64,000 bases of DNA from a virus: IMG/VR virus record IMGVR_UViG_3300020048_000011, one strand, 5' to 3'. The notes beneath the pieces are model-generated. The model made no database searches and was not told the origin of the DNA. It saw nothing but the letters and a program-made list of their open reading frames with translations. The translations under genes and the position numbers were made by a program. Position 1 is the stretch's first letter; the number at the start of each line of letters is the position of its first letter. Below, piece by piece: positions 1-64,000 of the stretch.

Positions 1-1281
1 GAAAATGGAGTAGTGATTAGTAGGATGTACGACGCTAATGGTAATCTACTCAGCGAGAATATACCATTAGAACTAGTAGCTAATACTCTATTGGATAATA
101 GAGCAATTAAAAGGATATCACCGTGTTACACAAATGCTGATCTTCAGGACGGTGAGGTGGTGACTGCTGTGCATTACGATGATGCTGGGTTTGTGGTATC
201 TAAAAGACAACTGTTAGTAGAGAACACTGCATATATTAGATCCGTAGACGCTAGCGTCAAATACATAGTAAGTATCTCATTGAAGTCACCATTCATAAGT
301 ACTACTAATGTGAGATTAATACAATATCCAATTAATGTACCACTAGCTGGCCTCAACTTAATTGGTGTAGTTACATACAGTGATGGTCAGGTGGTGGAAT
401 TGCCAGTAGACGGCACTAAGTTTTCTATTTTTGGATTTGAGCAGTATATAGCCACAATAGTGGGACAAAAGATTCAGGTGGTGCTCAAATATGCGTTAGG
501 TCCAAATGAATCAAATTACATATCTAATATTGGCAGCGAAAGACATATATCAGAGATATACGATGCCATCACTACTAATGTGGATGGAAGTTACAATATC
601 AAACTATACGGGTACCCTGTATGGATAAATGCACCTACTAGTACATATAGGCTAGAGTGGTACATGTATAACCTAGACAGGAATATAAAATACAATGTAA
701 CACCGTATGTAGTCATAAATACTGCATATAGAGCATTTGACCCAAATAGCTATGGTGTGGTACAAAGACTCAATGTGTCCCTAAATATTAGAGACGCAAA
801 CGGGTCATACAAGAGCTATATCCATGCGCAGACAATAGATATCATTTTGTCTAAACAAGGAACAGAGCGCATAAACAACTGGACTGTAGGATTTGATCCA
901 GATCAAGATCCAAAATACGGTGTAGGTGTATACACTACAGTAAGATATGTAAGCTCTAGTAGATGGGTGGTAAAAGTAAATTGTAATAGTGCGACATTAA
1001 GTGCATGGTTGGATAAAGTGTATTATAATACACTACCATTATTCGATCCAGCAGTAGAAGCAGCCCCACCTGCACCTACGCATTTTGCACTAATTATAAA
1101 CGGAATTCGTACAGAATATCCAATCAGCAATTGGAATAGTGATATTGTGGTAAATCACGCGGTGACTAACAACTCCACCACGTTTATACAATTCTTTATA
1201 CGTACTAATTCTAGTGATTTACATTTATCAGTAGCCGGTCTACCGACATACTCTGTTGATAGCTCTGGTAATTTTGTGTAA
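1..1281 (+). CDS. phiKZ-like virion structural protein (5' end probably outside window)
   Basis: Frame is open from base 1 (gaa aat gga gta gtg...). 422+ aa beta-rich ORF at the head of a structural cluster; family assignment from recollection only. Confidence 0.5.
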   Translation, partial: ENGVVISRMYDANGNLLSENIPLELVANTLLDNRAIKRISPCYTNADLQDGEVVTAVHYDDAGFVVSKRQLLVENTAYIRSVDASVKYIVSISLKSPFISTTNVRLIQYPINVPLAGLNLIGVVTYSDGQVVELPVDGTKFSIFGFEQYIATIVGQKIQVVLKYALGPNESNYISNIGSERHISEIYDAITTNVDGSYNIKLYGYPVWINAPTSTYRLEWYMYNLDRNIKYNVTPYVVINTAYRAFDPNSYGVVQRLNVSLNIRDANGSYKSYIHAQTIDIILSKQGTERINNWTVGFDPDQDPKYGVGVYTTVRYVSSSRWVVKVNCNSATLSAWLDKVYYNTLPLFDPAVEAAPPAPTHFALIINGIRTEYPISNWNSDIVVNHAVTNNSTTFIQFFIRTNSSDLHLSVAGLPTYSVDSSGNFV

Positions 1282-1402
1282 ACTAAATTACAAATAAATG
1301 ACATTAGTACAGTAAGCCTATTATTGGTTTACTGTACTATTATGTCGTTTCTATATTAAAAATTAAATAATTAAGCACATCTTTTAGAGCAGGAGTTTTT
1401 AA

Positions 1403-4400
1403 ATGAAAAAAGAAATAATTGACACTATTCCAGTTATATTTAGAGCAAAGGATAGGTTACCAATTGATTTTTCTGATGGTCTATCAGTCAAAGAAATTCT
1501 ATTAGATGGACCTAAAGGTAGTAAGGCTATCGGTCATACGCTAGGTGGTCCAGGTGGGCAGGAAATTACCGTTTATGACTTCATGAACTTAATTACTGTA
1601 GCATCTGGTATTAAGAAAACTGAATATAGGTTACCTGTCTATTATGAAGACGGGTTACAGGTAAACGATGAGTTCTTTACTGTATTTCATGACGATAAAC
1701 CGTATAAGCCAAAACCAGAATTAGTACCATTTGTAGCACCAAATGAGTTTGATATTAATAGTTGGATTGAAATGCCAGCTATCGGTACATCAATTACAGG
1801 TATTGGTCCACAGGGCCCTCAGGGCCCTCAAGGTCAAACTGGCCCACAGGGTGAACCAGGCTTAACAGGAGCTACTGGTCCTCAAGGTATCCAAGGCCCA
1901 CAAGGTGCTACTGGTGCCACTGGTGCAGTAGGACCAATTGGACCACAGGGTGTTAAAGGTGATACTGGTGCACAAGGCTCTCAAGGCCAAGCTGGTCCAC
2001 AAGGTCCAGCTGGCACTAATGGCGCACCTGGTCCTCAAGGCCCTGCTGGAACAGATAGCACTGTAGCTGGTCCTCAAGGTGCGCAGGGGTTAACTGGGCC
2101 ACAGGGCCCACAAGGCCCACAAGGCCCAGCTGGGTTAGATTCCACAGTAGCAGGACCACAAGGTCCAACTGGAGTAGATGGTGCTATTGGACCACAGGGC
2201 CCTGTAGGTCCCCAGGGTCTAAAAGGCGATATAGGGTTAACTGGGCCACAGGGTCCTCAAGGTCCTCAAGGACCACAGGGACCGCAAGGTCTACAAGGTG
2301 CTGATGGCGTAAGTGATATCCCAGGACCAGTGGGTCTACAAGGACCAGAAGGCATGATGGGCCCCACAGGTCCACAAGGACCAATTGGACCAGAAGGCCC
2401 AGCCAGCACAGTAGCTGGCCCCCAAGGCCCACAAGGCATTCAAGGCCCAGCTGGGTTAGATTCCACAGTAGCTGGCCCTCAAGGTATAATTGGCCCAATG
2501 GGACCACAGGGACCTAAAGGAGATAAAGGTGACACAGGCGAACAAGGACCGACAGGAGCTACTGGACTCACAGGTCCACAAGGGCTTGCTGGACAAGATA
2601 GCACCGTTGCTGGGCCTCAAGGTCCGCAAGGAGTTATGGGTCCTCCTGGGGATACCGGACCCATGGGTCCGCAGGGAGCAGACAGCACAGTGCCAGGACC
2701 ACAGGGACTACAAGGACCAGAAGGACCTCAGGGCCCAATTGGGGTTACAGGACCTAAAGGAGATACAGGGCCTACAGGACCTAAAGGAGATACGGGACTC
2801 ACAGGCCCAGAAGGACCTGAGGGACCTACTGGACAAGCGTCTACAATCCCAGGTCCAACAGGGCCTCAGGGATTACAGGGTATACAGGGACCAAAGGGTG
2901 ACACCGGAGACCAGGGCTTACAGGGACTCACAGGGCCGCAAGGCATACAGGGTATACAGGGACCAAAGGGCGACACTGGAGACCAGGGCCCAACTGGTTT
3001 AACTGGCCAGCAGGGTGTTAAAGGTGATACTGGAGATACTGGACCCCAGGGCCCAGTAGGTAACGATGGTGTAAGTGACATACCAGGACCACAGGGTCCA
3101 ATTGGGCCCATTGGTTTAACTGGTCCAGAAGGCCCACAGGGACCAATAGGTCCACAGGGTATTCAAGGTATACAGGGTCTAACAGGACCACAAGGTCCAG
3201 CTGGAGCAGATGGTGTAAGTGATATTCCAGGACCACAGGGCCCTGCTGGTGCTGAAGGGTTGATGGGGCCTACCGGACCACAAGGACCAATTGGACCAGA
3301 AGGCCCAGCCAGTACAGTAGCTGGACCGCAGGGTATTCAAGGCCCCAAAGGTGACACTGGCGACACAGGGCCACAAGGACCTAAAGGCGATACTGGGCTT
3401 CAAGGTATACAAGGGTTGACTGGCGACATAGGCCCACAAGGACCTAAAGGTGATACTGGCGCAGATAGTACAGTTGAAGGTCCACAGGGTATTCAAGGAT
3501 CAATTGGTTTAACTGGACCTAAAGGCGATACAGGAGACATTGGTCCACAGGGTATTCAGGGTATTCAAGGTCCAGTTGGATTACAAGGACCAATCGGACC
3601 AGAAGGCCCACAAGGCATTAAAGGCGATGAGGGTTTAGTTGGTTTACAAGGCGATGTTGGTGATACAGGACCTGTAGGACCTAAAGGGGATACTGGAGAT
3701 ACTGGACCACAGGGTATTCAAGGACCTAAAGGGGATACTGGTGATACTGGACCACAGGGTATTCAAGGACCTAAAGGGGATACTGGTGATACTGGACCAC
3801 AGGGTATTCAGGGTTTGACTGGAGCTACTGGCCCACAAGGTTTAGCTGGTGATGACGGTGTGAGTGATATTCCAGGACCACAGGGCCCAATTGGGCCCAC
3901 TGGGCCACAGGGACCTAAAGGTGATACTGGCGCAGATTCTGTAGTACCAGGTCCAGAAGGACCGCAAGGTATCCAGGGAGCAACTGGGCCAATAGGTCCA
4001 CAAGGACCACAGGGTATACAAGGAACTCAGGGCCCTACAGGACCTACAGGTCCAACCGGTCCAGCTGGTGCAGATAGTACAGTTGAAGGTCCACGTGGGC
4101 CAGTAGGGCTAACTGGCCCACAAGGTATCCAGGGTCTCACAGGCCCACAAGGCCCACAAGGTGACCAAGGTATCCAAGGACCAATTGGTCTCACTGGACC
4201 AGCTGGTGCAGATAGTGTAGTGCCAGGGCCTAAAGGGGATACTGGCGATACTGGCCCACAGGGTATTCAGGGTATACAAGGACCACCTGGTGTAGATGGT
4301 ACAGGTGGAGGTTCATTAGCTAATATAGCTATATTTAATACTACGTCTAGATATCAAATAGAACCAGTGTTAGGACAAACAGCATGGTGCGTATCGGCAT

Positions 4401-4969
4401 CTACTGTACATGCATTTTTACAATGGGTAAGAGACACTACATCACTCACAATTACACACGCTGCGCACGGTAGAAGCGTAGGGGACCGTGTAATAATTAG
4501 AGGTGCAGCTGTTAATTATTTAAATGCACTAATTATATCTGTGACTACAGATACGTTTACTGTGGATTGTTTGGATTCAGGCGCTACATCAGGTACAGCA
4601 TGCTCATATACAAATGGATTCACATTTGCACATAATGCAAGTGCAGGTAGCATTTCGTCTTGTGCATTAACTGCACCTAATAACTGTGACGTAGTGTTGC
4701 TGTCAATTAGAATACACTTGAAAGCAGGCACTCGTACAGGTACCACATACAGAATTGCTATACCAAATTCTAGCATTAATGGTGGTGGTGATAATACAAG
4801 TAATGATACTGTATATGCACCGTTACACCAGGTGAGACAAGACACAGACATAATGCCTGTAGTCACCAGTACAATATACATGAATCAATCTGGTTCTAAC
4901 TATTCTACATTCCAACTTAATGCATTACCGGCTAGCACATCCGGTATCATTATGTTATTACAATTTTAA
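1403..4969 (+). CDS. collagen-like fibre protein (about 830 aa of Gly-X-Y repeats, globular N- and C-termini)
   Basis: GPQ/GPT/GDT triplets from about 1800 to 4310, with recurring interruptions (DSTVA, VSDIP). RBS ggag upstream. Confidence 0.85.
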
Positions 4970-4979
4970 AGGAGCATAA

Positions 4980-5672
4980 ATGGCCCGAATAATAAATGGC
5001 GCTCTTTATGTTGATGCATTTACCGCTACTGAAAATTCTGGTGAATATGTCTTCGAAAATGCACTATTCAATAATCAAAACGATATTACTGGAAACGGTG
5101 CATTTGATTTAGCTGTTGGCTTTGTGATATTTATACCTGCTACAAATAGAGACTCAGGTGCAGCCTTAGCTGGTGTGAGTAATAGGTATAAATTCACCAG
5201 TCTTCAGTACATAGATCAATTGCGCGTATCAGGTACAATTATATGGGATAGTTCAGATGAGGAAATAGATGTACCTACAAATGGTACTTTCTGTTTAGTT
5301 TCACAGACTACGCCCAACTTAGGTTTAGCACTGACAGCACCAGATAACTTTTATCCTGATGTACTAGGTGGTAGCACATTAGCAGCAATGCTAAGTGATA
5401 TCATCAACATCATGGATAAGTTAGGTACTGGATCAGGAGCTTTACAAAGCAGATCATCCACAATACTGCCCATTATAACAGATGGACAAACTACATTCAG
5501 TATACCGCATGTGCCTACTGATAAAACTAGTACAATATTAACAGTCAACGGAATGACATATGTTTATGGCGAATCTAACGATTATACGATCGACGGTTCT
5601 ACATTGACATGGATGGATTATTCCATGAAATTGGATACGACAGATAGTATGGTGATCAATTATTCGTATTGA
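4980..5672 (+). CDS. putative tail/fibre-associated structural protein
   Basis: C-terminal module GQTTF...VNG...DYT...LTW...VINY resembles those in the 5723 and 9694 ORFs. RBS aggag. Confidence 0.5.
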   Translation: MARIINGALYVDAFTATENSGEYVFENALFNNQNDITGNGAFDLAVGFVIFIPATNRDSGAALAGVSNRYKFTSLQYIDQLRVSGTIIWDSSDEEIDVPTNGTFCLVSQTTPNLGLALTAPDNFYPDVLGGSTLAAMLSDIINIMDKLGTGSGALQSRSSTILPIITDGQTTFSIPHVPTDKTSTILTVNGMTYVYGESNDYTIDGSTLTWMDYSMKLDTTDSMVINYSY

Positions 5673-5722
5673 CACGTTTTTAGTTTTTCGGTGTTCCTTT
5701 CTTTTTTATAAGGTTTTTGAAA

Positions 5723-6817
5723 ATGAGCTCAACCCAAATTCGCGGCTTGCAACTTCGTTTAGCCACAATTCCTCGTGACCGTATTGATGCAGCTTTTGAA
5801 GCTTCATTGGCCGCCATTGAATCCAATGTCACTAGCATCTTCAACACGATGTCTACTGATAGCGAACGCATGGCCGCTGTCGAAGCTTTGACCACTGCAT
5901 TTCAAGGCGCAGATACCACCCTCCAAGGTGCTATCACTAGCCTAGTCAACGCTACTCGCGCCGGTGCTGGCCTTGAAGCTGATGGTTCTTTGGTTCTTGG
6001 TGATACCAACTATCTTGGCGCTTCTGCTTCTTTGAAGGCAGCCCTTCTTGCACTTGATGCAGCTCTGAAAGTTGAAGCCGATGCACGCATCGCTGCTGAC
6101 GCTGCCCTAGCTTCTGACATTGCTACTTTGACCACTGCTTCCAGCACTGCATTGACCGATGCTATTGCCACTGCTGCTGCTGCTCAAGCTATCATCGACG
6201 CTGCACAAGACGCTGCTCTTGCTACTGAAGTCATAGCTCGTACAAATGCTGACTCTGGCGCTGCTACAGCACTTGCCAATGAAGTCACTGCACGTACAAA
6301 CTCAGACAACACATTGTCTACAGCTATTGCTGATGAAGCAACTGCTCGTACCAATGCAGTTTCATCTGAAGCCACTACACGCGCTACTGCTGACACGACT
6401 CTGCAATCAAACATTGATGCAGAAGCGCTTGCCCGCACGAATGCTGATGGCGTACATACTGCTGCTATTGCTGATGAAGTCACCGCACGTGGCGTCGCTG
6501 TAACTGCTGAAGCTGCTGCACGTGTTGCTGCTGATGAAGCTCTTGATGCACGTATCGACACTATCGAAGGCAATGTTCAGTTTGGTCTTACCTATGACAA
6601 ACTAGTTACCCGTGAAACACCCGCTGGTGATGTAGATGGCGTAAATGCTGTGTTCACACTTGCAAATGTTCCCCATGCCGGTACTGAAACAGTGTTCCTG
6701 AATGGTTTGATGCTTGAACCAGGCGCTACCAATGATTATACATTAGTCGGACAGGAGATCACTTTGACTGCAGCACCATTGACTGGTGACCGCGTTAAAG
6801 TGAGCTATTTTCGCTGA
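5723..6817 (+). CDS. Ala-rich coiled-coil fibre/structural protein
   Basis: Repeats of the form A.E..AR..AD, plus C-terminal GDVDGVNAVFTL...FLNG...DYTL...APLTGDRVKVSY module. Confidence 0.6.
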   Translation: MSSTQIRGLQLRLATIPRDRIDAAFEASLAAIESNVTSIFNTMSTDSERMAAVEALTTAFQGADTTLQGAITSLVNATRAGAGLEADGSLVLGDTNYLGASASLKAALLALDAALKVEADARIAADAALASDIATLTTASSTALTDAIATAAAAQAIIDAAQDAALATEVIARTNADSGAATALANEVTARTNSDNTLSTAIADEATARTNAVSSEATTRATADTTLQSNIDAEALARTNADGVHTAAIADEVTARGVAVTAEAAARVAADEALDARIDTIEGNVQFGLTYDKLVTRETPAGDVDGVNAVFTLANVPHAGTETVFLNGLMLEPGATNDYTLVGQEITLTAAPLTGDRVKVSYFR

Positions 6818-6979
6818 TAGTGTAAGTACCTTAGGTGCGCTTTGGGGCGATCCGGCTACTAGCTGGGCAGATCCAAATGCCACTTGGCCTTAATTAATAA
6901 CTAAGCCTAACTAAGTAATAATGGTCCTTACATTCGTGTAAGGACCATTATGTCATTTTATAAACAGAAAAGGTAGATC

Positions 6980-8926
6980 ATGTCAATTACACAATTGAAT
7001 GGTAAGAAACAGATCAAGTCAGCTACTCTTGATTTGGGGCGCCTAGAGCTTGATTTCCTAAAGTCACAAGACTGGGATATCAACCAAGGTAGTGCCGATC
7101 CAGGTACGATTACGGGTATTCCTAATCCTACACAGACACTGGATGTAGCTAATAAAGCATATGTGGACTCAGCCGTTTCTGGCGGCGGTGTCATTGGTAT
7201 CGGTGCAGCTGAAGATGGATCATACACAGATGGTCTGTTTGGTGACTTCACACAAAATACAAACATTGGTACAGCTGTAGATCGTTTTAACGAAGTGCTG
7301 AAAGCACTAGCTCCATCACCAGCACCAGCATTGACTACAGCTAATAGCTCAGTAGGTTCATTGAGTGGTAAACTGAGTTTCGATGCTACACATTCGATCG
7401 CTGGCGTTACTGCAGTACCTGCACAGTTAATCAACTCAGCATTTAATGTAAGTGGTAATGTACGTGGTATTATTAATACATCCACAGCAGTTACAGCTAC
7501 ATTAGCACAAAACGTAGTACCTAGCTATGCAAATTCACGCCCATATCCAAACTATGCGTTTGGTGATGCTGACCAAGGTAAACTACATTTAGAAGTAAAC
7601 GGCACTGTCGTACAAACTACAGACCTGACTACATTTGGTTCAGGTTCTAGTGTAAATGGCAATGGTTCTGGTTTTACATTGTCAGCACCTACATCTGTTA
7701 AGTTTGATAACGGCAATGCATTGGATTTGTTCAAATACAGAACAGGTACTGTGAACATATCCGCAGCTGCTATGGTACCTGGATATAATGTTGTAAGGGT
7801 ACGCCATGAATATGCAACAGGGTTATACAGAGATACTAATTCTACTACTTGGGTGGTGGATAATGATGTTACAGCTACTAGTTATGCTGATGCTACATTA
7901 GACAACCTGAGCATGACAGGTAGCAAGTATCTGAGTGGTGTGCGTTATCATACTGGTGGTGGTGCTAATTATGGTATCACTATTAAGAATGCATACAAAA
8001 ACACTTATAGTGCTAGTGCTAGCGCAATTAGCTTTAACGGTACTAATTGCACTGCTTCTGCTTTGTCTTTGGCCAACATGTCGGTATACACAGATGACGT
8101 GACACTCAGTGGACGTGCAGTCACTGTAAACGCTACACGTTTGTTGAACAACGCTATCTCTATTAGTACATCCACATTACGTACAGTACAATCTACAATT
8201 ACATCTAGCGCTAGCTCGATTAGTGGGTTATTGACTGACACAGTGAGCGATGATGCTACAGCTACTAATGAAACATTCAATGGCGAAGGCTATCGTATTC
8301 ATAGTGGTGTAGTGTTGACAGATGTGGCTTATGGTGCTGGTGGTGGTGCGTCTTCTAGCTATACATGGGATTCTGCCCAGAATCTGATTGATGGCTCAGC
8401 TACGCATAACACCGGTCTATTGATTTCCAATGGTGAACTGACATATCCTACTAATACTACCCACATCGGTACGATTAGCAATGGTGACTTCAGTGTAGCT
8501 GCAAATGGTTATGCTGCAAATGCTAACTATTCATTGGCATCTGGAAACCGCACATATTTGCGCTATTTCTATACTGCTACAGCTAAGAGCAACTTCAAAC
8601 TTGCTGTTACTGCAACAGGTACTACATTTGTATCAGTGGCTACTGGTGCATCTGGTAACAACCTCACGATGGAAATCCTAGCTCCTAACACCACAGTGAA
8701 TGCTGGTGGTGCTGTAGTGTGGAAAGATGGCGTGGTCGCCCATAGTGGTAATGATACTGATGTCGGCTGCTATGCAGGCACATTTGGTAACACACAACCC
8801 ACTAACTGGGGTATGACTCTGGGTGCCAAGAATACATCAACTTCAGGCAAAGTGATTGTGGTGAAAGTGACTGCTAGTTCCGGATGGACTGGTAAGATCT
8901 CTAGCATTGCACTTACTTGGCTATAA
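6980..8926 (+). CDS. Ser/Thr/Gly-rich beta-structured virion protein
   Basis: 648-aa ORF with a DVANKAYVD fibre-type motif, in the structural cluster. Confidence 0.55.
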   Translation: MSITQLNGKKQIKSATLDLGRLELDFLKSQDWDINQGSADPGTITGIPNPTQTLDVANKAYVDSAVSGGGVIGIGAAEDGSYTDGLFGDFTQNTNIGTAVDRFNEVLKALAPSPAPALTTANSSVGSLSGKLSFDATHSIAGVTAVPAQLINSAFNVSGNVRGIINTSTAVTATLAQNVVPSYANSRPYPNYAFGDADQGKLHLEVNGTVVQTTDLTTFGSGSSVNGNGSGFTLSAPTSVKFDNGNALDLFKYRTGTVNISAAAMVPGYNVVRVRHEYATGLYRDTNSTTWVVDNDVTATSYADATLDNLSMTGSKYLSGVRYHTGGGANYGITIKNAYKNTYSASASAISFNGTNCTASALSLANMSVYTDDVTLSGRAVTVNATRLLNNAISISTSTLRTVQSTITSSASSISGLLTDTVSDDATATNETFNGEGYRIHSGVVLTDVAYGAGGGASSSYTWDSAQNLIDGSATHNTGLLISNGELTYPTNTTHIGTISNGDFSVAANGYAANANYSLASGNRTYLRYFYTATAKSNFKLAVTATGTTFVSVATGASGNNLTMEILAPNTTVNAGGAVVWKDGVVAHSGNDTDVGCYAGTFGNTQPTNWGMTLGAKNTSTSGKVIVVKVTASSGWTGKISSIALTWL

Positions 8927-8942
8927 TTAGGAGTATACTAAA

Positions 8943-9692
8943 ATGGCATTCACTTCTGATACCAAAGCAAATGTAGCCTCAGTTAATCCTGAAATAGTCA
9001 GGTTAGCATTATTGGAAAATAAAGATAAATATTACACATATTCTTTAAATGACCAAGATAAACCTTTCTATATAGGTAAAGGGAAGAACGAAAGAATATT
9101 CTTTCATGAGAAGGAGTTAGCGCACCCTACTGGGAAATCAAATAGACATAAATTAAGCATGTTAAAAAATGCTATTAGTGATGGTTCACTAACATACACT
9201 ATACAAGAGTTCTTCACAGATCCAAAGGAGGCATTAGCTCGTGAGAAAGAATCAATTGCTTTATATGGTAGAGAAAATCTAACTAATCTAACAGATGGTG
9301 GCGATGGTGCAATAAATCTATCACATGAAGCTATAGAAAGCATGAGATCAAAACTCACCGGTAGACCAGGCCCCAACAAAGGCAAAACTCTTTCTGAAGA
9401 ATCTAAACAGAAAATGAGTGAAGCTAAGAAAGGCAGACCAGCGCATAATAAAGGCGCTACGATGTCCGATGAAACAAGAACTAAAATGGCTGTTGCTAAA
9501 CTAGGTAAACCAGCGCATAATAAAGGTGTGCCTATGTCAGAAGAAACTAAGGCTAAGATGGCTGAATCAGCCAGTAAAAGCCATTGGAGTAAGACTAAAG
9601 CGTTTAGCGACAGATATCCTAATACTGTATATGGTATTAGATCCGACGTGGCAAGCGCTATATCTACTTCAAACACCATGGAGGTAAATTAA
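8943..9692 (+). CDS. free-standing GIY-YIG-type homing endonuclease with NUMOD3 repeats
   Basis: YTY...PFYIGKG..R...H...E...I...LTNLTDGGDG nuclease motif. Three to four NKG..(L/M)SEE(S/T)K.KM NUMOD3-like repeats. Confidence 0.75.
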   Translation: MAFTSDTKANVASVNPEIVRLALLENKDKYYTYSLNDQDKPFYIGKGKNERIFFHEKELAHPTGKSNRHKLSMLKNAISDGSLTYTIQEFFTDPKEALAREKESIALYGRENLTNLTDGGDGAINLSHEAIESMRSKLTGRPGPNKGKTLSEESKQKMSEAKKGRPAHNKGATMSDETRTKMAVAKLGKPAHNKGVPMSEETKAKMAESASKSHWSKTKAFSDRYPNTVYGIRSDVASAISTSNTMEVN

Positions 9693-9693
9693 A

Positions 9694-10533
9694 ATGGCGT
9701 TTCTTGATCAATCAAAATCTAATATCGCCTATAAGTTAGCTTTAGGCAAAATCCACACTAACAATGGACGCGAGTCTTTTAATGAGCCAGAAAGCACATT
9801 GCCTATCTCCATGGGCCAATATGCATGGGCGCAAAAGATTCATCCAGTCACACCTAATGATTCCAGTAACAGCGGAGTAGTATCGAGTCTAATCACTCTA
9901 ACACTATCTGCAGTATCTGGTACTGACGGCACTGGTGTACCATCTGCATATTACTGCAAACTGGGTGCTTCTGTACCTGCTGATTTGGTCGGTAAGATTA
10001 ATCCACGCACAGGTGTAGCATACGCAGCATTTGACCGAGTAGGAAATATCATCCCAGCATCAGCTGGCGCTGCATATCGTCCTAAGCTACTCAATGGTGC
10101 TGTAGAAACTACACCAATGGATGCATCTGACTGGTTCATTGATTGTTTTGCTGGCGTAGTGACGCAGGAAACAGATGTACCAGCTAGCATGGTTAACTAT
10201 GGTAGCAACGGTACTGTACAAGCTTACATTTATGTAGGTAAGACAGTAGCTGATGCTATTAGTCAAGCACAGGCCACTGCATCGGCTACTACTTATCACG
10301 ATAAGAAGACCGTAGGTAATGGTGTTACTGGTGCTTTGGATGGCGTTAACCGTGTGTTTGAACTGACAAATGTGCCTGATGCAAACAGTGAACATGTCTA
10401 CATCAACGGTGTGTTGCAAGCATCTGGGGCATTAGCTGATTACACACTTAGCGGTGCTGTAATTACATTTGCTGCATACGCAGTGCCCACTAGTTTGGAT
10501 ATTCTTACTGTAAGTTATCGCGTTACAGTGTAA
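9694..10533 (+). CDS. virion structural protein
   Basis: C-terminal GALDGVNRVFEL...INGVLQ...DYTL...D.LTVSY module shared with the 5723 ORF. Confidence 0.55.
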   Translation: MAFLDQSKSNIAYKLALGKIHTNNGRESFNEPESTLPISMGQYAWAQKIHPVTPNDSSNSGVVSSLITLTLSAVSGTDGTGVPSAYYCKLGASVPADLVGKINPRTGVAYAAFDRVGNIIPASAGAAYRPKLLNGAVETTPMDASDWFIDCFAGVVTQETDVPASMVNYGSNGTVQAYIYVGKTVADAISQAQATASATTYHDKKTVGNGVTGALDGVNRVFELTNVPDANSEHVYINGVLQASGALADYTLSGAVITFAAYAVPTSLDILTVSYRVTV

Positions 10534-10552
10534 TACAAAATAGTACATGCAT

Positions 10553-10592
10553 ATAGCACTGAGACAGGTGATCACCTGTCTCAGTGCTATTA
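10553..10592. terminator. perfect palindromic stem-loop (representative of a genome-wide family)
   Basis: ATAGCACTGAGACAGGTGATCACCTGTCTCAGTGCTAT. Related hairpins near 1308, 6920, 12410, 18688, 22798, 31734, 32003, 38860, 42260, 46072, 49853, 54297, 56858, 58020 and 62737. Confidence 0.55.
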
Positions 10593-10632
10593 TGACATGA
10601 CTCAGATACTATGAACATATAAGGAATTGATT

Positions 10633-12381
10633 ATGGCAATCACAACAACGCAATATAAAAACTTGCCACTACTTAGTGGCTTAGCTGGTGATAAGCAATT
10701 ACCTGATTTAGCGGCTTTAAAAACAGCTATCATTGATATAGACGCTGAACTTAATTCTATATCGGCTTCTGTAGGGCCTCAGGGACCAGCTGGACCACAA
10801 GGATTGCAGGGGCCTATCGGTCCAGCTAGCACCGTGGTGGGTCCTGTAGGGCCACAGGGCATCCAAGGCATACAGGGCATACAAGGCAATAAAGGGGATA
10901 CAGGCTTGCAGGGCTTGCAAGGCATCAGGGGTAGTGTGGGTATAGATGGTCCACCTGGTCCTCAAGGCATTCAAGGACCCAAAGGGGATACTGGAGATAC
11001 TGGACCACAGGGTATTCAAGGACCCAAAGGGGATACTGGAGATACTGGACCACAGGGTATTCAAGGCATACCTGGTACCGGTGGTTCGGATACTGCAGAC
11101 CAGATACGTACAAAATTAGGCATCACTACTCTGTCTGGGTCCAATACTGGTGACCAAGTAATTCCTACCACTCTACCTGCATCTGACGTATCAGCTTGGG
11201 CTAAAGCAGCCACTAAACCTACATATACCGCTACTGAAGTAGGCTTGGGTAATGTAGATAATAAGTCATCAGCTACGATTATAAGTGAAATTACTAGTGA
11301 TAACGTCATTACAGCATTGGGGTATACACCTGTCGATGCAAATAATGTACCGGTTACTTATGTGCACCCTACTTCGCATCTTGCTACCATAATAACAGAG
11401 GACGAAACACATAGGTTCGTAACTGATGCAGAAAAGATCACATGGAATTCTGGAGGTGGTGAAATACCCGGTGTGGCTGGCACTTACAGTAACCCAACTG
11501 TCACTGTAAACAGTAATGGTAGAATCACAGCTATTAATGCTAATCCAAATGTAGCATCACCAGTAGTAAATTTCCATTCATCATTAAGGAGAGGTGCACC
11601 TACGTTTGCTGTTACATTTACAGATGAAACTACCAATGAACCGTTTGCATGGTATTGGGATTTTGGTGATGGTGGTGTGTCTACTGCACAGAATCCGGTA
11701 CATCAGTATAATACAGATGGTGTGTTTGATGTAAAATTGACAGCCACTAATGGTAGCGGATCTAACTCTGCTACTAGAATGGATTACATTACTAGTAGCA
11801 GTATACCGGAGATATCAATTACTCCTAAATCCCATACTGAAGCACCATGTATAGTAGATGGTTGCACATATGACTGGGGTATAACTGCAAATGTACCAGA
11901 CGGCACTGTGTTGTACTGGACGCTTGGTGGTGGCAGTACAGGTACAGTTATAGGGCCAAGCTTCGGCACATTAGTGGTGTATAACGGTAGAGCCATAGTG
12001 TCCACAGCGTGGACCGGTGCTACATCTTTCATTAACTTCATATTTTATATTAAAGATAGCACTTATACTGTACAATATGCACGATCAGGAGAGCTTATTA
12101 TAAATAACAATAATATAAATGTAAAATTTACAACAGATACAGTAACCGGAAATGCACCATTAACTGTTAATTTTACAGATACCTCCGTAGGTACTGCAGG
12201 TCGCCCTGCATGTACAGCCACAGGCTGGACATGGGAATTCGGTGACGGTGGCACATCCGTTGAACAAAACCCATCACATGTTTATACTGAACCAGGTGTG
12301 TACACTGTTGTGCTTAATGTGGGTACTAACTACGGTACCACCGGCAGTGTTTCAAAACCATTCTTAATTACAGTAACATAA
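10633..12381 (+). CDS. fibre protein: collagen segment, fibre repeat and two PKD domains
   Basis: Gly-X-Y stretch; [21 protein letters not shown] repeat; two W.W.FGDGG.S..QNP.H.Y...G...V.L PKD motifs. Confidence 0.75.
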
Positions 12382-12463
12382 ATTTGTTTAAAAATTAAGT
12401 CAAAATATATCGGTACATGAGGTAACCCCATGTACCGATACTATGACTGAAAGGGTATTTATT

Positions 12464-12874
12464 ATGAAAGATAGCATCGATTATAAGAAGATTTGGAATG
12501 AGCTTCATGAAGAGCATGTAGTAATAGATGATCTAGTAAAAAAAGTGCACAATGAAGATACTGATCAAGAAGTCATATTGAAACATCTGGATGATCTTGA
12601 TTTTAATGTGATGACTCATTTCAGAAATGAAGAAAAGTTCATGGAAGATATAAAGTATCCTGCATCAGCATATCACAAAGCAATTCACTGTACATTAGAA
12701 GAATTATTGCACAAAATCGTACTATGTAGCCATTTGTGCATATTAGATAAAAACACATTGGTGGAAGCATTAAAGAAAGTTATAATGAACCATGTATCTA
12801 CACATGACTATATGTTAGACACATATGTCTATGCAAACTTCACATTTGCAGAAAAGAAAAAGGTATATGGATAA
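12464..12874 (+). CDS. hemerythrin-family di-iron protein 1
   Basis: Full ligand set: EEH, HFRNE (HxxxE), HKAIH (HxxxH), HVSTHD (HxxxxD). Confidence 0.85.
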   Translation: MKDSIDYKKIWNELHEEHVVIDDLVKKVHNEDTDQEVILKHLDDLDFNVMTHFRNEEKFMEDIKYPASAYHKAIHCTLEELLHKIVLCSHLCILDKNTLVEALKKVIMNHVSTHDYMLDTYVYANFTFAEKKKVYG

Positions 12875-13295
12875 AGAGAGTTTTAAACATTACATGATTG
12901 GCGTAAAGGAGATAGACGACGAGCACTTGGTTCTGCTTGAATTAATGGAGAAGATTTCATTATGTGCAGTTGGTGATAAAGAATGTATAAAGCGTATAAC
13001 GAATGACATATATGAACAGACTGTTATACATGGTACACACGAAGAGGCATTTATGGAAAAGATAAATTATCCATATATAACCTATCATAAACAAGAACAT
13101 GCGAGTATACTAACTAGGTTAAGAAAGCTAAAGCACAACCGTGTCATTCATATGCCACAAAGGTTTCTAATGGAGTCAATCCGTGAGGCAGTTTTAGGCC
13201 ATATCGATAAATACGATATGCAGATAGGTGACTTTTATAAAGGGGTGTGTAATGAAAATAACAGACTGGTTTCTTTCACTAGTGGGCAAAATTAA
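12867..13295 (+). CDS. bacteriohemerythrin 2
   Basis: IGVKEIDDEH, HGTHE, HKQEH, HIDKYD. Start overlaps the stop of hemerythrin 1. Confidence 0.9.
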   Translation: MDKESFKHYMIGVKEIDDEHLVLLELMEKISLCAVGDKECIKRITNDIYEQTVIHGTHEEAFMEKINYPYITYHKQEHASILTRLRKLKHNRVIHMPQRFLMESIREAVLGHIDKYDMQIGDFYKGVCNENNRLVSFTSGQN

Positions 13296-13857
13296 ATGGC
13301 CTACATCAAAGTTAATCAATACTGATGATCTGAAGGTAATACACGATCTATTAGTAAAGGATTATTATATTATCCTCACTAGAAGAAGCAACCACTTGTC
13401 TACATTTTTCATAGGGTTTGCTAATTTTGTACTTACTAGAAAATGGGGACATTGGTCTCATTCATTAATGAATTTGGAAGACGAAGTAAAAGATGATAGT
13501 GATTTTAGACTCATTGAATCGACATCGTATGGCGTGCATTATACACCATTTGAAAAGGTATTTGATGTAAGTTCGGTGGCGTTATTAAAGCCAAAGAAAT
13601 TTGACTTATGCCAATGGACTGGCTTACTAGACAAAGCTAAAAGCGAGCTAGGGAAGCCATATGACACTCTCTTCAATCTTAAGGACAATCAGGCACTCAG
13701 CTGCGTAGAATTGGTAAGAACCATATTGATGGACGAGCCAAATTACCTAGCGGATTTTGCTGAATTTGAGAAACTAATTGCTACATACAAAAACCTCACA
13801 CCTCAAATGTTTTTTGATTGTGCAGATTTTGAAGTGGTGTATTTAAAGAAGGTTTGA
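13252..13857 (+). CDS. permuted papain-like amidase (YaeF/YiiX, C92 family)
   Basis: WSHS...LIES...GV...LGKPYD...LSCVELV: His precedes the catalytic Cys, as in the permuted fold. Confidence 0.75.
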   Translation: MKITDWFLSLVGKIKWPTSKLINTDDLKVIHDLLVKDYYIILTRRSNHLSTFFIGFANFVLTRKWGHWSHSLMNLEDEVKDDSDFRLIESTSYGVHYTPFEKVFDVSSVALLKPKKFDLCQWTGLLDKAKSELGKPYDTLFNLKDNQALSCVELVRTILMDEPNYLADFAEFEKLIATYKNLTPQMFFDCADFEVVYLKKV

Positions 13858-13930
13858 AGTAAACACAGCGCGATAGTATACAATAGGTTTTTAGGGTTTC
13901 ATTTTGTTTTAATTTTTAAGGATTTTGATC

Positions 13931-16900
13931 ATGCCAGTTTCAAACTCATCTAAGTTGGGTTATCCAATTCCAGGCGCCACAGTAAACGATAGCCGCCTGC
14001 TAGACGTTCAGGCTATTAAGCAAGCCTTAGTGGCTATTGATAATAGCATCAATACCGCTCCACCCACCGGTGATCTATCTACAGATTTCTCCGCAAAGAC
14101 ACTGACTGTGTCTGGAGACATTTTACCATCTGGCACTTCTGTTAAGAACATAGGTTCACCTGCAAATAGATTTGGTAGCATCTATGTAGATGAAGCACAT
14201 CTTAGCGTAAACACTTTGTATCTTGGTGATGTGGCTGTATTGGGCACCAATGTAGATACGGTAAACATCTCTGCTGATCCAGGTCAATCCATCAATATCA
14301 AAACCACCGGTTTGGGTAGTAGTTTAGTGTCATCTGAAAAAGGTGTGTTAGTAACTAGTATCGGTAGTAACGGCGATGTGTTGGTAAGTTCACCTAACAC
14401 TGGTGGGCAAGTTAGACTGTCAGCTGCACAATCTATTGCCATCACTGCGCCAGAAACAGTTACCTACGGTAGCGCTACTGTAACAGGTAATCAAACTGTG
14501 ACTGGTAACCTTACTGTTACAGGTAATGTCACTATCAATGGTACTACCGCTACAGTGAATGCTACTACGGTATCCACCAAAGATAATATCATCACTGTAA
14601 ACAGTGGCCAAGTAGGTTCTGGTGTATCAGCTGGTAAAGCTGGTATTGCAGTAGATCGTGGCGATGAACCCGATTACCAAATGGTGTTTGATGAAGCTGA
14701 CGACATGTTTAAAGTCGGTATGATAGGTAGCCTGCAAACAATCGCTTCACATAACTTTACAGAAGCTACATACGCACCAATCGCGCATACTCATGCCGCA
14801 GCTACTACTACTGTATCTGGTCTAATGAGTGCAGCTGATAAGACCAAGTTGGATGGTGTATCTGGTACTAATACTGGTGATGAAACCACTGTATCCATTA
14901 AAACCAAATTAGGTGTCACTACTTTATCTGGTAGCAACACAGGTGACCAAGTCATCCCAATTACTCTTCCGGCATCCGACGTACATGAATGGGCTAAAGA
15001 GCCCTCTAGACCCACATACACAGCTGCTGATGTAGGGTTGGGTAATGTAGATAACACTGCTGATGCTGTTAAATCAGTAGCATCAGCTGCTACAGTAGCT
15101 TACAGTGGTATCACTGGTAAACCTACTACATTGGCTGGACTGGGTATTTCTGATGTATACACAAAAGCTGCTACCGATAGCAAAATTCAAGCTATCATTG
15201 GTGCTGCACCTGAAGCTTTGGATACATTACAAGAAATTGCAGCTCAGTTGGCTTCAGATGAATCAGCTGTATCTTCATTGATTACTACTGTAAGTGGCAA
15301 AGCAGATTCAGCACATGTGCACAGTACAGCTACTACTTCAGTAGATGGGTTCTTGAGTGCAGCAGATAAGACCAAATTGGACAGTGTTGCTGTTGGTGCT
15401 GGTGTGACTACAGTGACATCTGTAGCTGGCCGTACTGGTGCAGTCGTATTAGCTAAAACAGATGTGGGTCTGTCTAATGTAGATAATACATCTGACGTAA
15501 ACAAACCAATTTCTAATGCTACACAAACTGCATTAGCTGCAAAACAAGATTCCTTGGGCTTTACACCTTACAACAGCACCAATCCATCTGATTTCATTGC
15601 AGCATCTGGTGCTCCAGTGCAAAGTGTAGCTGGTAAGACAGGCACTGTAAGTTTAGTCAAAGCCGATGTAGGTCTTGGTAATGTAGATAACACTGCTGAC
15701 TCAGCTAAATCTGTAGCTAGTGCAGCTTCTGTTCCATTCACCGGTATTACTGGTACACCTACCACTATCGCTGGATATGGCATTACTGATGCATATAACA
15801 AAACTGAAACTGATAGCCGCATACAAGCCGTAGTAGGTGCAGCTCCTGCTGCATTGGATACTCTAGCAGAAATTGCTACTCAATTGGCTTCAGATGAATC
15901 AGCTGTATCTTCATTGGTTACCACTGTAAGTGCAAAAGCAGATACTACATATGTAAACACACAGTTACTAGGTAAATCTGATAGTGCTCATGTACACAGT
16001 TCAGCTACTACTTCAGTAGGTGGTTTCTTATCTGCTACAGATAAGACCAAACTAGATGCAATTACTGGTACTAATACTGGTGACGAAACACTAGCTACTA
16101 TCAAGACTAAATTAGGTGTCACTACTCTATCTGGTAGCAACACTGGTGACCAAGTAATTCCTACTACATTACCTGCATCTGACGTATCAGATTGGGCTAA
16201 AGCAGCTACTAAGCCTACTTATACTGCTACTGAAGTAGGATTGGGTAATGTCAACAATACTGCTGATTCTGTCAAGTCCGTAGCTAGTGCAGCTGCTGTA
16301 CCATTCACTGGCGTGACTGGTAAGCCCACTACTGTAGCCGGATATGGTATTACTGATGCATACACAAAAACAGAAACTGACACACGCATTCAAGCGGTGG
16401 TCGGTGCAGCTCCTGCTGCGTTGGATACATTGGCTGAAATTGCTACTCAATTGGCTTCAGATGAATCAGCAGCCGCAGCTCTTACTACATCAGTAAGTTT
16501 GAAGGCAGCTACTACATATGTGGATACTCAGTTAGCTACTAAAGCAGCTAGTACACATACTCATGCAGCAGCCACTACATCAGCCGATGGACTAATGAGT
16601 GCAGCTGATAAGACTAAACTAAACGGTGTATCTGGTACTAACACTGGTGACGAAACACTAGCTACTATCAAGACTAAACTAGGTATCGCTACTCTATCTG
16701 GATCCAATACTGGTGACCAAGTAATTCCTACGACATTACCAGCTAGTGACGTATATACCTGGGCTAAAGCAGCTACTAAACCTACATATACCGCTAGCGA
16801 TGTAGGACTAGGTAGTGTAGAAAACAAATCATCAGCTACTATCCGTGGTGAGATTACTAGTGCTAATGTGACAGCTGCTTTGGGATTTACTCCTGCAAAT

Positions 16901-17191
16901 AGCGTATCCCCATCTGCTGGTGTAGTAATAAATGTAATTACTACAAACACCACAGCTACAGCAGGTATCACTTACATACTAGAAGCTGCGTGTACTCTCA
17001 CATTGCCAGCTAACCCAACAGTGAATGACTATGTGGGGTTTTCTAATCGAAGTGGTGGTACTGCTTGCGTAATCGCTTGCAATGGTAAGAAAATCATGGG
17101 TCTGGCTGAGGATCTAACACTGGATACATTGGCTACTTCTTATGGTAAATTGATTTACGCTAGTGCTACATCTGGTTGGGTTTTTGTTTAA
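13931..17191 (+). CDS. long tail fibre protein
   Basis: Three GAAP.ALDTL.EIA.QLASDES modules, three [13 protein letters not shown] modules and VGLGNVDNT repeats. C-terminal TLTLPANP..ND.VGF...NG.KI.G...DL.LD...GW domain. Confidence 0.8.
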   Translation: MPVSNSSKLGYPIPGATVNDSRLLDVQAIKQALVAIDNSINTAPPTGDLSTDFSAKTLTVSGDILPSGTSVKNIGSPANRFGSIYVDEAHLSVNTLYLGDVAVLGTNVDTVNISADPGQSINIKTTGLGSSLVSSEKGVLVTSIGSNGDVLVSSPNTGGQVRLSAAQSIAITAPETVTYGSATVTGNQTVTGNLTVTGNVTINGTTATVNATTVSTKDNIITVNSGQVGSGVSAGKAGIAVDRGDEPDYQMVFDEADDMFKVGMIGSLQTIASHNFTEATYAPIAHTHAAATTTVSGLMSAADKTKLDGVSGTNTGDETTVSIKTKLGVTTLSGSNTGDQVIPITLPASDVHEWAKEPSRPTYTAADVGLGNVDNTADAVKSVASAATVAYSGITGKPTTLAGLGISDVYTKAATDSKIQAIIGAAPEALDTLQEIAAQLASDESAVSSLITTVSGKADSAHVHSTATTSVDGFLSAADKTKLDSVAVGAGVTTVTSVAGRTGAVVLAKTDVGLSNVDNTSDVNKPISNATQTALAAKQDSLGFTPYNSTNPSDFIAASGAPVQSVAGKTGTVSLVKADVGLGNVDNTADSAKSVASAASVPFTGITGTPTTIAGYGITDAYNKTETDSRIQAVVGAAPAALDTLAEIATQLASDESAVSSLVTTVSAKADTTYVNTQLLGKSDSAHVHSSATTSVGGFLSATDKTKLDAITGTNTGDETLATIKTKLGVTTLSGSNTGDQVIPTTLPASDVSDWAKAATKPTYTATEVGLGNVNNTADSVKSVASAAAVPFTGVTGKPTTVAGYGITDAYTKTETDTRIQAVVGAAPAALDTLAEIATQLASDESAAAALTTSVSLKAATTYVDTQLATKAASTHTHAAATTSADGLMSAADKTKLNGVSGTNTGDETLATIKTKLGIATLSGSNTGDQVIPTTLPASDVYTWAKAATKPTYTASDVGLGSVENKSSATIRGEITSANVTAALGFTPANSVSPSAGVVINVITTNTTATAGITYILEAACTLTLPANPTVNDYVGFSNRSGGTACVIACNGKKIMGLAEDLTLDTLATSYGKLIYASATSGWVFV

Positions 17192-17246
17192 TGAAATGTG
17201 GGTGTATTAACCCACACCCACACTTTTAACATATAAGGATGGAATA

Positions 17247-18308
17247 ATGAGCACATTAAATCAACTCAGTAGTATTAAAGACATAGACATAAATGATAGT
17301 ATCTATTATGTAAAAGATACTGATAACACAGTCACCTTAGACGGTAAGACATTTTTGAGATCAGGTGTATTAGCTACACCTGACACATATCCACTAGCAG
17401 TAGCAAATTTAGCAGATGGTGCTGTCTGGACACAGAGGGCTTTACCTGTGAGTATTGGTTGGCAATCTGTTACTTATGGTAATGGGGTGTTTGTGGCTGT
17501 GGCTCAAAATAGTACCTATGCAGCTACTAGTCCCGATGGCATTACTTGGACTCAAAGAGTATTGCCTGTGAGTGCTAGTTGGACATCTGTTACATTTGGA
17601 AATGGGGTATTTGTGGCTGTGGCTTATGGTAGTGCTATAGCTGCTACTAGTCCCGATGGCATTACTTGGACTCAAAGAGTATTACCTGTGAGTACTAATT
17701 GGACATCTGTTACTTATGGTAATGGGGTATTTGTGGCTGTAACTTATGGTAGCACTATAGCTGCTACTAGCCCTGATGGTATCACATGGACTCAAAGAGT
17801 ATTACCAGCGAGTGCTACTTGGCAATCTGTTACTTATGCTAATGGGGTGTTTGTGGCTGTGGCTTATGGTAGTGCTATAGCTGCTACTAGTCCCGATGGC
17901 ATTACATGGACTCAGAGAGTGTTGCCAGTGAGTGCTCAATGGTACTCTGTTACTTATGGTAATGGGGTGTTTGTGGCTGTAGCTCAATATAGTACTATAG
18001 CTGCTACTAGCCCTGATGGTGTTACTTGGACTCAAAGAGTATTACCTGTGAGTGCTGCTTGGTATTTTGTTACTTATGGTAATGGGGTATTTGTGGCTAT
18101 AGTTAATTATAGTATTATTGCTGCCACTAGTCCCGATGGTATCACTTGGACTCAAAGAGCATTACCTGTGAGTACTGGTTGGCGGTCCATTACATTTGGT
18201 AATGGTGTGTTTGTGGCTGTGGCTTATAATAGTAGTATAGCAGCTACATCAGCTGATTGTGTAGGGTCACTTACATACACACCAAATCTTTATTTTAGGG
18301 TAGCGTAG
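17247..18308 (+). CDS. 7-repeat beta-propeller, putative adhesin/receptor-binding protein A
   Basis: Seven 40-aa repeats WTQR.LPVS..W.SVTYGNGVFVAVA..S..AATSPDGIT, between a DGKTFLRSG N-terminal segment and a TYTPNLYFRVA C-terminus. Confidence 0.7.
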   Translation: MSTLNQLSSIKDIDINDSIYYVKDTDNTVTLDGKTFLRSGVLATPDTYPLAVANLADGAVWTQRALPVSIGWQSVTYGNGVFVAVAQNSTYAATSPDGITWTQRVLPVSASWTSVTFGNGVFVAVAYGSAIAATSPDGITWTQRVLPVSTNWTSVTYGNGVFVAVTYGSTIAATSPDGITWTQRVLPASATWQSVTYANGVFVAVAYGSAIAATSPDGITWTQRVLPVSAQWYSVTYGNGVFVAVAQYSTIAATSPDGVTWTQRVLPVSAAWYFVTYGNGVFVAIVNYSIIAATSPDGITWTQRALPVSTGWRSITFGNGVFVAVAYNSSIAATSADCVGSLTYTPNLYFRVA

Positions 18309-18342
18309 TTTTTCTTTAATCTTTTTAATCGAGTAAATCAAA

Positions 18343-18669
18343 ATGACTTTTACAATCGTAGATGGACCTGGTAGCCAAAAAGAACCACAAGCTGATACAT
18401 CAAAATTAATCGACAAAGGACCTTTCTTTGATCGTTTTGGTGCATTCAAGATGACTATCCTTACATCGCAGGACCCTGTGATTAAAGCTGTCATCACTGA
18501 CATCAATGTGAGATTATGGATTGACTTAGCTAATCCTGAAGTAGCGACTACTTTGGATTATCTAATAGCTAATGTCCCTGGGTTTACAGCAGAGTTGAAA
18601 GATTCTATTCTGAATACACCAGTAGGTCATCTAGAGAATCTAGGACTGCGGAAACTATATTTTAATTAG
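18343..18669 (+). CDS. putative tail-fibre assembly/chaperone protein
   Basis: IDKGPFFDRFG...DP...VRLWIDL pattern, which I recall from small proteins next to phage fibre genes. Position among the fibre-tip genes fits. Confidence 0.45.
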   Translation: MTFTIVDGPGSQKEPQADTSKLIDKGPFFDRFGAFKMTILTSQDPVIKAVITDINVRLWIDLANPEVATTLDYLIANVPGFTAELKDSILNTPVGHLENLGLRKLYFN

Positions 18670-18752
18670 AAATACATAAAGTCATAATTGCAGAGTGATT
18701 TATGTCACTCTGCAATTTATATAGTTTCAAATTTATTTAAGGATATTTTATT

Positions 18753-20654
18753 ATGATTAGCTTTAGTGGGTTATCAGATAAACCCAGAGATATAATGATA
18801 GGTGAGGGTGAACTTATTTGCTGCAATAATTCAGCAAATACATTATCATTAGACGGTAAGACATTTCTTAGATCGGGTGTAGTAGTACCACCTAGTGCAT
18901 ATCTACCCACAGTATGGACTCAAGGGGTATTACCTGATACTGTAAGTTGGTATTCTGTTACTTATGGTAACGGGGTGTTTGTGGCTGTGGCTTATGGTGA
19001 TATGGCCGCTACTAGCCCTGATGGTATTACATGGACTCAGAGAGTATTACCAGTAAGTACTAATTGGCATGCAGTTACTTATGGTAACGGGGTGTTTGTA
19101 GCTGTAGCTTATAACAGCACTATAGCAGCTACTAGTCCTGATGGTATTACATGGACTCAGAGAGTATTACCTGTGAGTGCTACTTGGAGATTTGTTACTT
19201 ATGGTAACGGGGTATTTGTAGCTATGGCTATTAATAGTGCTACTGCAGCTACTAGTCCTGATGGCATTACATGGACTCAGAGGGCTTTACCTGTGAGTGA
19301 TAATTGGCGATCAGTTACTTATGGTAACGGGGTATTTGTGGCTGTTGTGGGTAACGATAGTACTATAGCAGCTACATCTCCTGATGGCATTACATGGACA
19401 CAGAGGACATTACCTGCGTATGATAGTTGGAGCTCTGTTGTTTATGGTAATGGTGTATTTGTGACTGTAGCTTATAATAGTACCATTGCAGCTACTAGCC
19501 CTGATGGTATTACATGGACACAGAGAGTATTACCTGTGAGTACTAATTGGTATACTGTTACTTATGGTAACGGGGTGTTTGTGGCTATTGGTTATGATAG
19601 TGCTACTGCAGCTACTAGCCTTGATGGTATTACATGGACTCAGAGAGTATTACCTGTGAGTGCTCTTTGGCGATCTGTTATTTATGGTAACGGGGTATTT
19701 GTAGCTATGGCTATTAATAGTGCTACTGCAGCTAGTATTGCAAACTCACTGGTGGTACCAATTGGGAGTGTTTGGGTACAGAGAGTGTTACCTGTGAGTG
19801 CTAATTGGTGGTCAGTTACTTATGGTAATGGGGTATTTGTAGCTGTAGCTTATGGTAGTAGTATAGCTGCTACATCAGCTGATGGTATTACATGGACTCA
19901 AAGGGCTTTACCTGTGAGTACTGGTTGGCGTTCAGTTACTTATGGTAATGGGGTGTTTGTAGCTGTAGCTTATAATAGTAACTATGCAGCTACATCTCCA
20001 GATGGTATTACATGGACTCAAAGGGCTTTACCTGTGAGTATTGGTTGGCAATCTGTTACTTATGGTAATGGGGTGTTTGTGGCTGTAGTTGCTAGTAGTA
20101 CCATAGCAGCTACTAGTCCAGATGGTATTACATGGACTCAGAGGACTATGCCTGTGTATGCTAGTTGGTTGTCAGTTACTTATGGTAATGGGGTGTTTGT
20201 AGCTGTAGCTCAAAGTAGTACTATTGCTGCTACTAGCCCTGATGGGATTACATGGACACAGAGGGTATTACCTGTGAGTGCTATTTGGCAATCTGTTACT
20301 TATGGTAATGGGGTATTTGTGGCTGTAGTTGCTAGTAGTGCCATAGCAGCTACATCTACAGACGGTATCACATGGACACAGAGGACATTACCTGTGATTA
20401 CTAACTGGTACTCTGTTACTTATGGTAATGGATTGTTTGTGGCTGTGGCTTTTGGTAGTACCTATGCAGCTACATCTCCTGATGGTATTACATGGACATC
20501 GAGGACATTACCTGTAAACACTAATTGGATTTCTGTTACATTTGGTAATGGAGTATTTGTGGCTGTGGCTTATAATAGCAATAAAGCTGCTACATCAGCT
20601 GATTGTATAGGATCACTTACATACACACCAAATCTTTATTTTAGGGTAGCATAA
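18753..20654 (+). CDS. 14-repeat (2 x 7) beta-propeller, putative adhesin B
   Basis: Fourteen 40-aa repeats in two blocks of seven, joined by the linker SIANSLVVPIGS. Same N- and C-terminal motifs as A. Confidence 0.7.
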   Translation: MISFSGLSDKPRDIMIGEGELICCNNSANTLSLDGKTFLRSGVVVPPSAYLPTVWTQGVLPDTVSWYSVTYGNGVFVAVAYGDMAATSPDGITWTQRVLPVSTNWHAVTYGNGVFVAVAYNSTIAATSPDGITWTQRVLPVSATWRFVTYGNGVFVAMAINSATAATSPDGITWTQRALPVSDNWRSVTYGNGVFVAVVGNDSTIAATSPDGITWTQRTLPAYDSWSSVVYGNGVFVTVAYNSTIAATSPDGITWTQRVLPVSTNWYTVTYGNGVFVAIGYDSATAATSLDGITWTQRVLPVSALWRSVIYGNGVFVAMAINSATAASIANSLVVPIGSVWVQRVLPVSANWWSVTYGNGVFVAVAYGSSIAATSADGITWTQRALPVSTGWRSVTYGNGVFVAVAYNSNYAATSPDGITWTQRALPVSIGWQSVTYGNGVFVAVVASSTIAATSPDGITWTQRTMPVYASWLSVTYGNGVFVAVAQSSTIAATSPDGITWTQRVLPVSAIWQSVTYGNGVFVAVVASSAIAATSTDGITWTQRTLPVITNWYSVTYGNGLFVAVAFGSTYAATSPDGITWTSRTLPVNTNWISVTFGNGVFVAVAYNSNKAATSADCIGSLTYTPNLYFRVA

Positions 20655-21712
20655 TGAGTAAATTAAGTCAATTCTTTAACAGTGATCCTGTAGCTATTAA
20701 TAAAGGTAAATTTATTAATGATACGGCTAACACTGTTGTATCAGATGGTAAGACATTTCTTAGGTCGGGTATCACAGCTGCATCTAGTGCATATCCTGCT
20801 GCATTAGCAAATTTAGCAGATGGTGCTGTCTGGACACAGAGAGCATTACCTGTGTATGCTGATTGGCGATCAGTTACATATGGTAATGGAGTGTTTGTGG
20901 CTGTGGCTAATAGTAGCAATAAAGCTGCTACTAGTCCAGACGGTATTACATGGACTCAAAGAGCATTACCTGTGTATGCTGATTGGCGATCAGTTACATA
21001 TGGTAATGGATTGTTTGTAGCTGTGGCTTCTTATAGTGATATAGCAGCTACTAGTGCTGATGGTATCACATGGACACAGAGAGTATTACCTGTGAATACT
21101 GGTTGGTATTCAGTTACATTTGGTAATGGGGTGTTTGTGACTATGAGTTATGATAGTGCTATTGCAGCTACTAGCCCTGATGGTATTACATGGACACAGA
21201 GAGTGTTGCCAGTGAGTGCTCAATGGTACTCTGTTACTTATGGTAATGGAGTGTTTGTAGCTGTAGCTTATAATAGCAATAAAGCTGCTACATCTCCAGA
21301 TGGTATTACATGGACATCGAGGACATTACCTGTAAACACTAATTGGATTTCTGTTACATTTGGTAATGGAGTATTTGTAGCTGTGGCTAATAGTACTATT
21401 ATTGCTGCTACTAGCCCTGATGGGGTTACATGGACACAGAGGACTTTACCTGTGAGTGCTACTTGGGTGTCTGTTACTTATGGCAATGGGGTGTTTGTAG
21501 CTGTGGCTAATAATACTATTATTGCTGCTACTAGCCCTGATGGTGTCACTTGGACTCAAAGAGCATTACCTGTGAATACTGATTGGTACTCTGTGACTTA
21601 TGGTAATGGGGTGTTTGTGACTGTGGCTAATAGTAGTGCCATTGCTGCTACATCAGCTGATTATGTAGGGTCACTTACATACACACCAAATCTTTATTTT
21701 AGGGTAGCATAA
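20654..21712 (+). CDS. 7-repeat beta-propeller, putative adhesin C
   Basis: Seven repeats; MSKLSQFF N-terminus; TAATG stop/start coupling to the previous gene. Confidence 0.7.
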   Translation: MSKLSQFFNSDPVAINKGKFINDTANTVVSDGKTFLRSGITAASSAYPAALANLADGAVWTQRALPVYADWRSVTYGNGVFVAVANSSNKAATSPDGITWTQRALPVYADWRSVTYGNGLFVAVASYSDIAATSADGITWTQRVLPVNTGWYSVTFGNGVFVTMSYDSAIAATSPDGITWTQRVLPVSAQWYSVTYGNGVFVAVAYNSNKAATSPDGITWTSRTLPVNTNWISVTFGNGVFVAVANSTIIAATSPDGVTWTQRTLPVSATWVSVTYGNGVFVAVANNTIIAATSPDGVTWTQRALPVNTDWYSVTYGNGVFVTVANSSAIAATSADYVGSLTYTPNLYFRVA

Positions 21713-22776
21713 TGAGTAATTTAAGTCAATTCTTCACTACACCAAAAGTATCCAAAATTGGAGATATGGTAAGAATATTATCTAATAATATTCTTACTTC
21801 ACTTGTATTAGATGATAAAACATATCTTAGGTCAGGTGTATTAGTTACACCTGACACATACCCAAATGCACCTGTGGGTGTAGTAGGTGAAGTATGGGCC
21901 CAAAGGGCTATGCCTGTGAATGCTAGTTGGGTTTCTGTCACTTATGGTAACGGAATGTTTGTAGCTATAGCTTATAGCGGTAATATAGCAGCTACTAGTC
22001 CAGATGGCATTACGTGGACTCGAAGAGTATTACCTATTGTTGCTAATTGGTATTCAGTTACATTTGGTAATGGAATGTTTGTAGCTATAGCTTATGGCGA
22101 TACCATAGCTGCTACTAGTCCTGATGGTATCACATGGACTCAGAGGGCATTACCTACGGCTTCTAGCTGGTATTTCGTTACATACGGTAATGGTGTATTT
22201 GTAACTATGTCTTATGGTAGTGCTAAAGCTGCCACTAGTCCTGATGGGATTACTTGGACTTTACAGACTTTGTTTATAGGTGATAATTGGCGGTCTGCTG
22301 TTTATGGCAATGGGGTATTTGTGGCTATAATTACTGGTAGCACCACGGCAGCTACTAGTCCTGACGGTATCACTTGGACTCAGAGGACTTTACCTGCGTA
22401 CGTTAGTTGGTATTCTGTTACATTTGGTAATGGGGTGTTTGTGGCTATAGCTGGTAATAGCACTATAGCAGCTACTAGTCCTGACGGTATTACATGGACA
22501 CAGAGGACTTTACCTGTGAGTGCTAATTGGACTTCTGTTGCTTATGGCAACGGTATGTTTGTGGCTGTAGTTAATAATAGCAATATAGCTGCTACTAGCC
22601 TTGACGGTATCACTTGGACTCAGAGGGAATTACCTGCGAATACTACTTGGTGGTCTGTTACTTGTGGTAATGGAGTGTTTGTGGCTGTGGCCCAATCAAA
22701 TGTTGGGGTTGCATCATCATTTGAATGTGTAGGTGCGCCCACATACACACCTAACCTATACCTAAGAGTAGCATAA
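21712..22776 (+). CDS. 7-repeat beta-propeller, putative adhesin D
   Basis: Seven repeats; MSNLSQFF N-terminus; TYTPNLYLRVA C-terminus; TAATG coupling. Confidence 0.7.
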   Translation: MSNLSQFFTTPKVSKIGDMVRILSNNILTSLVLDDKTYLRSGVLVTPDTYPNAPVGVVGEVWAQRAMPVNASWVSVTYGNGMFVAIAYSGNIAATSPDGITWTRRVLPIVANWYSVTFGNGMFVAIAYGDTIAATSPDGITWTQRALPTASSWYFVTYGNGVFVTMSYGSAKAATSPDGITWTLQTLFIGDNWRSAVYGNGVFVAIITGSTTAATSPDGITWTQRTLPAYVSWYSVTFGNGVFVAIAGNSTIAATSPDGITWTQRTLPVSANWTSVAYGNGMFVAVVNNSNIAATSLDGITWTQRELPANTTWWSVTCGNGVFVAVAQSNVGVASSFECVGAPTYTPNLYLRVA

Positions 22777-22888
22777 ACTTTTTATTATACATCATAATTG
22801 CAGAGTGGGGTTCCACTCTGCAATCTACATATAAAGTGTTACATGTATGTATTTAAAGAAAATATTAAAGGGATGACAAATTGCTATA

Positions 22889-23203
22889 TTGAAAACAAAC
22901 AAACTGTTTCCAGGAAGAACCCATGTAGATGATTCTGTTGTAAACCAGAATATAAACCCACGCGTAAACGATCTGTTAAAAGCGGAGGAGGGTATCACTG
23001 AGCTAAAAAGAATGATGTCAATAATTACACTGATATCATTCGCTATGCTATTTGGTGTGGGTGTATGGGTAGGTACAAACAACTCTAAATTGTCTAGGTT
23101 AGAAAGTAGACTACATGCAAATGATGCTGCATTTATTGCTATGGAGGCTAAATTAGATAACATAGCAACAATTTTATTAGAAATAAAGAAAGAGATTAAA
23201 TAA
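22889..23203 (+). CDS. single-pass membrane protein with coiled coil (start uncertain)
   Basis: Hydrophobic IITLISFAMLFGVGVWVG followed by a heptad-like region. TTG start only. Confidence 0.5.
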   Translation: MKTNKLFPGRTHVDDSVVNQNINPRVNDLLKAEEGITELKRMMSIITLISFAMLFGVGVWVGTNNSKLSRLESRLHANDAAFIAMEAKLDNIATILLEIKKEIK

Positions 23204-23204
23204 A

Positions 23205-23756
23205 ATGTCCTTTTTCTCAAAATTTCTCGATTTGTTTAAAAGCCTGTTTAGAAAGAAAACGCAAATACAAACGCCCGAGTACTTTAGATTATATAAGCGA
23301 CTGACTGCGCAAGATGTGCTAATGTCATTGCCATATATTGGGATGTGGGTAAAAAATAAGGATTTTGAGTTGCTTGAGATAAGTGAGCAAGCAGCTGTCT
23401 TATTATACAACAGAACATACAACGAATGTGTTGGGTTAACTGATTACCAAATTGCAAAAGAATGCGGTAGCACAGTATCAGAGGAACAGTTTGCACATAT
23501 TTGTCGCGCTTCTGATTTATATCTGAAAGACGATAAACCGCAAACATTCTTAGAGTTAGTCACAGATACTACAGGTAAACCTCATATCTGGAAAACAGTT
23601 AAAGCAAATATATCTGTGGAAGGTGAACAATTCTATTTTGGGTTTGCCACGTTCTTAGATGTGATGCTAGGTGGTTATGAAGCAGCTTATAAGAAGCTTC
23701 AAGAAGAGCTACCTCTATTAGAAAAACTGAATGACAATTTATACATATACAAATAA
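23205..23756 (+). CDS. stand-alone PAS-fold protein with N-terminal amphipathic helix
   Basis: LP...MWVKNKD...ECVGLTD...SD..L...F.E...G...W.T.K matches the PAS_4-like pattern. FFSKFLDLFKSLF is amphipathic. Confidence 0.6.
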   Translation: MSFFSKFLDLFKSLFRKKTQIQTPEYFRLYKRLTAQDVLMSLPYIGMWVKNKDFELLEISEQAAVLLYNRTYNECVGLTDYQIAKECGSTVSEEQFAHICRASDLYLKDDKPQTFLELVTDTTGKPHIWKTVKANISVEGEQFYFGFATFLDVMLGGYEAAYKKLQEELPLLEKLNDNLYIYK

Positions 23757-23844
23757 ACTTATGTGCATGGGTAGCGCCATGCACATATGCTGTAAAATAT
23801 ACAGTCATAACAAATCATCTGTAACAATAAGAAAGGAAATTAAA

Positions 23845-26073
23845 ATGATAATGTTCCAACAAGACTGGGCTTCATACCCGTCAGCTATTATAGACACAGA
23901 GACAAAAAATAAAAGTTTCGTGCGCATGGCAGCATTACTTAGAGCTATGGGTGTAAAGAATAATTCATTTATGCTAGCACTTCATAATCCAAGACTACAA
24001 GGCATAGACCCTTACTCTAAGAATTTGACTATTGAAGAGATGGCTATGATAGGTGTGGAATGTAGGCAAAATTTTTTTTATTATATTAGAGAAGTGGCCA
24101 GGGCACCAGCTACTGCTGGTGTAGAAGCATCCGTAGTGGAAGCTAATCGTGGTAATATGGCATTATGGTGGGCATTCTTTAATCACATCACATTTATACT
24201 AATACAGCCACGTCAAACCGGTAAATCATTCTGTACTGACTTGCTGATGACAGGACTCATGAATTTCGTATGCAGTAACACACAGATCAACTTACTTACC
24301 AAAGATGATACGCTTAGATCAGAAAACGTAAAGCGGTTAAAAGAAATCTATGATGAGCTGCCGCCATATCTAAACTTCAAGACAAAAACAGATTCTAACA
24401 ACACAGAAGCATTATCAATCAACAGATTCGGTAATAGCTATATCACACATGTACCACAAGCATCACCTAAGCGTGCTTATAATACAGGTAGAGGTCTCAC
24501 TACGCCTATTGTGCATATCGATGAAGGTCCATTCCAGCCTAACATCAACATAGCAATGACAGCCATGTTAGCTGCTATGGGTGCGGCATGTGATCGTGCA
24601 GAGGAAATGAATGAGCCATATGGAGTCATCCTTACCACTACTGCTGGTAAGAAAGACTCAGTAGAGGGTAAGTATATTTATAACTTTGCACAGGAATCAG
24701 CAGTATGGACAGAACGGTTTTATGATGCTAAAGACTATGATGAACTCCACGACATGGTTTGTTCTAACTCTAGGAAAGGTGTATATAGGGTATATGGTAA
24801 TTTCACATATAAACAGTTAGGGAAAACAGATGAATGGCTTAAAGATAAACTTGACAGGTCTAACCAAACACCAGATGAGGCTAATAGAGACTTCTTTGGT
24901 ATTTGGACTAGCGGTACACAGACATCACCTATCCCTACAAACATACTTGAAAAACTTACAGCTTCAATTGTTGGTGAGGAGTATCAGCAAATCAATCCAA
25001 TAGGAGGGTATATACTGCGCTGGTATATTCCAAAAGCGCAAATTGAAAGCTATATGGCTACTAAGAAAACTGTCATTGGAATAGATACCAGTGATGCCTC
25101 TGGTGGTGACGATATCTCATTTGTAATGCTAGATGTAGAAAGCGGTGAGTTAATATCTATTGGTACTTTTAATGAGACTAATCTAATTACATTTGCACAG
25201 TGGTTAGTATACATACTGGATACATATACAAACTCCACTATGATAATTGAAAGACGCTCATCCGGTATCACGATTATTGATTATCTGTTATTGTTTTTAC
25301 CTCAGCGTGGCATAGATCCATTTAAGAGATTATTTAACTGGATAGTAAATGACCCATTAGAGCAAAAGACGTTATCGGATGACATGAATGTATCGTTACG
25401 CCGACGTAAAGAAGACGTATATGTAAGAGCAAAAAGATTCTTTGGCTTTGCTACTAGTGCTACTGGGCAGACTAGTAGATCTGAATTATACTCTGTCACT
25501 TTACAGAATGCAGTAAGGCGATGTGCTGATAAAATAAAAGACAGGAGTCTTACTGAACAGATCACTAGTTTAGTGGTGAGGAACGGTAGAATCGATCACG
25601 ATGTGGACGGTAAGGACGATTTAGTAATCTCACTATTGTTAGCCCACTGGTTTTTGACTATGGGTAAGAATCTAAGCATGTATGGTATTGATCCAAAGCA
25701 AATCTTTATTGACCATAAGCCAATAGAGAATGTAGACCCTGGTCAAGCATACTTTAGATATGAGCAAGACCAGATACGACAAAAGATAGAAACACTATAC
25801 GAGAAACTGAAGGTAGAGACGGACGAGACTATATCTGAAAAGATAGAGAATGAGCTTAGGTACCTAGATTCTAGGATAGTCCTAATGGATGGCGAATACT
25901 ACTCTGTGGATGCATTGATAAGTGAAGCTAGGGATAATCGTAAGAAACGGCACAGTAATGTAAAGGCTAGTGCTGGCCAAAGCTATTACGAGAAATATGG
26001 GTACAATGTGAATGCGCCTGCTAAGGTAGAGGAATTCACTAGTGTGCCACTAGCCTATACTAAGTACTGGTAA
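23845..26073 (+). CDS. terL: terminase large subunit (phiKZ gp25-like)
   Basis: Walker A IQPRQTGKS, Walker B IVHIDEG, TTTAG motif, nuclease GIDTS...D...DDL. RBS gaaagga. Confidence 0.92.
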   Translation: MIMFQQDWASYPSAIIDTETKNKSFVRMAALLRAMGVKNNSFMLALHNPRLQGIDPYSKNLTIEEMAMIGVECRQNFFYYIREVARAPATAGVEASVVEANRGNMALWWAFFNHITFILIQPRQTGKSFCTDLLMTGLMNFVCSNTQINLLTKDDTLRSENVKRLKEIYDELPPYLNFKTKTDSNNTEALSINRFGNSYITHVPQASPKRAYNTGRGLTTPIVHIDEGPFQPNINIAMTAMLAAMGAACDRAEEMNEPYGVILTTTAGKKDSVEGKYIYNFAQESAVWTERFYDAKDYDELHDMVCSNSRKGVYRVYGNFTYKQLGKTDEWLKDKLDRSNQTPDEANRDFFGIWTSGTQTSPIPTNILEKLTASIVGEEYQQINPIGGYILRWYIPKAQIESYMATKKTVIGIDTSDASGGDDISFVMLDVESGELISIGTFNETNLITFAQWLVYILDTYTNSTMIIERRSSGITIIDYLLLFLPQRGIDPFKRLFNWIVNDPLEQKTLSDDMNVSLRRRKEDVYVRAKRFFGFATSATGQTSRSELYSVTLQNAVRRCADKIKDRSLTEQITSLVVRNGRIDHDVDGKDDLVISLLLAHWFLTMGKNLSMYGIDPKQIFIDHKPIENVDPGQAYFRYEQDQIRQKIETLYEKLKVETDETISEKIENELRYLDSRIVLMDGEYYSVDALISEARDNRKKRHSNVKASAGQSYYEKYGYNVNAPAKVEEFTSVPLAYTKYW

Positions 26074-26139
26074 AATTCGATTCCAGATTTTTTCAGTCAC
26101 ATATAGTAATGTTGAATAGGTATAAAGGTCTACTTATTC
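26073..26139 (+). promoter_or_regulatory. early promoter module with 5' stem-loop
   Basis: GATTCCAGATTTTTTCAGTCACATATA followed by hairpin GAATAGGTA/TACTTATTC. Near-identical copy at 35854-35922. Confidence 0.7.
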
Positions 26140-26174
26140 TTCTTATCAACTCCTAACTTAATTAAGGAACTATC

Positions 26175-26336
26175 ATGTTTGCAACAATCAAAGCACACCC
26201 CTACATTACCGCAACAGCAATCACAGTAACTGTAGCTGCTGGTGCAGCAGCTTATTACTTCTTCGGCCGCAAGGCCGTTGAAGTGGTGGCTGCAATTCCT
26301 GTAGCCGCAGCGGAAGCTGTGGCAGCTGTGTTGTAA
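26175..26336 (+). CDS. 53-aa Ala/Val-rich membrane peptide (missing from ORF track)
   Basis: RBS taaggaac. MFATIKAHPYITATAITVTVAAGAAAYYFFGRKAVEVVAAIPVAAAEAVAAVL, with its own promoter and terminator. Confidence 0.75.
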   Translation: MFATIKAHPYITATAITVTVAAGAAAYYFFGRKAVEVVAAIPVAAAEAVAAVL

Positions 26337-26338
26337 TT

Positions 26339-26368
26339 GAGGGGGCTTCGGCCCCTTCTTTTTTTTTT
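26339..26368 (+). terminator. intrinsic terminator (UUCG loop)
   Basis: GAGGGGGC-TTCG-GCCCCTTC followed by a T run. Confidence 0.85.
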
Positions 26369-26459
26369 GATTCTAGAATATTAAAGTGACATATTACATA
26401 TATGGATGGGGTAATCGTTTTCAATTTATTTTATGCTGCATTGCAGCGGAAAGGTAATC
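26365..26459 (+). promoter_or_regulatory. early promoter and leader with pre-RBS hairpin
   Basis: GATTCTAGAATATTAAAGTGACATATTAC; leader ATATGGATGGGGTAATCGTT; hairpin GCTGC-ATT-GCAGC before the GAAAGG RBS. Confidence 0.65.
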
Positions 26460-26942
26460 ATGAGATATAGTATCTACGCCAATGATGGCTGGAAAATGGG
26501 CGAGTGGACATCTTCAATTGTTCCAGAGTTTCTGGATAGTTACATAAAAACTGTTCAGGAACTACTAGACAAACACCCTAACGGGTTGTCGTATAAATTG
26601 GTACGTGCTTGGTGTGAAGACTGCGCCGAATGCGAGGTGTTCATTAAAGACAGTGTAGAAGCACAGTTAGTGGTGTACACACTGTACAACAAAGAGGTTA
26701 ACCGGAGAAACAGTGTGGATATTCCTAAAACCAAACATGGCCGTATGCCATTTGTGATGTTCAACCTGAAGTGTCAAAAGTACGAGGTGGTGGTTGACGT
26801 ACCGTCGCACGGTCTACCAAACAAAACCTCCACCGTGTACATGATGGAACCACGGTTGGAGGCTGAAGTCAGAGAGTCTTATCAATTTGACGACTTCGAA
26901 TCTGCGTACCAGTTTGTCAAGGACTGGTGGGCCGGAGATTGA
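26460..26942 (+). CDS. early hypothetical protein
   Basis: ORF behind the promoter module, with RBS gaaaggt. Confidence 0.7.
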   Translation: MRYSIYANDGWKMGEWTSSIVPEFLDSYIKTVQELLDKHPNGLSYKLVRAWCEDCAECEVFIKDSVEAQLVVYTLYNKEVNRRNSVDIPKTKHGRMPFVMFNLKCQKYEVVVDVPSHGLPNKTSTVYMMEPRLEAEVRESYQFDDFESAYQFVKDWWAGD

Positions 26943-27001
26943 TATAGCAAACATAGTGGTTTTGGGCCAACCTTAAATGGCCTTGTTTACCTGGAGCTAA
27001 T

Positions 27002-27217
27002 ATGGGCGCATCTGACCAACTTTACTACACATTCCGATCACCTGTTACTGTGTCGATGTCTGGGGTCTTTACTGACTTCGTATTTGACTACAAATTGGAC
27101 GAATCCGAACTCGCGTTATTTCGGAAGATGTTCAAGACATGTGAGGTTGTGGTGGATGTAAAGAAACAAGTCATAAGTAAACGCGAATATACAACTATTC
27201 ACGTTGTGTTTGTTTGA
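27002..27217 (+). CDS. small hypothetical protein
   Basis: RBS ggag; 71 aa; followed by a terminator. Confidence 0.6.
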   Translation: MGASDQLYYTFRSPVTVSMSGVFTDFVFDYKLDESELALFRKMFKTCEVVVDVKKQVISKREYTTIHVVFV

Positions 27218-27223
27218 AATCAT

Positions 27224-27275
27224 ACACCCACCAACCGTGCCCAAAGGCATTGGTTGGTGGGTGTATTTTCTTTTG
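27224..27275 (+). terminator. terminator between convergent genes
   Basis: ACACCCACCAACC...GGTTGGTGGGTGT followed by ATTTTCTTTT. Confidence 0.75.
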
Positions 27276-27285
27276 CTTATTTATG

Positions 27286-28515
27286 CTACTTGTTACTATA
27301 GTGCGCCATAGTCAGGCATCGTAAATTTACGTATAACATAAATCCAGTGCGCACAGCCGCAATCACAGAATCATTCTTAGTCTTAGTGGCATTCCTAACG
27401 ATCTTCTCACTAAGTTCTCTTATCTTAATGAGCTTCTCATCAGTAGCACGAGAACTCATATATGTGCCCCTTAGTTTACTAAGCAGTCCAGGTAAATCAC
27501 CCTTAGCTCTTAGTAATGATTTATTTGCTGCGAGATATTCAAATGAATACTCCATAATCAAATCAATTGCTTCCTCAGCGATATTGTCGTCTAAATGTCT
27601 ATAGTTAAGACTACACCATTCTAGTGTCTGCTGTAGTAGCTTAGGTGGCATAGTTTGCATTGCATTAGCTACAATGTCAATTAGCTCTTGTCGTATAAAT
27701 GAATTCTTATCAGTTATTACCGACCTTATGTATCTAGTGTAGACACCTAGATTCTTGGTCTTATCTTTAAGGATCATATCTCCATCAGATTCTACTAATG
27801 AAGCATTCTTAGTAATCTTCACACCGGCTTCATTAATCTTCATGTGCAATGACATGATGTTTTTTATCATGTCGCCAATGCGTCCCTGCACGTCATTCAG
27901 CATCTGTACTACTCTATAATCATTATCTAGACCCTTAATCGTACTAGCCCATATGGAATGAGCAGCAATCACCTCATTAGCCCTAAATTTCAAAGCAGCA
28001 CCCCAGCTACCCTGTTGCTTCAATACATACTTGTAGCTAAGCTGTGCGTATGTAGCAGCAGCCACCTCTGGATCGGCAGGGTATTTGAAAAACCTAAACA
28101 TCTTAGATGTCAAGAATTTATATTGTAAGTATAGACAGATGCGTAATTTTCCATCCGTAGCATCTTCGGGTGATAACAATTTGGTGTTATCAAATGCATG
28201 CATTATCCAGATACAAGTTAGATTGAATACATTACTGGAAACCAAGAATTCTGTGTTTATATCGGCTAGACTATGTAATCTTTCCTCTAGTATATGGTCA
28301 TCTACCTCTAGTACATCGGTAAATAGCCTGTCTTTATCATCATCAGTAAATCGTACAATATGTACGCCTGTAAGCGTACCACCGAAGAACTCAATGTGCT
28401 CTTGTTTTTTATTGACAAACCTAGCTTCTAGTTCACATACCTTTTTATAGAAAGCTCTGTCTATCTTAACATGTGCACACTCTTCTTCAAAGATGCTTTT
28501 TATAGACTGTTCCAT
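27286..28515 (-). CDS. conserved phiKZ-like protein (probably virion-associated)
   Basis: 409-aa helical ORF in the minus-strand trio between terL and phuZ, a phiKZ-like arrangement. Assignment by synteny. Confidence 0.55.
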   Translation of the reverse strand: MEQSIKSIFEEECAHVKIDRAFYKKVCELEARFVNKKQEHIEFFGGTLTGVHIVRFTDDDKDRLFTDVLEVDDHILEERLHSLADINTEFLVSSNVFNLTCIWIMHAFDNTKLLSPEDATDGKLRICLYLQYKFLTSKMFRFFKYPADPEVAAATYAQLSYKYVLKQQGSWGAALKFRANEVIAAHSIWASTIKGLDNDYRVVQMLNDVQGRIGDMIKNIMSLHMKINEAGVKITKNASLVESDGDMILKDKTKNLGVYTRYIRSVITDKNSFIRQELIDIVANAMQTMPPKLLQQTLEWCSLNYRHLDDNIAEEAIDLIMEYSFEYLAANKSLLRAKGDLPGLLSKLRGTYMSSRATDEKLIKIRELSEKIVRNATKTKNDSVIAAVRTGFMLYVNLRCLTMAHYSNK

Positions 28516-28518
28516 GGT

Positions 28519-29199
28519 TTATTGCTTAGGTATATTGATTTGGTGTACATCGTTCTTCTTAATGACAACAATACATTCCATTGTCTTATCACCTACACCG
28601 GTGTCATTTGTGAACCTATGTGTTTTCTTACCTATCTTAAAAGATACTTTCTTACCCTTAATCTTACCAGGGTATTCGCCGTCAGGTAACTTAGTGGATT
28701 CCACATATGCTTCAAGACTAGAATGTACATCTACATTGTTTTCTGCAGCTACATCCTTTATTGTCTTAGCAAACGGATTAGGGCTTTTCTCTATATCGCT
28801 ATTATCTAAGACTACCTCTTCTTCTAGCACAATGACTGAGTTATCTCTTTCTGATTCGGACATATTGGCTACCGAATCAGTTATGTTTACCACATCTGAC
28901 ATACCGGCATCACTTAGCTTTACACCATAGAGCATACCGACCTCTTGCCCTTTATCGGCTAGCTCTTGCCTAGTATCGGTAGCCGCAATCCACATACTTT
29001 TGTTTACTTTATCATCTAGAGCTTGTGTCTCCATTGATATACCTGTCTCATCATCTACATCCTTTTTGTAGATTTCATTGAGTGCTTTTGTGTATTGCAG
29101 GCTCAACGGTCCATCTGCAATCATGTTCTTACCCTGTGTAATCTGAATGATAGTGTCTAGATACGGGTTCTTTTTTATTGGTGCTTGATTAGTTTCCAT
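28519..29199 (-). CDS. putative head protein
   Basis: Acidic; SME and SLE motifs match the S/A/G-X-E sites of the phiKZ head protease. Confidence 0.5.
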   Translation of the reverse strand: METNQAPIKKNPYLDTIIQITQGKNMIADGPLSLQYTKALNEIYKKDVDDETGISMETQALDDKVNKSMWIAATDTRQELADKGQEVGMLYGVKLSDAGMSDVVNITDSVANMSESERDNSVIVLEEEVVLDNSDIEKSPNPFAKTIKDVAAENNVDVHSSLEAYVESTKLPDGEYPGKIKGKKVSFKIGKKTHRFTNDTGVGDKTMECIVVIKKNDVHQINIPKQ

Positions 29200-29223
29200 T
29201 TTATTCCTTAAGTTGTGTATATT

Positions 29224-30057
29224 TTAACGATGGCCACCGATTGTAAGCTTGATTAAGCGCCTGTAAGAATCCGAATCTTGCATTAAAGAAATGGCCGTGA
29301 ACTTCTCTCTCAGATAGTCTTCATAGTTCTGTTCTGCGTCAGAATACCCCTCTAGTATCGTTTTAAAGATACCCAGTGTCTGCCCACCCTGTAATTCAGC
29401 GGCATCTACCTGGATGATGAGTTCATTATAGATATACGCCTTTACGGCAAACTCTACTAGCTTAGCAAAAGCCGGATAGCTTCTAGGTTGTATATGATTT
29501 AGATTCTCATCATTATCCAATATGCACCTTAGATAACCATTACTTGGTATACTAACTACATCCTTTATCATGATGGTGTTCTCGGATATCAGTTGCACAT
29601 TAGCAGTAGATGTAATTGGTATCTTATCCATAGCGGCCATCATACCTACAGCAGCACCCATCACAGCTGAATTCTCACTAGAGTTGTATTGGTTGTTTCC
29701 TCCAACCGAACTTGTAGACGCATATGACGACACTAGGCTTTGATTCAGAAAGGCTACGTGTAACACAGAATTAATACTTCTACCCTGTGTCCTGGTTTTA
29801 GGTATATGTATCACAGTAGTGAAGTCATTAGGTTTATCAAATGGTAAACCGTCTAATGGTATAAGTACTTGCGTACCACCTACTAGATTGCAATCCACTA
29901 ATACCCTTGCTTTTATTACATTTAACAAAATCTGTTCATCGATGTTAGTATTGACTGTTGTTCTCCAGTCAAATGTTTTTCTAATAAACACCTTCTCCAA
30001 TATAGCTCGCGGTATGCGATGCTTTATTTGGTCAATAGCATAACCTATTGCAGACAT
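29224..30057 (-). CDS. conserved phiKZ-like structural protein
   Basis: 277-aa ORF; assignment by synteny and recollection. Confidence 0.55.
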   Translation of the reverse strand: MSAIGYAIDQIKHRIPRAILEKVFIRKTFDWRTTVNTNIDEQILLNVIKARVLVDCNLVGGTQVLIPLDGLPFDKPNDFTTVIHIPKTRTQGRSINSVLHVAFLNQSLVSSYASTSSVGGNNQYNSSENSAVMGAAVGMMAAMDKIPITSTANVQLISENTIMIKDVVSIPSNGYLRCILDNDENLNHIQPRSYPAFAKLVEFAVKAYIYNELIIQVDAAELQGGQTLGIFKTILEGYSDAEQNYEDYLREKFTAISLMQDSDSYRRLIKLTIGGHR

Positions 30058-30238
30058 ATAAATCCTTTTCGTAAACTAAATAGTTATAGCCATATATTAC
30101 TATTATGGGGTTTGACAATCCCTAAGCATATCATCACACGTAACATATCAGAAAGGAATGGAAAATGTATGAGTATACAACACTTAACAGCTTTCATAAG
30201 ACGCATAGTCATGAAAGTAAATTTAATGGGCAAAAGAA

Positions 30239-30685
30239 ATGGTAAATACACCACTACGATTGGAGATTCAACACTTGGCACTCCGCCAATTGGCTTCACT
30301 CCCACGGGCTTTGTTGAACAAGAAGATAGGGGAGGCGATCTCGATACTGAGACAAAATCCCGAGGTAAGGTTTCTAACAAAGTTGTTAGGAGATGACAAT
30401 TACATCGGCGTAGCTAAATTCAATGTACAGAAAGGCAGGCTTGAATGCGATATCACTGTGTACAGAGAAGTACCAGTTGAGAGCACATGCGAACACTTTA
30501 TGTGTATTAGTAACAGCCATTGTTGGTTCTACAATAGCTGGATCCACTATAACAGTGTGTGGTTCACATTAGACGCTATGGACAATTTATACTTGCCATT
30601 TGTTCATATGAATGATGAAGATGCAAGAGCGGTATGTATTGAGACCAATAAACCATTGTTCTCATTGCATTTAGATATTGATTAA
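30239..30685 (+). CDS. hypothetical protein
   Basis: 148-aa ORF downstream of a CATATATTAC promoter core at 30091. Confidence 0.5.
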   Translation: MVNTPLRLEIQHLALRQLASLPRALLNKKIGEAISILRQNPEVRFLTKLLGDDNYIGVAKFNVQKGRLECDITVYREVPVESTCEHFMCISNSHCWFYNSWIHYNSVWFTLDAMDNLYLPFVHMNDEDARAVCIETNKPLFSLHLDID

Positions 30686-30701
30686 CTTAATAGGCTTTTA
30701 A

Positions 30702-31724
30702 ATGAATAATTTGACAAATGACTTTTCCGATGTAAACATCCGTGTATATAGCGCAGGTGGTGCTGGTATCAATGTGATCTCAGAACTGGACGCCATTAGA
30801 TCGGAGCCAGCTCATGGCTTTGCTACTATGCTACCATGCTATATTGATACATCGGCCAGTAATATCCGCAGCAAGAAATTGCCCGAAGATGCTGTGTATA
30901 CATTTGATGGAATGGATGGCTCAGGTAAGGTCAGGAGCACCAACTATGAAGATGTGTCCAAAAATGCAAAGGCTATACTGTTGAAGTACAAGCCAACAGC
31001 ATTTAACATCGTGGTACATAGTGGTTCAGGTGGCAGTGGATCTATCATTGCGCCCATATTGGTGTCTGAGCTTAAAGCTCGTGGCCACCAGGTCATTGTG
31101 TTGTTGATTGGTTCTACTGATACTCGTATAGAAATTGAAAACACCATCAAGACATTGAAGTCCTACGAATCAATAGCTGATAAGCGTAATTCACCGGTAG
31201 TCGTTTACTACGCTGAGAATACACAGCATCAGTCCAGATTCGAAGTAAATAGAATGGTGAAACATGCCATTGGTTTATTGATGGGTTTGTTTTCTGGCCA
31301 AAACTCAGAGTTGGATACTGCAGACTTGAAGAATTGGTTAGAGTACACTAACATCACCAAGACACAGGCTAGATTAGCATCACTCACATTTGCTGTAACT
31401 AAGGAGGAACTCAGCGATGCAGGCACAGTAATTTCTGTAGCTACATTAGCCATGCCAGAAGTAGATACACGTGTAGAACAGACACCTGCATACCAATGCG
31501 TAGGCTATGCACCAGCATGCTGGCGTACTGGTGCACCAAATAGTTTACAGCTACTTGGTGATTCACCAATCCACTTCTGCATTAGTGACGATTTTATTAC
31601 TCGTGCTAACGATAAGCTCACACAGCAGCTACGTGAAGTGGACGATATCTTTAATTCCAGGAATGCGCGTAATAGCATCCTGGATAAAGGTGATGCTCGC
31701 ACTGAACATGGAGTAGTACTATAA
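30702..31724 (+). CDS. phuZ: tubulin/FtsZ-family spindle protein PhuZ
   Basis: SAGGAGIN, GSGKVR and tubulin signature SGSGGSGS; jumbo-phage context. Confidence 0.9.
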   Translation: MNNLTNDFSDVNIRVYSAGGAGINVISELDAIRSEPAHGFATMLPCYIDTSASNIRSKKLPEDAVYTFDGMDGSGKVRSTNYEDVSKNAKAILLKYKPTAFNIVVHSGSGGSGSIIAPILVSELKARGHQVIVLLIGSTDTRIEIENTIKTLKSYESIADKRNSPVVVYYAENTQHQSRFEVNRMVKHAIGLLMGLFSGQNSELDTADLKNWLEYTNITKTQARLASLTFAVTKEELSDAGTVISVATLAMPEVDTRVEQTPAYQCVGYAPACWRTGAPNSLQLLGDSPIHFCISDDFITRANDKLTQQLREVDDIFNSRNARNSILDKGDARTEHGVVL

Positions 31725-31790
31725 ACTGACCATAGTGCCGACCTCACGGTCGGCACTATGGTCTATATGTTTTAATAAAGGAGATACACA

Positions 31791-31991
31791 ATGCCTAGTT
31801 TATTTAAAAAATTTATGAGGTTATTTGAATTACCACCTTTGATTGCAATCAAAGAAAGGGAGTACTATGAAGCCCAAACAGAACTGTTAAAAGCCCAAAC
31901 TGGTTTTGATTACGCTAAAGCCATGGTGATATATAATCAGGCCAGAGTGGACCGTTTAAAGGCAGATATAGGCTCATATAACGGTAAGTAA
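31791..31991 (+). CDS. small coiled-coil hypothetical protein
   Basis: RBS aaggag; 66 aa. Confidence 0.65.
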   Translation: MPSLFKKFMRLFELPPLIAIKEREYYEAQTELLKAQTGFDYAKAMVIYNQARVDRLKADIGSYNGK

Positions 31992-32084
31992 ATTTTGATA
32001 AACCCCTACTATTATCTGTAAGTCCAGTAGTAGGGGATTTATGAATTCACTACTTAATTTTTTAAACAACAAGGTGTATCTAAT

Positions 32085-32780
32085 ATGTCAAGTGTATCTG
32101 ATTTGAAGATAGAAGCTAAGATGCTGATGGATGTGGAGGATATGGGTAGACGGATAGAATACGAGTTTATCGATCATTTACTACCTGCACCAAAAGGTAT
32201 TTATGTAGTGAATAGATTGGAGCCAGTAATGGTAGATGGTGGTGAATATTACACTATCACACTAGATAAGGACAATAATAGAGTCAGGACGTTCATATCG
32301 GATATCACTAAAGTTAAGACAGCCGTATACACTCCAGCAAAGTCTAGCGATAAAGCATCCATTGGTGCAGACAAACAAATCATACCTAAAGCATTCATGC
32401 TTAATAAAAACAAGTATGTTAGTAACCAAACCATACTGCCATACAGAGGTATAAAAATAGTTGAGAAATTAGTTAGTAACCAAATTGACTCGTTTGTCAG
32501 ACACAGTAAAGCTAGAACAACTACACTAGATCTAGTGTACAAACATCTATGTGTGGAGAACCATGAGGAAAATCAGGAAATCGCTAGTCGCATAAATGAA
32601 ATATACGAAGATGTAAGCGATATGGTAAGACAATTTATGGGAATACACGATTGGCATTTGTATTTCGTAAAACTGAATGATACCAAATTGACTATAGAGA
32701 AATCTATAGATTATCGCGCCTATCAATGGATATGTCATGTACAAGAACAGAAGGATATAAAAAATGGGTTATACGAATGA
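32085..32780 (+). CDS. conserved phiKZ-like hypothetical protein
   Basis: 231-aa ORF following phuZ; RBS aaggt. Confidence 0.6.
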   Translation: MSSVSDLKIEAKMLMDVEDMGRRIEYEFIDHLLPAPKGIYVVNRLEPVMVDGGEYYTITLDKDNNRVRTFISDITKVKTAVYTPAKSSDKASIGADKQIIPKAFMLNKNKYVSNQTILPYRGIKIVEKLVSNQIDSFVRHSKARTTTLDLVYKHLCVENHEENQEIASRINEIYEDVSDMVRQFMGIHDWHLYFVKLNDTKLTIEKSIDYRAYQWICHVQEQKDIKNGLYE

Positions 32781-33189
32781 TGATTTGGTTACTATAAAAG
32801 TTGGTAAGACCTTTACATATATTTTCAATGTAGAAGATGCATTGAGGCTTATAGAAATTGGTTTCAGAGGTGTTAAGGATAAACGAATCTATGCAGAAAT
32901 ACTTTGCAATTTAGTTGGTGTTTTATTAGACCCGTATTCAGATGCTAAAGCCTATGTTGACACAGTCTCTGTTGTGTGTAATAAACTTAATAATGATACT
33001 AACACAGGTGTTTATTATAGGGAAGAATATGTGAGAGACACATGTGAAATAATCTATACACATATATCAGACAAGATAACTAGCTTCTTACCTGAGTTAG
33101 GTGATGAAAGGTACTATACAAATTATAGTTACAAGATGGTAAAGACAACACATATCCTTATAAGCGTGGATAAAAACAGGTACATTTAA
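32764..33189 (+). CDS. hypothetical protein (tandem array member 1)
   Basis: Overlapping, operon-like ORF. Confidence 0.6.
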   Translation: MGYTNDDLVTIKVGKTFTYIFNVEDALRLIEIGFRGVKDKRIYAEILCNLVGVLLDPYSDAKAYVDTVSVVCNKLNNDTNTGVYYREEYVRDTCEIIYTHISDKITSFLPELGDERYYTNYSYKMVKTTHILISVDKNRYI

Positions 33190-33191
33190 TC

Positions 33192-33590
33192 ATGGCTAAT
33201 CAAAAGGCAATCATTATTAATTACGATGAAGTGACAATTATGTTACATGAGAGATTTGGCATAAGTAGAGCTTTCATAAATAAAGACATACGCAATGTAT
33301 TAACATCTATACTGGCATCATATATATGCACAGGTATGTATGATAGCTTATATGTTAGAGATGTGTTATCTAAATTATGTAAACGTAATATGAGTGATGA
33401 GGAGTTTATCCGTTTGATATATGATATCAACGAAGTTATACTGCGGATAACCTCCACCTATCTGCCTGGTTTCAGACCATATAGCAAATGGCATACATTA
33501 CCGAATGAGTGCATTAAGTTCAGTAATGAATCCAGTGCAGTTATTATCTTCACAGAGAGCCAGTTTAACGAATACACTAGGATGGCTTAA
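33192..33590 (+). CDS. hypothetical protein (array member 2)
   Basis: Abutting ORF. Confidence 0.6.
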   Translation: MANQKAIIINYDEVTIMLHERFGISRAFINKDIRNVLTSILASYICTGMYDSLYVRDVLSKLCKRNMSDEEFIRLIYDINEVILRITSTYLPGFRPYSKWHTLPNECIKFSNESSAVIIFTESQFNEYTRMA

Positions 33591-34043
33591 ATGAAAATCC
33601 TTTTTGTATTTGATAAGATGTATCATTACAGTAAAGTACTCATGGAGGTGTACCCACACCTCCATATGGTATTACCTGATGGAATCCACAACATAATTGA
33701 TTCCTTAATGTCTTCGTACACATGTATCGGTGACCACCCTGCACCGCACAATGTAAGTACATTTATGGATGATGTCATGACAGTGATCGATTACTGTGTT
33801 AATTCTGACGAAAGTGGAGGTATAATAAATGCTACTACTGCTGATCTATGTATACTAGATTTGGCTAATAAACAGCTACACTCTGTTCCGTTCTATTCTT
33901 TTTTAATAGGGATGTATAACTATGTGGATAGCATTTTTCTCAACATACTCGGCACCAATGACTTTATCGTGGATACATTCAAGTATACAGACAGACTAGG
34001 TCAACTAATTATTGATGTGAGGTTCAATGGGCAATCAACCTAA
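33591..34043 (+). CDS. hypothetical protein (array member 3)
   Basis: Abutting ORF. Confidence 0.6.
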   Translation: MKILFVFDKMYHYSKVLMEVYPHLHMVLPDGIHNIIDSLMSSYTCIGDHPAPHNVSTFMDDVMTVIDYCVNSDESGGIINATTADLCILDLANKQLHSVPFYSFLIGMYNYVDSIFLNILGTNDFIVDTFKYTDRLGQLIIDVRFNGQST

Positions 34044-34416
34044 TATGCTTATAGTAAACTTTAGTGACATAAATAACATAACCAACTTGCTGGAAAACCC
34101 TAATGGTTTTCCGACAATAGACATAGACGCTCTATTATCTGTAGTCATAGAGATGTTTATGTTAAACAGTAATCTAGACACAGATAGAGCAGTAGACTAT
34201 TTATTGAAGAGCGAGATCGTAAGTGGTAGATATGAGCTAGAAGGCGAGGACTATTTTAGACTGGACTCATTATTGAGTATGTTAGTGTCATCTGTAAAAA
34301 ATAAAATAAATGAACTAGGCCTATATGAGGCTCATCAGGCAGCATACGAGTATCATAGTAGAAGGAAAAACGATGTCGTATTACTCAGAAAATGCAAGCA
34401 GTATACATATGCCTAA
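34027..34416 (+). CDS. hypothetical protein (array member 4)
   Basis: Overlapping ORF; RBS gagg. Confidence 0.6.
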   Translation: MGNQPNMLIVNFSDINNITNLLENPNGFPTIDIDALLSVVIEMFMLNSNLDTDRAVDYLLKSEIVSGRYELEGEDYFRLDSLLSMLVSSVKNKINELGLYEAHQAAYEYHSRRKNDVVLLRKCKQYTYA

Positions 34417-34852
34417 AGTGATACTTATGGGCATAGAGGGATTAAATGAAGGAGTGCTTCAGTTACAATATGAAACTGGGTTGTATCTGGATGGAGACGA
34501 ATCGTTAGCCACTATCACCAGATGCATTCAGAAAGAAGATATTGCTAGAAGCGAAATCGAATACTATTGTTTAGATATGGTTAATAGATACTGTAATGGC
34601 ACTATGTATATCGGGTTGGATATATTGCTGAAATTCCTTATTGCATTTGGCACAGAGCTGTTTTATCGCGTAAGGGAAGCTGGGTTTTATTCAAATGGGG
34701 TATTCCCATACACGTACGATTACAGACGGTTTGATTCCATTAGATTCCTTAGGAGCGATATATACATCGATGAAATTAAAAGGGAGTTAGCAGATGAAGG
34801 ATTGTATACGTGGCCCAGACTACCTGGTCTTAAAAACAGGGGATATATATAG
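34409..34852 (+). CDS. hypothetical protein (array member 5)
   Basis: ATG overlaps the previous stop region. Confidence 0.6.
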   Translation: MPKVILMGIEGLNEGVLQLQYETGLYLDGDESLATITRCIQKEDIARSEIEYYCLDMVNRYCNGTMYIGLDILLKFLIAFGTELFYRVREAGFYSNGVFPYTYDYRRFDSIRFLRSDIYIDEIKRELADEGLYTWPRLPGLKNRGYI

Positions 34853-35177
34853 GAAATTCTATAGCTCCGTTTGCGACATTCTAAAGAATAGATTAGATGT
34901 AGTGGAACTATTCAATCAAGCCATAGATGTAGTGACTAATGTAAATGGTCATACCGATATTGATTTCGTCAACTTCGATATGCTTAGGGCATGCAATTTA
35001 TCAGTTGATGAGACAACATGTATCACAAATGCATTCAATATAACATGTGATGAGTTAAGAGGAGTGTTACGTGAACTGAACATGGACACTGTAATTGATA
35101 TGACTACGTCACACGAAATTTACCCCTACTATTTCCATAAGCTCGTGAATGGTAGAGTGATCCTTAAACATTTTTAG
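34794..35177 (+). CDS. hypothetical protein (array member 6)
   Basis: RBS gggag; overlaps the previous gene. Confidence 0.55.
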   Translation: MKDCIRGPDYLVLKTGDIYRKFYSSVCDILKNRLDVVELFNQAIDVVTNVNGHTDIDFVNFDMLRACNLSVDETTCITNAFNITCDELRGVLRELNMDTVIDMTTSHEIYPYYFHKLVNGRVILKHF

Positions 35178-35188
35178 AAGAAACAGAT

Positions 35189-35584
35189 ATGTACTACCCA
35201 CTTGAAATTAAACAAAGCTATAACTTCTTGTTCAAGGCTACTGGCATACTTGGATTAGGATATAATAATGCTACAGTCATGGCTGTAATGGATTATGACT
35301 CTGCTAAGCTTGTTAATGATGTCACCGCTATACATGCACAGGTCTATCCTGAGCTATCAGTAGGTACGTCCAGAAACGCTGCTGACCTAGCATATGTGAA
35401 AGTAAAGATATCTACAGGGCAAATAAGGGTGTTTGCTATGGACTGGCTAGCTGGCGCACCTGTAGTAAATACAGCACGAACTATCCGTGTAGATATCGAA
35501 AATGTAGCTATCAGTAATCTGCCATTACTTAGTGACATACTTGTGCAAAGTGGTTATTCTAAATTCACTATCACTGTGTTATAA
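35189..35584 (+). CDS. conserved phiKZ-like protein
   Basis: 131-aa ORF upstream of the DNA polymerase region; assignment by recollection. Confidence 0.6.
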   Translation: MYYPLEIKQSYNFLFKATGILGLGYNNATVMAVMDYDSAKLVNDVTAIHAQVYPELSVGTSRNAADLAYVKVKISTGQIRVFAMDWLAGAPVVNTARTIRVDIENVAISNLPLLSDILVQSGYSKFTITVL

Positions 35585-35853
35585 AAATATATAAGTGAAT
35601 GTACATATTGTGAGGAAGTATTCTTTTTGGTTGAGAGTGCTTTTTCGCCCATGAGTATTTAAAATAAGACATATCAAAACTAAAATAATTTTGAACTCTG
35701 CTGACGTAGATATTTTCTCCTTTTGACTACATTAGCACACTTAAGTTATTTTTGGTGTTTCTGTTATTGAGTATTCGTGGTTATTGTTGTGATGATAATC
35801 TCCAAGAACGCATATACCGTATGGACTTCAAACGTCCATACGGTTTTATGCTG

Positions 35854-35922
35854 TAAAATTTGATCCCAGATTTTTTCAGTCACATATGACAAAGTTGAAT
35901 AGGTATAAAGACCTACTTATTC
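35854..35922 (+). promoter_or_regulatory. early promoter module with 5' stem-loop
   Basis: AAAATTTGATCCCAGATTTTTTCAGTCACATAT. The following 29 nt differ from 26111-26139 at only 2 positions. Confidence 0.7.
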
Positions 35923-35958
35923 ACGGTATTATTTAACTTTAACTTTAGGAGATTTATC

Positions 35959-36342
35959 ATGAACGCAGCCCATACCACATTCCTCGACGCATTCACAGCA
36001 ATCAGCAACGAGGTTACGTTCAACATTGAATGGAATAACGGTACCGGTTATTTCGACTTCGCTTGTCATGACAAAGGCATCGCCTTTGACGACAATGGTG
36101 CAGCCAAGGCAGTCAGCAATGACGGTCGCAAGCTTATCATCGTCCGTTTGCCAAACGGAAAGAATGTCGTAGTTTTCGAAAGATACTGCGATGGCGATCG
36201 GATCACACATAACCCCCCAAGGGGGCTTGATAGTGTTACAGGTCTTGTACAAGGCTCACTTGATGAGTATGACATCGTCCAACTGCTTGGCAACAAGTAC
36301 ACCGATAACATCGGTGTGAAGTTGGCAGCAATGATGGGCTAA
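35959..36342 (+). CDS. early phage hypothetical protein
   Basis: RBS aggag; W.NGTGYFD...GR.....VVVFERY motif; own promoter and terminator. Confidence 0.75.
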   Translation: MNAAHTTFLDAFTAISNEVTFNIEWNNGTGYFDFACHDKGIAFDDNGAAKAVSNDGRKLIIVRLPNGKNVVVFERYCDGDRITHNPPRGLDSVTGLVQGSLDEYDIVQLLGNKYTDNIGVKLAAMMG

Positions 36343-36422
36343 ATGCCCATCTATAAAAACAACCCGATGGCGGGCAATGTTTTTTTTGTTAAAATTTGAT
36401 CCCAGATAATTTCAGTCCTATA

Positions 36423-36627
36423 TAACTTGATTGAGTAGAGTTAAATCTGCTCAATCAAGTTAGTAAGTATATAGAGTAAGTCAATTATAGAGAGTGGGGA
36501 GTAAGCGACCTCCCATGCTAATTAGGCAAAATCAAACAGAGTCATTTAAGTAGATGCAGTTTTACTTAAAATGATGATGGCTTTGACGAATGGTAGCGAT
36601 TCGTCTAGGGGTGTAATATTACACCCC
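36423..36627 (+). ncRNA. putative structured RNA or leader upstream of the DNA polymerase gene
   Basis: Follows the promoter module at 36391-36424. Five hairpins, including a 17-bp stem (36423-36462) and a perfect 20-bp palindrome (36608-36627). Confidence 0.4.
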
Positions 36628-36708
36628 GAAGAAAAATAAGTAGCAATACTTATTTTTTGGTTAAAAAGATAAACTGCAGACATGAGATGTATCTTAAAAG
36701 GAGATCCA

Positions 36709-38850
36709 ATGTCAAACATATTCATAAATCCGTTTGTTAAAAACAGAGATGAGTATAGTCGTAATATAAATGTACTCAACCAATACGTACACGACTGTGC
36801 CAATTTCTTACACATCAGTACAGGTAAACCAATCAGCGAGTGTCGTTCATTCGTAACCAACTCCATGAAGCCCAATGGTACCTTTCCAGTTAAAGACCCA
36901 GCAGTAGAATGTCTGGTGAGAAAAGATAATGGGGATAGAGAAAGAACTAACACAACACTATCGACATATATAAGCGATGCAGTGAAAGATAAAGAGCTCA
37001 TAGCACCCACACTGACCACATATGTGCATCCGTCAAAACAGATGTCTCTATTAGCTACTTATATTGATGGTAACGTAAAAGCCCGTAGTGTAGCTAAGAA
37101 AGCTATGTTCGCAGCAGAAGCAGCAGGCGATAATATATTGGCCAGTATAAAGAAGATTGAACAGACTAATAAGAAACTAGCCAACAACTCAATATCAGGC
37201 GCACATGTATCACCAAGTAACCCGTTATATAACCCAACAGCACATTCTACACTGACTAGCAACTGTAGGAGCACTTCTGGCTATGGTAATGCTAATAACG
37301 AGAAACTCCTTAGTGGAAATAGACATTATTGGAGTTACGACATAACACTTAATAACATAGTGTCAATAATAACACATACTGATTATGCTAAATTGAATGA
37401 AGTAGTAAGCAAATATAATCTACATCTACCTAGTGTGAAGGAGACTATGGAGTGTATCACTTATTCCACAAAACTATACTGGTGGGATGTTAGTTTCACT
37501 AAGAGGCTAGAGGATTTTGTACCTAAGCTTACGCCTGTACAAAGAGCAGCATTTGTGTACACAGGTGACCTCTATCATCTAAAGAAACATAACAATGAGT
37601 TGATACGCACATTTATAGGTAAGTTATCCAGTAAAATATTGTCTACTATAAATGACCCAGCTATTATAATCAAATATGCAGATGAAGCCCATCTTAATCT
37701 AGCGCACCAGATATGCGCTAAAGAAACTATGGGTATCGGTAAGAAATATACTGATATAATGAACACACCAGCTTTCACCACACTAGCCGCCACCGTGGAA
37801 AACATAGAGCGTGTCATAACAGAATACTCCGATCTCATAAAGGTGTTCTTTGTGACTAACAATGTACCAGCTAGTATGGGTTATTTCCCAGAGAGCATTA
37901 GAAGATGTGCACTAACAGGAGATACTGACTCTACGATCTTTACTGTGCAGGATTGGGTTACTTGGTATTGCGGTAAGATCACGTTCGATGATACAGGGAT
38001 GTCAGTAGCCGCCACTATGATTTTTTTGGCTTCTGCCACCATATCGCACATACTAGCTATCATGTCCGCTAACTTCGGTGTAGTGAAGGAAAGAATCCAC
38101 CAGATCGAAATGAAGAATGAATACAAGTTTGATGTGTTTGTACCCACACAGTTGGGTAAACATTACTTTGCTACTATAGGTTGTCAAGAGGGCAATGTGT
38201 TTGCTAAACGAAAGATGGAGATTAAGGGTGTGTACCTGAAGTCATCCAATGCACCTAAAGTCATAAACGAGAAAGCAGTCGAGATGATGAAGGGTATAAT
38301 GGATACAGTGATGGCTGGTAACAAGATATCTGCTGTTAAGTACCTAAAGTATGTAGCAGATATAGAGAGGAGTATTATGGACTCTATTAGGCGAGGCGAA
38401 TTCACATATCTAAGAACTGGAACAATAAAGGATGTTAGTAGTTATGTAGGTGATGAAACTAATTCACCATATCAAAATCATTTATTTTGGCAGAGCGTAT
38501 TTGCGCCTATCTATGGTTACATGGATAATCCACCATATGACACAATGAAGGTATCTGTTGTTACAGACTCATCTGTGAAACTAAGAAAATGGATAGCTAC
38601 TATACCTGATAGAGAATTTGCAGATAGGCTAAGTACTTATATGGCAAATAACAATAAGACCAGTATGACTACTCTTAACATCCCGGCACAAATACTAACT
38701 AGTGTGGGTATGCCTAAAGAAGTAGTGGATATCATAGATTATAGAAAGATCATAATGGATATCACAAAGATATTCTATATACTTTTGGAAACAATTGGAA
38801 TATACATGTCTGACGACAAACTAAAACGCATGGCAAGCGACTACTATTAA
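36709..38850 (+). CDS. family B-like DNA polymerase catalytic subunit (phiKZ gp50-like)
   Basis: K...NSISGA, TGDTDS and K.HYF motifs; RBS aggag. Confidence 0.85.
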   Translation: MSNIFINPFVKNRDEYSRNINVLNQYVHDCANFLHISTGKPISECRSFVTNSMKPNGTFPVKDPAVECLVRKDNGDRERTNTTLSTYISDAVKDKELIAPTLTTYVHPSKQMSLLATYIDGNVKARSVAKKAMFAAEAAGDNILASIKKIEQTNKKLANNSISGAHVSPSNPLYNPTAHSTLTSNCRSTSGYGNANNEKLLSGNRHYWSYDITLNNIVSIITHTDYAKLNEVVSKYNLHLPSVKETMECITYSTKLYWWDVSFTKRLEDFVPKLTPVQRAAFVYTGDLYHLKKHNNELIRTFIGKLSSKILSTINDPAIIIKYADEAHLNLAHQICAKETMGIGKKYTDIMNTPAFTTLAATVENIERVITEYSDLIKVFFVTNNVPASMGYFPESIRRCALTGDTDSTIFTVQDWVTWYCGKITFDDTGMSVAATMIFLASATISHILAIMSANFGVVKERIHQIEMKNEYKFDVFVPTQLGKHYFATIGCQEGNVFAKRKMEIKGVYLKSSNAPKVINEKAVEMMKGIMDTVMAGNKISAVKYLKYVADIERSIMDSIRRGEFTYLRTGTIKDVSSYVGDETNSPYQNHLFWQSVFAPIYGYMDNPPYDTMKVSVVTDSSVKLRKWIATIPDREFADRLSTYMANNNKTSMTTLNIPAQILTSVGMPKEVVDIIDYRKIIMDITKIFYILLETIGIYMSDDKLKRMASDYY

Positions 38851-38904
38851 GGTAGGACATAGTACACAATGTGGCATCTAAATGCGCACATTGTGTACTA
38901 TTTG

Positions 38905-40008
38905 CTAAAATGTGTTTCTGTCTAATGCATCTAAGATATTATCTACATACCCATGGAATTCAAAGTAATAGTTATCAGGTAGCGATGATTGTAATACATA
39001 GTACACGCTACTCGATCTGAATGCTCTTAATATTTGACTTATGTATGCACCATTCCTATTGGTTAGATTCTCCCTACATATATCAAACAGGAAACTTACT
39101 ATCCTTATTCTGGACATCACCATTGCCCAAGACACTTGCATGGTAGGTGCCAAGTCAGGCACTAGCAGTGATTTGTATATATCATCATTATAGAATGAAG
39201 GTATTTGTTTCAATGCTACATCAAATCTCTTACTGCATCTATCTATATTACCCAATACCTTATCTATGACTATGTCTATATGAGGTGTGTAGTTAGATAA
39301 TGTAAATGAATGCCCTATAAATGGTGGCCGTTTATTCTCGTACTTGTAGAACTTATTATGGATTCTATTAAATAGACATATATCCATTTGTGCAGGTAGC
39401 ATATTAGGTACCACATACCCACCTATGAACTGTGCTATGGTCTTTGGCACTGATCCTTCAGGTAGATGTCTTTGTGCCATACAGAAAGCCCTGTACTGTA
39501 CAGCTAGCATAGTCACATTTATTAATATAACAGATAATCCAGACTCGCCTGTGTACGATGATTCATATGGTAATCTAATGTCCATATCTGATTTAGGATG
39601 CAATAGTGGTTTTACTGCAGCCACGTTTCTCCAATCACGATGTGCTTCTTCAAAGTCAAAGTAATCATCACACGCTATTAGTATCTCTAGGCTATTCTCG
39701 CCATAAAAGATGCCTTTATGGAAAGCGCCCTTATATATAACAGATGTCATCTTAAGTGACATCGATACATTTAATGCAATACTGTCTACTAATGTGAAAT
39801 AGCGTTCTAGTTCTAATGATTTTGGTGTTGTTATGGAGTGGAGTAATCTAATAAGGAAATGGTTATTCTTAACTCCCCTTGGGAATGTTCTATGGTAATC
39901 CATTACCTTTTTGATATTTCTCTGAAAACCACTTTTAATAAATGGCCACTCTGGAGGCTTCACCGCACCTACATTTATATCTGGTGGATTTACAAAAAGC
40001 TCAAACAT
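38905..40008 (-). CDS. conserved phiKZ-like hypothetical protein
   Basis: 367-aa minus-strand gene between the DNA polymerase and shell genes, as in phiKZ-like phages. Confidence 0.6.
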   Translation of the reverse strand: MFELFVNPPDINVGAVKPPEWPFIKSGFQRNIKKVMDYHRTFPRGVKNNHFLIRLLHSITTPKSLELERYFTLVDSIALNVSMSLKMTSVIYKGAFHKGIFYGENSLEILIACDDYFDFEEAHRDWRNVAAVKPLLHPKSDMDIRLPYESSYTGESGLSVILINVTMLAVQYRAFCMAQRHLPEGSVPKTIAQFIGGYVVPNMLPAQMDICLFNRIHNKFYKYENKRPPFIGHSFTLSNYTPHIDIVIDKVLGNIDRCSKRFDVALKQIPSFYNDDIYKSLLVPDLAPTMQVSWAMVMSRIRIVSFLFDICRENLTNRNGAYISQILRAFRSSSVYYVLQSSLPDNYYFEFHGYVDNILDALDRNTF

Positions 40009-40341
40009 ATGTGTTGCCTATGTGTGGATTGGGGGTATATTCTTTACACAACATTGAATGTGGTTGCGTTTTGTAAAAATTTATCAGCGGAAGTATATAT
40101 TGTAGAGAGTGATTTAAATGTTGTTCTCTACGACTAGGGGCCGTAATTGGTCCCTGGTCGTCAACCCAACTCCAGTGGAACTTTGTTGTATGGTTAAAAA
40201 ATATAATCATCCATCATGTTTTGCACGAGTACGTAATCGTGGCGATCTTTGATCCTAAACAAATATGGCCATATATTACTAATATGGATGTGATGTTAAT
40301 TACATCTAAGTTTGCAAACTTTTCATCAAAAGGAAATCGAA

Positions 40342-42231
40342 ATGGCTATTAATCCAGGTACTACTAGTACACTATATGGCGCGCAGCCCCAACCACAACC
40401 AGGCATCGCCCAGCCCCAGCAACCACAACAGCCCCAACAGCCGCCAAGACGCACAATGTCTTTTATGCGCATGGGTGCAATGGGTGGTCTATCCCGCACT
40501 CCTACATCAGAAGCATTGTTGAAGGCAATCACAGTGCTAGGTGAAGAAAGCAAGAAACTTACCCAGAAACCATGGGAGGTATCTTTGATTGCTGTGGATA
40601 ATACTAAAGAAACAATGCTTGCATTCAGCGGCATTATTTTTGCGGTGCGCCGGCTTGACGATCCGGCACGTGGTGTGGCTTACCATACACTCATTCTTGA
40701 GGATTCTGGTGAACCAATTGTAGCGCGTATGGACAACTTCAACAATCGCCAGTTTGAAGTACAACGTTTGGCTAGTGATGCTAATGATACCATCTACTAT
40801 AGTACTGTGGCCAATATCATGGAGAAAGCATATCCAAACACACCAATTACACCAGTAAGTGCCGAAGTGGTTCCACGTGGATTCAATTGGGACGACAAAG
40901 ATACTGTATTGGCACTAGTGCGCAATGCCCAACTTCCAGGTTGCACTGTTCTAGAAACAATGGATCCAGCGTTCATGAATATGGACATTACAGCAATTGA
41001 TCGTGATTCCACATTGAATGTACGTATTGCGTTCAATGAGCCACAACGTATCGATTATTGCGGTTTGCCAGTCAGAAACGATATTGCAATTACTTTATCG
41101 GCCTCATCAATTAAACAGACACAACAAGCTCAACAACTCAGCAATGTCAACACTCAAGATCGCACAGTAGTGATCTCTACTATCGGTGGTTATATCGACC
41201 CAGTGTTTGCTCCAGATACAACTAACATGTACATGGGCTATCCTGGCCAACAAAGAACACCGGCGTTCGCAGCTAACTTTATCATGACAGGCATGGAAAA
41301 CCTGAAGGCTACTACAATTGCATCACAATTGTTGGCGCTTGTTACAGTTACTTCTTTACGGGAAAATAATAACTGGTATCCTTATTACTCGCCACGTCCT
41401 ATAATTAAACAGGGTGGTCAGAACAAAACTGACCTACGTGACATCGGCGTCATTAACATCGAAGGTAACTGCGTAAGCGGTATCCAAGGTGGTTTTGATA
41501 ATTACATTGATACTAAGCTAGGCTCATTCACTGCAGCTGACCTTGGTCAACTCCTACAACGTGCATTCCGTCCAGGTATGCATTTCTCGCTAAGGGTTTC
41601 TGAATGTGGTGCAGACACATGGTACAATGCAGCTTTCTTGGCAGCATCATCAGGTGAAGTAAACGCGATAAATGCTATCCTAACAGAAGCAAACTTCTTA
41701 ACAGGTGGTATCTTCAGTCAGTTCTATGGTACTAATGAATCACCAGTATTGCTTAATAATAACCGTGTGCATCTTGGCTATTACATTAATGAAGATGGTG
41801 TCAAACGCGACATCAGTGACATTGACTACGTAGCTATTATGAACCTAGTTGGCAAGAACGATCCAACTACTGGTGCTCGTTGGGCAAATACATTCTTGAA
41901 ATACGATGAACCATTGGTTTCACGGATGAGCGATCGTAAGAAGATGATCGAGCAAGTGCTTATGAGTGAAATTACATATACTGGATTTGGTCGCATTGTG
42001 ACATTTACCAGTAAATTCATTGACGCATTGTCAAAATCGTGTGCAAAAGCAGGATTAGATATGCGTACTATCAACCCATCCATCACCGGTGACTACTTCT
42101 CACAACGTGCACAAGCCGATTACCTCGGCCAAGTACAAGTGATGCCTGGTCCAACCGGATTGTTCAATCAAGGTTATAACACTTATAATAACTTTGCTGG
42201 ACCTAATCTATTTGTAGGACGTACATTCTGA
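40342..42231 (+). CDS. chmA: chimallin, major nuclear shell protein (phiKZ gp54-like)
   Basis: 629 aa, directly upstream of the nvRNAP beta-prime gene. Disordered Q/P-rich N-terminus, low-complexity C-tail, and CATATATTAC promoter core at 40270. Confidence 0.75.
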   Translation: MAINPGTTSTLYGAQPQPQPGIAQPQQPQQPQQPPRRTMSFMRMGAMGGLSRTPTSEALLKAITVLGEESKKLTQKPWEVSLIAVDNTKETMLAFSGIIFAVRRLDDPARGVAYHTLILEDSGEPIVARMDNFNNRQFEVQRLASDANDTIYYSTVANIMEKAYPNTPITPVSAEVVPRGFNWDDKDTVLALVRNAQLPGCTVLETMDPAFMNMDITAIDRDSTLNVRIAFNEPQRIDYCGLPVRNDIAITLSASSIKQTQQAQQLSNVNTQDRTVVISTIGGYIDPVFAPDTTNMYMGYPGQQRTPAFAANFIMTGMENLKATTIASQLLALVTVTSLRENNNWYPYYSPRPIIKQGGQNKTDLRDIGVINIEGNCVSGIQGGFDNYIDTKLGSFTAADLGQLLQRAFRPGMHFSLRVSECGADTWYNAAFLAASSGEVNAINAILTEANFLTGGIFSQFYGTNESPVLLNNNRVHLGYYINEDGVKRDISDIDYVAIMNLVGKNDPTTGARWANTFLKYDEPLVSRMSDRKKMIEQVLMSEITYTGFGRIVTFTSKFIDALSKSCAKAGLDMRTINPSITGDYFSQRAQADYLGQVQVMPGPTGLFNQGYNTYNNFAGPNLFVGRTF

Positions 42232-42329
42232 TATAAAAGATAAGTAGTGCAGAAGCTTTATTGGGTGTTGCTCACGCAACATCCAATTTTGCCCCATTTT
42301 CATTTTTAATTTATAGAAGGATATTTATT

Positions 42330-45300
42330 ATGGGTACATTCTTATACTTACAAAATCATGACGATGTTTTCAATAGATCCACAATTGCTCCTATCATAGT
42401 TAATGACATTAGTACAGCTACTATTGAGCAAAAAGAATATTTGGACAATTTGATTACTACTAGATATGAAGGTGATTTATTATGCAATGAACCGTCCTGT
42501 GAGTGCGGGGAGCTTAAAGGTGGTTACAATCTAAACACAGTGTGTCGAAACTGTAAGACACCTGTAAAAGAGATATTTGATCAGGAGTTACAGACATTAG
42601 TCTGGATGCGATCACCACATGGCGTAGAAAAGCTGATAAACCCAATGGTGTTATTACAACTTTCATCTCATTTTACAAAAGGTGGGTTTAATATCATTGA
42701 GTGGTTATGCAATACTGACTATCATCCAGCTATTGTTAGGCCACGTGAATTAGAAGAGTTAGCAGTACAGGGTGTAGTGCGTGGATATAATAACTTTGTA
42801 AAGAACTTCGATGCTTACCTTAATATTCTTTTCACATTGAAGCAGTTCAAACCAAAGGAACCAGCTGCACAGGAATTGATTGAGCATTTAAAGCAAAATA
42901 GAGCTAATGTGTTTAGTTGGCATTTACCATTGCCAAATAAATCACTTATGGTAATTGAGAATACACCGGTAGGTGTATTTATAGACCCAATCATTATTGG
43001 TGCAGTGGATGCAGTTAGGACTATTAGCGGTATAGATACCACATTAACTAATGTTACACCTAAACAGAAGGAAAACCGTACAGCTAAGACATTATTCATA
43101 ATGTCTACCTTCTGTATGAATGTGTATGATCAGATTTTGTCAAGTAAGAATGGCTTGTTTAGAAAGCATGTGTTTGGTAGCAGGAATTACTTTTCGGCTA
43201 GGGCTGTTATCTCTTCCAATACTAAAGCGCATAAATACGATGAACTCCATATCTCTTGGGGTGTTGGTATCACTATGTTGCGGATGCATTTGACAAACAA
43301 ACTACTCAAACTAAAGTGGTCTCCAAATGATGCTACTGCATTGCTGCAGGAGTCAACATACAAATACCATCCATTAGTGGATCAGTTATTTCGTGAACTA
43401 ATAGATAGTAGTCCGGATAAGGGCATATATGTGACCTGGGGACGTAACCCCTCACTCACACGCGGATAAACAATACTTCATTAATTAGCGCGGGTGGCCG
43501 ATAAAATAATAAGTAAATGTCCCTTTTATAAGTAATTATAGAAGATAATCCATTTAACTGCTAGAAACCCCTTAGAGCTGAATCACTACTGCGAGACGAA
43601 AGTCAAAGCCATAGTTTAAAAACGATTCGGATTGGGCAACTAAGCAACTAAGCTCCTAAGTTTGCATTTAATGATCGTGAATGTGTTTATACATATGTAT
43701 AAACTAACAAAAGTAACGATCATGAAGAAAACACACATTGAAAACTATTACGCCACAGAAGACGGTAATATATACTCCGATAAAACTGGTACATTAAAAC
43801 CCATGTCTATTCATACTAGAAAAAATGGGTACCAAACTGTAAAAGTTGCCGGTTGTAGTTTAGTACATCGTCTTGTTGCAAGCGCTTTTATTGGGGAAAT
43901 AACTGGACTCACGATCAATCACAAAGACGGGAATCCAACAAATAACCATATTAGCAATTTGGAAATAGTTACAATGAAAGAAAATATCCAACATGCTTGG
44001 AATACTGGCCTATCTAAAAAAGGAGAGGGGCATAGTAGGGCTAAATTCACAGATATAGAAATATCTGAAGCTTTGGAAACCATAGCTTCAGGTGAAACTA
44101 TATCTGCTGCTGCAATTAAGCATGGGATTTCTAGAACATATCTTAACAATGTAAAAAATGGAAGATATCGTTCATAGTGTTGCAAATATGCGAGAAAGCT
44201 CAACGATCAGAGGCGGCGGCCTCGTAGCCATCAAGTGATGTGTGAAACGGTGGACATCCGAACAGGTAACGCTGTGGATGAAGACATGATCTACTATCCT
44301 TTGGAAACTTAGGGATGTTCCTGCCTAACAGGCACAGAGAACTGCATGTATTAACGACACATGTGAATGTAAGGCAAGTCAACGTATGAAAATCACGAAG
44401 GTAAAGACAGATGTGGATGACCAAACAATCACGACACCGATATTGACCGTTAAACAATTTAACGCTATTGTGATATAATTTAATGATTGTATATTGAATT
44501 ATATCTATCTTTGGCCACTATGACAGTAATGTCATATGTGAATTCCATTGAATTGCTGGAAACACTCGTAAGACTAATGAGCCAAAGCAGATAGCGAAAG
44601 CTAAAATGTGATAAATTCAGGCTTGAAAATCATTAGGTAGAGTCAATCAGCAGCCAAGCTCCTTTAAAATGGAGAAGGTTCAACGACTATCCAGGATTGG
44701 AGTAGGGGTTAGTAATCCCGAAGCAGTGGACACTCTAGAGATAGGGTGAAGATATAGTCTAGTCTATATGGAGACATATAGCAGCGCAGCCACTCGTGAG
44801 AGTCGCTGTGGCGGGTAGAGCTTAACGAACTCTATTGAATATAACGGATTTTGACGGAGATCAATAGGTCTCACTTATTAGCAATAATAAGAATAAATAA
44901 CTTCTCTAATTGCTGGGAACTCCCGTTAAATGTGTACACTACAGCTACCGCGAAAGCAGGTAGTCACAGTTTGAAAAGTATACAGTAGGGACAATCAGCA
45001 GCTAAGATCCTAAGGTAGTGAAATCACATATTACTACTATGGATAAAGTTCAACGACTAGGCGTAAGCCGTAGGAGCTAGTAGCTCTGAAATGGGAAGCT
45101 ACCTAGTAATAGGTAGAAGATATAGTCTGCCCTTATATGAGAATATAAGCTGGTACAACATACCGGCTTTCAGTAACGATGAAAGTGGACATATGGCAAA
45201 TGAATTTAATCCTAGCTTTGGATAATGTGACCAGTGGTGAGCTAGAAACTTTGGCACCACATAAAAACATGTATGACCTAAACGAGCCACGCACTTTGTC

Positions 45301-45421
45301 AAAAGCAGCATCTTTACCAAAGACAGTGGTATCCACCATGAGTTCTTGGTTGAACTATGAAAAAGCACCATCAGGTGATCCAGCTAAAAGACAATTTTTA
45401 GAAATGTTAGCTAATACATAA
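42330..45421 (+). CDS. nvRNAP beta-prime N-terminal subunit (phiKZ gp55-gp56.1-like); exons 42330-43467, 44375-44466, 44847-44861, 45197-45421
   Basis: The spliced frame is 1470 nt (489 aa). It reads RNPSLTRG-SSQRM...FNA-DFDGD-QMNL and restores the NADFDGD active site. Zn-finger CECG...CRNC near the N-terminus. Confidence 0.88.
43468..44374 (+). mobile_element. group I intron 1 carrying an HNH endonuclease
   Basis: Exon ends in U and intron ends in G. P AACTGCTAGAAA, R CTCAACGATCA, S AAGACATGATCT; P9.2 with TTAACGA loop. Confidence 0.85.
43722..44177 (+). CDS. intron-encoded HNH homing endonuclease (NUMOD4-like, HNH, HTH)
   Basis: VHRLVA.AF...INHKDGNPTNN..SNLE......N..HA; C-terminal HTH-like segment. 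Confidence 0.9.
   Translation: MKKTHIENYYATEDGNIYSDKTGTLKPMSIHTRKNGYQTVKVAGCSLVHRLVASAFIGEITGLTINHKDGNPTNNHISNLEIVTMKENIQHAWNTGLSKKGEGHSRAKFTDIEISEALETIASGETISAAAIKHGISRTYLNNVKNGRYRS
44467..44846 (+). mobile_element. group I intron 2 (no ORF), inserted at NA|DFDGD
   Basis: P AATTGCTGGAAA, Q AATCAGCAG, R TTCAACGACTA, S AAGATATAGTCT; ends ...GAATATAACG. Confidence 0.88.
44847..44861 (+). other. 15-nt micro-exon encoding DFDGD
   Basis: GATTTTGACGGAGAT between two group I cores. P1 GAGAU pairs with GUCUC, giving a U-G wobble at the 5' splice site of intron 3. Confidence 0.85.
44862..45196 (+). mobile_element. group I intron 3 (no ORF), inserted at DFDGD|Q
   Basis: P AATTGCTGGGAA, Q AATCAGCAG, R TTCAACGACTA, S AAGATATAGTCT; ends in G before CAA ATG AAT. 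Confidence 0.88.
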
Positions 45422-45431
45422 GGAGAGTGAA

Positions 45432-46052
45432 ATGAATTATGCGTTCCCCATGAACGGGTATGGAGCAGATAGTGAATTTGATGCTATTTGCTATGGGCAG
45501 CATCATCCATCAACTATTAACTTTCTTAGAGATCAATTCAATACAGTTAGATCCACATTGACAGAGCCAGCTAGACTCTTTATGGAGAAAGGCAGGGAGA
45601 TGTTTGAGCATTTTAATGGAACTGAAGCAATGAGGTTCGCAAGGGATGTCGTCAATAGAGTAAAAGGTGTTACTTCCATCAATATTGATAATGTAAAACC
45701 ACTAATCACTTTAGCAGAATTGCAGAGCGCTGGTTTAGTTATGCAGCGCTGGGTAATGGCTAATCCTAATGTGAGGGAAAGATATCATAACCAACAACTA
45801 GATGGCTATTTTGGTTCATATATCGATATGTCACCACAGGACATTGGTGTAGATCATTACGACTATAGGAGAGTAATGGATGGTGTTGTTCAAATTACAG
45901 ATAATGCTTGGAAGATAGTACAATATCATGACCAGTTAGTTGAAGGTGACCGTGATCTGATGATAGAGGAGAAAAGTGATATCATACATACATGGAGCGC
46001 TTTAGATTATCTGCTTGCATTAAATGAAGACCCTACCAATCCTAATGGATAG
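45432..46052 (+). CDS. conserved phiKZ-like hypothetical protein
   Basis: RBS aggag; synteny after the beta-prime gene. Confidence 0.65.
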   Translation: MNYAFPMNGYGADSEFDAICYGQHHPSTINFLRDQFNTVRSTLTEPARLFMEKGREMFEHFNGTEAMRFARDVVNRVKGVTSINIDNVKPLITLAELQSAGLVMQRWVMANPNVRERYHNQQLDGYFGSYIDMSPQDIGVDHYDYRRVMDGVVQITDNAWKIVQYHDQLVEGDRDLMIEEKSDIIHTWSALDYLLALNEDPTNPNG

Positions 46053-46129
46053 TAGGTTATAGCCAACATATGGCACCTACTGCACTTAATAGTGCAGTAG
46101 GTGCCAATTCTATTTAAGGATATTTTAAA

Positions 46130-46543
46130 ATGTCAAGTGCAGTACCTGTACCAACACTCAGCACACACGGATATGTCTCAGATGCCGTTACTAAGTTTGA
46201 TTTTTTAATTAGCCATTTTTATTTGTCTGATTACAACCAAACATATCTGTACCTAGGTAATGTGTCTAGTCTACCTAGAATAATCGAGAAGAACAGTGCT
46301 AATACTAATAGTAATAGTATACTATCGGAATTACGATCCACACTGGAGACTTACCTGTCAAGGTATTATGATGCCGTAAATGTCAGTGCCATTATACGCG
46401 ATGTTAAAGAAGCCACTAGTGGCATTACGATTGATATCAGCATTAGTATAACAGATGAAGGTACTAAGTATTCTTTCACTAGGCTACTTGAGTCAGTTAA
46501 TGGTAGAGTGCAGACAGTAGCCAAAATTAATAACTACGGTTAA
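46130..46543 (+). CDS. conserved phiKZ-like hypothetical protein
   Basis: 137-aa ORF with RBS aagga. Confidence 0.65.
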   Translation: MSSAVPVPTLSTHGYVSDAVTKFDFLISHFYLSDYNQTYLYLGNVSSLPRIIEKNSANTNSNSILSELRSTLETYLSRYYDAVNVSAIIRDVKEATSGITIDISISITDEGTKYSFTRLLESVNGRVQTVAKINNYG

Positions 46544-46570
46544 TGTAATGTATTTTACAGGAGATAGATT

Positions 46571-47125
46571 ATGACGAATGAAAGTAACCCCATTAGAGAG
46601 ATACAGGCTCGTCAGTTCGATGCAAGGTTAAAACAACTGAAGGAAGGGTTTGCATCTATAGAGAAAGCAAATGTTCGCACTATGCCAGAGAATATATTTG
46701 TGGCATATTTTCTTCCGTTCTTTTGTGGTGAGAGTACGGATAACATGGATGCGATATTAGCTAATTGGTACACTATAGCAGGTACCAACTACAGTCCGAT
46801 AAACATCGTGGACAAGAATGGTGACTTTGTAATACAGGTGCCACCTTTACATGATAGAAATGTATTCAAACCCATTTTGAATAGAACTGAGGATATGGCT
46901 TATGCAATGAATCTAGCTAAACAAAAAGCTAGCCTTAGCCAGAACCTGGCAAACGCCATTGTAAATGAAGAGCTGGGCATGAGATACGGGCAACTGACAG
47001 ATGATGCCGATAAGCTTACAAGTGTACAAGAACAATGGAACTTGTTATTTAAGCATTATGGTAAACTTCCAAAGGAAGCATCGGTATCAATGAAGGATGA
47101 CATCGGCGATGAGTTTGAATACTAA
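46571..47125 (+). CDS. conserved phiKZ-like hypothetical protein
   Basis: 184-aa ORF with RBS ggag. Confidence 0.65.
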   Translation: MTNESNPIREIQARQFDARLKQLKEGFASIEKANVRTMPENIFVAYFLPFFCGESTDNMDAILANWYTIAGTNYSPINIVDKNGDFVIQVPPLHDRNVFKPILNRTEDMAYAMNLAKQKASLSQNLANAIVNEELGMRYGQLTDDADKLTSVQEQWNLLFKHYGKLPKEASVSMKDDIGDEFEY

Positions 47126-48248
47126 GCCACTTAGGATATCGTGCTTGGGTGATATTCATTTAGGTCACAAAAGAAACAATACGGCATTCATAATAGATAA
47201 CCTAAATAGACATTTCTCTAATGATACACACCTATCTAAGATAGATATTGTGTTTATTGAAGGCGATGTGTTTGATGACTTGTTATCCTTCCCAAGCGAA
47301 GATGCTGGACTAATTGATATATGGATATCTAGACTCCTTAGACTATGCAGTAAACATAATGTAATAGTTAGAGTACTAGAAGGCACACCTAGTCACGATA
47401 GACAGCAGTCTGATAGATTCAGGATTATAAACGAAATACATAGTACTGATATACCACTGAGTGCTGACATGAAGTATATCAAAACATTGTGTATAGAACA
47501 CATAGACAAATATAACATAGATGTGTTATATGTGCCTGATGAGTGGAATCACGAGACGAATGATACACTTAACGATGTCAAGGAGCTAATGACCGGACTG
47601 AATCTGTCTTTTGTAGATTTTGCTGTAGTGCATGGGTGTTTCGATTATCAAATGGGCGATGTAATCAAGAGTAATCTCAAGCACAACAGTGACGAATATC
47701 TTAGTCTTGTCAAGGGTCTTATATTCGTAGGACATATTCATCAGTGCTCAAGTCATAGTAGGATTCATGCAGCTGGATCATTTGATAGACTAGCGCATGG
47801 TGAAGAGGAATCTAAAGGATTCCTTACAGCTATTGTTAATCCAGATTACAGTTATGAGATGACTTTTGTAGATAACTATACTGCTAGGAAGTTTATCACC
47901 ATCAAATGTCCATATGAAGACACTGAATTGAATCTCAAGAGGATTGATAAAAAGACCAGAGGTTTACCACCAGGTTCGTATATTAGGATAGAATCAAAAC
48001 ACACTAATGCCATCGTGCATAATCTGGATACACTTAAAAGAAGATGGCCATTATATCATTGGAGTATATTACTTAAGGATAAAGATACTGGAACCAGTAT
48101 TGATGTATTCTCTGAGATAATAGATTATGTACCAATGATATTAAATAAAGAGACGCTTACACCAATGGTGGTGAGTAGAATACAAAAGCTAAACGTAAGG
48201 CCAGATATACTGGATAGATGTTTATTACATTTGGAGGAGTTAACATGA
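47097..48248 (+). CDS. SbcD/Mre11-like metallophosphoesterase nuclease
   Basis: GDIHLG, GDVFD, GTPSHD, VHG and GHIH motifs. Confidence 0.85.
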   Translation: MTSAMSLNTKPLRISCLGDIHLGHKRNNTAFIIDNLNRHFSNDTHLSKIDIVFIEGDVFDDLLSFPSEDAGLIDIWISRLLRLCSKHNVIVRVLEGTPSHDRQQSDRFRIINEIHSTDIPLSADMKYIKTLCIEHIDKYNIDVLYVPDEWNHETNDTLNDVKELMTGLNLSFVDFAVVHGCFDYQMGDVIKSNLKHNSDEYLSLVKGLIFVGHIHQCSSHSRIHAAGSFDRLAHGEEESKGFLTAIVNPDYSYEMTFVDNYTARKFITIKCPYEDTELNLKRIDKKTRGLPPGSYIRIESKHTNAIVHNLDTLKRRWPLYHWSILLKDKDTGTSIDVFSEIIDYVPMILNKETLTPMVVSRIQKLNVRPDILDRCLLHLEELT

Positions 48249-49111
48249 GTATTAGTGCATCAGCAATTGCAAGCAGGACTATGTCAGCATATCCTGTATC
48301 TATAGGTACATCACTAGCATTAGAGTCGCTTGGTGATGGACCTAATCCACCGTATGACCCAGAGAGGGAAATTCCAGATAGAATAGATCTTACGTACTAT
48401 GACGAGGTATGGCTGAATCTGCATTGTCTATTCAGAAACATCATGGGTTCATTAGATCCAGTTGGTGCTAACTCTGTATTACCTGGTGATTTAGCCGATA
48501 CATTAGAGTTCGAGGTTGATCTTATCCGTAAGTTAGTGAATGAATCTACATATGGTAAAACTAATACAATCGTTTATGCATCTGATTATGCTGGACTGGA
48601 AAGAAAATACCCGCATGCTAGGTTAAGAAAGGGCACCACTGACAAACAACGCATATATACAGCACTACTAGTTAATACACTAAATGTGTATTTAAAAGGC
48701 CAAGTGAAATCAAATTCACTATTACATTTTCATCTGGAGATAAAACCTAAGAAAACATCTAAAGCACTAATACTTACAAATTACGCAATTGACTTACTCA
48801 ACCATCATAGATTTAAAGAGTTAAATCTACTCGAGTCGCACACTGGTGTGTTAAAGTCGCTATCTGCCTTTAACACAAAGTACACTGGCGGGAAGGATCT
48901 TATACGGATACCATTTAATGCTGCGATGCTTCAAGTTTTTGGTGATAGTACTACATTTCATCAATGGCCAAAGGCTACACGATTAGAAGTGTTGGAGCTA
49001 GCAGACAAATATGAATGGAATGCACTAACTACAAATGACCGACTGAAATACTCTATTAGTAACATGAGTGATGGTTATGCTGCAAAATTACTGCTTAATA
49101 TGTTACACTAA
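48245..49111 (+). CDS. conserved phiKZ-like protein, possibly 5'-nuclease-like fold
   Basis: RBS ggagga; synteny. Fold assignment is tentative. Confidence 0.45.
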   Translation: MSISASAIASRTMSAYPVSIGTSLALESLGDGPNPPYDPEREIPDRIDLTYYDEVWLNLHCLFRNIMGSLDPVGANSVLPGDLADTLEFEVDLIRKLVNESTYGKTNTIVYASDYAGLERKYPHARLRKGTTDKQRIYTALLVNTLNVYLKGQVKSNSLLHFHLEIKPKKTSKALILTNYAIDLLNHHRFKELNLLESHTGVLKSLSAFNTKYTGGKDLIRIPFNAAMLQVFGDSTTFHQWPKATRLEVLELADKYEWNALTTNDRLKYSISNMSDGYAAKLLLNMLH

Positions 49112-49181
49112 TCAAAAAATATCATCATGAACAATATTTTGTGGGAATCCACATTGACCAAAATTTTAAAAGGAAATTAAA

Positions 49182-49841
49182 GTGGCTGAAAAGAAAAATG
49201 CACTGGATAATTCAAAATTGACGTTATCCGCACTGTGTCCTACTGAAAAGAACAAATACTCTACACTCAAATGGGAAGTATTCCGTAACAATCCTAGAAT
49301 AGTCGTACGCACAAATGACACATCTCTAACCAACCAAGAAAACAATTGGGGCAAGATAGAAGCTGCTATGGATGCACCTGGTTTTTATGTCTTCCTTCAG
49401 TTTCTTAAAGACGCATATGAAGCATCTAGTGAAATAAAGAATAAGATTGAAAGCTATAACTACGAATACTCAAGTGGCCAAAGGAGCGAAGACATTCGCC
49501 ATATCGCAGACACCGTAATTGGTAAGGATAAAGAAGGCTGTATTTTTATTGCCGTAGTATCCAAGAAAGACAATTGGCCTGTTATCAAGTTTGTGTTCGG
49601 GCCAAGCGATAACAGATGGCTGAAATACTGTCATGGTGACGGTACGCCATACACAAAAGCGGAGATATCTGTAATCTATGCTAAAGTGTACTATAGATTA
49701 CTGAGCCACATCATCCCTCAGATTCTAGTTACAGAGTATGTGGAACCACCTCCATATGACGCTGGTAAGAGACAAAGTGGTTATAAGAGTAACTACCAAA
49801 AACAAGACTCAGACGTGGAGCTAACTGATTTGCCATTTTAA
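49182..49841 (+). CDS. conserved phiKZ-like protein (possible ssDNA-binding protein)
   Basis: GTG start with RBS aagga; acidic C-tail ending DLPF. Confidence 0.45.
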   Translation: MAEKKNALDNSKLTLSALCPTEKNKYSTLKWEVFRNNPRIVVRTNDTSLTNQENNWGKIEAAMDAPGFYVFLQFLKDAYEASSEIKNKIESYNYEYSSGQRSEDIRHIADTVIGKDKEGCIFIAVVSKKDNWPVIKFVFGPSDNRWLKYCHGDGTPYTKAEISVIYAKVYYRLLSHIIPQILVTEYVEPPPYDAGKRQSGYKSNYQKQDSDVELTDLPF

Positions 49842-49970
49842 ATAACATACGCCTATTGTGATTCGAGAAGCAGATTGCCCTCGAATCACAATAGTGATAT
49901 ATTCAAATTTTTATAATCATATATTATTAAGATGATATACAGTCTGTTGTTATAACTAAGAAAGGCGACT

Positions 49971-51506
49971 ATGAGGTTTGATTTAGATAAGGATAGCCCT
50001 AAGGCTGCTCAATTACAAATGGTGCTGAGCCATGACGATAAAAAGATTTATTGGAATATAGCAGCATTTGATAAAAAGACCTTCACTGAGCCTGAATATG
50101 ATGTATTCAAGCATATCAATGAATACTGGGCACGTATGGATAGTTATAAGCAAGAATTGATTTTCTTGACATATGACAAAATCAGAAGTACATTTGAGGA
50201 CGTATCAGATACATCGTCACTAATACAACATCTACATCCACTTATCCATGAATTACTTGAGGAGCATAAGCTAAATGATGTTAGCACATGGATGGCATTT
50301 CATTCAGACATCACATTCGGATATAAGCTAGATGATATTTATGTGGAATCTGATGAAAAACCAGGTAGTAGAGAGAAGACTTATCTAAAGTCCGATTATA
50401 TTTTACTATTGGCTATGACGATTGTACTAAGGACTATGATACCTGTATGGGGTGAGTTCATTTACAGGACAAAGAGGGAAACAGGGCCTGCATTCAAAGA
50501 ACTATATGCATTTCAATTACTATCACAGTCATACATGATGTATTCTCCGCCTATGGATAAACTAAGGGTATATGTGAATAACAATATCCTAGAGGATAAG
50601 CCATTATATTCGTCCATCATAAAGGGTGTGGGCAGTGAAGATTATCCAACATGGCTACTTAGTAAAGTGATAGTTTGTAAATTGTGTATCGGAGATGTAT
50701 CTGGGTCAAAGGATGCGTCATTGGTTACACTCATATGGAACTTCATTAATCATAAAGTGATTAACCCTAATACTGGGTCATTTGCTAGTATGATAAAAGG
50801 TAAGGAGTTTGAACCGCACGATTCTACTAATGAACACAATACATCCAGGTTAGAGGGTTATAAGATAAAAACGGAACTTCCGTTAGGTGATATAGTAATT
50901 CTAGAACACTACATGAACGACCCTGTAGCTGTGGCCCAAAAGCTAAAACCTGGCGTAAATGTTAATCTACTTATGCGTTTCTTAGAGATGTCTAATGTAT
51001 TACAGACAGAACAGATATGGAAACCGCAAGTAGCGTTGGCTCAGTATGTGATGAAGCCAGTTATATCGCCAAGAGGACTTATACATCTTAGCAAGAAACA
51101 AGTGATAACAGCAATAGCTATTACACAAACACTATTATGGGAAAGCAACCATAAGACGTTAGCGTGTTTAGCGAGTGCTATAGCCACTTATAACGAGCAT
51201 GGTGTTACTGCTGTTGGCATTGATTCACGCACTAGAATACCTAAGGAGCTTATGGATGAATTGAATATGTTATTCCCGTATAACAAAATCAATTCATTGA
51301 AAAGAAAGAGCAAAGCAGCAAACACGATAATAAGCGCCATCGATGAAGTTGCATCCTTATTCAGTCAGAGGGATTGGGTGCTAACTGTTGGCGATGAATT
51401 CATGGCAGAGGTAACTGATCGGGGCACCAATAGAAGACTCAGTTGTCCACATGATATAAAGGTTTTACTTACGAGACTGATAATCGAGTTAGTGAAAAGC
51501 AGGTAG
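49971..51506 (+). CDS. nvRNAP promoter-specificity subunit (phiKZ gp68-like)
   Basis: 511 aa; position three genes upstream of the beta gene. Assignment by synteny and size. Confidence 0.65.
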   Translation: MRFDLDKDSPKAAQLQMVLSHDDKKIYWNIAAFDKKTFTEPEYDVFKHINEYWARMDSYKQELIFLTYDKIRSTFEDVSDTSSLIQHLHPLIHELLEEHKLNDVSTWMAFHSDITFGYKLDDIYVESDEKPGSREKTYLKSDYILLLAMTIVLRTMIPVWGEFIYRTKRETGPAFKELYAFQLLSQSYMMYSPPMDKLRVYVNNNILEDKPLYSSIIKGVGSEDYPTWLLSKVIVCKLCIGDVSGSKDASLVTLIWNFINHKVINPNTGSFASMIKGKEFEPHDSTNEHNTSRLEGYKIKTELPLGDIVILEHYMNDPVAVAQKLKPGVNVNLLMRFLEMSNVLQTEQIWKPQVALAQYVMKPVISPRGLIHLSKKQVITAIAITQTLLWESNHKTLACLASAIATYNEHGVTAVGIDSRTRIPKELMDELNMLFPYNKINSLKRKSKAANTIISAIDEVASLFSQRDWVLTVGDEFMAEVTDRGTNRRLSCPHDIKVLLTRLIIELVKSR

Positions 51507-51530
51507 ACATTTTTAAAAAGGAAATGAAAT

Positions 51531-64000: not shown

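Follow-up and report, generated by a model that had tools for sequence, protein, structure and literature searches.

Three group I introns and a 15-nucleotide exon at the catalytic motif of an RNA polymerase gene in an uncultured nucleus-forming giant phage

The metal-binding motif of a phage RNA polymerase is encoded here by 15 nucleotides lying between two introns, which raises the question of how such an arrangement came about and whether an intact catalytic subunit can still be made from it. The window, by which we mean the whole stretch of 64,000 nucleotides analysed (IMG/VR virus record IMGVR_UViG_3300020048_000011), comes from an uncultured nucleus-forming giant phage, a chimallivirus. 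The interrupted gene is homologous to phiKZ gp55, which encodes the N-terminal, catalytic subunit of the beta-prime component of the non-virion RNA polymerase (nvRNAP). A tblastn search with exon 1 matched 289 phage records, with FLC9 as the best (45.6%) and PhiPA3 gp054 at 34.6% (E 7e-71). The gene for chimallin, the shell protein, lies directly upstream (Pfam Chimallin family at 40339-42231), and this order of shell gene followed by gp55-family gene is common to the window, PhiPA3, phiKZ and Goslar. We consider it very probable, on sequence grounds, that mobile group I introns have entered the nvRNAP beta-prime N-terminal gene on three occasions and self-splice to leave an intact 489-amino-acid product. 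The exons, introns and intron-borne gene are as follows.

42330 to 43467, plus strand: exon 1, ending in CGC GGA T, with the T opening a Ser codon (tblastn and alignment)
43468 to 44374, plus strand: intron 1, group I, 907 nt, with its final G at 44374; core motifs read from the sequence
43660 to 44193, plus strand: endonuclease cassette, 534 nt, in a peripheral loop (P6 region) of intron 1
43722 to 44177, plus strand: gene for an I-HmuI-like HNH homing endonuclease, 151 aa, with HNH_3 and helix-turn-helix domains
44375 to 44466, plus strand: exon 2, 92 nt, ending in GCT (gapless alignment to uninterrupted homologues)
44467 to 44846, plus strand: intron 2, group I, 380 nt, without an open reading frame, with its final G at 44846 (RF00028)
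44847 to 44861, plus strand: micro-exon, 15 nt, GAT TTT GAC GGA GAT, encoding DFDGD, the catalytic Mg2+ ligands
44862 to 45196, plus strand: intron 3, group I, 335 nt, without an open reading frame, with its final G at 45196 (RF00028)
45197 to 45421, plus strand: exon 4, encoding QMNLILALDNVT... up to the stop codon

Joined together, the four exons form 1470 nt that encode 489 amino acids with no frameshift or stop and with all conserved residues kept. Across all three junctions the product shows a gapless alignment to FLC9 gp381 and PhiPA3 gp054, both uninterrupted, which bears out the clean 489-amino-acid frame that a preliminary description of this DNA had predicted on removal of three introns; its end-to-end alignment with the gp55 family, with NADFDGDQMN in register, indicates full-length homology. 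The insertion sites of introns 1, 2 and 3 are RGS|S, NA|D and DFDGD|Q, the predicted exon junctions are GGAT|CAAG, ACGCT|GATT and GAGAT|CAAA, and exon 2 with the last base of exon 1 encodes SSQRMKITKVKTDVDDQTITTPILTVKQFNA. The same description had placed three group I introns within about 110 nt of coding sequence and a 15-nt DFDGD exon between the second and third; 107 nt (92 nt of exon 2 and 15 nt of micro-exon) do separate the outermost sites, and the micro-exon stands at 44847-44861 with the frame restored. An in-frame stop codon opens each intron (TAA across 43467-43469 in intron 1, TAA at 44476-44478 in intron 2 and TAG at 44865-44867 in intron 3), so that unspliced RNA would yield only a truncated, inactive product. 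Because an intron-final G precedes the micro-exon and an exon-final U closes it, and because it lies in frame and restores the universal NADFDGDQMN, a chance arrangement is excluded.

The identity of the introns is established by their scores, boundaries and folds. Measured against the Rfam group I model RF00028, which has a curated gathering score of 50 bits, intron 2 scores 97 bits (44495-44781) and intron 3 scores 93.4 bits (44841-45149). The window copy of intron 1 reaches 18 bits, under the gathering score, because the 534-nt endonuclease cassette occupies a loop; its orthologue in the related phage L003, which is 87-88% identical and carries no gene in this loop, scores 54.6 bits. The covariance-model check called for in the preliminary description thus places introns 2 and 3 above threshold directly and intron 1 by way of this orthologue. 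An exon-final U and an intron-final G are present in all 14 introns mapped (the three of the window and 11 others, from six metagenomic phages), and the rule also holds in LucasX, whose single intron was read from the sequence, and in phiKZ and Goslar. A shifted junction for intron 2, with the exon ending in GC and the intron in C, would encode the same protein, yet it violates both the U and the G rule and was rejected.

Unconstrained folds recover P2 and place a P1 helix with a U-G wobble at each of the splice sites 43467, 44466 and 44861. P1 helices were assigned from manual reading together with these folds, and the internal guide sequences that they define are listed here.

43518 to 43522, plus strand: intron 1 guide sequence UGUCC, pairing with GGAU|A at 43464-43468, with wobble U43467-G43519 (unconstrained minimum-energy fold)
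44512 to 44515, plus strand: intron 2 guide sequence UGGC, pairing with GCU|A at 44464-44467 (minimum-energy fold, z = -5.1)
44867 to 44872, plus strand: intron 3 guide sequence GGUCUC, pairing with GAGAU|C at 44857-44862, with wobble U44861-G44868

The P1 of intron 2 contains just three base pairs with the exon and has a long hairpin in its loop, and its GGC guide is kept in the orthologues of L003, L004 and L013. The P1 fold of intron 3 is the minimum-energy structure, with an ensemble frequency of 0.89 and z = -3.5. For this intron cmscan proposed a P1 in which the micro-exon pairs with itself; we prefer GAGAUC/GGUCUC, which has the wobble at the true junction and belongs to the minimum-energy fold. 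When RNAalifold was applied to a MAFFT alignment of 11 introns of the window's intron family, with the P7 pseudoknot outside the scoring, 61 pairs were predicted, and 46 of them are kept through double-sided changes. A search for P10 returned just weak candidates of 3-4 bp and no P10 is claimed, while scans of the window stretch for promoters, terminators and the TATATTAC motif gave nothing above chance. Examined as a tandem, introns 2 and 3 are both complete, each with its own P1 and omega-G, and flank coding bases that the gene needs.

On the reading we favour, the invading group I introns would be mobile elements of a single broad phage family. We infer that guanosine-initiated self-splicing removes all three and produces an mRNA with an intact NADFDGD, each intron having its own guide sequence and thus presumably recognising its 5′ splice site independently. 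A search for sequencing runs that contain this DNA listed none of RNA. The 15-nt exon would have arisen incidentally, through two independent insertions into the gene's most conserved DNA, and not as a designed module.

Mobility is suggested by the content of intron 1 and by its uneven divergence. The predicted endonuclease matches Pfam HNH_3 at 44.4 bits (cut-off 24.8) and HTH_psq at 23 bits, resembles I-HmuI (PDB 1U3E, E 6.4e-9 over residues 8-108) and is 35% identical to phiKZ gp56. In a relative in run X2, 16 different bases replace the cassette, as read mapping across the joint from 43659 to 44194 indicates. Introns 2 and 3 have no open reading frame, in agreement with the preliminary description, which had assigned an endonuclease to intron 1 only. 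The window and L003 share 87-88% identity in intron 1 and 62-68% in the flanking exons, a difference that fits recent horizontal movement of the intron. The enzyme presumably promotes homing by nicking those alleles of co-infecting relatives that lack the intron. Introns 2 and 3 either once had endonuclease genes that have since been lost or have always been without them; vertical descent may maintain them, or they may be carried along in repair tracts started by a neighbouring or trans-acting endonuclease. Co-conversion of introns 2 and 3 is plausible as a candidate route. In L004, which has no intron 1, the intron at the site of intron 2 carries an HNH gene itself; therefore, introns of this gene also move independently.

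The distribution of these introns among relatives is patchy. Related phages carry one to three introns each in this gene, at 11 distinct insertion positions, eight of which fall within 27 nt. Micro-exons across the window and related phages range from 11 to 15 nt, those elsewhere measuring 12 nt (L003 and L004), 11 and 12 nt (L006) and 13 nt (Goslar). Orthologues of intron 2 occupy the same site in L003, L004 and L013. The closest relative found, L007 (73% amino acid identity), has no intron, its uninterrupted site lying in the sequence around CGTGGATCTTCA; L009, L010, L005 and FLC9 are intron-less as well. The same phage was not found in IMG/VR or JGI contigs, where the best relatives have 73% and 69% protein identity, and megablast found no near-identical phage in GenBank, just intron-core matches of 46-68 nt to Staphylococcus phages. 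Short stretches of intron 2 are 90-96% identical to Staphylococcus phage DNA.

The preliminary description had reasoned that the 15 nt shared by introns 2 and 3 imply ordered or competing splicing. This part of it is not supported as stated, as the bases that form P1 in the one intron are not those used in the other: that of intron 3 takes the last 5 nt of the micro-exon and the first base of the intron, and that of intron 2 takes exon 2. No splicing order is required because the P1 of each intron is self-contained. A stronger version, in which the shared exon imposes an obligatory order or a competition and transcripts lacking DFDGD arise regularly and may have a function, for example as a dominant-negative subunit that tunes late transcription, strikes us as unlikely. 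It draws on the fact, correctly foreseen earlier, that skipping the micro-exon keeps the frame, the end of exon 2 and the start of exon 4 both being codon boundaries. The 3′ ends of introns 2 and 3 are also alike, each with a terminal hairpin and a UAACGA-type loop, which could allow cross-use of the 3′ splice site, and the micro-exon can form the small hairpin of its own that cmscan mistook for P1. Experiments have shown that phage group I introns can be separated by small exons and that such exons can be skipped (PMC11512511, PMC11878797); the latter paper describes up to three group I introns per gene in Twort orf142, phiNIT1 rNDPL and SIOphi, with a small inter-intron exon and measured skipping, reported for Twort orf142 and amounting to 47% of transcripts in SIOphi. 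These Twort-like and Bastille-like systems differ from the window in their host genes (tail tube, DNA polymerase, terminase, reductase) and in having no phage nucleus. Against a conserved role, in-frame skipping is itself not conserved, because loss of the 11-nt exon of L006 or the 13-nt exon of Goslar would shift the frame. Placozoan mitochondrial cox1, an organelle gene, argues against a fixed order; between two complete group I introns it likewise has an exon much below the length of a normal P1 target, here of 1 nt, which supplies an essential catalytic residue, and RNA-seq reveals both intermediates and hence both splicing orders around it (PMC5436844). We regard as slightly less probable again the proposal that introns placed on the DFDGD codons would shield the polymerase gene's most conserved and most targetable DNA from the endonucleases of rival chimalliviruses, or that a controlled fraction of dead subunit made by skipping would act as a regulator; were shielding true, the intron 1 nuclease would meanwhile attack intron-less rivals.

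Two further readings deny the locus its apparent structure or its function. Assembly could have stitched different loci together through similar intron cores, the true gene having fewer introns. Logan contigs of the probable source run do break at 44673, 44786 and 44821, inside repeated intron cores, and branch at 44817 and 44849 into other loci with the same intron tail; position 44822 is T in the window and C in the contig that bears the micro-exon. Two contigs nevertheless run through the locus, one unbroken over 44792-45700, from the intron tail through the micro-exon and intron 3 to exon 4 and the gene that follows, and another over 43597-44673, which takes in the 3′ portion of intron 1, then exon 2, then the first half of intron 2. 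The frame is restored only if every piece is present, and the same architecture recurs in the separate assemblies L003/L008, L004/L012 and L006 and in the isolate Goslar, which makes an artefact very improbable. Marginally more remote is decay, in which the introns have stopped splicing and left the gene a dead relic, with the active subunit encoded elsewhere in the genome. The exons have no frameshift or stop and their conserved residues are intact, and no conserved element is missing from the ribozyme cores, whose scores lie far above threshold. The preliminary description had named another intact NADFDGD gene for this subunit as evidence that would count against it, and a six-frame search of the window finds GATTTTGACGGAGAT at 44847-44861 as the sole DFDGD and no second copy of the subunit gene; the partial records of three relatives (17-38% complete) hold one copy each and no second. 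The gp55-type subunit belongs to the core gene set of phiKZ-like nvRNAP phages, which also speaks against a relic.

An intron at this motif is already known from phiKZ gp55, and the window is a crowded example of a known mobile-intron habit. The phiKZ genes gp55/gp56/gp56.1 represent the same gene beside the shell gene, with a group I intron and HNH endonuclease of the same family; the phiKZ intron (75.6 bits in Rfam) has a core about 72% identical to that of window intron 2 and lies at N|ADFDGD, 3 nt from the intron 2 site. It differs in being a single intron without a micro-exon, at position -3, in contrast to -92, 0 and +15 in the window. This intron was predicted in 2002, as cited in PMC10914365 and PMC11512511, and a long-read transcriptome study of phiKZ reported no evidence that the predicted introns are spliced under its conditions (PMC10914365); splicing in this family is therefore poorly documented by RNA.

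In the same gene of Escherichia phage Goslar (Goslar_00188 to Goslar_00185, MK327938), two introns flank a 13-nt exon, CGACGGTGACGCT, which completes FDGDA. An HNH/NUMOD1 gene lies in one of these introns, both introns follow the rules of an exon-final U and an intron-final G, and the spliced product is intact; Goslar differs in having two introns and not three, inserted at +5 and +18. Its GenBank record marks one 'Intron_gpI' feature only, neither intron attains the Rfam gathering score, and we found no published description of the Goslar micro-exon in the literature. In PhiPA3, the gp210 intron is likewise a group I intron that encodes a nicking HNH endonuclease and sits at the catalytic residues of a chimallivirus RNA polymerase subunit, and the tested model is that the enzyme attacks a co-infecting relative at an allele lacking the intron (Birkholz et al. 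2024, PMC11620839). The interrupted gene there encodes vRNAP beta, another subunit of another polymerase, and has a single intron; function was demonstrated by experiment in that system, whereas for the window it is predicted.

The locus illustrates how densely mobile introns can crowd the active-site codons of an enzyme, leaving exons of 11-15 nt that must still be recognised by two ribozymes. Together with its relatives it offers a natural series for the minimum length of a 5′ exon, for exon skipping and for the stacking of endonucleases with overlapping targets, and the cultured phages Goslar, phiKZ and LucasX bring these questions within bench reach. There are consequences for annotation too, as gene callers split or truncate this core gene and can miss the catalytic motif entirely; in LucasX it is listed as two 'hypothetical proteins'.

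Our analysis assigns the window to an uncultured, nucleus-forming giant phage of 40% G+C, and its probable source run (the top DNA match to the window) is an aquatic metagenome. The ORF at 40339-42231 belongs to the chimallin (nuclear shell) family (Pfam, E 1e-32), and the polymerase gene begins next, at 42330; by homology it is the N-terminal beta-prime subunit of the non-virion RNA polymerase. Its first 379 codons matched 289 phage records (tblastn), all homologues of phiKZ gp55 or PhiPA3 gp054, with Burkholderia phage FLC9 at the top (45.6%). In all multisubunit RNA polymerases the catalytic magnesium is held by the three aspartates of DFDGD. The unspliced open frame from 42330 ends at a stop at 43469, directly after ...RNPSLTRG. 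With boundaries read from the window sequence, and Rfam matches for introns 2 and 3, the gene is divided as follows.

Exons and introns of the polymerase gene
42330-43467, exon 1, 1138 nt
43468-44374, intron 1, 907 nt
44375-44466, exon 2, 92 nt
44467-44846, intron 2, 380 nt
44847-44861, micro-exon, 15 nt, sequence GATTTTGACGGAGAT
44862-45196, intron 3, 335 nt
45197-45421, exon 4, 225 nt

The sequence thus confirms that the DFDGD codons stand alone on a 15-nt exon amid three group I introns. A preliminary description had given correct coordinates, together with a clean 489-aa frame that also holds, and had placed the three introns within about 110 nt of coding sequence, the actual figure being 107 nt. 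Every 5' exon of the window's three introns ends in T and every intron in G, and the covariance-model check returned 97 bits for 44495-44781 and 93.4 bits for 44841-45149 (Rfam). Joined, the four exons give 1470 nt and a 489-aa product that aligns with the uninterrupted FLC9 gp381 and PhiPA3 gp054 with no gap at any of the three junctions (for example, window ...RNPSLTRGSSQRMKITKVKTDVDDQTITTPILTVKQFNADFDGDQMNLILALD... versus FLC9 ...RNPSLERGSAQLVYITKVKTVVEIPTVSISILDVKGLNADFDGDQLNFTPCLD...), and DFDGD occurs once across the six frames of the window. An in-frame stop lies early in each intron (TAA over 43467-43469 in intron 1, TAA at 44476 in intron 2, TAG at 44865 in intron 3), which makes a long aberrant protein from unspliced RNA impossible.

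Logan contigs from the probable source run, aligned to 42200-45700, bear on whether the three-intron structure could have been created by assembly, which we consider very improbable. Such an error could be suspected from contigs that end within the repeated intron cores (44673, 44786 and 44821), from two that share the intron 2 tail and then depart, at 44817 and 44849, for other loci, and from position 44822, where the micro-exon-bearing contig has C and the window T. Against this, a single contig extends unbroken over 44792-45700, from the intron 2 tail across the micro-exon, intron 3 and exon 4 into the following gene, a second (43597-44673) links the 3' portion of intron 1, by way of exon 2, to the first half of intron 2, and the same architecture recurs in relatives assembled separately as well as in the isolate Goslar. 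The T version of 44822 was found on a contig leading to another locus, and the window's base may reflect a minor blending of repeated intron tails in the consensus; the position sits in a hairpin loop, where T or C leaves the reading unaffected. The departing contigs are one of 5939 nt, which shares the tail 44792-44849 and after ...AACGGAT goes on with AAAGGAGTCATAGTGCAT..., and one of 3338 nt, which leaves at 44817. Neither continuation is present in the window, and the sample therefore has further introns whose 3' ends nearly match this tail, perhaps in the window's phage as well.

Intron 1 reaches just 18 bits against the Rfam group I model because an endonuclease cassette has been inserted into it. 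The product of the ORF at 43722-44177 combines HNH_3 (44.4 bits) with a helix-turn-helix domain; it matches I-HmuI, a nicking endonuclease of solved structure (1U3E, E 6.4e-9), and shares 35% identity with phiKZ gp56. A near-identical intron 1 in a 2024 wetland metagenome run carries ACAGTAAAGGCACGGG, 16 bases, where the window has the 534-nt cassette 43660-44193, and L003, a relative from the IMG/VR and JGI contigs, has at the same site an intron with an 87-88% identical core, a loop without a gene and 54.6 bits; its different HNH gene (431 aa) is sited in the P1 loop. Judged from these cassette-free versions and the HNH matches, intron 1 truly belongs to group I, with the endonuclease gene as an independent insert. 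The wetland run also holds exon 4 and the following gene at 100% identity to the window, and thus represents a second habitat, with a very close relative that has no endonuclease gene. The P1 loop of the window's intron 1 (43468-43520) contains AGCGCGGGU, similar to the exon end ACGCGGAU and perhaps left over from a past insertion or repair.

When the 5' ends were folded without constraints, all three introns gave P2 and also P1, the pairing of the exon end with the intron's internal guide sequence, in which the last U of the exon forms a U-G wobble. With the splice site marked by a slash, P1 joins GGAU/A to UGUCC in intron 1 (guide 43518-43522), GCU/A to UGGC in intron 2 (guide 44512-44515, with a long hairpin within the loop) and GAGAU/C to GGUCUC in intron 3 (guide 44867-44872). 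An RNAalifold consensus built from 11 members of this intron family (introns 2 and 3 of the window plus nine from relatives) has 61 pairs, 46 of them preserved by changes on both sides, so the cores are under selection for structure. Intron 2 shares about 70% identity with intron 3, and the two are therefore not recent copies of one another. Part of the intron 2 core (44623-44691) is 90-96% identical over 46-68 nt to Staphylococcus phages CF5, MR003 and PG-2021_35, matches that point to a single, widely shared phage intron family.

Protein-guided searching yielded ten relatives among IMG/VR and JGI contigs, with junctions placed by homology and the U/G rules.

Intron sites relative to the first base of the DFDGD codons (zero); L003, L004, L006, L011 and L013 are relatives from IMG/VR or JGI contigs
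-103: L011
-92: window intron 1, L003
-9: Xanthomonas phage LucasX
-8: L006
-3: phiKZ
0: window intron 2, L003, L004, L013
+3: L006, L011
+5: Goslar
+12: L003, L004
+15: window intron 3, L006
+18: Goslar

Micro-exons measure 15 nt in the window, 12 nt in L003 and L004, 11 and 12 nt in L006 and 13 nt in Goslar. The gene is intron-free in the nearest relative found (L007, 73% aa) and also in L009, L010, L005 and FLC9, and LucasX alone gave a split match among the 60 best-matching isolates. L003 equals L008 over the gene, as L004 does L012. Every intron ORF is HNH_3-type, with differences in size and in location inside the intron, and the window and L003 are 87-88% identical in intron 1 versus 62-68% in the exons. 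As read from these sequences, the patchy occupancy is the signature of mobile introns and not of an old, fixed gene structure. In LucasX (L014, MW825358) the group I intron (1540-1953, 54.7 bits in Rfam) is absent from the annotation; it divides the gp55 homologue between KA and PNADFDGD, and the halves are recorded as two hypothetical proteins, LUCX_60 and LUCX_61. Goslar (L016, MK327938) has at 4257-6064 a 1440-nt intron with an HNH/NUMOD1 gene and a 355-nt intron, the 13-nt exon between them completing FDGDA; both introns fall below the Rfam gathering threshold, although a single Intron_gpI is annotated in the record. The L013 intron at NA/D (5926-6293), clearly group I with all core motifs and a GGC guide, also misses the gathering score, so threshold scans under-count this intron family.

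For phiKZ gp55, a group I intron that carries an HNH gene has been a prediction since 2002 (cited in PMC10914365 and PMC11512511) and is confirmed here at N/ADFDGD (1372 nt, 75.6 bits, spliced product 488 aa); in one study, long reads gave no sign that the predicted phiKZ introns splice under the conditions used (PMC10914365). The public Goslar record already has a 13-nt micro-exon arrangement, as the window has a 15-nt one, and our literature searches found no published description of a DFDGD micro-exon. Several introns per gene, small intervening exons and exon skipping are documented for Bacillus and Staphylococcus phages (PMC11878797). What is distinctive in the window is the crowding of three introns into 107 nt and an exon made up of exactly the DFDGD codons, to which the comparison of relatives adds the breadth of the insertion hotspot.

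To encode an active subunit, the pre-mRNA would have to shed all three introns, most likely by the usual two-step, guanosine-initiated reaction. The suggestion that the shared 15 nt force an order of splicing does not follow, since P1 of intron 3 takes only the micro-exon's last five bases and, in the folds, P1 of intron 2 lies in exon 2, so that the two pairings use different bases. No convincing P10 was found. Around the 1-nt exon of placozoan cox1, both kinds of half-spliced intermediate are present (PMC5436844). The exon boundaries do bear out that skipping the micro-exon would be in frame and would remove the magnesium ligands. Such skipping can fairly be proposed, exon skipping having been recorded in 47% of SIOphi transcripts and also in Twort orf142 (PMC11878797). 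Skipping the 11-nt exon of L006 or the 13-nt exon of Goslar would shift the frame, and an in-frame dead isoform is therefore not conserved. In nucleus-forming phages transcription takes place inside the shell, apart from translation (PMC12908238), and splicing is thus likely to occur on RNA free of ribosomes.

By analogy with I-HmuI and PhiPA3 gp210, the HNH protein from intron 1 probably nicks alleles that lack the intron during mixed infections, which would spread intron 1 together with adjacent markers; at 92 nt (intron 2) and 107 nt (intron 3) downstream of its site, the other two introns fall inside plausible repair tracts. I-HmuI reportedly nicks intron-less alleles. The same activity has been shown for PhiPA3 gp210 (PMC11620839). 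In L004 the intron at the site of intron 2 carries its own HNH gene and intron 1 is lacking, so introns of the type of introns 2 and 3 also travel independently. Downstream, a strong terminator-like hairpin at 46071-46106 (16 pairs, then a T-rich tail), 3' of the gene at 45432-46052, probably closes the transcription unit of the interrupted polymerase gene.
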